This document shows, one piece after another, positions 1 to 64,000 of a DNA stretch of 64,000 bases. The position numbers and the translations under genes are program-made. The stretch spans positions 34,100,001-34,164,000 of the forward strand of contig NC_079170.1 in the NCBI RefSeq assembly GCF_947568905.1, written 5' to 3'. Under the pieces are notes generated by a model, which worked only from the letters and a program-made list of their open reading frames with translations, did not search any database and was not told where the DNA came from. Origin of the DNA: Ostrea edulis (Eukaryota). Position 1 is the stretch's first letter, and each line of letters starts with the position of its first letter.

Positions 1-402
1 TTGGGTCGGCGCGATATCAGATCTAGTCTAAGATCACGGGTATCTTACGCCGACCCAATATATTTCACACTTTCCGCAAGAAGCTAAGCACTTCTGTTGA
101 TTTCAAATACACGGATTAGCTGACCCCCATTGTTCTACTGAGGCGAAAACCCCTTCGAATTTGCATGGAATGTACAAGTTATACACAGGTCATTGTTATT
201 GTCATACATCATAGTACCGCTAACCCGACAAACATTTTTTTTTTATTTTGAATAAGTTATTGAATGACGAAGTATGACCAAACTGCAGATTGAACTTTAT
301 AGAGCCCCGTGCTAACATTACTTATATTTTTCAATGTATCAGAAGGGGTATGTTGCCGGTTAAGTTGTGTAAATTTCTTGACAAGCAATAAAATAACAAC
401 AA

Positions 403-1092
403 TCAAAGTACTGAAGGTACTGAAACGAGGTGACGTTTGGCAGTGACTTCAGCATGTCTTTGGACAAGAGGCATCATTTCTACATTTGCCATTGAAACTA
501 CATACAATTCAAAAGCTGCACCCTCTTCACGCCCAAAGAGCTTTCTCAAAAGAGCTTGTAAATTTGAAAAACCACTGACTGTCAACAAAACAGAGCAACC
601 GTCTGCCTTAAGATTTGCGTTTGCATCACGTGCATGTGGATCGAAAACATGGAACAGATTGCCTGAGCAGAATACAGCAACAGAACTGCCATTGCATATA
701 AATATACCTCCATCTTTGGTATTTGCAAAGCATAAATTCAGTGCTGTAGCAAGAGAGAGGAAAGGGCCGTTATCTTTAAAAGTGGATTGTATTTCCCCTG
801 CATAAACTGGTAAAGCAGACACATGAAGCAACTGATTTTGAATGCAAACATTTTTGGGCAAGTCCTCTGGGTTAAGATGTTCATGTGGACAGGCCTGTCT
901 TGCATGCTTGTATAAAACATCACCTTTTTCGAGAACAAAATGAATATCATTCGCATCCCAATCTCCAAACAATTTTTGGTTAACTGCATTAAATGCAATG
1001 CACACAAGTGAATTTGCTACACATTGTTTACCTCTGCTATATTCTGAGAAAGTTTCTGACCCTTGATGAAAGTTGGCAGACACGCATTTCAA
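403..1092 (-). pseudogene. Herpesvirus-tegument-type deubiquitinase (peptidase C76 / Herpes_teg_N-like) coding exon, probably frameshifted at its 5' end
   Basis: Motifs ANFHQG..F...RGKQCVANSL (catalytic Cys), D..L..GD.LY and FHVFDPHAR (Asp/His). The frame stays open upstream to ~1194. An AG acceptor (1201-1202) and ATG (1198) reach this frame only if one A is removed from the A7 run at 1172-1178. Confidence 0.75.
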
Positions 1093-4000
1093 AATTATGG
1101 GATCTTTTCTTACATTGTGACTTTTTTTGACAGATTTTGGGCTCTCCCTTTGATGAGTATCAAAATCATGATTTTTTTCTTTTTTTGCTACCCTTCATAT
1201 CTGATGACGACAACAACTGTCAACTCTTGAAATGACTCATTCAATTCTTGAGTCAAAGTTAAACCAGTCCAAGAAAATTTCCACTCTTGAAATATCAACT
1301 CTTGAAAACAAGTGTCAACTCTTGAGATAATTCATTCAACTCTTGAGATAAATCATATTTCGTGACAAAGAAATGTAAACTTGATTTCCAATATATTACT
1401 TCCAATGGAGTTCTTTTCTTGAATAAAAAATATATTCACAAAAACATGTTCATTTATATTTCTTAATTAATGTTTACAGTTATCTGACTTGACCATGAAA
1501 GAGCGCGGGAAATGGCGCTCGGCCCTTTTGATCGAAGATTACATGTTTACACCCAGATTTAGCATTAAAATCTCAAAAAATGCGTCCAAAAGAAATATTT
1601 TGGTAAAATTGTACGAAATTAACACATTGAGTTTCAGATAATTACCTTGAGTTAATGTTGGCAAGAATATATCAGTTCTCTCAGGCAAGACGTTTTCTCC
1701 TTGTTGATAAACAGGATAGCGTGGCGCGTATGGATACAGAGAAATAGTGCTGAGTTTAATATTAAAATTCTAATTACACACAATTTCTGCTTGATAAATA
1801 CAACAGATCACATACAAGGAAGACTTCTTCAATCTGACATAAAACAGAATTTATATATAACAGTTTAATAAAAATGGAACATAGTATCAATGTGAACTAT
1901 TTTTTGATAGGCGATAAATCGGCTAATTAACATAATTTTCAGACATAAGAGGAGACAGCTGTTTACCCAGAATTCCTAGAGAAAAATAGACCATGTTTTC
2001 CCCGTCTATATGTGAAAATGCGAATGAATACAGAAGCAATGCAAATCGTTTCCTACAGTCCAATTCTGTTTTTCTAAGATCGTGGAATAAAATGTTGGCA
2101 AACGACAAATAATTTTGATCTTGTTTACAAACCTAAACACTAATTCGCGATTCCTTTTGATGTGTGGACTTTGTTTCATATCGAAGGGATAAAAATTGCG
2201 ATTTCATACATTCTTATTTAACTCGCTTATCGTAGAGGGTAAACATATGGATCCTATATCAATCTCAAAGTGAATTGTGACAGCTTTTACATTGCATTAG
2301 CATATGTGACAACAAATTTCTTATATTAAAAATCAAAGTGATTTCGCAAATGGTAGTGATTAAAACAGGGCGCCATTGAAGCTGGGGTCTGACATACGAG
2401 GCTGACTTACGTCACCTCGAAAAATAGTGCTTAAATTGTCCGATTACGAAAACCTTTCAAGTTTTCAAAGTACACCCTCTCCGATTCTACGTGCTTGTAA
2501 TCAATATTTAAGGATGTAAATCCTCGGTGTCAAATGCAACTAGTTCATGAAAAAAAAACTAATATAAATATAAACAGAAATGACTTAACGATTATTTGCT
2601 TTTATTCTTATACGCTATCGATTATTAAAATCTTTAATTTAATCTTTAGATGCATTAGATAATGAAAGCAAGAGAGATAGAGAGAGAGCATTGGTAATCA
2701 TTAATTATAATATTCATGAATGTATGCAGATACGGGAAGTTTAATACGTTCAGTATAACTTCTTTCTGATTAATTATCCATCCCCTTTCATTCTGATATT
2801 TTTTTTTTATTTCCCATTTTGTTTTCTTTACATGTTAAATTTTCCGGCTGGTCCGGGTTAGGACTAATGAATGAGTCCCCCCCCCCCCCTTCTAAAACGA
2901 TGTTACGTGCTTAGTTGTCTATCTCCCTCTCAGTCAAAAATAAAATAAATACATGCTATATATACTGCAACATCATTGGATTTACTGGATAATTCTCCGA
3001 TTGCACCTTCATAATACATGTTAATGCAAGTGGACTATCTAGGCTTTTTTTTTCATCTTCGTTAGCCGAGATTATTCGTGCACGAAGGCACAGTTGACTC
3101 AAAACCCATTGCTAACGGAGATTAGATGAATTTTACCCCCGTATTATGTTATAACTGACCACAACCTAGTACGTTTGTTTTACAACTTTCATTCAGAAGA
3201 CGCGCAAGTTATTGAGTTACTGAATAAACGAGAAAACGTCTGCATTTTTATTTCAATCGTTGTCAACTCTTTACTTTGTGATATTTCAAGACTACATGTA
3301 CTCAATTCAATTTATTGGATCTCATCACTATTATGCAATGGTATACAAAAATATAAAGACAAAAAGCTGTTATATATACATTTAGTAAATAATACATGCG
3401 TGTAATAAAGTATTTATCAAGTTAGAAAAAAAACCTTAAAAAATACGTGTTATTATTAATGTGAAGGCATTCTAATGAAATTTTCTTAATGAAAGTACGG
3501 AGTTTTCTAAAGGTTTGTTTAAAAGTAAAGATAGTTTTAATATTTATTTGTTTAAGTGATAAAAATTTGATTCTTTGCTCACATTGCTTCACAGTTGGGT
3601 ACATAATGAAATTCATATCCAATGTAAACACGTACATGTATATAGCTGACCTTAATCACATATTCCTAATTACAATGAAAACTTTACGTAAAAATAATCT
3701 ATTGCTTATGGTACACATTTCTTTGAACTGCTGTTTATGAAATTGAAATTACTGGCATGTGATTGTCGTTGTTCATGACCCTTCTTTTATTTGGTGAAAT
3801 TGTGCTGCACGTGCCGTGAAACAATGTACCGACGAGTGGTAGGAATAACACAGGTGTTTATATACAGGATGTCGAGAATTTGGGCGTTTCATAAAAAGGT
3901 GTGAACGTCTGCAGGGAAGTCTACATACGGATATGAACCGAAAACACCAACGTATCATTAAACAACAATTACAAGAATTGAATGATTTATAGCTAATTTC

Positions 4001-5127
4001 TAAATAAGTAATGGGGTGAGGGCATGTATGCTGGCCAAGCGAAAAGGTTTTCTGGGTGAATCATTTCGGAAATTATTTCTTTGTTTTATCACACGGAGGT
4101 ACACGGTGGCATCGACGGAGGTACAGGTGACATCCACGAAGATGCGCGGTGGCATCGCTCGCGCGGAAAAATAGGACTTCAAAGGTGCCGACAATTTTAA
4201 AAGTCCACCGTGTTTGGGGCAAATTTGTTCCACCGCGTTGCGTGGAACACGCATAAAACTCGTGTCGTGTACTGTATAAGACAATTTGTTCTGCACCATT
4301 AAATTTCTACATATGTATCATATGAAGCATGTTTTTAAAAAAAGTTAAATAAAAAATACTCAAGTATTCCTTTTATTTTTACCTTTCTTTATGGTTCATG
4401 GAAACTATAGTTTCAATGTGAAGCTCAAAAAAGTATATGATACAATTTTCCCGTAACTTAAATTTTATAACAATTAAGTAACTAAACACAAACATCACTC
4501 AAAAAGGCCATTATAAAAGATTTTCCTTATTAAGTGATTAGAATTTGATGTCTCAAATTATTTACTAGGATTTGATTATGAGATTACAATCCGACATGCT
4601 TCTCAAAAATCTGCTTGGTAGAAATGTAGAAATTGTTTTTCATTCATGCATTAAAAGATTATAATAGCCTCTTTGAAATCAAGATACTGATCAAATAAAA
4701 TTCAAACAAAACACAAAACAAGAGTTATACAACCATAGAATGCATTTGGCTATGCAAAATTTGGTAAATAACACTGAGTGAGAAAATTGGCTTATATCTC
4801 AATGCAAACAAAAGTTCAACACAAACAATAACACAATTTACCTATGTGTCATAATCAAACGTTTGTTTTTGAAAATCAACACTTCTTAAGAAATTGGGGG
4901 AGGGGTGAAATCAGCAATAAATTGTTAAGGCAGTTGATAGATATATGCTTGTTTGCTCAAATTTACCATTATTCATTGAATAATATCCACACATCTATAC
5001 TCAATTATACTAATTCGTAATTTATGTTGAATAAGCCCAGTGCAACACAGCCATTATCTAGAACTATATCTAAAAACCAACCTATAACCAGAAACTTTGG
5101 TAGCAAAAAAATCTTTAAACCAAACTT

Positions 5128-6165
5128 AAAACCAACATTGAGCAACATTTGGAACCTTGACTTCTACATATGCAGAAGTACTGGTATCTGTGTTTCCATT
5201 TTCCGTAACCTTGCTAAAGCCAAGAGATCTTCTAGCAGTTTTGGTCACTTGATCAGATGACCCTATAGCTGATATTATCAAACATATACACATGGTAAGT
5301 TATCCAATGATGTAACCCTATACTTCTTTTACCAGTCTTTTGTAAATACACCGTGGTTATGTACAGAATTATGTTATTAATTCAATTAACTATTTTAAGT
5401 TTGTACCACATGCACATACCAGTATTCAAGTCTTTATCAGCAAGCACCCCTGTACATTGTGGACCTTCTCCTTGAATCTAAATAGATAACATAAATTAAG
5501 ATATTGCTTGCATTTGCCTCTAAAGGGCTACATTCTGTGGTTTATACAATCACTGAATTGATATGAAGGTTTATCTAAAACTCATTAGACAATGCACCAT
5601 GTATTTCATCTCTATATATAGTTTATTGTTACTACATGTACATGCAAAACTTCTTACCTCTACAATCTCTGAAAATTCCCAGAATGAGATGCTATCTTTA
5701 CATTGTGATGACTCTGAAAAGTTATTTCATTATAAACATCCTTATATTTCAGCAATTCTATCTAATTTTAAACCTTTACTATTTATCTTTTTTTAAATCC
5801 AACATTGCCTAATAATAGCACCTATTTTTGTCTTCTGTCATCAAGTTTTATCCAAGATTTACCAGTAACTTTTGCATCTGAAAATAAAATATCAGAAAGA
5901 AACTAACAATCTTTCAATTAAGAAAATATTTATCTCATATCTATTCAATGAAACCTGAAATAATACATTACATATTCATGGTCAAATAACTATTCCTGAT
6001 TCTTACAATGAAATAATTAGGGGGGAAATGTATCAATTTTCATAATACCTTCAGGCTTTGGCAATAGGGGTCTGAACTGACATGTAGTTACATATCTTAG
6101 GGAGTCTCATGGGTCTGTACAGCCTCGTTTGACAGGTGAACGGACTTGGCTTCCGGAAGAGATGC
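5128..6165 (-). pseudogene. Candidate run of small phase-compatible exons (6165-6049, 5877-5863, 5713-5658, 5477-5420, 5268-?) of an S/T/K-rich protein
   Basis: AG/GT boundaries and matching phases give ISSGSQVRSPVKRGCTDP*DSLRYVTTCQFRPLLPKPE-DAKVT-ESSQCKDSISFWEFSEIVE-IQGEGPQCTGVLADKDLNT-AIGSSDQVTKTARRSLGF..., with one internal TGA. Manual prediction only. Confidence 0.4.
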
Positions 6166-6189
6166 CTGACAGTGTATAGTAAATAATGT

Positions 6190-6788
6190 ATTATTCTGCT
6201 TCATACTTAGATATTTTATTGAAAGTAGACATTAACGGCAAACTAACAACTCAACTGTATGACAAACGGGATGATTTCGGCTTCTCCATCGTCAACTTCC
6301 CACATTTATGTAGCAATATTCCATTATCACCTGCATATGGTGTTTATATATCTCAACTGATTCGATATGCAAGAGCTTGTTCTGCGTATAGTCAGTTTTT
6401 AAATCGAGGTAAGCTACTGACAAACAAATTGATGGTACAGGGATTTCAACAGTCTCGATTGAAGTCAGCATTTCGCAAATTCTATGGTCGTTATAACGAT
6501 CTAGTTCGTCAATACAACCTCGCATTGGGTCAAATGCTGTCTGACGTGTTTCATACCGATTGTTAAGCCGTTCTTGGCACACTGTTTTTGACTGCGGATA
6601 ACTCCGTTTACCTGATCAGGATATAGGGCTCACGGCGGGTGTGACCGGTCAACAGGGGATGCTTACTCCTCCTAGGCACCTGATCCCACCTCTGGTGTTT
6701 CCAGGGGTCCGTGTTTGCCCAACTATCTATTTTGTATTGCTTATAGGAGTTACGAGATTGATCACTGTTCGTTATCTTCACCTTGCAT
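6190..6788 (+). mobile_element. Penelope-like retroelement 3' fragment (RT C-terminus + 3' UTR), Naiad-like
   Basis: SYLDILL..GKLTTQLYDKRDDF.FSIVNFP.LCSNIPLSPAYGVYISQLIRYARAC matches the PLE RT C-terminal region. The ORF stops with no downstream GIY-YIG, consistent with N-terminal-endonuclease PLEs. The 3' UTR recurs many times in the window. Confidence 0.8.
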
Positions 6789-8620
6789 TGATGCATTTAT
6801 ATACATTTATTACTTGTGATCAGTGTATCAAGAGCAAACAAGGGTTTCATTCTTCAATATTCTATGCCAGGGCTGTCACATCATATTTTGGTATTGGGGC
6901 AGAGGCCGTTAAAATGAAAATTAGTGAATTGGGAAAGGGGTTGTTCAGGGGCCAAAATTGACAACAATAAAGGACACTGAATGCTGATTTAAGGACAGGA
7001 CACCATTTGTAATTAGATATACATAATTAGATTCTGAACCCATCTGCAGTCGTTTGTACATGAGTGATAATATAAATAGCACATCTTAAATAAATTATGA
7101 GAGAATCATTTTTGAATTAACTCGTATTCAAATTGAACATTTAAAACTGTTTATGAGCTTTAGCATGAATGTGATCAGGTCTAGTACAATAACTACCTTT
7201 AGGTAAGCAGCTTGAATTACATACATAGCTTTATTTACCTACTTGAGGTAGTTTTATTTAGCTACTAAATCATACTTACTTCTTCAATTATCATTTTTTT
7301 CATCGAGTGCAAATAATCGCACTTTCATACAGTAATAGTTTTCAACTTTGAACTGAGACCAACGATCTGACTCGTGGATAGAAAATTTAATTCGATATTC
7401 ATCTGATATTTTCGATGTTCTAATTTTATTTCCGTGACAATAGAAGCCTCTGTTACGATTAGCTTTTTGTAATAATTAACAGTTACTGCATGATTTGTAC
7501 AAACACGTGAATAAACACAAAATAGTTTTTATTGTGGTTGAAGATGTTGAAAGTAAGTAATAAGTAGAAAACTGTCCAATATGTCAGATATCGAATGGTC
7601 CGGGACTGTTCTGGGAGGTTTGCGCCTTGCAACCTAAAACAGTTTTACCGAAATTAGGTTGTACATTACTTGACAATGTCCAAGATATCAGACGATATAC
7701 ATGTAGCAGTTTTTCTATTTGCCATTCCAGTGGCGGATTCAGGGGGGATTCCGGGGTCGGACCCCCTTCCCCCTCCTTTCATCAGACAATTTGCTAAAAA
7801 GGGGTAAAAATCACCCATTTTGAGGATGCCCTCCTTTGAAAACCAAAATTGTTTGACGAGAAGAAACGACGTGTATTAATAAAGTTGCCCTTAAATTGTC
7901 GCACTGGATAAAAACTACAATTAGAAACGCATTCGCTATACTGATTTTCAAATTTTGAAAATATGAAAGATCGTTCATTTTGTCTTTGGTCAACTATCGG
8001 CATGACGGATTACAATTACATTCGTAAAATCATTATCTTATTTTCAATATGGAGAGAAATCATTTATGTTACCTAATAAACATTTAATTTGGAGTTCCAA
8101 GTGACTTCCTAACAATCAAGTGTTATTTACTGTATATGATGTCAATAAATATAACATAACAAATGCATTTAAATTAAAGATATCGTTCATTCCATTCAAG
8201 TGCGCAACAATTCAAACGAGTATCAGCGGTTTATTAACAGTATTATACTATGTATCATTTATTGAAAAAAAAAGTAAAATTATGGAGAGGACATTCAATA
8301 TTCTGTTGTTGGATATAAAAGTCATATCACGAGTGAGATAATATTCTTTTCATTATTTTCACAACTGTGAAGCCATAAAAAATAATGGAGAAATTTCCAT
8401 AAATACGCATAATCAATTGAAAATATCAAGTTTTTGTATGCCTTTAATGTTTTCGATGTTACCTTTTCAAATGCTTGAATTATGTTTCTTGTGGGAAAAG
8501 TTGTATATCTAACAATTAGGTTATATTGGGCCTAAAATTTACACGTCTTTAGTTCTGTGTATTAACGTGAATTGACAAAATTCATTCACGAGTGTCGATC
8601 ATAAATTTCTACATTATATT

Positions 8621-9143
8621 ATGTTTGGAATGTGTAAATGTAAAATCCAGAATCAGCTATCTGAGTGGATAGACAGAGAGTGTCACCTTGAGCTGTTGTA
8701 CAAGATTAGTGTACACGGGGGAACGGCTGATAAGTTCCACGAGTTGTGTGACGACAAGGGTCCCACGGTGACCATCTTCTACAACACAGACAACAACGTG
8801 TACGGGGGATACACGTCACTGAGCTGGAAGAGTGAAGGAAGCTGGTGTACGGACAAACTGTCATTTCTGTTCAAGCTGTATACCAATAAAATATGGGAAC
8901 CCAGAAAGTTTACATTATCAAAGACAAACACAGACATGAACGTTTTATTTGATAGTAGGTACGGCCCAAAGTTTGAGAATTTGAAATCTTTTAATACATC
9001 TGTTGACAAAACTTCCGGTTATTACTCACTGAGTAAAGGCGGTCTGTTCGGTGGAAGTTATTATGACATGGGAGGAGAGAACGCACAGTCTGTAGCCAAC
9101 GGACACAACAACGTCACAGATCTAGAGGTGTATCTGGTCAAAG
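8621..9143 (+). CDS. IFI44L: IFI44L-like copy A exon 1 (TLDc domain)
   Basis: TLDc motifs; donor AAG|GTAAAT at 9143/9144; start codon collinear with copy B. Confidence 0.92.
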
Positions 9144-11926
9144 GTAAATGTCCACATATATAAGCATTATAAAAAAAAACCATATAAAACATAGAAATGG
9201 ATTGGATCAAAGATAAACATCCATATTCATTTATTATGTCTTTACTGGGTTTTAAATGCATTGCTTTGATAATGCGTGTTTGTTACATGTACATGTACCT
9301 TGTTGCATTTAATCCTGTTGTAAATTATAGATAAAACTCTTAGAACGCAAATGTCCATATTCATTTATTACGTCTTTATTGTGTTTTAAATCAGTGAATG
9401 TTACTTCTAATTACTTCTACTTTTAATTCTATTGTACAGAAATTGAAACAATAGTCTGGAAATCGTTAATAGTTTTGTTTTTTTCACATGGCTGAACAAA
9501 CCCTTAAAACTCTATATTTCCGTCGCATGTTATACAGGCTATTTCCTTATATTATGTTATAAGTAACCTTTATCTATACAGATGGCCCGGAGGAGTCTAT
9601 AACGGTCCCATGGAGAGACCCGCCGGGATGGAAATCACAGGTACCAAATTTTATGTTTAATTCGTATCGTTTTATTGCCAAGAACCGTACAGTTCATAGG
9701 TTTAACGTATATTCAGAAAATAAGTACCTTAATATGTTAACATATAAAGCATGACATAGTACAGATGACTGTGCGGAATAGTAACATTGCAACATTACAT
9801 TTTTTACAATTGATAATATGTTGATTAGTCACGGCATTCATTATTATTGTCGGTGACCCTTTACGACCTGATATTGATTTTAAGGGAGATTTTAATTGGT
9901 TTCTCTGTCCATTTAGTTGTCCATTTATCTCTTAATTTCCACAACGTTGGTCTTTGTAATAGCTTTTGAACTGTACAGGACATCTCTATACTTGAGATAC
10001 TGATAATTACGGAAGCCGTTTAGTACCAAGGGGAAAACATTATCTTTTGGCCACCATCTGTAATCAGTTAACAGTATATAATGGTCCACTAAGCACAAAT
10101 GATGAACGTGAACACGAACGTCAGACTTTATTTTTGTATGGGGTTGACCTATATGTACTATGACAAATTGACTTTATTTTTGTATGGGTTTGACCTATAT
10201 GTACTATGACAAATTGACTTTATTTTTGTATGGGGTTGACCTATATGTACTATGACACATTGTGTTCTCTGGCTATTATCCACCTTTTGTTATTAATTCA
10301 AGACTGCTTAAGCGAAATTAAGAGTACGTACACTTGCAGTATACAAATGTATCAAAATATGGGTGGTGATTACGTTGCGGCCGCCTGGAATGTATTTGGT
10401 GATTGCCAGATAATTATGTGGCGATCATCAGGAACTGATTTGGCGGCCACAATATATTTTTCCCTCACCTGGCACTAATTAATCGACTTTCGTTGAAATC
10501 CAACATCGAAGTTGGATAATTTGTAATGGCCATTAGTTCAGGAAGCTCTATGTCAAATTTGCCAAAATTTAACGTTGCCACACTACACTGTTTAAGTTTC
10601 ACGAACAAATCTTGGCATTTGATAAGATAAGACAGAAAATAGTTTGGAATAACATTTTCAACAGAATATGAAATGTGTTTAACTCTCTGCGTAATAAGTC
10701 GACTTTAAACATATCAGTCAATATTTCTATTCTTACCACAGGATATTAAGACCATTCCAGAATAAGGGACTAGTAATAGAGGAACTTGAACGAGTACTTA
10801 GGACACATAACATTTATGAAATGTGTTGCCGAATTTCATATTTCCCGAGCCTTGCCGAGGGGAATTTCTAAACCCGATAACGAATTTTATAAATTCCATG
10901 TGCCATAAGCACGAGAGTAAGATTCTATTTATCACACATCTATCAATAAACGCGTGTTTTAGTTACTTTCGATTTCACGTTTCTCTGGTTTTTATTTCGC
11001 CTTCAGTCTCTTTGCATCGTCTGAAAATGTCTTGAGCGCAAGAAATAAAATGTAAAGCTGAAGATAACGATCAGTGATCGATTTCATAGCTCCTGGAAGG
11101 AATGCAAAATTAAGAGTTGGGCAACACAGAGCGCTAGATATACTAGAGGTAGGATCAGGTGCCTAGGAGTAGTAATCATGCCTTGTTGACTGGTCACACC
11201 TGCCGTGAACCCTTTATCTTGATTAGGTAAAAGGAGTAATCCATAGTCAAAAATGGCAATGACACGTTGTATTTGGCTAACTAGATTGTTATACCAATCA
11301 TAGAATTTGCGAAATGCTAACTTTAAACGAGACTGTTGAAACCCCTGCATCATCAGTTTGTTTGCCAGTAGCCTGTCTCAATTAACACGTCGACGTGATA
11401 GCTTAATTGAAATTTTGATCTTGAAACTTTAATTGTGACCTCGGCTTTTGCGGTCTCATCCGTAGAATCGCCCCCATTTAGTCGCCTCTGACGACAAGCA
11501 ATGGGTGCTGAGGATATAAACGAGTAGGTGAATTACATATAATAAATATATATCTACTACTGTTATTTTCAGACACTTATGGAACTGAAGGACTACGTCA
11601 TTGACTACCGACCTCCGGAGGAAATGGAGGCACCGGAAGCAAATGTGTTACTCGTTGGACAAATTGGCGCTGGAAAATCAAGTCTGTTAAACACTATGAA
11701 CTCCATCTTTAAAGGAGAAATGACGTCACGGGCCTGGACGGGGAGCTCCGAGAACAGCCTGACTACAAGTGTACTTATAATGGTTTTACTTGGGTGTAAT
11801 ATTCATTATTTATTAATTCTTATATGTGATACGTTGATAAACGTATATAATATACCGTATACATGTATCCATATTCACATTGCAAAGGCTTCATGAAATA
11901 AGTAAATAAGTCAAGGTCAGATTAAA

Positions 11927-11963
<37 letters not shown>

Positions 11964-14900
11964 TTATCTTACTTTACAGTTCAACAAGTTCCGAATTCGC
12001 GATCCTTCCACGCGGAAGTTTTTAAACTTCAGACTGTGTGACACGCGGGGACTAGAAGAGAACATGTGTATGAAAAACGAGGACATGGCCTTAATTCTGG
12101 ATGGTCACATTCCACACAACTACACGGTACGAATGTTTACATTTTCCAAAGTTTTTATGACAAGCGGTAATTGTAGTAAGGCCGAAAGCCGAAAGTCCCG
12201 GATAACGATTTTTGCTTGATTTCTCTCTTAATAGTAGATAGAATGACATCAAGCTGTTTGCGATAACTGTTTGTGACCTAACAAACAAGAATCATATGAC
12301 TTTTTCTGGGAATACCACAAAGAAGGTACTGAACCAGAGTTTTCATATACCAAAAAATAGTAAATCTAGTACGTTTTATAAATGCCGAAACCTGAACACG
12401 GTCGCTAATCATGCGATCTACCGAAAGTCCGCGTTTTAGCATTAAATATAGACAATATTAAATCAGACCAAGTTCTAGAAATCTGTAACTTGAATAAATC
12501 GCACTTGCATACATGAGACATTTATATGCGTAATTTATTGTGTCACCCTACATATTATTTGTAATTATACATGTGTAGTACACGCATTCTTTTGCAATAC
12601 TTCAATCCACTTCGATATACGCCATAAATAGTGTGCTTCTTTTTAAACTTCGGTTGTTGAAGCATATTGGCTCTTGAATTAATAGAATATTTTATTATTC
12701 AATTATTATTTAGATGCTGTGTACTGTAGGCTGTGAATGCATACAAAGTGTAATTTAAAGTAGCCCCATGTAATTTATCGAAGAGAAACGACAACTTTCA
12801 ACATTATCATTTCAATATCAAGACAATTAAAGACTGTATTATCATAATTCCTTATTCTTTTTTAATCAAAATAATAAAATATTGTAAAAGCACACTTTTT
12901 GGGTTACATTATTTACTTTAGGGAATATAGTTTCTTTATTTTCGGAGTATAGATTTTTATTCAAAATGGCATGGCTCTTCGGTGAATGGGAAACCTTCGC
13001 GTGGCCAGAGCTGGGCAACGGAATCAATGATTAATTTTAATCATTACACATTACCGACAGATATTCTCAACTATCGTTTCACATGTACGCATACGCTGTT
13101 TAGGTACGAATTTACCAAACTAAGGGGACCTACTTGTTCCGATTAAACCAATATCACGATCACAAAATACAGAAGTTTTTATTATTCTGTGTTGTGGAAA
13201 TAATCATAGAAACATAAAATATAACCTTTTAAAATATTTTTGCATGAATTAGATTACTAGAACCCAGTATTTACAAAAGGGCTGTGGAAATTGGTCAGTG
13301 TCCTCGACCGTGTTTGGGTTATAAAACGTACTAGATTTACCGCTTTTTGGCAAGTGAAAACTCTGGTTTGGTACGTTTGTAGAGGAATTCTAAGAGAAAG
13401 TTTATATTTTTTATGTACTTAGGTTACAAACAGTAACCTCCCGCAAATTGTATGTTATTACATTCTGCATTAAGAGAGAAATCTCGAAAAAAAAATCGCT
13501 ATCCGGGACTTTCGGGTTTCGGTCGTACTACATTTACCGCTTACCAGTTCTTATATATTTATCAATTGTAATGATAACCATTTGCTCATGAGCACGCTGC
13601 ATTAGCAAACAATACGCCTATTTTTCGACAGAAATGAAAGTATAATATGAATATAAGAAACCAATTTCGAAGTTTCACCGCCAGCATACTTTTCATGCAG
13701 CGTTAATGCTAACGCACTCATACTCTTGCATTAAAATGCCTGATGTCTTTGTCTTGGATTTATTGATTGTATTTTGCTTAACGTCTCGCTTTTTATCTCA
13801 TATTGAGACGTCACCAAGACCGGTGAAGGGCTTCAGATTTAGGCCTATGCTCGGCGCTTACGGCCATTGAGCAGTGAGGGTTCTGTGACACGGGTCATCC
13901 GTTTTAAGGTCATCTCCGAGGACCCCTGACATTCACACCTAATGCTGAGCGTTTGGCGATGGAACTCTCACTACCTGTTTTGACGACTTAGGTCTGTCGC
14001 GGCCGGGATTCGAGTCCTGACCTTCCGCATGCGGGGCGAACGCTCTAATAGACCATGGGCCAGTAACACATTACCCCCCCCCCCCTCTAGGAATTTTTCT
14101 ACACTATGATTTTTTGAAAGTGTGTATAAAATAAAGGTAAATGAAGGTTGTTTGATAAATTTATGTTGGGGCGTTTTCAAGATATGGCCATTTGAATTTA
14201 TAGAATTTTTGGCAAATTCAACATGGCTGTTACGGTGTTCCATACCGCATTAAAGACGACACATTGTAAACACAAACAATGGGATAGGGACTTCCCAGAG
14301 AGGACATTTGTGAGAAATAAGTATAGAAAATAGAAGACAGTGTATTAAGGAAAGTGAAACATATTTTTAAATGTCTACAAATTCATGTCTCACGAAATTA
14401 TACAGTGTATACTACATTCCCAAAATAACATATACCTATTAACATGTTCAATACTAAATATAATAAACAGTATGAAAAACTGTTCATTCCTAGATACTAT
14501 AATCCATAGACCCTATCTTTATATGATATATATACAATCTTGAGTTAGTAAATATAATTTTCAACATAAAAATCGTTGTCCACATTTCCATGTCTCACAC
14601 GATATATCTAATGTATGGAAGCCCATAAATGTGTATAATCAATAAAAAGAAAGCACATGGATTACTTTTGAGTATACAATGCAAAAATGGGGGAAACCCT
14701 GATAAATAATGCCTCGAGTATTGAGAATATGACATATTACAAACAATAAACTAATTTATGAATAATTTAGATTAATGAATTGTATTAATCTACAATTGTA
14801 AAATAGATAAATTTATTGTCATATGTAATATTGAACACCTTTTCTTCAATTTTCAGCTTACTTATAAAGAAGTCACATAAGACAGAGTCCCAAGAATAAT

Positions 14901-17511
14901 AAAGGCATAAATTGTTTACTAGCTTTAAATGGTGCCTTGCATGGTTTCTATCGCTGGTGTTATAATAATTTACAAATATCAATTAGTTACTAGGAGTAAA
15001 ACTTGAGCATTGACGAAGTTGCGTTGAGTCAAGTGAACTGTAAGACTAAGAGACATTCACTCAACCTGTGTTCACTATCGACACTTTCCCCGCCCATAAA
15101 TGTCTGTTCTGTAATGAAGAAACTCAAGTACAAGGAAAAAACACAAAATTGTTAAGTGTGTGACAAAAACAGTAGAAGCCATTTAAAAAATTCTGCATAC
15201 AATAAAAGTGACTATAACCTAATAAATTAGTTGGTTGATTGTATATTGTTTAACGTACTGCTCGATAACTTTTCACTTATATGGAAGCGTCACCATCGCC
15301 GATGAAGGGCTGCAAAAGTTAAGCCTATATGCTCGGCGCTTACGGCTATTGAGCAGGGAAGGATCTTTATCATGCCACACCTGCTGTGAAACGAGACCTC
15401 GGTTTTTCCGATCTCATCCAAAGGACCGCCCCATTTAGTCACCTACATGTATTACAATAAGCAAAGGGGTGCTGAGGATCTATTCTAATCTGTATTCCTA
15501 CGGGACAATGGTTTTCTTGCCCCATTATTCGCCTCTTACGAAAAGCAAAAGGTACTGAGGACCTATCCCTTCTAACCCAGATACCCAAGGGACAAGTATA
15601 AGTAAAGTTCAGTATATTGATTTGTTTGCTAAAGGGGGGGGGGGGTGTTTTATCCAACTTGTAGAAAAACGTACACTAAGTCCGGTGATCTAAACAAGTC
15701 AGAACCTAATATTGATATACTTCTTGAGCAACATGGAAAGGCATTTGACTTTATCCGAATATATGGAGATAAATATCGTGTATAATTATGTGGTTGAAAG
15801 TATGACAAAGCTCAGAGAGAGATACTTGTCATTTATCCCGATTCAAATAACAGTGATTACAAAACTTGAGACCTAAATAAAAAAAGTACAAAGAAAATTT
15901 GGTAGCAAAATTGAATTTCAGAAAACTCCAAAGGCGAACTTATATACTCTGCATGTGTTTCTACTGAATTGAGTCTGTATTTGCGTTAGCCCTTTCAAGT
16001 CAAAGAATCTGCCATGATAATCAAAAGGCAGATTTATGATTGCCACAAAATTGTCATGCAATAACTTACCATGGCCATCTCTACATCATCTCTGAATACA
16101 TGTGTATATACTATCTCATTGCATGTCTCTCTCAAGTCGTATCAGACAATCCATCTTATTTTCAATGGCAAAAAGGTTTCTCAAATCGTACTATCAGGAC
16201 ATATGTATCTCAGCTATGGATGGCAAATGGATATTACCTAAGCACCTCACGTTTAAAATGACTATGCACCATCTGATGAGAAGTACTAAGTTAATTACAC
16301 TACCAAACATGTTATGTCACTGTAGATTGATTGATTGATTGTATCTTGCTCGAGAATTTTTCACTTATATGGAGACGTCACCAAGACCGGTGAAGGGCTT
16401 CAAATTTAGGCCTTTACTCGGCGCTTACGGCCATTGAGCAGTGGGGGTTCCTCAGCATGACACACCTACTGCGACACAGGACATCCGTTTTTAAGGTCAT
16501 CTCCGAAGACTCGTGACATCCACACTTGATGCCGAGCGTTTGGGGATGGAACTGTCACTACCTGTTTTAACAACTTAGTTTGTCGCGGCCGGTTGTAGAA
16601 GTTACTCACAGACTCAAGAGTTTGAAACTACTATTTGCAATGCGATCACAAATTCTGGATTAATATTGCATGCAAGAATATCTCTTACCAATAACTCAGT
16701 AATTCATATACCTCGCCTTAATATCAAACAACTTGATATATAAACAAGGGGTTAAGTTCGTTAATGCAAAATACATTTTTGCAAATGTCCATATCGTGTT
16801 TGTACGATTCTCAAGTTGTTCCATTTTTAAACAATACTTTAATTACAAATGTCACGAGTTTGCCCCAAAACTTGAAAAGGTCCCATTGCATTAATGTCAA
16901 ATAATTTTTTCACAATTCAAGGATTACATACTTTCAAAAAATTAATTGTTTTCAAAGGTCCATATTATTTATAAATGATCTGAAGAACTTTTCAATTTTT
17001 CGGCCATTTTTAAAGAAAAAAATCATGTTTTAGCACCAGAAGTCGTAAACATCCCCAATTATTTATGCCAAACATCTTGTCAATCGAAGGGTTACATAAG
17101 TTCACATAATACTTGTTTGTAAATGTCAATGACATCTATATCGGATGTGAAGAGGTTTTTTTTTCCCCGTTTTCGGCTATTATTTTTACGAATTTCTGGT
17201 TTTTGCCCCCAAAATCTAAAAGGTCTCAATGTTAACAATTTGATTTATAGTTAAAGGGTTACAGACTTTCAGAAAATAATTGTTTTCAAATGTCCATGTC
17301 ATCTGTATAGGATCTGAAGGAGTTTTCTATTTTTTGTCGATTTTTAAAGAAAAAAAAATCATGTTTTAGCCCCAAAACTCGTAAATGCCCTCACATATTT
17401 ATGTCAAACAACTTTATATATAAACAAAGGATTATATTCGTTCAAAAAAGACTTGTTTGCAAATGTCAATGACATCTATATCGGATCTAAAGAGTTTTCC
17501 CAGTTTTTGGC

Positions 17512-17561
<50 letters not shown>

Positions 17562-19024
17562 TTCATGTTTTTTGCCCCAAAACTCGCAAACGCCCCCACG
17601 TAGAAATCTCAAACAACCTGATTTATAATCTAGGGACTATGTACTTTCAAAAAATACTTGTTTGCAAAAATCCCTAGGGGGGTCCCCCATTACCTTTACT
17701 AGCCCATGGTCTATAACCTCTCGGCCACTGCGGCGGTATTACTTTGTCTTGGATATCTTTACAAATTCTAATGATAGTCATGTTCTCATGAATGCACAAC
17801 AGTTGTGAACAATGCACATATGGATCTTGATAACTATAGTATGATTGTTTCAACACCTGAGGATTCTCCAACAGAAATGAAAATAGAATGTAAATATGAA
17901 AAATGTCGTTTTTGAAAATACATGAGGGTATGAACTCCAACGCTTCACGTCGCCGTATTAGAACTTTCCATAAAGAACTAACGCACTTCGTGAAGTATGC
18001 AAACGTTAAGAGTTACAGTTATGATATATTTATTTCTGTATAAATGAATTGGATATCTGGAAGTATCCTTACAATTTAGAAATCTTTCGTGTAGTTGAGT
18101 TTTATTTTCTGTATATTCACGTATTTAATTTAATCAATGTAAAATGAAGTCAAAGAATTCCTTTGTTAAAGTTTAATCCTGTTGCCCAAGCCTCAAATGA
18201 CGTGCCAGGATTTCACAAACAACCTACATCAAAGGACAAAATACACGTGATCGTTTTTGTAGTGGATGGAAGCACGGTAGATGTGATGCCCGAAGGAGTT
18301 CTAAAAAAAAAAATAAAGGACATAAAATGCATGGCAATTGACAGAGGTAATCTTTCTCTGATATTCACCGGTTACGATTTGACAACAAAACATACTATTA
18401 TTTTCCTTTTAGCAACGCATTATTTCGTTTATTTGATCAAGATATAGGGCTCAGGACGCATTTGACCTGTCAACAGATCAATGGGGGTGCTTACTTCTGA
18501 TGTGCCCAGGGGTTCGTGTTTGTCCAACTTTTTATTTTGAATTCTGTAGTACATTTACGATTTCACTTTCTGTGTATGTTTTGGTTGATAAATTGATTTT
18601 CTATCGAGAATTCGCGTCGATAGATTAACCAACGTTCCTCGAACTCATGTTAAGCATTGAATACATGGTATATCATCAGCAGTTTTTATAACATTTTGTA
18701 CTTATATTTTATGTAGGAATACCACTACTCGTTTACATTACGAAGATCGACAAAGTTTGGCCATTGGTTGACAAAGACGTCACAGAAGTCTTTTTTAGCA
18801 GACCTGTAGAAGAAATGGTGAACAAAGTGGCTGACGTCATCGCTATTCCGAGAGCACACATTCTTCCGGTGAAGAATTACGAGAATGAGGGCTGCTTGAA
18901 AACTAAAATCAACATTTTGGCCTTGAAAGCTTTGAAAATGGCTCTGTTTGCCGATGATTTCTTGGAAAATCAAAGTGAGCTACAACTACTACAACAAACC
19001 AAACGTCTCAATGTAAAAGACTAA
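8621..19024 (+). CDS. IFI44L: IFI44/IFI44L-like protein copy A (TLDc + P-loop GTPase-like), 6 coding exons, 469 aa
   Basis: join(8621-9143,9582-9640,11573-11770,11980-12126,18172-18346,18717-19024) = 1410 nt, all GT-AG, frame intact. TLDc motifs LLYK..HG...FHELCD.KGPT and YGGYT; G1 GQIGAGKSS, G3 LCDTRGLEE, G4 TKID, C-terminal FADDFLENQ. Confidence 0.92.
9582..9640 (+). CDS. IFI44L: IFI44L-like copy A exon 2 (DGPEESITVPWRDPPGWKSQ)
   Basis: CAG acceptor, CAG|GTACC donor; homologous to copy B exon 2 (PWRDPP motif). Confidence 0.88.
10124..10261. repeat. 46-bp minisatellite, 3 copies
   Basis: GACTTTATTTTTGTATGGGGTTGACCTATATGTACTATGACAAATT starts at 10124, 10170 and 10216. Confidence 0.95.
11051..11394 (-). 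mobile_element. Decayed Penelope-like 3' fragment
   Basis: Reverse-complement match to 6410-6788. Confidence 0.8.
11424..11516 (-). mobile_element. SINE fragment (structured-head, Meta-core family)
   Basis: Reverse match to 37930-38010. Confidence 0.75.
11573..11770 (+). CDS. IFI44L: IFI44L-like copy A exon 3 (P-loop)
   Basis: NVLLVGQIGAGKSSLLNT; 198 nt, same length as in copy B. Confidence 0.92.
11980..12126 (+). CDS. IFI44L: IFI44L-like copy A exon 4
   Basis: FRLCDTRGLEE...ILDGHIPHNYT; not in the ORF track; 147 nt, same length as in copy B. Confidence 0.92.
12162..13542. mobile_element. MITE / non-autonomous DNA transposon with ~120-bp terminal inverted repeats
   Basis: AAGCGGTAATTGTAGTAAGGCCGAAAGCCGAAAGTCCCGGATAACGA... 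at 12162 is the reverse complement of ...TCGCTATCCGGGACTTTCGGGTTTCGGTCGTACTACATTTACCGCTT ending at 13542. No ORF inside. Confidence 0.85.
13765..14048 (-). mobile_element. tRNA-head SINE with Meta-like core (5' end displaced to 17714-17737)
   Basis: Minus strand reads TTAGAGCGTTCGCCCCGCATGCGGAAGG...CGAATCCCGGCC; the A-box part ACCGCCGCAGTGGCCGAGAGG lies beyond the inserted element; (AATC)-like tail. Confidence 0.85.
15228..15590 (-). mobile_element. SINE (structured-head, Meta-core family) plus a second head fragment, nested in the Academ-like element
   Basis: Reverse match to 37908-38166; partial repeat at 15515-15590. Confidence 0.8.
16326..16592 (-). mobile_element. tRNA-head Meta-core SINE, 5'-truncated
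   Basis: Match to 13765-14010 with a GATT/AATC tail. Confidence 0.85.
16730..17670. repeat. Degenerate ~170-190-bp tandem array (about 6 units) next to the right TIR of the Academ-like element
   Basis: Recurrent TTGTTTGCAAATGTC(A/C)ATGACATCT..GGATCT(G/A)AAG and CATGTTTT(A/T)GCCCCAAAACTCG motifs. Confidence 0.75.
18172..18346 (+). CDS. IFI44L: IFI44L-like copy A exon 5
   Basis: FNP...KDKIHVIVFVVDGST; donor AG|GTAATC. Confidence 0.9.
18438..18570 (+). mobile_element. Decayed Penelope-like 3' UTR fragment
   Basis: GATCAAGATATAGGGCTCA...CCAGGGGTTCGTGTTTGTCCAACT. Confidence 0.65.
18717..19024 (+). CDS. IFI44L: IFI44L-like copy A exon 6
   Basis: GIPLLVYITKIDK...HILPVKNYENE...FADDFLENQ; stop TAA at 19022-19024. 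Confidence 0.92.
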
Positions 19025-19644
19025 ATTCTGAAGCCTTATTGTTAGTTAGACATTCATATATCTTATAACCCAAGCCACGTCCTAATATAAACGCGTAGCG
19101 GCATTTTTATGCTTCTGTACTTCTGTACTTTTGAAGATCTAAGGTTAAAAAAGTCATATCTGTCGAGAATCTTAAGAATTCAAAGATTATTTCAATTTAT
19201 AGCAACTCTATTCACGTAGACAGTATGTTATCATTGTAACTGTACTTTGTGTATGTAGAATAGAAGGCGTGATATCCAGACTTAAGAATGCCTGTGTGAT
19301 TAGCACACTGTAGATTGTCAATTTAGATTTATGAGGTTGATCATGTTTCGTTATATTTATCCATATTTTTATCAACATATTACCAAAACAAAGGAGATTA
19401 AATAGAATAGATTTGTAAATCAAGAACTAAATGCTAATATTACATCACAGATGACCTTGCCGTCTGATACAAATCTTTGAGTTTCTTTCACGTTAACATG
19501 TTAGAAATCTATAAGAAAAAAATCAATCAATAATAAAACATGTTTCATTATTTAACGTGTTCTTATGTTTAGAATCTAACGTTGAATTAGTATCTATAAT
19601 AAGATATCATGTACATGCAATTATCTGTATTTTATGTATTGGTG

Positions 19645-19954
19645 AAAGGTGAAGATAACGAACAGTGATCAATCTCATAACTCCTACAAGCAATACAAAA
19701 TAGATAGTTGGGCAAACAAGGACCCCTGGACACACCAGAAGTGGGATCAAGTGCGTAGGAGGAGTAAGCATACCCTGTCGACCTGTTACACCCGCCGTGA
19801 GCCCTATATCCTGTTCAGGTAAACGGAGTTATCCGCAGTCAAAATCAGTGTGCCAAGAACGGCTTAACAATCGGTATGAAACACGTCAGACAGCATTTGA
19901 CCCAATGATAGGTTGTATTGACGAACTAGATCGTTATAACGAGCATAGAATTTG
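19645..19954 (-). mobile_element. Penelope-like 3' fragment
   Basis: High-identity reverse match to 6478-6785. Confidence 0.88.
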
Positions 19955-20346
19955 ATACTGATAGGTGAGTATCGGAACATGGAGACTTCGTGCGAGCTAC
20001 TAACTACTTGTATTCATCATCTACTTTAACGTCAGTCTTTCATATCAGCCAACAATTCTTTTACCACTCGGGATATAAGCAAGGACGACATCTAAATCAG
20101 TTTTTGTCTCTATTCAAGCCATTGATGTAGTCTTTCTCTCCTATGTATAGTTAAATCTATATCATTTCTTTATTACCTGGTTACCCTTCTTCCACTGATA
20201 TCTACATGTTTGAGATTGGACGAGTCTATGTCAGAAAAGTTATTGGATTATATCAATATTGGGTCATCAAAATGGGAAACGAAACGCAGATAAACATTGT
20301 AAATGTTGCCTTACAACTTGATATACATACATGTGTGCAGTGCTTA

Positions 20347-20883
20347 ATTATGTCTCCCCTTTTTCATGGGGAGACATATTGTTTTTGTACTTTCTGTTCG
20401 TCCGTCTATCTGTCACAAAATCTTGCGAACGCTTATCGGATATATTTGAAGCTTTGTATAATGTTTCATTGTCATTTTTAGATGTTCATATTGTCGGGAC
20501 AGGAGGATCCAATTCTCGTAAAACTTATTGTGGATCTAAGAGGGGTGGGGATGTTAAAATAGATTGTAAACGCTTTTCCTTCTATATGGCTTGTCCGATA
20601 GATTTGAAATTTTGTACGATACTTCAATGCCATTTGCAAATGGGCATACTGCAGGGACAGAAAGATATAACTGTTGCCCTTAAAGTTATAGTGGATCTCA
20701 GGGGTGGGGGTGTAAACTAGTTTGTGAACACTTCTATATGGCTTATCGGAGTTCATGTCTATGTTCCTGGTCATGCTTTCTCCTCGTTGCCATACACTAC
20801 ATTAAAGGGGGGGGTCATTTGGAGCACTTTCAGTTTGGGGAGCTGGGGAGACATTCGTTTTTCATACAAAACAATATCTAGTT
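20347..20883 (+). mobile_element. Helentron-type non-autonomous element (HINE) with internal ~150-bp repeats
   Basis: 5' palindrome ATGTCTCCCC/GGGGAGACAT, GTCCGTCTATCTGTC microsatellite, repeated CTTCTATATGGCTT units, and a 3' GGGGAGACATTCGTTTTT...CTAGTT end as in oyster HINEs. Confidence 0.75.
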
Positions 20884-22020
20884 CTATATATGTTTATAAC
20901 TGTGGTGATGTAATTATGACATAACGTGTCAACCTCGTTTAGTTAGCATCCGATTCAAGATGGTTGTCTGCCGATTGACTACTATTTTCATTTTACCAAA
21001 TTTCTTGAATATCACGACTCTTATAACTCATCTCTCAATGGGAAATGAAAGACAATTTCATTATACATCTACTGTGTTCTGTCATGGAATTGTGCCCCTG
21101 TTTTTCAGAATGGATGAAAAAATTACCCATTTTTAATTTATTTTCTTTTGTCTATGCTTTCTAAAATTAGAGTTTATGGGGGGGTGCAATGATTTCTTCT
21201 GAAAATTGATGTTTTCTAAGTAAGAAAAAACCCTCAATCTATTAGCATTGTTTTACGAGTCATTCTGTACAAAATTGAAAATCGGTTGCATTATGTTCGC
21301 AATGAAAGTATCCATCCGATAACTAGTATCTGCATGTGTATTTGTTGATTTCGAAGAGAACGCTATCACGATCTTCTGTCAATAAGATACTGTTTACAAC
21401 TGTAGTCCTTGAAATAAATCACGAACAGTTGAAGATTTTCAAATTTATTGTCATTTGTCGAATATATTTTAACTTTTCTTTTGAGTAAACAAGACCTGTT
21501 CAGGATATTTATCGAGGTCATTTAAAAGGCCTGTAAAATGTTGACGTATAGACCAATTTGAATCTGATAACAGTCAATAGGGAATTTACCCTATCCTCAG
21601 TGTTTAATATCCTCCAGCATTCAGATCATGTTTAGTTTTGGGCATAAAAAACTCTGCAGAGAGAAATCTGAATGCAAGATGATATTAAACATTGCATCCA
21701 TAGTAAACACGGCCCAATGACTAATATTACAGCATATAGATATTAGGACCCAAAATGCAAAATCATCATCACCCAAAATTGTGGTGCTGAAACATTTACT
21801 ATGGATGTACTGGTAAATAGTTCATTTCCTACAAATCACATTTCAATCATACATAAAGGGTGGGTGGGTAAATTGAAGTGACTCATCATCATCATCATCC
21901 ATCCCACTGGTGTATGCTACCTACAAGCAAGCATGGATGTCTAAAGAATGACTAATACGTCACATGTACTTCCGCTTAGATATTAACCAATGAGGCTCTT
22001 ACCCTATCCTCAGTGTTTAA

Positions 22021-22342
22021 GGATGTATGCTACACCAGAGAAATTTGATGTAGATGAAAAGTGGAGGACATGTACAACAGTATTTTGAAGTTGAAAATGT
22101 TCAAATTCACTTTATTTTGTTAAAAAATAGTTTTAGTAGAAGGTAATCTGAAAAAAAATTAAAACCCCTGCTGCACTCGAACCTGCGACCTACAGTTCAA
22201 CAGTCGGTATTCTACCCTACTGAGCTACTCGGCTAGGTATTTAAATGGAAAAGGAAAAGTCAAATATTGCTGATTTAGATTTTTTCATCCATGTTTTTAA
22301 AGGAAGTCAGCCATTACATGTATGACGATGTAGAGTACTACC
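22021..22342. mobile_element. Kolobok-type MITE, 322 bp, TTAA TSD
   Basis: TTAA|GGATGTATGCTACA ... TGTAGAGTACTACC|TTAA; an empty paralogous site with a single TTAA at 21604-21607; tRNA-like segment inside (22165-22240, minus strand). Confidence 0.85.
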
Positions 22343-24114
22343 TTAATATACTCCAGCATTCAGATCATGTTTAGTTTTGGGCATAAAAAACTCTGCACTT
22401 CCTCAATCTTCCTCTTCCATTCAATCATTTAAACAAAACTACAATATCCTTTTCCCAATACTCAAAATAAAAATAAAACAATCTATTATCATGTCACCAT
22501 TGATTACTTCCTCTGTGCGAGGTAAATGGGTTGTAGGCAAAGGGACTCTTCCTTCAAGTGTAATCCATGCCGGTTGTTCCCTACTCTTCACATTCATAGG
22601 GTTGAAACCACTATTCAACTCCCAAGTCGGAACTTTCGTGAAAAACATACTGTCTGGAACAAACTTCATTCTCTGTAAAATTATAATCATTGATTATAAT
22701 CTTACATACCTGACAACACAACCAGCACTAATCACACCGAAAGGAAGAATGCCTTCGCCTACAACCCACGTGAAAAATCACTAGGGCATCATTGTCCCTT
22801 GGATTACAAGACAAAAGAATTCATTCCTCTCCCGGTAAATTTCACATATTTAAAAACTCATATTTTCCAACAGTATAAGATCACGTAATGAATGCTTTTA
22901 AATACCATTCAAAGCACAATGAATAAACTTGAAGATTCATAACTGTTTCCACCATGTAACCTATACACCAGTCAGTGAATGCACGTGCTACTTCAATACT
23001 TGCCGCCTTTATAAATAATGACCACCTAGGTCAATTTCAAAAAATGTCCTGAGGCTATACACAAAAAAAAAACTCGTAAAACCAGCGATATATGTAAAAT
23101 AATCAATGTATACTTCGCCACCTAGGCCTGCAACGAGAACTACCAAGGTTCACAATCGAACACTCAGCCACCAAGGCAATTGACACTGCTCACCTAGGCT
23201 AAACACGAGACCACCTAGGTATGTAAAATTATGGCCACCTGGGCCTAAAGAGAACCACCAAGGTTCCGCCACCGAGGCAATAACATATAAAATTTTTAAT
23301 TTCCTTTCCTAATATGTTGAGCGACTCGACCAGCAAAATCCCGACGTCTGCAAAACACGTCCTTCCACGAGCATGGATGTCTAAAGAATGACTAATACGT
23401 CACATGTACTTCCGCTTAGATATTAACCAATGAGGCTCTTTATATCAGATCGCAATTCATGAAGTTTTCATTCGTTATTCACTTGAAGTGGTTATTATTA
23501 GAGTGTTCAAGAGAGTAACTGGTTTTTGTCGATTTGTGCGTGAGCGCGCCAACTTTAATATCACTCACCTGTTTTACCATTGAAAATCCCAACGTCTTAA
23601 AAGACGGACGCGAACATTATTGTTTCATGGCATTTGTTTATTTGATACAAATTAAAATCTTCTCGATTTACTAGTCTATCTCACATTATATGAATAGTTT
23701 GATTTTAAAAAAAACATTAGACTATTTACATTATAATTAATATAATTATTGTCACTTTATAATTCCAAGTGCTGTTGAACTTGTATGGGTTATTTTTATT
23801 ATTGTATATTTCAAGTGTCTTTCCATCAATAATTCAAGTAAACCAACTCCATCGACATCTCGCATCTACAACTGTATCTTTGAAATCTCACTGAAATCGG
23901 GAAGCTTTTTTTCTTACATAAATAACATTTGAATTTCTGTCGTCCAACATCGATTGAATGATTTTTCTTGGCACGAATCAACCTTTTTAATATATATCCA
24001 TGGTGACATTCAAAGTGACAGTTAATTACTAAACTTTTACTTGTAAAGAAACTGTAGAAAAGGTTTAGAGTCGGAGTGTTATAAGTATTTTAACATTATG
24101 ATTCATTAAGATCA

Positions 24115-24482
24115 AGATTTAAACCGAGGCAGACTACTGACAAACAACTTGATGTTACATGAGTTTCAACAGTCTTGTTTAAAATCGGCATTTTGCAAAT
24201 TCTATGCTCGTTATAACGATCTAGTTTACCGCTACAACCTGCCAATGATTGGGTCAAATACTTTTACCTGATTAAAATATAGGGCTGACGGTGGGTGTGA
24301 CTGGATACTTACTCGATAGGTGGAATCAGGTGTCTAGGAAGAGTAAACATTCCCACTGGACGGTCACGCCCGTCGTGAGCCCTGTCTTGATCAGGTAAAC
24401 AGGGTAATCCGTAATCAATATCAGTATGCGAAGAACGACCTTACAATCGGTATGAAACACGTCAGACAGAATTTGACCCAAT
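24115..24482. mobile_element. Two Penelope-like fragments fused tail-to-tail (+ 24115-24312, - 24313-24482)
   Basis: Each half matches the 6400-6700 region, in opposite orientations. Confidence 0.75.
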
Positions 24483-24662
24483 GAGTTTTCACTCTTCAAA
24501 GACTTTTCATTGAATACAAAGGGCTAAGAATAGAACTAATTTGAGTAGGGTTAAAGGAAATATTCACCATACACGATGACGTAGATGCGGGGAGAGAAGG
24601 GAGGAGTATCCCGCTCCAGCCGCGTCCGACCGAAGACGTGAAACTAAACAGTGACTACTCCT

Positions 24663-25779
24663 ACAATGTATACGGTTACATGTTACGAGTGTATCAAATA
24701 TTTAATATTCTATACTACTACAGTCCAAAAGCTCTTATACTCGTATGTATTACATGTATTTGTTACAACCAATAATTGACAACTGTACATGACTCTGACC
24801 ACAAAACAAAATATGGAAAGTTTAATACGCATCAATAAAGTTCATGCACCTGAAAACATTGATTCACCATTATAGGAATTTACTACTGGAATACATATAA
24901 TCTTATAACTCAAACTGTTTAACAGTTATTTACCTTGTTTGGCCTTAAAGTTTTTTTTCTTTCAAAGCTTTGTAAAGTTCACAACGGTTTTTCGTAAAAG
25001 GCACCACTTTCATTCAGAAAAACATACAAGTGCTCGTTAGCAGCCTTGACTATTAAAACACAGGTATTGCATGCTGTATTCGTCGTGTTTGTTGAGAGTC
25101 CTATTCACAAACTAAACAGTGTTCAGGTTGGAAGCTAATTTCAAACTCGGCACATGGTAATAAACAGAGATTTAACATGAAACATTTATGAAAACTAGAA
25201 GCGTGTTTCAATTTTTCTAGATGGAAAACGTAATATGAACAAAAATTGTGTTCGTGTGGGAGTCGAACCCGGTCGTTTTCAAAATAGAAAACATCTTTAC
25301 ATGTAAGAGTCGACGACCTTACCCACTGAACCACGTAGTCGACCATACAGTCATTACAAAGGACAATTAACGCACAGGTGAAGTTGAAAATAACACCAGT
25401 GAAGTCGTTTCAATTTTTTTTTAAATTTACAAAAAATGCCCTCGTGAAACAAAATTTCAAAGTGACAGATTTTTAGAGGAAAACTCAAAGAACATGTTCA
25501 TGCTAAATTTATTTCGTTTCATGGAGGCAGTTTTTCTGAAAAACGAGGATACCCCACCATTTTAACGCAAAATATCATATAAATCGACTATTGCTTGATT
25601 TAAACTCGAAATATTTTGGCTAATTTTGTCAATACACGTCTTTTAAACTTATTTTCAAAAATTTATGAATCAAGACATACGTTCCAATTGGTTTTATCAT
25701 ACATTTGAATAACTTAATTTTTTCGATCTTTCATGCAACACCTTTAGGGAAATTAACATGAGACATGCAACACTTTCTT
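24663..25779 (-). mobile_element. ~1.1-kb non-coding interspersed repeat; inverted copy of 37325-38715
   Basis: Collinear reverse-complement similarity along its length, e.g. CAATGTATACGGTTA...CGAGTGTATCAAATATTTAATAT. Confidence 0.85.
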
Positions 25780-26311
25780 TTTTCCCACCTTGAAAAAAAA
25801 CGCTGTTAAATCATTGCACGTACAGTGTATGTATACATTATTTCACCTGTTTTAGACTTTAAATTGGTGTTTACAAACAACTATCACTCGGCCATGTTAA
25901 GTGACAGTCACGTGTCCAGTTCAGGCTTTGAGAGCATCGGTTATCATATATGTGTAAAGCTGTGTATTTTGTTACAACAGTACCGTGTCATAAGTTTTAG
26001 AGAAATACAAATATCAAATACCTCTTAGTAATGTGTTGTTTTACGCTCTTTTAGTAATTCTATAGACAGTTGCGTCTGAGTTATGTTTGGATTCCCCTGA
26101 TGCGCGTGGGTCTATTTATAGACGGCCAACAGACGATGTATATAATGCACGCTTTCCCACTACATTTACGTTTTCAAAAATCTCACTGTTTTCTTTTACA
26201 TGCAACTGTTTTCAAGCATGTAATTAAGGGAAAGTTAAGAACTTTAAAAACTTATCATTTTGCTTTAAAGTAATCCTGTACAAAAATAATACACGAACAA
26301 CGGAACATACA

Positions 26312-28241
26312 TAATTAATATAATTGGGAAGGTAATGGAAAAAATGTGTTTATAATCATATGATCAGTTATGTTTACGAAAACCAAATCCTGTGCAAGAA
26401 TCAGTCGGTTTTTATTAAAGGCAATTCCGCTGTGAATCAACTTTTGGATATTTCTAACGATATTGGTAAAGCTATTGACCAGGGAAAAGAAGTAAGAGCA
26501 GTCTTTTGCGATATCAGTAAAGCATTCGATAGGATCTGGCATCGGGGATTAATATTCAAATTACATTAGACAGGTTTCTCAGGTAAAGTTTTATCTTGGT
26601 TAGAAGACTATATATCCAATAGAAGACAAAGGGTAGTTATCAACTCCAAAACATCTAAATGGTTTAAATTTAATGCTGGAGTTCCATAAGGTTCAATTTT
26701 AGGACCTCTACTATTTCTCATTTACATTAATGACATTGTCCTTGACATAAAATGTACCATTAGGTTATTTGCTGACGATACTACTCTATATATTGTCGTT
26801 GACAACCCGCAAAGCGCTAGTGATACCCTTAACTGCGATCTTCAAAAGATTCATTTGTGGTCTAGGAAATGGCTCGTTAACTTCAATCCTTCTAAAACAG
26901 AATCATTAATAATAAGCAACAAGCGTACACAAACTACTCACCCGGACTTGTTCTTTAACAATTGTGTCATAAAAAATGTTGAATGTCATAAGCATCTAGG
27001 CGTTACATTTTCCCAAAATGGGTCATGGTCATTTAATGTTCATACAGTTCTCTCCAAAGCTTCTGTCAGATTAAATATGCTACGGAAAATTTGTCATATA
27101 TTAGATAGGAAATCATTAGAGAAGTTTTATTTTTCTTTTATCAGACCTATTCTTGAATATGCTGACGTAATATGGGATAATATTTCTAGTGAACTTGGTC
27201 ATAAAATCGAACATCTTAAAATCAATAAGCAGCCAGAATCATAACTGTGAGTACAAAACTTACAAATACACTTAATCTTTATAAAGAATTGGGTTGGAAA
27301 CCACTTGAAAGCAGAAGGAAAAAACATTAAATTATCCAATTTCACAAAATGGTCCACGGCCTAGTTCCCGAGTACTTATGTAATCTTGTTCCTCCCAAAA
27401 TATATGAATCCCACTCGCATAACACAAGACAAGCTGACAATATTTTACAAACCAAATGTAAAACCATGCAATACAAAAATTCATTTCTGCCCAGTAGTAT
27501 CTCTCTGTGGAATAGTCTTCCTGACGATGTGAAAAACAACCCCTCAATATCAAATCTCAAAAGGCATTTCAACATAAATATTAAATCCCCTACGCCATAC
27601 TTTCTCACAGGTTCACGACAAGCTCAGATTTTACATGCACGTCTACGAATGAATTCCAGTTCATTAAAGTATCATTTATTCACAAAAATTATTGTCGACA
27701 GTCCTTTATGCTTATGTGGTGAAGTAGAAGACAGCAAACATTATCTCTTAGAATGCCCATTGTACCATCAACTCAGGGCCAGGTATCTTTTAAATCTAAC
27801 ACAATTGTGTAACATTAACACAAATACTCTGCTTTTTTGGAAATTCACACTTATCAGTATCTGAAAACATAACTATATTTCAATCAGTACATAAATTTAT
27901 TATTCAAAGTAAAAGATTTGCTGTACCCTATAAAACCTGATATATCAGCAATACTTTCGCTTGCATTCTAATATTTGCCTTTTGTATATGTTCTAAATGA
28001 TGTTCAAATATTCACACAACCCCATCACACATTATCATCACCATTGTTTTATCATTATTTTGTATGTAAATGACGAATCGCATATGTATGTCATTTCCAT
28101 AGACATAACACGATTCTGATTTATTAATGTAAAATAGGAGACGGATTTATATAAGTGCTAGCACTTGTTTCCGAATCCTGTTAATTTTGCATCTGTTTGT
28201 ATGTTTCATGTAATGCTTCATTTAATAAATATAGTTTAAAG
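26312..28241 (+). mobile_element. 5'-truncated, decayed CR1/L2-group LINE
   Basis: RT motifs VFCDISKAFD, GVP*GSILGPLLF, RLFADD, W...FNPSKT, KHLGV, with stops and frameshifts; exact 14-bp TSD CAACGGAACATACA at 26298-26311 and 28242-28255. Confidence 0.92.
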
Positions 28242-29963
28242 CAACGGAACATACAGCTTTAAAATATAAAGGGTAAATGATATGGAAATCTCACAAGCAA
28301 TCATATCGCTTGGGTTCAAATTTTAAAACTCTAAATATAGGATACCCAAGGTCGCCGATGAAAAAAAAACCCACAACAATAAACCAATTCACATGAAATT
28401 CTGATATGTCTTCTAATATATTTACATATAATCAATCAATATTACATACGTTACCAAAGTTCATCCAGAAATTCCGTATACTTCCCATGATAAACAGAAA
28501 CCAGGAATTCCGTATACTTTCTACGATATACAGAAATGTCCATTATATTTTACTCTAATTTTACCTGGGCCCTGGCACAGTACAACTAAATAGAATGTTT
28601 GCACATTACAACAAACTGTCATATAGAATGTGTACAACATTAGATATCATTTCTAAGTTGAATTTCTTACCCTATAGTCTGTGATAGCTCCAAGTGACTG
28701 AAAATTGTAAAACTGTCTGCAGTTTCACTTATCGTGGCCATTGACCAATTCCTTTATTTACCTTAAAAAAGGATGAAAGGACCCAAAACGATTTAGAAAC
28801 TCAAATATCAATTTTGACTAAAAATAATTCAATATAGAACATAAAATATGGTAATAACAGGTTATTAAGATATATAATACCTTTTAAGTCATTTTTGTTT
28901 GCTATTTTGGCTCTTCAACCAACGCCCACCCACCCTTTCCCTGGGTGGAAAGGGTACAACCTTAGGCCGGGATCCTCTGTTTGAAAAGTATATGGATCCA
29001 ACACTGACATGTGTCTCATGTTAAATTTCAGAGCGAACAGGTCCAGTGGGTGTGAATGGGTTTGAGACAGTGAGAGAAAAACTATTGAAACAGAATCATA
29101 TTGTAAACTACGGTCTAGATAGTGTATGGCCATAGTAAGAGGAAATGACAAATTTATTTGATATTTGAAATAACTAAATAGCTACAGTATAACAAAGAAT
29201 TGATGCTTGAATAGTTGTCTGAATACTGATATAGTTCTTTAGGATTGGATTAGAAGATGGTTTCTCAAAATCCTAATTTGTACGGGGGAGGGCGGTTCCT
29301 ACTGTAACCCTGTAACCGCGTGAAATAAAATGTTCATGTTTCGCTAAATACTTTTTATCCATAACTCTCAAACTTCATTCATATCGTTTATTACTACTTT
29401 ACATTATGAAATAACAAATAATGGTCATTGTCAAAAAAGGGAGCAGTAACACACACACACCCTACCCCACCCCCCCGATTTTACGTGCCTGTGGAGTGCT
29501 GCAGTCGACTTGTTGACTTTAGAAGATCATTAATAATTGCTATATTTTATACATACCACACCTCCTATGACCGTATTACTAAATGCTAACATAAATGCAT
29601 CATAACGTCCAAGTACATGCGCACATTTTTTTTTTTAATTTTGAACTATTAAGCACGCGCTAATTTCTGAATGTATGCACTTATTTTCATTAAGTAAATA
29701 TTCTAGTATTGTGGCATAGGATATTTGAATTAATTAATCATGTCATGTGAAAGAAATATATAATACAATTTAGAGTAGTATTGTAAAAAGTTCTTCTCTT
29801 CAACTAAATGATTGACTAATGCGTGTATTCATATATTTGATGTCCGTTCAGTCTACAATTCAATTGCCTAAATTGGCTAAAACTTTTTTTTTAAATGCAT
29901 AAAACAATTGAATATCGCGGTGTCTTATTAATATATACAATATCTCCATTCATAAAAAAAAAT

Positions 29964-30320
29964 AAGATAACGAACAGTGATCAATCTCATTACTTCTATA
30001 AGGGAGTTGGGCAAATACGCGGGCCCCTGTATATACCAGAGGTGGGATCAGGTGCCTAGGAGGAGTAAGCATCCCCTCGTTGACTGGTCACGCTCGCCGG
30101 AGTAACCCGTAGTCAAAATCAATATTTAAAGAACGACATAACAATTGACCTATGGAACACGTCACACACCATTCGACCTAACGAGTAACGACAGGCTGCA
30201 TTGGCAAATAAGGTTATCATTTGCAAAATGCTGGCTTCAATCGAAACTGTTGAAACCCGTGTAGCATCGAGGTATTTGTCAGTAGCCAGACTCGATTTAG
30301 AAATATATCATACCGAGAAC
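29964..30320 (-). mobile_element. Decayed Penelope-like 3' fragment
   Basis: Reverse match to the 6400-6780 region. Confidence 0.8.
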
Positions 30321-31784
30321 ACACGCTCGTATACATATATTATATGTACTTCATACTACTACTGCATATGCATTTTCAATATTTATAACTTATTATGGAA
30401 TGTCGTATGTAGTATGCAAGTATCAGGACCTGCCGGTGGATACCGCTCCCTTTTCTCCAGTTTTATCAATTTCTTACCACACTCCCCCTCCGACGATTGT
30501 AACAGTTATGACAGTGTGTTGTTTCACAAATTAAAAATAATAGTAAAATGAATATATTGAAAAAGACTTAAATTGTAATCTAACCCCTTTCAAATTCTAT
30601 TTTTATTTTGGCTGCCACTTTAAGAAAAGATTTTATGAATCTATCCAATGATTTAGAGATTTTAACCCCCTCCCCCACCCGACAACAACAATGAAAAAGA
30701 TGCAATTTTATTTCAACAATTTTAACCCATTTTTATAATTCGAGCTAGATATTGTCTAAGATAATTGAACTTGGATTTAATTAGAATAAAGCCATATTTT
30801 GGTGATTTTTTTTTTACCAGCTGACTGTAATTTTTTAACAAGAAGTGTTTTTCAGCAGTGCTATTTCTAAGTACCTAAAATATGTGTCTAAAGATAGAAC
30901 TAATGCTGTAAAGGACTGTTTTCCATATTTGCCTTTCTATTTTGAGACTATTCTGCTGAATGAAAAATGCACAAAATCTATTTATAATTGTTTAAATATT
31001 ACTGAGGTACTTCCCACTTCAATTCCCAAATAGAAAGGGGAGTTAACTCCCTGTGGAGTTAATGATTTAGGTGTGCACGATATTTTCAAAATTTGTTTTA
31101 AAACTACATGTACATTTGATTCTTCAGTGCAGTGGCTACAGTATAGGATCCTTAATCGATTACTCCCAGGGCCTATTAATTATTATCTTTAAAAAATTAA
31201 ATATCAAAACCACTGATATCTGCAATTTTTGCAATGTAGTAAGACAGAAACTATTTTGTGTATTTTTGTCATGTATGAAAAATAACTCCACTTTGGGGAG
31301 ACGTACTGTATGTATGTTTACAGAACAACCTCTAATAGAGTTGGTTTTAATGCTATTAAAATAATTTCGGGTGAATTTCCACTACCGGTAAATAAAAACT
31401 CAATTATATTATATGCTAAGCAGATTATATTTTCTCATGCTTATGTAAAAATAACATCCCAACCTTATATGGATTAATTTCTCATTTAAGAACAAAATAC
31501 TGCATCGAAAGACACATTACAATATGTAATTCTAAACTGTCCGACTTTGAAAATCAATGGACAAACTGGAAAAACATATTTCAGCCACAAATGTAAATTT
31601 TAATTACCGTATTTGATGTAAATATATACATGTATAGATGATGGAGATAATCGAATAGAAGCACCCGTGGGTAACCGACAATGGCATAGAGACTACTTTT
31701 CATTTTATAAATATTGCATTAAGAAAAAACATAATTTTTCTGTTCCATTCTTCATTCCTCGTTTTAGCAACACCCTTTTAAAGG

Positions 31785-31851
31785 GAAACGCAAACGAAAG
31801 TAGATCGGCACGAGTTTTGTCAACAAAGATTGAACTTGAAAGAAGGTGAGT
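31785..31851 (+). promoter_or_regulatory. Putative IRF/ISRE-like site followed by a candidate non-coding first exon of IFI44L copy B
   Basis: GAAACGCAAACGAAAGT contains the IRF core AANNGAAA; strong donor AAG|GTGAGT at 31845/31846; an otherwise unpaired acceptor TTTTTTAG| at 34782 lies 9 nt before the ATG. Confidence 0.45.
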
Positions 31852-32652
31852 CACATGCATGTCACTGAGTGTTTACAGGGGTGAGAATTAAGCAGTCTGG
31901 TAGATCTGTCAGGCGTGTCCTCATACCCCACCTATAGTAACGTAGTCAGTTCATTACAAAACTGCATATGGTGTTTTATTTGGGGCCAAGCGAGAGAAGC
32001 CCCCGCGCCGCGAGAAGTTTCTCACCTTCTGGTTTTTTTGCACGAAATAATTGTTTAGTGCGGGAGATCGAGAAACACGTGTGAACAGTCTAACAAGTTT
32101 AATAAAGATGGCAGTCAAACAAAATACAGTGCATTCTGGGAATAGTTCAATACACACATGAAATATCGCGGGAAATTCAAACTGGGAAATAATCTTTAAA
32201 TGTATTATGCTATTAATATATTATAAACAATAATCAATAGAGTTGGATCTGAAATATATTAATTAAAACATTTATTTGAAAAGTGTAGAATAAATCTTTA
32301 ATTAAAAAAATAAATGCAAAATTCGTGCGAATACTGGAGTTCTGCGGCGATCGCGACCGTGGATTGGGACTTCATACATCGGATTCGGTTTTTAGGGGAA
32401 AGTTCAAAATACATAATATCTCAGATAGGACACTTAAAAAAGTTTATCTAGGCTTAGTACTCTCTTTGGAATTGTGAAAAAATGGTTTTGAGAGAGAATA
32501 TTAGTGAGAACATGTCCCCACACCACTTGTCTTCACTAATCTAATAGTTTGTATCATGTAACTGGGTGGATAGAATTTTGTCCTCATAGTGCACGTTCTG
32601 TCCTCACAACTTCTGTCAAATGGTTAGAAATTGTCCTCACTTCACACCTTTT

Positions 32653-32655
<3 letters not shown>

Positions 32656-32714
<59 letters not shown>
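32656..32714. repeat. (CT)n microsatellite
   Basis: Direct reading. Confidence 0.98.
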
Positions 32715-32718
<4 letters not shown>

Positions 32719-34076
32719 ATTTAATGTAACAATCTAACCAAAAAAAAAGAAGAAGAGAAAAACATGAAGTTTTGGATGCCGAGGGACTGATGATGTTGAG
32801 AACACATCACCTCCACCCTTGTTCGTGGAATCAATTTTTTTATTTTATCAAAGAAAACTCACACCTGAAAAGGGGGGTAATTTTTCGCCGTCTTACCCCA
32901 ACATTACATGTGAAAAAATCAGTTGACATGCCATTTATCTTAATCATTTCCTCGAGCTCTGAATCTGATTGAAAAATGTAATAATTGAATTAAAAAGTAC
33001 CATATAACCTCTGTTGTTTTAGTTGCTGGTATTATTTCCAAGCAAAGTATGTAACACCACAAAGGAATTTGTAATAAAAGGGTGAAATTAACTGAGCTAC
33101 TAGTAATCTAATGTCAGTAATATTTATGATATACATGTACATGTACCATGTTTATGTACGAAATATTTTGCCAATACGGGGAATATGCATATGTTTTTTA
33201 AAAAAAAGACAAACAAACAAAATATGATTATAAGCAGACATGTGGTTTGCAATGTATTTTGCTGCAGGATTTCTTAATATATCTATAAATCCTTCCACTG
33301 TAACGTGCTATGTTAAAATATGACAACTACTCTATTACACGACATTCATTGATTGATTGTTTGCTGTTTCCGCCACACTAAAAAAATATTCAGTTATCTG
33401 GTGGCGTCGACATTCTTTGAAATACCAGATATTATATATTTTGAACTTTTCCCAGAAAATTTCCGAGTCTGCTGTCTGCAGTTTGAATCCATGGTCACCG
33501 CAAAACTCCACTATAGAGGGTATTTAATTTGATTTCCACCGTTCAATGGTTTTGTCATGAGGACAGAAGAACAACCAGTGTTTCTTGAGTTCGTGACGTA
33601 TAACTCTGCTATAGGTAACATGACCAGCACCAAGTTCCGAAGTCTTTAAAATGTGAGGCTGAACAAAAATATCGTTTATGAAAAATTTGTTTACACAAAA
33701 ATTAAAATCCCAATAAGATAATGTCAAAATGAACACGTCGTAAACCCTACACCAACAGTTCAGAAATTGAAGGATTAGATTCGCAATCACTGCTTCTGAA
33801 GTAGCATGAACAATTAGAACATCTTTTATCATTTTAAAATTTGAATTAAATTTAAAAAAAATTATGAGAACTTGCATACTGTAATGTAATACACACACTT
33901 CCATACTGTAATTTATCATAAAAGCTTACATACCAAAATTCACTTTGACATACTTTTTATATATATATTTACTTTCATTAACTACACAGTTCTACCTTTT
34001 ACATTGTATACTGTAATTAACCATTTTGTGTAGGGTTCATCTGCTTTAGGGCCATTCCCTTCTCTCCGCCAATCCC

Positions 34077-34258
34077 GTGGGGATTCGGGTTACGATAGAT
34101 CCTCAGTACTCCCTTGCTTGTCGTAAGAGGCGACTAAATGGGGCGGTCCTTCGGATGAGACCGTAAAAACCGAGGTCCCGTGTCACAGCAGTGGTGACGT
34201 CTCCATATGAGTGAAATATTCTCGAGAGGGACGTTAAACAATATTCAATCAATCAATC
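34077..34258 (+). mobile_element. SINE (structured head, Meta core), internally deleted
   Basis: GTGGGGATTCGGG...CTTGTCGTAAGAGGCGACTAA...AAACCGAGGTCCCGTGTCACAGCAG with an (AATC)n tail. Confidence 0.85.
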
Positions 34259-34791
34259 CTACCCGCCATATTTCTGTCTGTTCCAATATGTACGAACCGT
34301 AAAGTTTATTCGTCTTTGGAAAACAATAGTGTACAGACAAACTACTGAATTGTGTTTCTTGTCGTTAAGCAATATTCGCGAAATGACAGACAGAGAGATA
34401 AATTGATATATATATATATATAGATAGATAGATAGATAGATAGATACAAGTCATGTACATAAATAGATAGATAACATGTATGATTATTGTCATTTCCAAA
34501 TATTCCTCGGTCCTGAATACCATACAAATTATGATTTATTGTTTATTTCAACAAGCATGTATAAACATAATAAAACAACTTCTAAGAAAACAAACTTTGA
34601 TAGTTTAAAGAGGAAACACGCTAGATTGTTTAGTGATCTTGTAAGGATGACAGTGGCAGTGATTTCATCTAGGCAGAATTGACTGTCATAGATGCTCATA
34701 TTAATGTCGACTTACCTGTGTAATCAAAACCATGTGTAAAAACCTAATTTTTTGGTCTCTCATATAAAATTTTCTTTTTTAGTGACCAATA

Positions 34792-35314
34792 ATGGATGGT
34801 AAATTTGATTTTAATGTCAAAAAACGGCTATCAGAGTGGATAGGCCGGGACAGCCAGTTCGAGCTTCTGTATAAACTCAGTAGGGATGGGGGAGCGCCTG
34901 AGAAATTTCACGAGTTGTGTGACGACAATGACCCCACGGTGACCATCTTCTACAACACAGACAACAATGTGTACGGGGGATACACGTCACTGAGCTGGAA
35001 GAGTGAAGGAGGCTGGTGTATGGACAAACTGTCATTTCTGTTCAAGCTTTATACCAATAAAAGATGGGAACCCAGAAAGTGTCCATTGTTAAAGACGAAC
35101 AACTACACGAACGTTTTCTTTAGTAGTGGTAGCGGCCCATGGTTTGAAAATCTGAGATCTTTTGATAACTTTGTTGACAAAACTTTCGGCTATTACTCAC
35201 TGAGTACAGACGGTCTGTTTGATGGAGATTATTATGACATGGGAGGAGAGAACGCACAGTCTGTAGCCAACGGACACAACAACGTCACAGATCTAGAGGT
35301 GTATCTGGTCAAAG
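34792..35314 (+). CDS. IFI44L: IFI44L-like copy B exon 1 (TLDc)
   Basis: TLDc motifs; donor AAG|GTAAAT. Confidence 0.93.
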
Positions 35315-35862
35315 GTAAATGTCCACATCTACAAGCATCATCAAAATAATCCATATAAAAGACAGTAATGAATCAAAGGTGAGAGGTGAGTAACCCCGAG
35401 ACGACTGTTGATATATTCTGTCTCATTATACAGTACTACATTTATATTATATCATACTGCATTACATTGTAATGCTATTATATCATTTACAGTCTATGAA
35501 ATTTTCCATTTTGCACATATATATCTACAGGATGGAATAGTCATTATCGACCATCTAAACAAGTCAAAACTTGCTTTCGATGAGGATAGCAATATATGAC
35601 TTGCCTTGATGGTTGAGCGCGCTGGTTACATGCTGCTAGGATATTATGTTCCGCAGGTCGTGAGTTCAACCTCGAGTAGGGGCGGAAGTAGGTATCCAAA
35701 AAAAATAAAGTGAAATTTTCTGTACTTTATATTATCTATTTCTTCACTTAAGGCAGTTATGTTCATTTAAGAGTTCATTGCTATTCCCGTGCTTGATTAT
35801 ATATTAAAAAAGGCAACACACTTTCGTGTTGTCTTTGATTTTTAATTTCGATATGTAAAGAC

Positions 35863-35925
<63 letters not shown>

Positions 35926-38900
35926 ACTATGTAATGATGATTTCAATTTAGTAATTGAAAATTTAAAGAATGGATTAACTTTCATTATTGCTCATGGGAA
36001 AAAATCATAGAGCAGTGATATCTATTTAATTCATCAAGCTATTTTTGTACGTTAATAATTAAAGTTAATAATTATGAATTGTATATTTGTAGATGGACCT
36101 TTAGAGCTTGATGTCTCGTGGAGGGATCCACCCGAGTGGACTTTAAAGGTAGAAAACTACATTTTTTAAGAATCAGACAGACGTGTAATATAGATAACCA
36201 TGGTAAAAACTAGAATCGTCATAAAGACCATAATTGAAAAATAAACATTTCTGACTTTCACAAAAAAATCTCCTGATATGACTAGCGACTCATAGATCAC
36301 TCGTTTTGCAGTCATATCGGTATACCAGTAGGTAAGACATCATAAAGGGTTAATTGAGAATGTATAAGGTGAGCTTTCGGTGGTTTTTAAACTATTTTCA
36401 TGTAGATGCCAGCTTCATTGCGCACATGTCTTGGCAATGAACTTAACAAAGGATAAAGCAGTATTGAGTATTGACGTAAATCGTAATAACTTACCCCACG
36501 GAAAAAGTTAACCGAGATAATTTATCCCACGAAAATAATTGTCCTAAACCAAGATAATTTATCCCACGAAAATAATTGTCTTAAACCGAGATAATTTATC
36601 CCGTGGAAATAAGTGTCTAACTTTGAGATGTAAATTTACTCCGCGGATAGAAGCAAAAGTGTCCTCAGCCAAGCTAACTACCCCCTCCCCAGGATATAAG
36701 TGTCCTCAATCTAGATAATGTATCCCACGTAAATAACTGTCCTAACCTGACATTATCAAATTTTATCCCATGTAATAAGTGTCAAAAACCGAGATAATTC
36801 ACCCACGTAAAAAAAAAACGAGATAATGTACCCTTTGGAAAAAGTGTCTTAAACCGAGATGATTTATCCCACGGAAATAAGTGTCTCAATTCAAGATTGA
36901 TAGAAGGCTTCATTGGTGCGGAAATAAAACAAATGTAATTTTTATTTGAAATGTTTTTTTCTCAGGCTTCTGAAGAATTAAAAGAACTTATCACTAACTA
37001 CATGCCGTTTGAAGAGGTGGATATTCCTGAGGCCAACATCTTGCTGTTGGGACAAGTGGGTGCCGGGAAATCTAGCTTCCTAAACACCATAAACTCTATC
37101 TTCAAAGGCAGGATGTCGTCCCGGGCATGCACCGGAAGTACGGAGAACAGTTTGACCAAAAGTGTAAGGACCTGTTAATTTTTACTGTAAAATTAGTATT
37201 GGTATATGTTAGAATTAAATGTTCAGAAGAAAATCAGCAATGTATTGTAAAGCATATCCATAAGTCAATGTTTTTGATCTGATTTCATCCCTCACTGACC
37301 CTTGAAAGGTTTCCCTCATTTTAAAGAAGTTGTTGCACGTCTCGTGTTAATTTCCCTAAAGGCGTTGCATGAAAGATCGATAAAATTGAGTTATTCAAAT
37401 ATGATAAAACCAATTCGAACGTATGTCTTGATTCAAACATTTTTGAAAATAAGTTTAAAAGACGTGTATTGACAACCATTAGTAAATATAATTCGAGTTT
37501 AAATCAAGCAATAAGCAATCTATATGATTTTTAGCGTTAAAATGGAGGGGTATCCCCGAATTTCAGAAAACCTGTCTCCGTGAAACAAAATAAATTTATT
37601 AAGAACATGTTCTTTAAGTTTTCCACTAAAAAACTGTCACTTTGAAATTTTGTTTCACGAGGGCATTTTTTGGTCAATTTCAAAAAATCGAAACAACTTT
37701 ACTGGTATATTTTCAACTTCACCTGTACGTTAATTTTCCATAGTAATGTATTGTCTACTACGTGGTTTAGTGGTTAAGGTCATCGACTTTTATAGGTAAC
37801 GATGTTTTCATTTTTAAAATGACCAAGTTCAAATCCCTCACGAACACTTTTTTTTTTCATATTACGTTTTCCATCTAGATTTTTTAAAATTGAAACACAC
37901 TTCTAGTGGGGATCCGGGTTAGAATAGGTCCTCAGTACCCCCTTGCTTGTCGTAAGAGACGACTAAATGGGGTAGTACTTCGGATGAGACCGCAAAAACC
38001 GAGGTCCCGTGTCACAGCAGGTGTGGCACGATAAAGACCCCTCCATGCTCAATGGCCATAAGCGCCGAGCATAGGCCGAAATTTTGCAGCCCTTCACCGG
38101 CAGTGGTGACGTCTCCATATGAGTGAAATATTCTCGAGAGGGACGTAAAACAATAATCAATCAATTAATCTAGTTTTTAAAAATGTTTCGTGTCAAATCT
38201 CTGTTTATTACAATGTGCCGAGTTTGAAATAAGCTTCTAACCTGGACACTGTTTAGTTTGTGAATAGGACTATCAACCAACACGCCGAATACAGCATGCA
38301 ATATCTGTGTTTTAATAGTCAAGGCTGCTAACGAGATCTTGTATGTTTTCCTGAATGAAAGGTGTTGACAAAGGCATGGTGCCTTTTACGAAAAACCGTT
38401 GTGAACTTTACAAAGCTTTGAAAGTAAAAAAACTTTAAGGCCAAACAAGGTAAATAACTGTTAAACAGTTTGAGTTATAAGATTATATGTATTCCAGTAG
38501 TAAATTCCTATAATGGTGAATCAATGTTTTCAGGTGCATGAACTTTATTGATGCGTATTAAACTTTCCATATTTTGTTTTGTGGTCAGAGTTATGTACAT
38601 TTGCCAACTGTTGGTTGTAGAAAGTAATACATACGAGTATAAGAGCTTTTAGACTGTAGAAGTACAACATATTAAATATTTGATACACTCGTAACATTTA
38701 ACCGTATACATTGTATCTGATACTCAGAAAAGAAAGACAATTTAATTTGCACGCTTTCAAAAATTATGTTTAGACTACATGTTTAATGTATTGACACATA
38801 AAATGCATTAGGCTTGTCCCTAGTACTAGGGGAATCCTTCAGGTATTTAAATGGCAAATACGCAATGAGTATAAATATGAATGAAGGTCAGTTCTACGTC

Positions 38901-41900
38901 ACGAGTGCTAGCACGGAGCTCCGATTAGGGAAAATTCCCGCTTTGGTGCAACACCCTCTTTATTCTTGTTTTTAATATGGTGATTTCCACATATGCATTC
39001 ATGTAAACAGACATGGACATACACACATGTATACACATGAACTACTTGTATACTAATTATGCACAAAATCAAACATGGTTTTATCATATAATTTTGTAAG
39101 AAAAGAAAGAAAACACAATTTGATTTCTAATTATTTTGTCCACTTTGAATTATTTGTGAAGTAATTTTCAAATCTTAAACTACGCACATCAGATAAAAAG
39201 GAATATAGGTATTGGAAAAAGGATGTTTCACTCCACTAGTTCTTGCACTTCGACATTTTGCAGTTTCTTAATAACTTTGTTTTCATTATTTCAATTCACG
39301 TGTTTTAAAGGCGTTACTTTTAATATGTTTGAATTCGATTATTTGAATCTGCTGGCAAAGCTAGCGTTGCTTTTAAATATCAAAATCAACAAACCTATGT
39401 TCGTCTTATTTATATATGCTATATGTATGTTATACATTTTTAATGCTTAAGGATGTATGGGACTGACATCAGAGTAATTAAAAAATCCTTAAAATGAGTT
39501 AAATAGATAGCATTGTATTCATTTTATTGAAAAAAGACATTTTTAAGATAGGTTCGTGAGTTCGTTTCCATGGTAACGAACATCAAAGATACCCTTGCTG
39601 GAGACATTATGATTTACTGTAATTTACTATTTGTCTAAATGGGAGTGTGGAACTGACACAAGAACAATGAAAACATTTCTAAAATTATTAAAGTAAATAG
39701 CATTATTTTTAATTTAACAGGAAAAGTCATTTTTAAATAGGTCTGTGAGTTCGTTTCCATGGTAACCATCATCAAACATATCCTTGCTGGAGACATCATA
39801 TTTAGAACCTGTACAGAAACCGGAAGTGTATGGCTGACATCAGAATAATTAAAAAAAAAAATTGAGTGAAATATATAGCATTATATTTATTTTATCAGAA
39901 GGAGACATTTTTGACATAGGTCCGTGAGTTCGTTTCCATGGTAACCATATGGTCATCAAACATATCCTTGCTAGAGACATCATGTTCAAAACCTGTAAAA
40001 AAAAAAAACGGAAGGGTATGACCGCCATCAGAATAATTAAAAAATTTTAAAATTGAGTGAAATGCATAGCATTATGTCTATTCTATCAGAAAAAGATATT
40101 TCTGACATAAGTCCGTGAGTTCGTTTCCATGGTAACCATCATCAAACATAACCTTTGTGGAGACATCATGTTCAAAACCTGTAAAACACGGAAGGGTATG
40201 ATTGGCATCAGAATAATTAAAAATTCTAAAATTGAGCGAAATGCATAGCATTATGTCTATTCTATCAGAAAAAGACATTTCTGACATAGGTCCGTTTGTT
40301 CGTTTCCATGGTAACCATCATCAAACATATCGCTACTGGAGACATCATAATTCAAAACCTGTAAAAATAGGAAGTGAATGGTTGACATCAGAATCATTAG
40401 AAAATTTCAAAAATTGACTGAAATTGGTAGCATTATATTTATCTGTAGGCAAATAAAAAACATTTTTGACATACATGTTGGTCCTTGAGTTCGTTTCCAT
40501 GGTTACAATCATCAAACATATCCATGCTGGAGACATCATATTCAAAACCTGTAAAAATCAGAAGTGTATGGTTGACATCAGAATAATCAAAACATTCCAA
40601 AAATTGAGTGAAATGTATAGCATTATATATATTTACCGAAAACAAAGACATTTTTGACATATGTCCTGAGTTCGTATCCATGGTAACAATCATCAAACCT
40701 AGTCTTGTTGGAGACATCACAATCAAAACCTGTAAAAAACGGAAGTGTATGACTGACATCAGAATAAATAAAAAATTCTAAAATTGGGTGAAATGGATAG
40801 CATTAATTATATTTCAAATGAAAAGGTTGTTTTCCAGATAGGTTTGTGAGTTCATTTCCATTGTAACGATCATCAAACATACCCTTAAACTTGAAAGAAG
40901 AGACATCACAGAGTATTCCAAATCTGCTTCTCCTTTCAATACATTATAGATGTCAACAGCAACCAAACAACACAACTTTATGACAAATGAAATTACTTCA
41001 GTTTTTCCATTGTCAACTTCCCATATTCCAGTATCACCTGCAGATGTTGTTAATGTCTCTTAACAACTGATTCAATGGTCAAATCCATGCTGTGCATATG
41101 ATCAATTTTTAAATCCAGGCAAGTTAGTGACACATAAATTGTTCTCAAACAAGTTTCAACAGTATTGTTTAAAGTCAGCATTTTGCAAAGTCTGTGGTTG
41201 TTATTATTCCTCTGTTAACTACTACCTAATCAGGAAACAGAATGCACAATCCTTGTATTAGGTCAACAGGGGATGTTTACTCCTCCTAGGTACTTGATCC
41301 CAGTATGTCCAGGGGCCCGTGTTTGCCATTCTCTTTATTTTGTATTCTTTATAGGTTTATGAGATTACTCCTCCTAGGCACCTGATCCCACCCCTGGTGT
41401 GTCCAGGGGTCCGTGTCTGCCCAACTATCTATTTTGTATTGCTTATAGGAGTTATGAGATTGATCACTGTTCGTTATCTTCACCTCGCATTGATCACTGT
41501 TATCTTCATTTGTTCATAAATTCTTAGATGGCAAGGTGAAAAATTGTACATCAAGTTATCAACAGATTAACATATAGGGCTCTTTTGATATCAATTTAAA
41601 CTTCTGGGTCTTTGGACTGAAAGAAGTCAGAAATAGAATCCACAATTTTTTTTAGAACGCGTCACACGTGCTTTTCCATTACCATCTTCCATCAACACAT
41701 CCATAATTCCCTGACGATTATTTCTGCGATATGCAAGTTGGAGATGTACATATGATAAACCACTGTAGGCTATGGAATGAGACATTCCCTTCGAGATGAT
41801 CTTAGAGTCAGTTAACGGAGAAAGAGTTGACATGTTGATTTTGGCTTTTTCATTGTAATCGGCTCTTTTGATAAAGGAATCTGAAGACAAAGTTTGGCTT

Positions 41901-44900
41901 TGCGTCACCCCACGTCTTGGTTCCGCGTGATGTAATAACCTTTGTAGGGCAACAACATCCTGTAATGAATCATGGGCTGCATATTCCTCTTCCAAGAAAT
42001 GCTGATAAAGGTTTACTTGCGAATAAGATTTAAGTCCTGGACTAATAATTTTGAAGAGTTGAAGAGTATCACATATGGCATGAACCTTGTCAAGGAATTT
42101 GTTGATAATACCACAGTTCTGGAATGCATTCATCAATACTGGGAGGTCATAGGAAATTATATTGTGGCCAGTAATTACTGTTTTCTTGTCAGTACTTAAA
42201 AAGTCAAGAAATTGCATTAGTCCAAGTTTGATTGGCACGGAAGAAACCTCTTTGTTGTTATGGTACATTTTTAACCCATTCATTTTCAAACCTGTGATTT
42301 CTTCTGCTTTTCCACTGATTGGTCTTCCTGGAAGAATGTATTGGTTGAAGTGGCTCTCTTCCCTAATTGCTGATATCTGCAATATGTGTGATGTTCTGGC
42401 TGTAAAATCAAAATACACTTGTTTTAGTAATTGGGTCAGACAGGTAGTAAAAGAATTGTCATATAACAATTACTTATGATGAGTCCATTACAGTAACAAT
42501 TATTCCTTGTGATGATAAAAATAATTTCATCAAGCAAGGACAGTTGGTAAATACATGTACATTTACCTAACCCTGTTGCCTCAATATCAAAAATAACTTT
42601 GTCCAAAGATTCAAATTCATTGCATGGGATCATTTCCAACGATGGTTGATGGGATGGAGGGGGTATTTCTTGCACTTCACTGGATTGTATGTCTTGAAAA
42701 TTTACTCCCTCAGCATAGGTAACACCCTCTCTTACCTCCTTTGAAGCATTACCCTGTTGCCTGCAAGTAAATGATATGAAAATTGACAGAGATAAGTACA
42801 AGATATGTTAGTAAGACACTGATGCTCCCTTATGGCAGCAAAGTCATTAAGAATAAAATCATATTAAACCATATGGTTACGATAAAAAACTTTGGTACCG
42901 AAAATGTCTGGTCAAAAGGAATACATATACGTACTAGAAAAGTCCTATCAACAATCATTCATAAGACATGGCTAATAAATATAAAAGTCTTGCCACAAGA
43001 AATACCCATATGAAAAATGAAAGCCCATATCACCATCCATTCAAAAGTTATTTTTGCAAATAAACAGACAGACAGACCAAAACTAATAAATATGCGCCTA
43101 AATCTCTGATTACAGGGGCATAAAATAACCAATAAATTAATACGTACCTTTTTGATTTCAAAAGACGTCGTTTGTGTTTAGCCTTGAATGTATTGGCAAT
43201 CGCTTTCCTCTTCTTGTGTTGAATGTCTCTGATCTTAGCTAATATCTGTGTAATGTAACCTGGTGATAATCCTAGACGGCGATTAACCTTAAAAACAAAA
43301 GTGAGGTAGGTTAGATAAATAAAGTGAGTATTACAACTCAAATTAATCATAACTGGAACAAATTGAATTTTAAAGAAATTAGTACACATATCAAATGTGT
43401 ATGAAATTTCTTACATGCATGACATATTTATGTCCTTCATTCTTCTCTAGTACACTAACAGCTACTCTGAACTTGAGACTGGATGAGGAACTGTAGTGAT
43501 TTGCTTTTGGGGCCTTGGATGCAACCAATCGATTAAAACTTTCATTTCCTTGGGTACTTCCTAAAGTTGCCAACCTTTCAGCATTCATCGCGTATGTCTC
43601 CATGATGTGTTGGATGGTACTCTGCAAGTGTTTATCAGTTAAAGGTCTGCCATGGGGCAGAGAGTTGTACTTTTCTTTTGGATTTTCTAAAAATCGACAC
43701 CAGCTTGAAGAACAAAGTCTGTGGTCTCCAAATGGATGAAAGGAGAGAGTTTTAAGATTGAGGCCTATCCTTGTAGCATATCCTTTTCCTTGTGCAAGAA
43801 TGTGGTTGAAACATCTTTGCAGGTACTGAATAACTTTGAATGTTAAGGATTTGTGCTCCTTCACAGAGTGAAGATGGTTCCCAAAGATTTTTTTCACATA
43901 ATTTGCATCAGATATTTTTCCAATATTTTTGTCAATGTTTGCCCGAAGCCTAGATATTGTGGTACTATCCTCATCACCAACAATGGCTTTTATGCAGACA
44001 GGTCCATCATTTACATCCTTAACCATCTCTGCTATCATGTCACTTTCCATCCCTTTTGCACTTCCATGCCAGTTGATGCTGCACTCATGTGAGGGGGGTG
44101 ATGATTTCGAGTTAAGAGAAAGAGCGTATATACGACAGGATTTGGACCTTGTTGATAAATTGACTATTTTTCCAGAGAATGTCACTATCATTGATGAATG
44201 TCCTGAAATAAAATTCAGAATATCGTAACAAGAGGTTCATAACCTTAATGATTACCTGAGTGCTGACATGCATCACATGACTCATGTGCATAAAAGATCA
44301 GGCCATATTTAAAGGAATGTTTGTTTCCCCTTCCCCGGGTCTGACTTTTGAAACAGACCAGGCAAGCAGGTGGGTTTTGTTTGGAAAATGTTTATTGGAA
44401 ACACCTATGAAAAAGCAGCTCAGAGCACCGATAGTCATTTTCAATACTGTACATTAGAAGAAGAGTATGCCATGCCTTGGTTGAGCTTGTTTTTATGTTG
44501 GTCACTGGATTGACATGTCTGTTGGCATTTATAATTCATATTCTTGGACATATTAGTGCGAATGCACTCAGTGGATGCAATATGTTGGTTTACTTTACGA
44601 ATACCTACATAGAAACATTACATCTTTTCAAAGAAGACATTGAAAACAAAACCAAAACATTTGTTCTTGACTTCGTAGAAACAGATGTACTTAATAACAT
44701 ATTAGAACGATTTTTGTTCCGGAAATGATAATTAGAAAAAACAGCACGATTTTTGGGTAAAAAATTTTTACACGGGCCCTTTTTTAGACCCGGCCGGACA
44801 AGGGGAAACAAACATATTTTTATTTTTAGCCTCATTAATACACAAACATATTGTTAATATATTGGGGCCGAAGAAAGCTAAGTGACAATTCATATTCTTT

Positions 44901-47900
44901 TCATTGTTCAACACATTCATGCTGGCATACAACCTACAACTCATGAAAAATAACCTTTGTTTTAATAATCATTCTAAACTCATTTTTACTCTAACTTTTA
45001 TGAAATCTAAAACATTTATCACAAAACATTTGATCTGGATGAAATGTTGTTCATGATTTCAAAAACTTTTACAAACACCAGTTGCAGAAAAAATGCCTGA
45101 ATAATGAAATTTATCATTCCATTTCCTTATATATTCCTTTCTAAGAATCGAGCAAAAACCTGTTCTTACAATCAGATAATATATGTATGGCTGCAACAGG
45201 GGAAAAATAAGGCACTGAAATCAGATACTGGAGATATTTGTGCTGTTAATGGTGTAAAAGTTACTATGAATTGAATCTGGATAAGTGGATGAAAATGATT
45301 TAAAGAAGTGGTTGTATTCAATGAATCATATAGCAAAATAAATAAAAGTTGACCCATTTATGGCACTATGCTGTGTGTTGCACTAAGTGAAAATAAATCA
45401 AAGAATGTTACTGGGTTTGTATAATTTGTATGCGGTGGTAGATTTTTATAGTGTCTTGTCTCTATTTTCTGTACTGCTGACATCAACTAAGAAAGAAAAA
45501 ATCTTACTCGTCAATTTATGTAAAACCAAAGATCCGCCACTGATTTATTGTGTATATTCTAGCTTTATATAACCCCTCCCCCTAAAAGATATTGAAATTT
45601 ATATTGTCTCTATTTTCTGTACTGCTGACATCAACTAAGAAAGAAAAAATCTTACTCGTCAATTTATGTAAAACCAAAGATCCGCCACTGATTTATTGTG
45701 TATATTCTAGCTTTATATAACCCCTCCCCCTAAAAGATATTGAAATTTATAGAGATGTATATTAAAACTTGACAAGTACTTAAATATATTTATACTCAGA
45801 CGCTTGTATAATACACTTTGTAGGTTACGCTAAATATTTCAGCTTGGTCTAGATCTATAAAGTCGATCTAGGAACAATCAACTGACATTGACAAGCGCCG
45901 GTGCAGCGGTGAAGTCATACCCTATTAAATTTCAGTATTATTTTTTAAGCATCGATTTTCGTGGACTTTTTGGGAAGATTTGCACTTGAACAATTTTTCC
46001 CCTTCTTATTTGATGTGCGTACTCGGCATTAATTTATTAACCTGTTAACAGTGATTGACAAACCTGAACAGATGTCATGCGCCTGCGATTGCGGATACAG
46101 ATGATCCGACGTCTGGTGTCTTGGTAAAGCAGCTTTCCATCGTCTTCTTTGGGCCAAAGAAACCTTGCCGTAACGCTGGATCGCTTTAACTGACTGAAAT
46201 CCGCGTTTTCCCCGCATTTCTGAATTTGAATGTGTCAAAAGTGTCTCAGACGACAACACTATGTTTACATTGCCGAAAAGTAATTGAAGTTGTAAAATTT
46301 ACGCGATTGTTTTTATTTCGAATCTAATAATATTTTTAACTTAGCTTATGTAAAATATATCTATAAAATCAAATACAATGAAGATATTATCTTATATGGA
46401 CTCAGAATCAAACAGTAGATGCGAACGACATAGGATTTATTTACGTCATTCGGAGTTGCGCGGTAATTTCAAAATCGTCAGTCCCGTACATCCTTAAGTA
46501 CGAATATTTCCGAATTTCGATCTCTCGAAGTTTTATCAAGATCCCTTGAATTTCGTGTTATCGAGAGTCACCTGTATAATATGTACCTGTATATACTGTA
46601 GTAGTAATTACTTTCAGAAACTCTATGTAAATTTCAAACTGTAACCACTGCAGTCTTTGTTTTGCATGTACGTACAGTTGCAGTAAACATGTCAAATCTA
46701 TACAGAAAAGCGGATTCACAAAATATCGTCATCGTGGATGGATGATTCAGACTTCAGGCTACTAATTCCAAGTGTTAGAGGCCTTAATAAAATGGCTGTT
46801 TTCATACCGATGTACATCAGGTTTACAAATTTAGAACTTTTCGGAGCAGTCCTTTATCATGTCATTAATTAAAAAGTCATTCGAAAGTAGCTACTGAAAT
46901 ATCGAACCTGATCAATGTCATCTTTACGATATTGTTAATTTTATTATAAAAGCTGTTCTCAACCGGGTTATAAAACAGTCAAATACCCTGCCAATGATAT
47001 GTGGGAACGAACTCGACTGAAAGCTTTTGATAGTGGTATATATTAAGCATTATATTTATATAGTGGAACTTGTCTAATCCGTGGGAGATAGAGTTTAACG
47101 TATATCGGGTTACAGTGTACAGAACAAGGAAATTGGAGGTAAGGATTCGATTATACAATGTACGAATTAGACAGGTTATGCTTACTAGTATGTCGGATTA
47201 GACAGGTATCCGGTGAAACAGTCGAACTGTATATTTAGGAGTCTAACAATGCCCTGTGTGAGGTTTTCAAACAACGTTTATCAGTTTCTTTTTGTTACCA
47301 GATACCTTTTTTTCTTCCCATGCTGTTTTAATCTCTAAAGAGTGCTGTGGGGATCCGGGATAGAGTAGATCCTCAGTACCCCTTGCTTTTCGTAAAAGGC
47401 TACTTATTGGGCGGTCCTTCAAATGAGACTGCAAAAACCGAGTCACCACCTCACAGCAGGTGTGACACGAGAAAAATCCCTCCCTGTTCAAAGGCCATAG
47501 GGACCGAGCATAGACCTAAATTCTGAAGCCCTTCACCGGCAATGGTAATGTCTCCATATGAGACACCTGTGGTGTCTGCTTCATACTTAGATATTTTATT
47601 GAGAGTAGATATTAACGGCAGGCTAACAACTTATCTTTATGACAACGGGATGATTTCAGCCATCGTCAATTTCCCATATTTATGTAATAATATTCCATTA
47701 TCACATGCATATACTGTTTGTATTTCTCAACTGATTCGATATGCAAGAGCTTGTTCTGCGTATGGTCATTGTATAAATCGGGCCAGGCTTATTACACGCA
47801 CGTTGATGGTGCAGGGGTTACAACAGTCTCGTTCAAAGTCAGCATTTTGCAAATATATAGCTGTTATCAGTTATAACGATCTAGTTAGCCAATACAACTC

Positions 47901-48652
47901 ATCATTGGGTCAAATGTTGTCTGATCTGTTTCATACCGATTGTTAGGCCATTCTTAGCACATTGATTTTGACTACGGATAACTCAGTTTACCTGATCAAA
48001 ATATAGGACTTACGGCGGGTGTGACCGGTTGACAAGGGATGCTTACTCCTCCTAGGTACTTGATCCCACCTGTGGTATGTCTGGGGGTCCGTGCTTGCCC
48101 AACTCTCTATTCTATACTGCCTATAGGAGTCATGAGATTGATCACTGCTCGTTGTATTCGCCTTTCTTGGATGAGAAATGCTCTAGTGGAACGTTTTGCA
48201 ACCAAACAGCTACACCCTTAAGGTACATCCCTAATGACGGCCATAATATCTTGGGAAATAAAGTTTGAATAATTGTATACTTATTTTTTATTTTTGAATT
48301 TTTTTTTTTTTTTACATAACAGTTTGAAAAATTTCGAGTCCGAAATCCAGCAACAAAGACCTACCTGAAATTCCGGATATGTGACACACGAGGGGTAGAG
48401 GAGGGCTTCTCCATCAAAAGTGAAGATCTGGGATTTATCCTGGACGGGAACCTGCCCAATCATTACACTGTATGGAATATTTTTGTTATTCAAACTGTAT
48501 ACCACAAAAGTATCAAACAAAAGGTTAAAATTGTGAGTGATTCTAAGAATTTGATTTTGATGAGTAGATATTGAACTGACATGATTTTATGTATCCTTTT
48601 GTGTAATTTGAAGACATTGTTTTTTAGTTGTATGCCCCTATTGGCCTAGCTT

Positions 48653-48723
<71 letters not shown>

Positions 48724-51350
48724 AATAATCCAAACATGATGACTATTGAAGATTGATTAGGTGAAAATTGCGAATTCAGGTCCATCTTTTTTCCAATCTT
48801 TTTTAAAAATTGTTAAGCAAAAAACCCTAACAATTATACATCACTCGTTGCACATGTAACATGATGTCAAAAATTAAACATTATCGTCTGCTGGCGATGT
48901 TTTATTGAAAACGTCATTGCAATTGTTTGCTGTTTATTTCAACATCATAGAAAACCGCTATTTTTTCAAATGCTGTATTTATAAAGACTCTCTTCCTAGG
49001 TACCTGATCCCGCTTCTGGTGTTTACAGGGGTCCGTCTTTGCCCTGTTCTAGATTCCGGATTCTTTGTAGAATTATCAGATTGATCACTGTTTTGTTATT
49101 TCAACTTTTCATACATCAAATTTACAACCAAAACAAAATCAATTTTTCATCAAACTTTTAAAACTCAGAGATTGGTTTAACATCTTTCAAAATGAAGTCA
49201 GCTGAGTATAAGATATTTACAGTAATTAATCGCAAACTATACATTATCCTTTCAAAATGAATGACAGGTGCAGAACAAAGTGATAAATTACGTATGCAAT
49301 AATGTATTTCAAAGGTTTTCAGATAATGCAATTCGTCATTCAAATGTAAAATGGTTCAATACAGCTAGATTTACATCTATGTACATGTATGCAACTTTTT
49401 TTTTTACCACAGATACTGTTTTATTCATCACTATCCATTGCTTATTGGTATAAACTTGTTCTGTAATTTGCAAAACATATTAAAACATCTGATTTATGGA
49501 AGTTCAAGACAATATTACCCCGGGACCTCCAAAAGTCAAAATCACACGGCCTCTTACCTCTGCTTGGCGCAGGTTCGAATCCCGCTCGCGTCGGTAAGTG
49601 AAAGTTTCCCACTTTACTTGCGGAAGGTCGGTGGTCTCTTCCCAGGTACATTGTATCTGGGTTCTCTCTTCCACCAATAAAAACTGGGCGCCACTATATA
49701 ACTGAAAAATTGTTGAGTGTGGCGGAAAACATCAATCAATCAATCCAAATGTCTAGCTACCTTGGTATATGTAACAATGAATGCACATACGCTTGGATAC
49801 TTTGTGCTCTCGTATGTCTATGTTTTGTATTTTTACTTTTCGAGTTTGGAGTTGAGTTCTTGCAACGTTCCATACAGATCTTTTGATTTCTCCAGTTATC
49901 ATTAAGTCCTCCTAGTTACGTGATCCCACCTCTGATGTGTCCAGGGGTCCAAGTTTGCCTTTTTCTAGGTTTTTTATTCTTGAAAAGAATTGTGAGATTG
50001 ATCACTGTTCGTTATCTTCACCTTTTCATCAAATGAGTTTGTCACATACGTTTGACCCAAAGTTAGGATGTCATGTCTACAGATATATTTATCTATTATA
50101 TATGTTTTCCCTAGTTCAACCCAGTAGAGAAAGCAACACCAAAAGTACCCGGATTCATCAAGGATCCGACCCTGAAGGACAGGATGCACGCTGTTGTTTT
50201 TGTCATTGATGGAAGCACATTTGATGTTTTACCAGAAGGGATAATTAAAAAACTAAAAGAAATGAAAACGTTTGTGGTTGAAAGAGGTATGTGTCCATTT
50301 CCACGATATATTTCGAAGGGCTAACCAATTTGCATCAAAACGATTCATTTTGCATTTTAAAGGAACATGGACACAATTTGAGCTGAAAATTTTCAGTTTT
50401 TATTTTTCAATTTTTAATGATTAGAAGGCCAAGGTAATTCTAATGGTTAGCAAAGATTTGAATATCTGTTGTCAAGGTGCATGGGAGGTACAGAGCTCAC
50501 AATTCTTTGTTATGTAAACAAGCCTCATGCCATATTTTTGTTTACATAGGTTATATGCACTTGTACCAGTTTCGTTTAAAACAGATTTTTTTTCAATATA
50601 CAAGTTCATTCTGAACACAATTAAATAGTTTCTACTGTTTTGCTCATCACTTTTGTGTTTTAAAAATACTATTTTCTATTAAACGATCTACAGTATATGT
50701 AAACAAAAACATGACACGAGCCTTGTTTACATAACCAAGTATTGTGAGTGCTGTACCTCACTTGTAACTCAACAACTGATTTTCAAATTTTGTTGACCAT
50801 TAGAGATACTTAAGCCTTGTAAACATTAAAAATGGAAAAATAATATTTGAAATTTTTAAGCTCAAATCGTGTCCATGTCCCTTTAAGAGGAAAACAACAC
50901 ACACCGTGTTTTATCATGTTATGGGTTTTCTTGAGTTCACTTGAGATGTGGTGAAAATGTTTCTGGTTGTTTTTCGTTAACTTTTCACATCTTCTACTTT
51001 CATACTTGGGTTATTTTCAAATTTACAGAAATGACGGACTATTTATGCTATACATATCTCTTACGAATGTAGGTGCACCTCAACTTGTTTTCTTGACCAA
51101 AATGGACAAAGTATGTAAACTTGTCGAGAAAGACATAAGCAATGTGTACCTAAGTGAAGTTGTGCAGAGCGCTGTTAGCAGGGTGGCTGACGTCATTGGT
51201 ATCCCGAGATCCCACGTTTTACCGGTGCAGAATTACGAAAAGGAAACCAAACTTCAAACAAATCTTAACATATTGGCTCTAGGTGCACTACACCAGGCAC
51301 TCATGTTCGCAGACGACTTTTTGGAAAACCAGTATGAACTTGAAAATTGA
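34792..51350 (+). CDS. IFI44L: IFI44/IFI44L-like protein copy B (TLDc + P-loop GTPase-like), 6 coding exons, 457 aa
   Basis: join(34792-35314,36093-36148,36966-37163,48323-48469,50115-50286,51073-51350) = 1374 nt, all GT-AG, frame intact; GQVGAGKSS, ICDTRGVEE, TKMD, FADDFLENQ; intron 3 is 11.2 kb. Confidence 0.93.
35866..35923. repeat. (TA)n microsatellite
   Basis: Direct reading. Confidence 0.98.
36093..36148 (+). CDS. IFI44L: IFI44L-like copy B exon 2 (DGPLELDVSWRDPPEWTLK)
   Basis: TAG acceptor, AAG|GTAGA donor. Confidence 0.88.
36510..36895. repeat. 37-bp degenerate minisatellite (about 10 units) in intron 2 of copy B
   Basis: Unit AACCGAGATAATTTATCCCACGAAAATAATTGTCCTA. Confidence 0.9.
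36966..37163 (+). CDS. IFI44L: IFI44L-like copy B exon 3 (P-loop)
   Basis: NILLLGQVGAGKSSFLNT. Confidence 0.93.
37325..38715 (+). mobile_element. Interspersed repeat starting TTAA|AGAAGTTGTTGCA (possible Kolobok-type non-autonomous element) carrying a SINE insertion
   Basis: Inverted paralogue at 24663-25779 lacks the SINE. Only one TTAA-type end is seen. Confidence 0.7.
37908..38166 (+). mobile_element. Full-length SINE (structured non-tRNA head, Meta-like core, AATC tail)
   Basis: Flanked by a short duplication (TCTA, extendable to TCTAGT); the empty site is visible in the paralogue near 25195. Confidence 0.88.
39451..40880. repeat. Tandem array of 8 units of 179-191 bp at the transposon end
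   Basis: The GTTTCCATGGTAAC anchor starts at 39564, 39753, 39932, 40123, 40302, 40493, 40674 and 40854. Confidence 0.95.
41100..41510 (+). mobile_element. Penelope-like 3' fragments nested in the Kolobok element
   Basis: Match to the 6400-6788 region with an internal duplication. Confidence 0.85.
41596..46217 (-). pseudogene. Kolobok transposase fused to a DEDDh 3'-5' exonuclease and a PML-C-like tail (spliced, decayed)
   Basis: Exon 1 46217-46064 (MRGKRGF...AQRRRW). Core from 44202: GHSSMI..SGKIV..TRSKSCR, HECSINWHGSAKGME, GDEDSTT, STQGNESFN. Next exons give GLSPG...KRRL and VIFDIEATGL|ARTSHILQISA (ExoI), GHNIISYDLP (ExoII), AAHDSLQDV (ExoIII). Removing one A from an A8 run at 41646-41653 restores ...RSKKIVDSISDFFQSKDPEV* (stop 41596). 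The first catalytic-D region looks deleted or decayed. Confidence 0.85.
45456..45751. repeat. Exact 148-bp tandem duplication inside the Kolobok element
   Basis: 45456-45603 equals 45604-45751. Confidence 0.95.
47344..47563 (+). mobile_element. SINE (structured head, Meta core) directly abutting a Penelope-like fragment
   Basis: Match to 37908-38120. Confidence 0.85.
47570..48165 (+). mobile_element. Penelope-like RT C-terminus + 3' UTR fragment
   Basis: SYLDILL..GRLTT.LYD...IVNFPYLC.NIP...ISQLIRYARAC; paralogue of 6190-6788. Confidence 0.88.
48323..48469 (+). CDS. IFI44L: IFI44L-like copy B exon 4
   Basis: FEKFRVRNPATKTYLKFRICDTRGVEEG...LDGNLPNHYT; not in the ORF track. Confidence 0.92.
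48670..48720. repeat. (AG)n microsatellite preceded by (AC)n
   Basis: Direct reading. Confidence 0.98.
48990..50027 (+). mobile_element. Two short Penelope-like 3' ends (48990-49110, 49905-50027) and a tRNA-derived V-type SINE (49520-49744)
   Basis: The SINE has a B-box GGTTCGAATCCC, a GGTGGTCTCTTCCCAGGTAC...TTCCACCAATAAAAACTG body and an (AATC)n tail. Confidence 0.75.
50115..50286 (+). CDS. IFI44L: IFI44L-like copy B exon 5
   Basis: FNPVEK...KDRMHAVVFVIDGST; donor AG|GTATGT. Confidence 0.92.
50361..50882. mobile_element. Kolobok-type MITE, 522 bp, TTAA TSD
   Basis: TTAA|AGGAACATGGACACAATTTGAGCT ... AGCTCAAATCGTGTCCATGTCCCT|TTAA (24 bp, two mismatches); inner sequence also partly palindromic. 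Confidence 0.9.
51073..51350 (+). CDS. IFI44L: IFI44L-like copy B exon 6
   Basis: GAPQLVFLTKMDK...FADDFLENQYELEN*; AATAAA at 51454-51459. Confidence 0.93.
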
Positions 51351-51801
51351 GGTCGTAGGTCATAGCCTTTATTTGTGCCCAAAGTCAACATTTTGTGAAA
51401 CATGTAGAATACAAACTAGGTATAGCGTTATCTGAAGTCTGATTTTTTTGTCAAATAAATTGATGACTAATCACCACCGTGGTGCGTATTTATTTCGAAA
51501 CATCATGAAATAATACCTGTATGAGAGACTGGATTGGAGATCGTACATGTATGTCAACGCTGGAAAATCAGTACAAATGTATGTAGAAATGAAGACTTAT
51601 TTCAGGATTTAGAGATATTCATCATCCTTGTCAATTTTGTGAGGTAAAGTGGAGAAAACTTATTCTCAATAACCGTCATGATGATGTTATCCTATTTTGT
51701 TTCTTCTTAGAAATAGTTTTTTACTTGTTTACCATAAATTACATTGTTTTACTATGTTACTGTATTCATTTTGACCCATTGTGTGACATGTTGCGGCTTG
51801 A

Positions 51802-51845
51802 GCATCACTGAAGAGGCATTATTTGTCGAAATGCGCATCTGGTGC
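51802..51845 (+). ncRNA. Minimal type I hammerhead ribozyme (Penelope pLTR type)
   Basis: Stem I GCATCA/TGGTGC; core CTGAAGA; stem II GGC-attattt-GTC; GAAA; 1-bp stem III T-A closing a palindromic GCGC loop; AUC cleavage triplet ending at 51839. Confidence 0.85.
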
Positions 51846-52380
51846 ATCACAAATGGTACCGTGTAAGTTTTACATGTGTATATCTTTTAATTCTTATTAT
51901 GTGTTTGTAGTATATCAAATTACATGTACGTGAAATTTAAAACCAATAATGAGTAATAGTGTTATATACTAACTATCCCATCTTTTCTAAATATTTCTTT
52001 ACAAAACGATTTCAGAGACGGCATAAACTTATGAACTTGTGTTCATCAATGATTGCGTAAAAATCCCGCTATGTGACTTTGTTAATTGAGAATGTTTTAT
52101 GATTAATTATATTTCTTTTCCCCATTATGCCTTTGAGCAATGTCTTGTTCACATTGATATAATCTGCTAATTTGAAGTCCCTTACTGTAGTTACTAAGTA
52201 TGAAATTATAATAGTTCCAACTGTATATAAACATGTATACTTCGATTATTCATTGATAAATATCCTCCATTATTCAGAGTCTATATTCTTTGATTTTTAA
52301 TTTGAAAGCGTCTTAAAGTATCTCTCTCTTTGGGGCACTTCTTTTAGATGAGGAAAGTATTGTAGTATATCGCTGCCTTG

Positions 52381-52630
52381 TACTTGACAGATCGTTATTT
52401 TGACTTGTCAGATCTTTATGTCGACTTGTCAGATCTTTATGTCGACTTGTCAGATCTTTATGTCGATTTGTCAAATCTTTATATTGACATGTCAGATCGT
52501 TACGTTGATTTGTCAGATATTTAGTTGACTTGTCCGATCTTTTTGTCGACTTGTTTGATCTTTGTGGTGACTTGTCAGATAGTTAACTCCGATTGTCATA
52601 TCCCTATGTTGACTTGGCATCAGATATAAC
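52381..52630. repeat. 21-bp tandem repeat (about 11 units, GACTTGTCAGATCTTTATGTC)
   Basis: Direct reading; units decay toward both ends. Confidence 0.9.
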
Positions 52631-53139
52631 CTTGTGACTAATCTGGGTTCTGTCAATGATTGCATTTCACTCGACACTATTACCTTACTGTCCTTACAAG
52701 TCAATAGGACGGTAGCGCATATGGCTCGCAGTAATATGTCAGCATAGTCAGTATCTAATCGGCTATTCGGGAAAATCTTTGGTTTTGTTTTTTCATAAAG
52801 TTTCATTAATGTAACTACGTTGCACATTGGAATATCACAAGAGGTTTTTGAAATATCAACTTCGAGATCTTGCACAGAAAAAATATCTAAAATTTCAAAT
52901 CTGTGATTTTCTGCGGCTTGGATGTAGCAGCAACATGGGTTTGTGAAAACCCGTTTGACAAGGTGATCCGCTGCTCGTCTTAGTTTTTGCTTAAAAGCTT
53001 TGTTACTGGCTGTCTACGAAAACATGCAGGGATAATGAAGCCCATAGACGGCAGAGCGTGACACCGCACTATAATCGGACCGACATCCTGAGATCACATT
53101 AATCAACTGAAATTTATGATTTCAAGTCTTGTTTACATT

Positions 53140-53790
53140 TTGATTATCGTTATAATGATCTAGCTTGCCAATGCAACATATCATTGGGTCAAATACTCTC
53201 TGATATGGTTCATACCGATTGTTAGAAGTTCTTGGCACACTGATTTTGACTACGGATAACTCCGTTTACCTGATCAAGATATAGGGCTCATGGCGGGTGT
53301 GACCAGTCGACAGGGGATGTTTACGCCTTCTAGGTGCCTGATCCCATCTCTGATATGTCCAGGAGTCCGTGTTTGCCCAACTCTCTATTTTGTATTGCTT
53401 ATAGGAGTTCTGAGATTGACCACTGTTTGTTATCTTCATCTTTCATTGCGATGCTCCCATGGAGACGGTAACCTGGTTGTATCTACCTTGCTGTGTGGTA
53501 ACAGGCGGTGAGTGCGAGTTTTTGTACGGAATCATGGGCTAAGTGGCCCCATCGATATTATTTCGGTAGAAAGGCAAAGATAACCAACGGTGATCAATCT
53601 CATAACTCCTATAAGAAGTTATACAATTTCTTGAAATCTTGAGCCCATAACCTTTTCACATGTTGCATAATAAAAAGATAGAGATAACGAACAGTGATTA
53701 GTCTCTTAACTCTTATAAGGAATACAAAATTACGAGTTGGGCAAATATGAACCCCTGAACACACATGTACCAGAGGTGGGATCTGGTGCC
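53140..53790. mobile_element. Penelope-like 3' fragments in convergent orientation (+ 53140-53446; - 53572-53625; - 53670-53790)
   Basis: Match to the common 3' UTR. Confidence 0.8.
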
Positions 53791-54022
53791 GACATGTAAC
53801 TAGCAATGCATTGCACGATTTATGCAGCGTCATTTCGGGAAGAAGTGCGTTGATCGATATGTCGGACATTTGGAGAAAATAATCGTATGGAGATTGTAGC
53901 TCCATGAGACGTTAGAACGGCTCATGCACAACTATTGCAAGGTTTCTGTTAGCCTTTCAGGGGTCACAATATTGATGCCCTTGTCTCATCAGAGGTTTTC
54001 AAACACTTCTCTTCCCACTCTT

Positions 54023-54252
54023 GGTTTAGGAGGCATTGTACACACATGATACCGTTAATCTTTCGTTTGGTTTAGGAGGCATTGTACACACATGATACCG
54101 TTGATCTTTGGTTTGGTTTAGGAGGCATTGTACACAAATGATACCGTTAATATCTGGTATGGTTTAGGAGGCATTGTACACAGATGATGCCGTTAATCTT
54201 TCGTTTGGTTGAGGAGGCATTGTACACAGATGATGCCGTTAATCTTTGGTTT
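54023..54252. repeat. 46-bp minisatellite, 5 copies
   Basis: GGTTTAGGAGGCATTGTACACACATGATACCGTTAATCTTTCGTTT x5. Confidence 0.95.
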
Positions 54253-55297
54253 GCACATTTACGACAAGCCTGCACAACAAATAATGAAAGCTTTACCAAC
54301 ACTTTTTAACACTGTCCTTGGGATCGGGCTGTTCAAAGCGGTCCCATAACTGCATAACATTGCATAGTCAATGCACGGGAGTCGTGAGAACTCCGTACGA
54401 GTTCCGAGAGAGACTTATGGTCACTATTTAAGAACAAAATTACGTGAGAAGATGAACTGCGACACATTACGTCAGCATGATTTATGAAGCGTGCTACCTG
54501 CTGGCGAGAAGTGTTGCAGTTCATAATCTCGTTTTTTTTTCAAAATTGATGTTTTTATATATTTACATTCTACTTTCATTTCAATCGGGATTCCTAGCCG
54601 TTGAAAGAGGTGTATTGCATTCACCAAAGTTCATACGGACATTGTTTACACCTGCATTGCATTCATGAAGAAATGGATATAATTAAAGTTAGTAAAGATA
54701 TCGAAGGCAAAAACACTGATAATTAGATATTTTATAATTGTACAATGTTCTAATAATTTTCGCACAGCCATCGTACGGATTTTACCCGATCTCTTTACAA
54801 GAGCACTTGAAAAAAAAATGACACGAAGTCCGTTTGTAATGTAAACATAAACGCCGTTGCCCCTGGTATCTTCCGCACTTAGTAACATATTATAAGGGTT
54901 TATTGTGAAGATGTTAAACGCACAATAATCATGCCACACGTTACAATGATTGTATTGTTTATGATCCCAAGATGACGTAATCACAATTAACATTACAAAC
55001 ACAAGAAGAAGATATTCTGTTAGAGTTTCATGTTTAAATCGTTTCGATTTCACTGCAGTCACAATTACTTAAATTAAAGGAATTGTACCTTATGACCTTT
55101 GACATCATTCTGCATAAAACCCACCAAATTGATAGTTCAAATATTTCTCAGTCCAACACGACCACATTTTAGCATTTGTTAGGAAGGGAGACATTAAAGA
55201 TTTAAGAAATTGTCATTCCAAGTATTGCATTACTAGAAAAATGTGTTCCAAGATTCAAATACGTGAATAATTTTCGTGCATTCTCCAATATAAAATG

Positions 55298-55801
55298 GTT
55301 AAGATAACGAACAGTGATCAATCACATAACTCTCATAAGGAATACAAAATTTAGAGTTGGACAAACACCGACCTCTGGACGGACCAAAGGTGGGATCAGG
55401 TGCCTAGGAGGAGTAAGCATCCCCTGTCGACCGGTCACACCCGTCATGAGCCCTATATCTTGATCAGGTAAATGGAGTAATCCGTAGTCAAAATCAACAT
55501 GTAAAGAATAAGTATTAATCGCAATTATGTTTACCCATACGTATTGATCATTTAATGAAAAACAAAACACATTAATTCTATTTAATAACAATACGCTTTA
55601 CATTTAAAATACTATGTGTGAAAAAGCTAACACTACAAAACTTAAATAGATACACTTCTGCATTAACATAGTGAGAGGTTAAAGAACATTTTTATACTAA
55701 ATCGCCATCAATTTCAAAAATTCTATCAAGAATAAAAAATTCAGAGAACGGCTAACACGGATCCCTGGAAGCATCAGAGGTGGGATCAGGTGCCTAGGAG
55801 G
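55298..55801 (-). mobile_element. Two Penelope-like 3' fragments (55298-55497, 55745-55801)
   Basis: Reverse match to the common 3' UTR. Confidence 0.85.
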
Positions 55802-55816
55802 ATTGATGCTGACATT

Positions 55817-58057
55817 TTAAATAATTTCACCTCTCTTGATTAAAGCATATTCTCCCATTAAACACCTCTCTGGAAATCGAAGCACTTCCACTGGTATCCA
55901 ATTCTTCACTTGGTTGTATGCAGAATGGCTATTAGATGTTCTCCATTTTACTTTTGAAACACTTTGAGTGTCAAAACCTATGTTCTTTGGTAACTTAGCG
56001 TGGTTAACCATGACGAAAAGTACTTTATTAGCAAGTATTTTCCTAGTTTTCATGTTTTCCATAACGGGAATCAAATGATAATTTTTACAATATGTATCCG
56101 CTAAATATGATGGCGATATGAAGAATATCAATGACAATGAATTATCAATGATGTCGGATGTAATTTCGCTATTTTTTCTCCCGGGGTTGTTCAATTCACA
56201 GTTATTGAGTATAATACCCACTTCCATGTTGTCCTCCAACAGCTTATTGTACAGCTGACTCGTGACGTCAGTTTTATCTTCATCACAACAAAATACATAA
56301 CACGTGTATCTGTACCGGTTTTCTGACAATTCAAGAGGAATTTTCCAACGCAGTAAATCGGATATTTTATTTCTGTGCAAGAATAACATGTATATAACCA
56401 ATGGTGCAATCAAGACAGCGATTGTTTCAAAATAATATCGCTTATTAAGTGACACCACGTGAGAATCGTCAAGAATAGCGTCCCTTGTTAGGTTGCCATG
56501 CTTCAGGTGCAGCATCACCTTGTTCACTTTTTCACTGTTAGAATAATTGTCTAATTGATAAGCATATGGCATTTCTGGAAGTACTACATAAGTATCAGGA
56601 TGCTCAACCGTGACATTAACGAATCTTTTCTTTTCCTTGTCATATTTCAGGCGCCTGAATACAATTTTATGAATACCATAAACAGAAGTATCGGCACACA
56701 TCGAAAACACTGAAACGATATGCCCATGATCAATGTGAAATATATTTTCCATCAATGAACAGCGCAAAGGTACAATAAACCAGTGTCTTAACCCACCGCA
56801 AATGGAGAACATTCTTGTTAGGTAAGAACAGCCGCTACACGAGGCGCCACGTGGCATCTTCTGTGTCTCTTTTCCGTTTATAGAGTATGTTTGTTGAATA
56901 TTCTTCGAATTCCCTTCGATTGCTAGAGTCAACGGATACCAAAATAGATGCAATTCATTCCCAAGTGGTACGAATATCACATCCTGAATTCCGGAGTATT
57001 TTTTCAGTATCTGCTGACTATAAAGATTAGTATAGGTCACAGTTAGAATTTCTGAGGGTATCCTCAATGTCCGATTTATTATACACTCCCCTAAGAACGC
57101 CTTTGTCACTACCTGACACATATATCGTCCATAGTCCCCTTCGTCAATATACGAAATGATAAGATAACTCTCTATAGTGATATATTCTGCGTTTGTGGTA
57201 ATGGAAGTATTTATTTTCATATTTTGATCATCGACATGTATCAACCGATTGTCTTTTTTCCACACTACTGTCAAATTATGAAGACTAGCCGTGAATTGTA
57301 CATTCGTAATTGTACACCGTAAATTTACGAATTCACCAGGGGATTTTAATTCCATACGCACATTTTCCATAGCAGTATTCTCAATATCTGTGGCACAATA
57401 ACACGTTTCACTTTCAATTTTGTATGTTAATGTGTTTCTTGTCTGAAAAGCCGATATATCGAATGTTTCTGTCTTACTGCAAACCTTATTCATAAATGAA
57501 TGAGAGTCCAGCGAAGGCCAAATGGATGGACTTCTTGATTCAAATGAAAAGTTAGAAACGAACAGGTGTTGATATTGCGAAGCGTAGAAATCCGATGTAG
57601 TATAGCACAGAAAAAATAAAACAACACCCCATACCAAGTATAGGAATGAAATCCACAGAATAAATTTGAAACATTTGAGCATATTTTTAAAACATTTAAA
57701 TAGTAAAGTTTCAAGAACGCCTATAGGTTGTATTATAATATTAAACAAACGATATGTGTAAAAGTGTTTGCCTTGTCTGTTCATTACAGTCACATAATGC
57801 CGAATGACAGGATCAGATACTATTTTCAGTGTAACACGTCTGACTATACACAGTGATAGGACACATATAAACATAACAAAATAATCTACAAATACCAGCT
57901 TGTCTTGGTAAAACATGTTGAACAAACATATTATTATGAAATTCAATAGACACGCAATCAGACATATCACAGATATCGTCACTCTTGACTGAATTTCCTT
58001 TTCTTGACGTGAGGCTACTTCATTCAAACTGAAAACAAAAAAGGCGAATGTTAACAA
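55817..58057 (-). CDS. Multi-pass membrane protein with Ig-like ectodomain and C-terminal TIR domain (IL-1R-like architecture); 5' end uncertain
   Basis: 746 uninterrupted codons. Hydrophobic spans at about aa 26-49, 54-72, 129-152 and 546-562. Ig signature VNLRCT..LTVVWKKD..YLIISYIDEGDYGRYMC. TIR-like YRYTCYVFCCDED (box 1) and NNPGR..EITSDIIDNSLSLIFFISPSYL..YC. The listed start is TTG; the first ATG is codon 48; a candidate acceptor lies at 58029-58031. Confidence 0.85.
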   Translation of the reverse strand: MLTFAFFVFSLNEVASRQEKEIQSRVTISVICLIACLLNFIIICLFNMFYQDKLVFVDYFVMFICVLSLCIVRRVTLKIVSDPVIRHYVTVMNRQGKHFYTYRLFNIIIQPIGVLETLLFKCFKNMLKCFKFILWISFLYLVWGVVLFFLCYTTSDFYASQYQHLFVSNFSFESRSPSIWPSLDSHSFMNKVCSKTETFDISAFQTRNTLTYKIESETCYCATDIENTAMENVRMELKSPGEFVNLRCTITNVQFTASLHNLTVVWKKDNRLIHVDDQNMKINTSITTNAEYITIESYLIISYIDEGDYGRYMCQVVTKAFLGECIINRTLRIPSEILTVTYTNLYSQQILKKYSGIQDVIFVPLGNELHLFWYPLTLAIEGNSKNIQQTYSINGKETQKMPRGASCSGCSYLTRMFSICGGLRHWFIVPLRCSLMENIFHIDHGHIVSVFSMCADTSVYGIHKIVFRRLKYDKEKKRFVNVTVEHPDTYVVLPEMPYAYQLDNYSNSEKVNKVMLHLKHGNLTRDAILDDSHVVSLNKRYYFETIAVLIAPLVIYMLFLHRNKISDLLRWKIPLELSENRYRYTCYVFCCDEDKTDVTSQLYNKLLEDNMEVGIILNNCELNNPGRKNSEITSDIIDNSLSLIFFISPSYLADTYCKNYHLIPVMENMKTRKILANKVLFVMVNHAKLPKNIGFDTQSVSKVKWRTSNSHSAYNQVKNWIPVEVLRFPERCLMGEYALIKRGEII

Positions 58058-58839
58058 TAAAAATGAAATTTCATTTGAAGCACGAGAAACGTATTCATCA
58101 CAGTCTAAACGAAAATTAGGGACTCAAATCGGAAATATAATTTGAATTGGGGTGCCACCAATGAGCAAGGACAATGTGACGGTGGAGGTCCGAAGTTCGA
58201 AACTCTGGAATGTTTTGCAAATCGCGCTTGGTCAAAAAAGGTCATATGGGGAAATCTTAGATCCGAGTTCTTCAAGGTGAAACAGCAAACGTCTTGACGA
58301 CGGTTGATCAACAACTTATATCACATTTTTTTAATCATGTAAAGTAATGAAATTATAACGGTCATGAAAATTACATATTAAAGTTACTACTAAGTTAATG
58401 ATATTTCAGTCATATTCATCTAATTTGAGTTGGTGAAATAGGTTGTATATATCTAGAAAATATGTCTGCTCCGGGCACTACTTTCACTTGCGATGGGTTT
58501 TTTTATCAATTAAAGTCACTAGCCCTCTAAAATTTTCCCAGTGAAGTACATTAATACATTACACGTTTAGTTGCATTCAAAAAATGGTTCATACACAATT
58601 AAACTAGAACACAGAAGTACGTTATTTATTGGATATTAGTTGTTGTGAATGATGGTGCGCTTGAAATTTTCCATTCATTTATCTCATAATTGATCAGCGT
58701 CCGTTGAACACTTTCAACCGAAAACTACCATTACAATTGTTTTCAATTTTTACGAAAACTTGGCCGATTTCCGAAAATAGCCTTCTCTACAACATCACAT
58801 CGGTAAGAAAAAATCATTGCATAGTTGTATAAAGCAGTG

Positions 58840-59110
58840 AGGCCTTTACCAAAATTACAAATGTCATGATCTTCGGGATAGAGGTTCTAACTCCAGGGTG
58901 GGGCCAAATTGGGTATATAGTGTTTAGGTGTAAAACATTTCAATACCATAATCTTTAATGCTGTTGATACTAAATACTAGATTCTGATTAAATATATATA
59001 TTTAAAAGGAGAATGTGTCCTTTACCAAAATTGTAAACTTCATGATCCAAGGACAGGGATTCGGTTTCGATTGGGACCAAAATTATGATAGCGACCATTT
59101 TGTTTAACAA
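58840..59110. repeat. About two degenerate monomers resembling the oyster Cg170 satellite
   Basis: CCTTTACCAAAATT(A/G)..AA.(G/T)TCATGATC...GG.GTGGGGCCAAA repeated about 165 bp apart; family identity is from memory. Confidence 0.6.
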
Positions 59111-61204
59111 CATCTTATAATATTTATATTTCAATATTGTGAAAAGCTTTGGGACATTATTTCCCATCCATATTTATTATTTCTTTACAGAAATGTATTA
59201 TTTAAGTGTGCGAAGATAAATAATAAACTTTTCCTGCTGTTCATTAACATTACAGACAAAATCCATGCAGTCAGCTTAGTGCTTCGCAGTACTTTCAGTA
59301 CTTTGATCTCTTTTAAATGTACAATTAGATTGTAATCAGAAAGTGAATACACGAAAATATGGTTTATAGTTTGTTATTCTAAAATGGAAAATCAAACTCA
59401 GTCAACCCTAAGGCAATATTTGACAACATGTACTTGGTCGTCAACGACAGATGTAGTCCGAGGTATAAAGACATGCATTATGATTGAACTTTAGAGAGAG
59501 TGGGAAAGATTGAAAATAGTTTTAGTCGATTTTTGTCTCCTTTTTGGGGTGGAGGGATCTTCTCAAGATGTATTCTTCTGTGTGTTAATCCGTTTTTTAA
59601 AGTATTTAAATTAAACGTGCTTTACCACAAAACAGAGTTGCGTATCAACTTTAAGGTAACTCCATACTCGCAGTTTTATCTGATACAAGTTTGAAAAATG
59701 TATTTATTTCCATTCATTAGAGTTAAAACTAACAAATTATCAAATAAAATACATATGTCATCACACTTTTTAAGATACGAGACGTACATAAACAGAATCA
59801 TATATCACCGTCAGAAAATTGCAATTTTCCTTAAACAGCGTTATCAAAATTTCATACAAACTGGTTATGACGATATAGTAGCATTCATAACAATTTCATG
59901 AAACTGTATCTTCACAAAAATATACGAAATGTCTGTAAAAATAAAGGAAATCTATCGCATAATAGACTTGATAAAGAAATCAATAGAAACAGAGTTATTG
60001 CCCTTGGATTCAATAATTTAAAACGTAACATTGATTATTCATTTATAACTTAGACTTTTAAAATAATTTATTTTTAACAAGATTTTTTACAATAACTATC
60101 GGAAAAGACTCCAACAAAATTTATGTTCCTATCACGCATAAATGTAAATAAATCATTGATTTTGCAAAATCTGATGACATCACAGGAGGGTGGAATTACT
60201 TTAAATGGTCTTCGATATTTTGATGGATAAATAAACTTATAGAGCAGACATTCAAGCTTTATATGTAAAAATAGGTTTTACAGTTGATCGATATTGATTT
60301 CTCCTCATTTTATCCAGGTTGTAAGGTTAGCTACAATGTGTTTACATTCGCAAAATATACAGAGCAATGACCCCTCTATATGTATCTCTACATTTACAGA
60401 AATAAATATAAACAATGTCAACTGAAATTTGTCACTTTACCTTGTTTCCGGCATTGTCATCCGATAAAAGACAAAGGGTATTTAGATCCAATTCCAAAAT
60501 CCTCTTACTAAGTACAAATACGTACTTTTCCAACTCGGAGCGACATTAATTCGGCCCCTCTGTCAAGTATTTCAAATCTATTTCAAAACTTGAGTTATAA
60601 TGCCGGAAAAAGATTTCATTAATATTATGCAATATTTCTTTTAAAGAGTTCTCTTTGGATTTAAAGGTCCTCTTTCTAACTATGAAATGCAAGCATTGCG
60701 AAATCCAAACAAAATCAACAAAGACATAGGCATATAGCATTAGAGGGATGACTTTACAATTTTCTGAAAATTGTTAACACGCATTGCATAACTGATATAG
60801 GAGTAGTTTTACTTCAGAATCCTAAATCGTGTAGGGGAGCTAATGAAGGTGTTACAATCTATATCATGCATGTTAGTTTGTCGCGACAGCAGACACCGAG
60901 AATCAAACCCAGGCTTCCGGTTGCTAAAAAGACGCCGTAATCGCTAGGTTTTTGTGACCGACATCGTGATACGTTTTAACGCAGTCCTATACCTACGTTT
61001 TCCATCCAGTATTCTTGTCACTGCTTGTTTGTTAATTAATTCTAATGAGCCACAAAAACAAACAATTGTAATGGTGAATGGGGAATTACAAACATCCGAG
61101 AAAAATTCTTTAAAAAAATCAGAAGCTAGATAGAGCAACTTACCAGAGTCAGAGTAAAACATGCTACAATTACAACTACCAAGGTTCATGCTTCAGATCA
61201 CCCT

Positions 61205-63440
61205 GTGCATATTTACATATATGTATCAAGTATGGGGGTCAACATCCTAGCAACATTTGTCAATCAAAAAACATCGGCACACAAGGGGAAGGTTTTAGTA
61301 ATTTTCGTGGACAGGGAAATTACAGATTTTCAAGGGATCAGTACCAGAACACAAGAGGAAGAGGGGGGTCTCAATTCAGAGGTCAAAAAGGGAACTTTCT
61401 AATGTATGGAAGCTTGGGACCACCCCTATAGATATAAACAATTTAGAATCATTGTTACACAGTTATCCTTTTTAAAAATATAGCTTTAGAACTTTTGCAA
61501 GGATTTAGATTTGGATTCAGATTAGGGTACAAAGGGCCAAGAATAGGGAGTGAATCAGATAATCTTACATCAGTCAAAAAACACCCTGAGAAAAAAAAAT
61601 AGATAATGAAGTGGGAAAAGGAAGGATAGGGGGGCCATATTCAATTAAACCAATATCAAATTTAAAAATATCGCCAAAAGGCATTGTATCAAACAAGGGG
61701 GAATGTGGCGATTAATTACACATCTATCTTTTCCAGAAAATAATGGTGTTAATCACTACATAGATCCCCAAGAATGTACAGTAGCTTATACATCTTTAGA
61801 TCAGGTTTTAGAAACAGTAGCTAGATTGGGAACAGGAATATTGCTGACTAAGATGGATATCAAATCGGCATTTAGATTTTGATAATCCATCCTGGTGATT
61901 TTGATTTGCTAGGTTTCAAATTTCAAGAAAATATTACATTGACAAATGTTTACCAATGGGTTGTGCAATGTCATGTAAGCTGTTTGAAAAGTTTTCAACA
62001 TTTTTACACTGGCAATTCCAGAAACAGACAGATATTGGCACGATTTATCATTATCTGGATGATTTCTTATTTATTGGAAGAGTAGGTACTCAAGAATGTT
62101 CACATTTAATGGAAGAGTTTCAGAATTTGTGCAGTTTGGTGGGTGTACCGTTAGCATATGAAAAAACAGTAGGATCATCTACACGCCTTATATTTTTAGG
62201 TTTAGAAATCAATGCGGTTGATATGATTGTAAAAATTCCTCTAGAAAAGGTAAAACAGTTGAAATCTATGCTAACAATTATTACAGTTACAAAAAGTACA
62301 AAGCATATTTGGAAGCTTCATTTTTTTCAGCAAAGGTGTGCCAGTTGCAAGAGCATTCAACAGGAGCTTTTATGATGCTACTTGTGGGGTGACAAAAGCT
62401 CATCATCATATCAAAATCACAAATGAGTTTAGGGAAGATGTTAAAACTTGGTTATTTTTTTTAGAACAGTTCAATGGTGTTAGACTCTTGCATGAGAGTG
62501 AATGGCTGAGTAATGAAAATATGAATTGTTTACAGATAGTACAGGCAATCCAGATTTGGGATGTGGTGTATACTGGGAAGGTAGATGGGTTTTCTGGCCT
62601 TGGCCGACAAAATGGGAATTAGGTATTTTTAAAGAAATGTCATTTTTGGAGCTGGTGCCCATTGTATTAGCTATTTACATATGGGGCGAAATGCACTTTA
62701 AGAACAAGAGGATCATAATGCAAATTGACAATAATGCACTGGTGTCAATTATTAACAAACAAACATCAAAATAAAAAAGAATCATGTTTTTGATAAGAAA
62801 GTTGGTCCTTATACTGTTAAAAAAAACCATAGTATTCTAGACAAAACATAAAGCAGGTACACAAAATAGTATCGCAGATGCACTGTCACGTAAACAATTT
62901 AAAACATTTCAGAAATTGGCTCCACAAGCAAACAAGATACCAGAAAAAATAGCAGTAGAATTTCAGCAGTTGATGTTAGAAATGAAGTAAACAACTTGTT
63001 ACATCTAGTAACAGCCCAAAATACTCAAGAAACATACAATCAGGGACTAAGATGCTTTGAGGATTTCCAGGATTCCCTAAACCTTAGCAAAATATGACCC
63101 CCTACGTTAGAGCAAATATTTCTATTCATAGGTTATATGTCAGTAAAACATCTTTCAGTGGCAACAGCTAGAACTTACATTTCAGCTATTTCTTACAAAC
63201 AAAAAAATTCAAAACGATAAGGATGAAACTCAAAGCTTTCTGGTTAAGAAACTCTTAGAAGGATTCAGACTGCTAATCACATCAATTATATTAGATCAAA
63301 TACTACAAAGTTTGTACTTGGTTTGTACAAACTACTATGAATACAAACTGTTTCAAGTCGCCTTTAGCATTTTTTTGGTTTCTTTAAAGTTGGAGAAATG
63401 ACAGTAAAAAACCAAAAAGATCTGGGACATGCAATTGATT
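61205..63440 (+). mobile_element. Decayed tyrosine-recombinase retrotransposon (Ngaro/DIRS group): gag remnant, RT, RNase H, YR
   Basis: RT: GRIGGPY..P, KMDIKSAF, CLPMGC..SC..FE, HYLDDFLF, EKTVG...FLG. RNase H: FTDS..GCG, FLELVPIV, DN..LV.IIN, NSIADALSR. Overlapping YR start: TARTYISAISY, KLLEGF, AFS.FF.F.KVGE. Many stops and frameshifts. Confidence 0.88.
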
Positions 63441-63443
63441 ATG

Positions 63444-63761
63444 ACTTGACTTACTTGACTTAATTCCTTCTCTCCTCGTGGAGAATAGGGCCATGAACAA
63501 GTCTTCTCCATTTACTTCTGTCCTGGGCTGATCGTGCTGCCTCTGTCCATGACCCAAAACCCAGTTCTTTCTTCTCTCTTTCTATTGTTCTTCTCCACGT
63601 TTCCTTCGGTCTTCCTCTCTTTCTTTTTCCTTCTGGTGTCCAACTAAGGGCTACATATGGGTGTGTTCTTTTATCCATCCGTAGCACATGTCCAATCCAC
63701 TGCCATCTGCGTGTTTTTATCATAGTGCTCATCTTTGCTACTCCTGCTATCTCTCTAACTG
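63444..63761 (-). mobile_element. RTE-clade LINE 3' end
   Basis: RRWQWIGHVLRM...ALSWTPEGKRKRGRPKETWRRT...AQDRSKWR* followed by an (AAGTC/AAGTAAGTC)n tail. Confidence 0.9.
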
Positions 63762-63925
63762 CAAGGTGAAGATAACGAACAGTGATCAATCTCATAACTC
63801 CTACAAGCAATACAAAATAGATTGTTGGGCAAACACGGACCCCCGGGCACACCAGAGGTGGGATCAGGTGCCTAGGAGGAGTAAGCATCCCCTGTTGACC
63901 GGTCACACCCGCCGTGAGCCCTATT
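63762..63925 (-). mobile_element. Penelope-like 3' fragment abutting the RTE 5' truncation
   Basis: High-identity reverse match to 6620-6788. Confidence 0.9.
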
Positions 63926-64000
63926 TCCTGCTACATTTGATATTTTCATTGGCCAGTAGATCTTTAAGATTTTCCTAAGACATTTGTGCTGGAAGGTATC

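What the first reader, a model, noticed from the sequence alone, without database searches (positions are those of the whole stretch)
55817..58125. Single-exon, multi-pass Ig-TIR receptor: an atypical IL-1R-like architecture
Seen: 2.2 kb without introns encoding at least three N-terminal hydrophobic spans, a canonical Ig domain, a second Cys-rich divergent module, a further TM and a divergent TIR. The frame is open 22 more codons upstream and includes another hydrophobic stretch (ISFLLLTFAFFVFSL). Known: IL-1R-family proteins are single-pass with a signal peptide, and TLRs use LRRs. I know of no characterised receptor with extra N-terminal membrane spans ahead of Ig-TM-TIR. With three N-terminal spans both termini would be cytosolic. 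It converges on the IFI44L pair and may be a lineage-specific immune sensor, perhaps retroposed (inference). This is the best candidate for an undescribed system in the window.
Basis: partly seen in the sequence, partly recalled or inferred. Interest (0 to 1): 0.78.

Follow-up and report, generated by a model that had tools for sequence, protein, structure and literature searches.

The report
Multi-pass oyster Ig-TIR membrane receptor
This flat-oyster gene encodes a real but unstudied immune-type receptor with two antibody-like domains outside the cell and a TIR signalling domain inside. Unlike known receptors of this kind, it starts with several extra membrane-spanning helices, and relatives with the same design occur in other oysters, clams and a snail.

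Summary
The open frame is real. It lies on the minus strand at 55817-58028 and is NCBI's Ostrea edulis LOC125654039 (743 aa, "uncharacterized").

- The gene is not strictly single-exon. Twenty coding bases (MTMPET) lie in an upstream exon at 60441-60460.
- The "22 extra codons" are the intron's polypyrimidine tract, not protein.
- The "Cys-rich module" is a second, divergent Ig-like domain.

**Confirmed**
- Three strong N-terminal hydrophobic helices.
- A canonical Ig domain and a further membrane helix.
- A genuine receptor-type TIR (fold Z 16 to IL-18Rbeta and IL-1RAcP TIRs).
- The residue at the NADase glutamate position is His, so a scaffold TIR is likelier than an enzyme.

**Family**
- The architecture is shared by a small, wholly uncharacterised family: several oysters, Mercenaria, and the snail Pomacea, plus a shorter Sinanodonta relative.
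- In the sister clade the N-terminal membrane region is as conserved as Ig1.

**Cautions**
- I found no RNA evidence.
- A common O. edulis allele carries a stop at codon 56.
- The helix count and topology are not settled.

I read it as a new variant of the Ig-TIR (IL-1R-like) receptor kind. The scan's notes show no earlier record of this family.

The parts
60441..60460 (-). Coding part of exon 1: ATG ACA ATG CCG GAA ACA AG (MTMPET plus two bases of Ser7). A GT donor follows at 60439-60440.
   Evidence: The pattern has a unique match in the window, with 0 expected by chance. The sequence reads AAG|gtaaag. The NCBI product P0001 starts MTMPETSLNEV.
58029..60440 (-). Intron of 2412 nt. It holds high-copy repeats at about 59479-60274.
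   Evidence: The acceptor ttttgttttcag ends at 58029. Genomic DNA contigs run straight through it, and depth spikes mark the repeats.
55817..58028 (-). Exon 2: the rest of the coding sequence (aa 7-743) plus the TAA stop at 55817-55819.
   Evidence: The match to P0001 is 100% identity over aa 7-743.
57920..57976 (-). Membrane helix 1 (aa 25-43, ISVICLIACLLNFIIICLF).
   Evidence: Kyte-Doolittle 19-residue mean 3.0. Approximate insertion energy -4.1. AF2 helix 8-46.
57842..57898 (-). Membrane helix 2 (aa 51-69, LVFVDYFVMFICVLSLCIV). It contains codon 56 (57881-57883), which is TAG in a common allele.
   Evidence: for the helix. for the nonsense allele.
57665..57841 (-). Basic loop, aa 70-128, with 11 K/R against 2 D/E. 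It is predicted cytosolic and includes a weakly hydrophobic helix, LFNIIIQPIGVLETLLF.
   Evidence: Net charge +9. AF2 models helices 80-91 and 96-163 at low pLDDT.
57608..57664 (-). Membrane helix 3 (aa 129-147, FILWISFLYLVWGVVLFFL). It leads out to the ectodomain.
   Evidence: This is the best-conserved N-terminal segment among the paralogues.
57395..57559 (-). Short beta-strand region before Ig1 (aa 164-218). It is not classified.
   Evidence: AF2 strands 164-167, 188-196 and 209-218, with pLDDT about 80-86 over aa 190-220.
57092..57358 (-). Ig domain 1 (aa 231-319), canonical with the Cys245-Trp263-Cys311 triad.
   Evidence: Pfam ig E 5.2e-5. Family profile against titin 3e-31 and IL1RAPL1 3e-9. 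AF2 pLDDT mostly 81-93 (one 10-residue block at 71). NCAM2 Ig1 Z 8.9.
56576..57052 (-). Ig2-like domain (aa 333-491). It is a divergent beta-sandwich with an insertion of about 50 aa that carries a helix. Cys407 and Cys451 are conserved, and the motif HPDT..VLP is the hallmark of the family.
   Evidence: The module folded alone gives pTM 0.69. All 50 best VIA matches are Ig domains, Z 7.6-8.8 with about 90 aa aligned. Foldseek matches are weak, best E 2.5e-3, and nearly all are Ig-type domains.
56378..56467 (-). Stalk end and membrane helix 4 (aa 528-557; hydrophobic core 539-557).
   Evidence: AF2 helix 528-557.
55889..56317 (-). TIR domain (aa 578-720). The BB-loop Pro622-Gly623 is kept. His658 sits at the position of the TLR6 'YEL' glutamate, which I equate from memory with the catalytic Glu of NADase TIRs.
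   Evidence: VIA Z 16.3 to IL-18Rbeta, 16.2 to IL-1RAcPb, 16.0 to Hydra TRR-2 and 13.7 to SARM1. Profile against TLR6 1.8e-11, with residue alignment. pLDDT 82-92 over aa 580-680, 71-85 beyond.

Best explanation
**Shown**
- LOC125654039 is one member of a small, uncharacterised mollusc family of polytopic TIR membrane proteins.
- In order, the product has:
  - a short N-terminal tail;
  - an unclassified membrane module, with three strongly hydrophobic helices here and up to five hydrophobic peaks in the sister clade;
  - a region of about 390 aa holding one canonical Ig domain and one divergent Ig-like domain;
  - a fourth membrane helix;
  - about 20 residues later, a receptor-type TIR domain.

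**Inferred topology**
- Both termini are cytosolic.
- The two Ig domains form an extracellular (or luminal) loop held in the membrane at both ends.

**Inferred mechanism**
- It works like an Ig-TIR receptor or co-receptor of the IL-1R, SIGIRR or sponge/cnidarian IgTIR kind.
- The Ig loop binds a ligand or a partner receptor.
- That binding brings the TIR domains together.
- The clustered TIRs recruit MyD88-type TIR adaptors by TIR-TIR assembly.
- It probably does not act by NAD+ cleavage, because His replaces the catalytic-position Glu.
- The N-terminal module probably serves as an uncleaved anchor and an oligomerisation or trafficking platform. That last point is a guess.
For: **Gene model**
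-.

**Hydrophobic helices and charge**
- The loop before the last N-terminal helix is net positive in 15 of the 16 relatives that have an N-terminal helix; it is neutral in P0021.
- All 7 N-glycosylation sequons of this protein lie in the predicted ectodomain.
- Across 17 family members the sequon density is 1.44 per 100 aa in the ectodomain, 0.76 in the C-terminal cytosolic part and 0.48 in the N-terminal part.

**Domains**
- Ig1.
- Ig2-like fold.
- TIR: (5 of 25 members reach Pfam TIR, best 5e-10).
- His at the Glu position, and the kept Pro-Gly of the BB loop.

**Family**
- The O. edulis genome holds five further related loci; four share the multi-helix N-terminus and one is a short form with a single N-terminal helix. 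Each has one large open frame.
- The exhaustive profile search found only 39 relatives among 1.84 billion representatives.
- Relatives with a species name come from Saccostrea, Mercenaria, Crassostrea angulata, Sinanodonta and Pomacea. None has a functional name.
- The match to the Pomacea protein is collinear from Ig1 to TIR, E 2e-11 and 2e-16.

**Constraint on the N-terminal module**
- In the sister clade its mean pairwise identity is 46.5%, against 46.4% for Ig1.
- That clade shows five conserved hydrophobic peaks separated by basic loops.

**Literature context**
- Oysters have expanded MyD88-like adaptors, and 'IG-TIR' is a counted class in the C. gigas immunome (PMC4346834).
Against: **No sign of expression**
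- No RNA run holds the exon.
- The runs I laid on the locus proved to be genomic DNA.
- The exon 1 to exon 2 junction therefore rests on NCBI's model and on canonical splice signals only.

**A common broken allele**
- Many O. edulis copies carry Tyr56 changed to a stop. This is seen in 2 of 4 laid runs and in four further Logan contigs from ERR and SRR runs.
- One of those contigs also has a 2-nt deletion.
- Among the listed coding differences, 11 change an amino acid, 3 are silent and 1 is the stop.
- So this paralogue may be dispensable or decaying.

**Uncertain N-terminal model**
- AF2 confidence there is low, pLDDT 50-68, and one helix is modelled as 68 residues long.
- No dedicated topology predictor was available.
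- The N-terminal sequences of this clade and the sister clade barely align.

**No functional data**
- Ligand, adaptor binding and immune role are all untested.
Confidence: 0.6

Rival explanations
1. This locus is a dispensable or decaying paralogue, a polymorphic pseudogene. The family may be functional, but LOC125654039 itself is being lost. The intact reference allele is then one of several haplotypes, some of them null.
For: - The Tyr56-to-stop change (57881 A>C) is on the only contig covering that place in runs X1 and X3.
- The same change is in four further Logan contigs from two run series, linked to the same neighbouring variants.
- One of these haplotypes has an extra 2-nt deletion.
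- Run X3 shows a possible 1-nt insertion at 56319.
- Amino-acid-changing differences outnumber silent ones 11 to 3.
- No RNA holder was found.
Against: - The reference allele is open over all 743 codons.
- Runs X2 and X4 carry the reference base at codon 56.
- In three of the four nonsense-allele contigs the frame stays open for up to about 290 codons after the stop, to the contig end.
- Contig X1 has fewer differences per base in the exon (about 0.4%) than in the intron (about 1.3%) (my count).
- The X3 insertion lies 35 nt from a contig end, amid clustered mismatches, so it may be an artefact.
Confidence: 0.25
2. The N-terminal helices are not part of the working receptor. Translation, or a second promoter, starts downstream at Met59 or at Met123 (MLKCFK followed by a hydrophobic run, which resembles a signal peptide). 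The product would be an ordinary Ig-Ig-TM-TIR type-I receptor.
For: - The nonsense allele at codon 56 is followed three codons later by an ATG and an open frame.
- Met123 plus helix 3 has the n-region, h-region and c-region look of a signal peptide (sequence).
- Removing the helix 1-2 hairpin would not change the topology of the rest.
Against: - These methionines are not conserved in the paralogues.
- The frame is open from the splice acceptor onward in all family members. In the sister clade the ATG sits at the very start of the membrane module.
- That module is as conserved as Ig1.
- Initiation at codon 59 or 123 would have to skip at least three upstream in-frame ATGs.
Confidence: 0.1
3. 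It is a decoy or negative regulator rather than an activating receptor. Like SIGIRR, it would sequester adaptors or partner receptors without signalling.
For: - The TIR is divergent: it is below the Pfam threshold on its own, and the profile search drew very few generic TIR hits.
- The SIGIRR TIR is among the sequence matches, E 5e-7.
Against: - The BB-loop Pro-Gly is kept in this clade.
- The best structural matches are signalling co-receptor TIRs, IL-18Rbeta and IL-1RAcP, at Z 16.
- Nothing here tells activation from inhibition.
Confidence: 0.15
4. The TIR is an NAD+-cleaving enzyme, as in SARM1 and in plant and bacterial TIRs. The protein would be a membrane death or alarm effector.
For: The model aligns with the SARM1 TIR (Z 13.7) and with bacterial NADase TIRs (Z 9-12). 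This reflects the common fold only.
Against: - The profile alignment to TLR6 puts His658 at the position of the 'YEL' glutamate. His658 is conserved among the three closest paralogues.
- The sister clade, P0013 and Mercenaria have Gln there.
- That this position equals SARM1 Glu642, and that the Glu is required for catalysis, is from my memory of the literature and was not tested here.
Confidence: 0.03

Closest known systems
IL-1 receptor family (IL-1R1, IL-1RAcP, IL-18Rbeta, IL1RAPL, SIGIRR)
   Same: - Extracellular Ig domains, a membrane helix, and a cytosolic TIR about 20 residues after the membrane.
- The TIR model's best structural matches are IL-18Rbeta and IL-1RAcPb (Z 16.3 and 16.2).
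- Ig1 matches the IL1RAPL1 Ig domains at 3e-9.
   Different: - IL-1R proteins have a cleaved signal peptide and cross the membrane once. This protein has three or more extra N-terminal membrane helices, so its Ig region is a loop anchored at both ends.
- It has two Ig-like domains rather than three (or one in SIGIRR), and the second carries a large insertion.
- Sequence identity in the TIR is only 17-20%.
- Orthology is unlikely. The literature holds that the Ig-TIR combination arose more than once (PMC5094078).
Invertebrate Ig-TIR proteins (sponge IgTIR, cnidarian IL-1R-like, the oyster 'IG-TIR' class)
   Same: - The Ig + TM + TIR domain combination in non-vertebrates (PMC5094078; PMC10279657; PMC4346834).
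- This family would be counted as IG-TIR by a domain census.
   Different: - The descriptions I could read give a single TM and no N-terminal polytopic module.
- The divergent Ig2-like domain, with its HPDT..VLP motif, is specific to this mollusc family.
Toll-like receptors and Hydra TRR-2
   Same: - Receptor-type TIR. The best sequence matches of the family profile are the TLR6, TLR10, TLR1 and TLR2 TIRs and Hydra TRR-2, at 1e-11 to 1e-9.
- Most of the coding sequence lies in one exon, as in many TLR genes (background knowledge).
   Different: - There are no leucine-rich repeats.
- The protein crosses the membrane several times.
Immune receptors with N-terminal clusters of membrane helices (anemone NLRs with 3-5 N-terminal TMDs)
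   Same: A cluster of 3-5 membrane helices is placed at the N-terminus of an innate-immune signalling protein (PMC5094078).
   Different: - The signalling module is different (NACHT-LRR rather than Ig-TIR).
- No sequence relation was shown.
- This is an analogy only.
CD47 (IgV domain plus five membrane helices)
   Same: An Ig domain joined to a multi-span membrane module in one chain (from memory, not tested here).
   Different: - The order is reversed: in CD47 the Ig comes first, then the helices.
- CD47 has no TIR.
- No similarity was detected.

Membership tests
TIR domain superfamily | Flavodoxin-like TIR fold | tested here: met
   AF2 residues 578-720 have pLDDT 82-92 over aa 580-680, 71-85 beyond. 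VIA gives Z 16.3, rmsd 2.2, 133 aa to the IL-18Rbeta TIR. The top 15 rows are all TIR domains.
TIR domain superfamily | Significant sequence match to TIR models | tested here: met
   This protein alone is below Pfam's cut-off, 16.9 against 21.3 bits. The family profile matches the TLR6 TIR at 1.8e-11 and 36 other solved TIR-domain proteins. Five of 25 members reach Pfam TIR, best 5.2e-10.
NADase-type TIRs (SARM1, plant TNL, bacterial Thoeris and others) | Catalytic glutamate in the alpha-C region | tested here: not met
   His658 aligns with the Glu of the TLR6 'YEL' motif. Other clades have Gln, and only the Pomacea relative has Glu. That this column is the catalytic one rests on my memory of the literature.
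IL-1 receptor family | Signal peptide and a single membrane pass (type-I topology) | tested here: not met
   Three strongly hydrophobic segments precede the ectodomain. The module is conserved in the family. Cleavage was not testable here.
IL-1 receptor family | Three Ig domains in the ectodomain (one in SIGIRR) | tested here: not met
   There is one canonical Ig and one divergent Ig-like domain, plus a short unclassified beta region.
IL-1 receptor family | Orthology, or binding of an IL-1-type cytokine | not testable with these tools
   No phylogeny rooted with vertebrate IL-1Rs was built, and no ligand is known. TIR identity is 17-20%.
Immunoglobulin superfamily | Ig fold with the Cys-Trp-Cys core | tested here: met
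   Pfam ig scores 23.9 bits, above the 21.8 cut-off. C245, W263 and C311 are conserved among the three closest paralogues. The family profile matches titin at 3e-31.
Toll-like receptors | Leucine-rich-repeat ectodomain | tested here: not met
   No member has an LRR family hit.
TIR-TMEM268-like proteins (noted elsewhere in this genome by the scan) | TMEM268/DUF4481-like two-helix membrane module | tested here: not met
   Pfam scans of ten N-terminal regions at E up to 5 gave no DUF4481 hit and no family shared by two members.

The most novel reading that the evidence does not exclude
Molluscs may have a distinct class of TIR receptors with two unusual features. The ligand-binding Ig region is an extracellular loop clamped between a polytopic N-terminal membrane module and a C-terminal helix. 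The membrane module also takes an active part, for example by sensing a membrane-borne or lipid signal, or by gating TIR clustering through helix-helix rearrangement. That would be an activation mode not known for TLRs or IL-1Rs.
Probability: 0.15. Interest if true: 0.75.

Novelty: new variant of a known kind. Interest (0 to 1): 0.45.

Why it matters
TIR receptors are the core of animal innate immunity. All characterised ones that I know of, from memory and from the papers I could search, cross the membrane once.

A conserved family that ties the sensing domains to the membrane at both ends would widen the known designs of TIR receptors. It would also add a concrete, testable candidate to the large and mostly unexplored set of bivalve TIR proteins.

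The flat oyster suffers from Bonamia and other diseases. A receptor gene with a common null allele is a natural candidate for association studies.

The value is limited for now by the lack of any expression or functional evidence.

Tried and rejected
**Searches that gave nothing useful**
- RNA evidence:
  - Two run searches found no RNA holder.
  - The four runs I laid down proved to be genomic DNA, because their contigs run through the intron.
  - Expression therefore stays open.
- Logan contigs of relatives also look genomic; L007 has an acceptor site just before the ATG.
- The word-based protein search with the family alignment returned only the three close paralogues.
- Atlas searches:
  - The N-terminal part gave no usable feature hit, and structure matches were at or below TM 0.47 by the query to unrelated bacterial helical proteins.
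  - The middle part gave only weak Ig-type leads, at or below 0.88.
- Pfam on ten N-terminal regions at E up to 5 gave no shared family.
- Foldseek on the middle module gave nothing at E 0.001 or better. I call that module Ig-like from the uniform Ig hit lists at middling scores, so this is a fold assignment of moderate strength.
- Gerdol et al. 2017, the main census of bivalve TIR proteins, is not held. A prior description there cannot be excluded.

**Readings I rejected**
- Retroposed gene: related loci share the large coding exon preceded directly by a splice acceptor.
- NADase: no Glu at the aligned position.
- Fourth upstream hydrophobic span: it is intron.

**Not done**
- I sent no complex prediction, because no binding claim is made.

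**Caveats**
- A 19-residue window gives helix counts that vary with the threshold.
Full report
**1. What is in the sequence**

- The window is Ostrea edulis, G000 contig 7, 34,100,001-34,164,000.
- The minus strand carries one very long open frame. It ends with TAA at 55819-55817 and is open back to 58125.
- The exact product, apart from its first residues, is NCBI's "uncharacterized protein LOC125654039", 743 aa (P0001).
- That model begins MTMPET-SLNEVASR.
  - The open frame has no in-frame ATG until its 70th codon.
  - A textbook acceptor (ttttgttttcag) ends at 58029.
  - MTMPET is encoded once in the window, at 60460-60441, and is followed by AAG|gtaaag.
- The coding sequence is therefore exon 1 (20 nt) + a 2412-nt intron + exon 2 (58028-55817).
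- "Single-exon" is nearly right (99% of the coding sequence) but not exact.

**2. Domains**

- *Hydrophobic segments.* Two hydrophobicity scales pick the same four in P0001: aa 25-43, 51-69, 129-147 and 539-557.
- *Basic loop.* The loop between the second and third segments (aa 70-128) has 11 K/R against 2 D/E.
- *Pfam on this protein alone.* It gives ig above threshold and TIR below threshold.
- *Family profile against solved structures.*
  - Ig matches: titin 3e-31, IL1RAPL1 3e-9.
  - TIR matches: TLR3 4e-10, TLR10 and TLR6 about 1e-9.
  - The TIR part alone matches TLR6 at 1.8e-11, and also Hydra TRR-2, IL-1RAcP, SIGIRR, TIRAP and MyD88.
- *AlphaFold model of the whole protein* (25-sequence alignment, mean pLDDT 72.9):

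| Region | Residues | pLDDT |
|---|---|---|
| N-terminal helices | 8-46, 52-78, 80-91, 96-163 | 50-68 |
| Ig1 | 231-319 | 81-93 (one block 71) |
| Second beta domain | 333-491 | 61-92 |
| Membrane helix | 528-557 | about 59-71 |
| C-terminal alpha/beta domain | 578-720 | 71-92 |

- *C-terminal domain.* An all-against-all structural search puts it squarely among TIR domains: IL-18Rbeta Z 16.3, IL-1RAcPb 16.2, Hydra TRR-2 16.0, C. gigas TIR-STING 15.4, MyD88 14.9, SARM1 13.7. The refutation test "the C-terminus does not model as TIR" fails; it is a TIR.
- *Middle module.*
  - Folded alone it gives pTM 0.69.
  - It returns only Ig domains: all 50 best VIA rows, Z 7.6-8.8, about 90 residues aligned across the module.
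  - Foldseek matches are weak and nearly all are Ig-type domains.
  - I read it as a divergent Ig-like sandwich with an insertion of about 50 residues that carries a helix.
  - Conserved Cys407 and Cys451 and the family hallmark HPDT..VLP lie in it.
  - At these scores the fold call is of moderate strength.

**3. TIR details**

- The HMMER alignment to TLR6 places the family's consensus Gln, His658 in this protein, opposite the Glu of TLR6 "YEL".
- From memory of the literature, that column is the catalytic glutamate of SARM1 and of plant and bacterial NADase TIRs. It is necessary for activity but not sufficient.
- His658 is conserved among the three closest paralogues. The sister clade, P0013 and the Mercenaria protein have Gln. 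The Pomacea relative has Glu.
- The BB-loop Pro-Gly (P622-G623) is kept in this clade.
- I conclude that this is a scaffold-type receptor TIR and that NADase activity is unlikely.

**4. Family and distribution**

- The O. edulis genome has at least six related loci.
  - Each has one large open frame.
  - The window gene has two paralogues of 47-49% identity, one of them about 80 kb upstream on the same chromosome.
  - Two members of 28-29% identity lie on another chromosome.
  - One shorter form has a single N-terminal helix.
- An exhaustive profile search of 1.84 billion representatives found only 39 proteins at E 0.001 or better.
- Members with a species name come from Saccostrea cucullata, Mercenaria mercenaria, Crassostrea (Magallana) angulata, Sinanodonta woodiana and the gastropod Pomacea canaliculata. 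All are called uncharacterized or hypothetical, apart from one automatic "TIR domain-containing protein" label.
- The Pomacea protein aligns collinearly from Ig1 through Ig2-like and the membrane helix to the TIR (E 2e-11 and 2e-16). It has its own N-terminal hydrophobic segments.
- The design therefore predates the bivalve-gastropod split. It is not an oyster novelty.

**5. Is the N-terminal membrane module real protein?**

Yes, for the family.
- In the sister clade, across 27 sequences, its mean pairwise identity is 46.5%. Ig1 is 46.4%, and Ig2-like and TIR are about 59.5%.
- Family-averaged hydropathy shows five peaks, four clear and one weak. Two of the loops between them are basic, and conserved N-x-S/T sites lie in the alternate loops. 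This fits five spans with the N-terminus inside.
- In that clade the ATG sits at the start of the module, directly after an acceptor.
- In the window protein three helices are strong. A fourth and fifth are at best weak.
- Either count is odd. With the basic loop before the last helix and the enrichment of sequons in the Ig region (7/0/0 here; 1.44 against 0.76 and 0.48 per 100 aa in the family), the likely topology has both ends cytosolic and the Ig loop outside.
- No Pfam family, Atlas cluster or known fold could be assigned to the module.
- AF2 confidence there is low. No dedicated topology predictor was available.

**6. Cautions specific to this locus**

- No RNA run holds the exon.
- The four runs laid on the locus are genomic DNA.
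- In two of those four runs the only contig at 57881 reads C instead of A. That turns Tyr56 (TAT) into TAG.
- The same haplotype, with F37C, V58A, S171T, I198R and T208K linked, is present in four more Logan contigs from two run series.
  - There a gene caller split the frame at exactly this stop.
  - Three of them stay open downstream to the contig end.
  - One has an extra 2-nt deletion.
- Listed coding differences are 11 amino-acid-changing, 3 silent and 1 nonsense.
- So the reference allele is intact, but a broken or N-terminally shortened allele is common.
- The gene may be dispensable, as with many bivalve immune paralogues. Less likely, a product may start at Met59 or Met123.

**7. Mechanism, with the steps marked**

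- *Shown:* the domain order, the TIR and Ig folds, conservation of the membrane module, and the absence of the Glu.
- *Inferred:* the topology; ligand or partner binding by the Ig loop; and TIR-TIR recruitment of MyD88-type adaptors, which are expanded in oysters (PMC4346834).
- *Guessed:* the N-terminal module acts as an uncleaved anchor or an oligomerisation platform.

**8. Comparison and novelty**

- It works like an Ig-TIR receptor: the IL-1R family, sponge IgTIR, cnidarian IL-1R-like, and the "IG-TIR" class counted in oyster immunomes.
- It fails two defining features of the IL-1R family, single-pass type-I topology and three Ig domains.
- It has no LRRs, so it is not a TLR.
- I found no paper describing N-terminal polytopic Ig-TIR proteins.
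- The key census (Gerdol 2017) could not be read.
- Anemone NLRs with 3-5 N-terminal TMDs are an analogy.
- The scan's own notes record other odd membrane-TIR designs in this genome (TIR-TMEM268-like), but not this family.

**Verdict:** a real, conserved, undescribed architecture. It is a new variant of a known kind, of moderate interest, held back by the lack of expression and functional evidence and by the common nonsense allele.

Noticed in passing
window 57881 (codon 56 of LOC125654039); loci L009-L012: A common O. edulis haplotype has TAT changed to TAG (Tyr56 to stop) inside membrane helix 2, linked to several amino-acid changes. It appears in 2 of 4 laid DNA runs and in four further Logan contigs. 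One contig (L011) adds a 2-nt deletion at 57868-57869.
   Followed up: yes
protein P0015 (NCBI MES1922029.1): A 111-aa 'hypothetical protein, partial [Bonamia ostreae]' is a close relative of the N-terminal membrane module of this oyster family (profile E 3.5e-18). Because the family is otherwise molluscan, it is probably host oyster DNA or RNA carried into the parasite's assembly.
   Followed up: partly
window 55320-55800, 59479-60274 and 63460-63906: Very high-copy repeats begin about 15-40 nt after the stop codon and fill part of the intron; depth reaches 1e5-1e6 in every run. A shared motif that translates to MLTPPRHLIPPLV recurs at 55322-55591 and at 63460-63906.
   Followed up: no
L006 (G000 contig 8, 28311267-28312598) and protein P0036: A short paralogue form of about 526-554 aa has only one N-terminal hydrophobic segment, one Ig, the Ig2-like domain, a membrane helix and a TIR. 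It is a possible intermediate between ordinary Ig-TIR proteins and the multi-pass form.
   Followed up: partly
window 56319-56335 (run X3 only): A 1-nt insertion and four clustered amino-acid-changing differences lie just before the TIR-coding part, within about 50 nt of a contig end. This is either a more degraded haplotype or an assembly artefact.
   Followed up: no
G000 contig 7, 34073621-34075711 (L003): The paralogue LOC130048053 lies about 80 kb upstream of this gene (about 24 kb before the window's start), on the opposite strand. The family is therefore locally duplicated next to the IFI44L genes that the scan noted in this window.
   Followed up: partly
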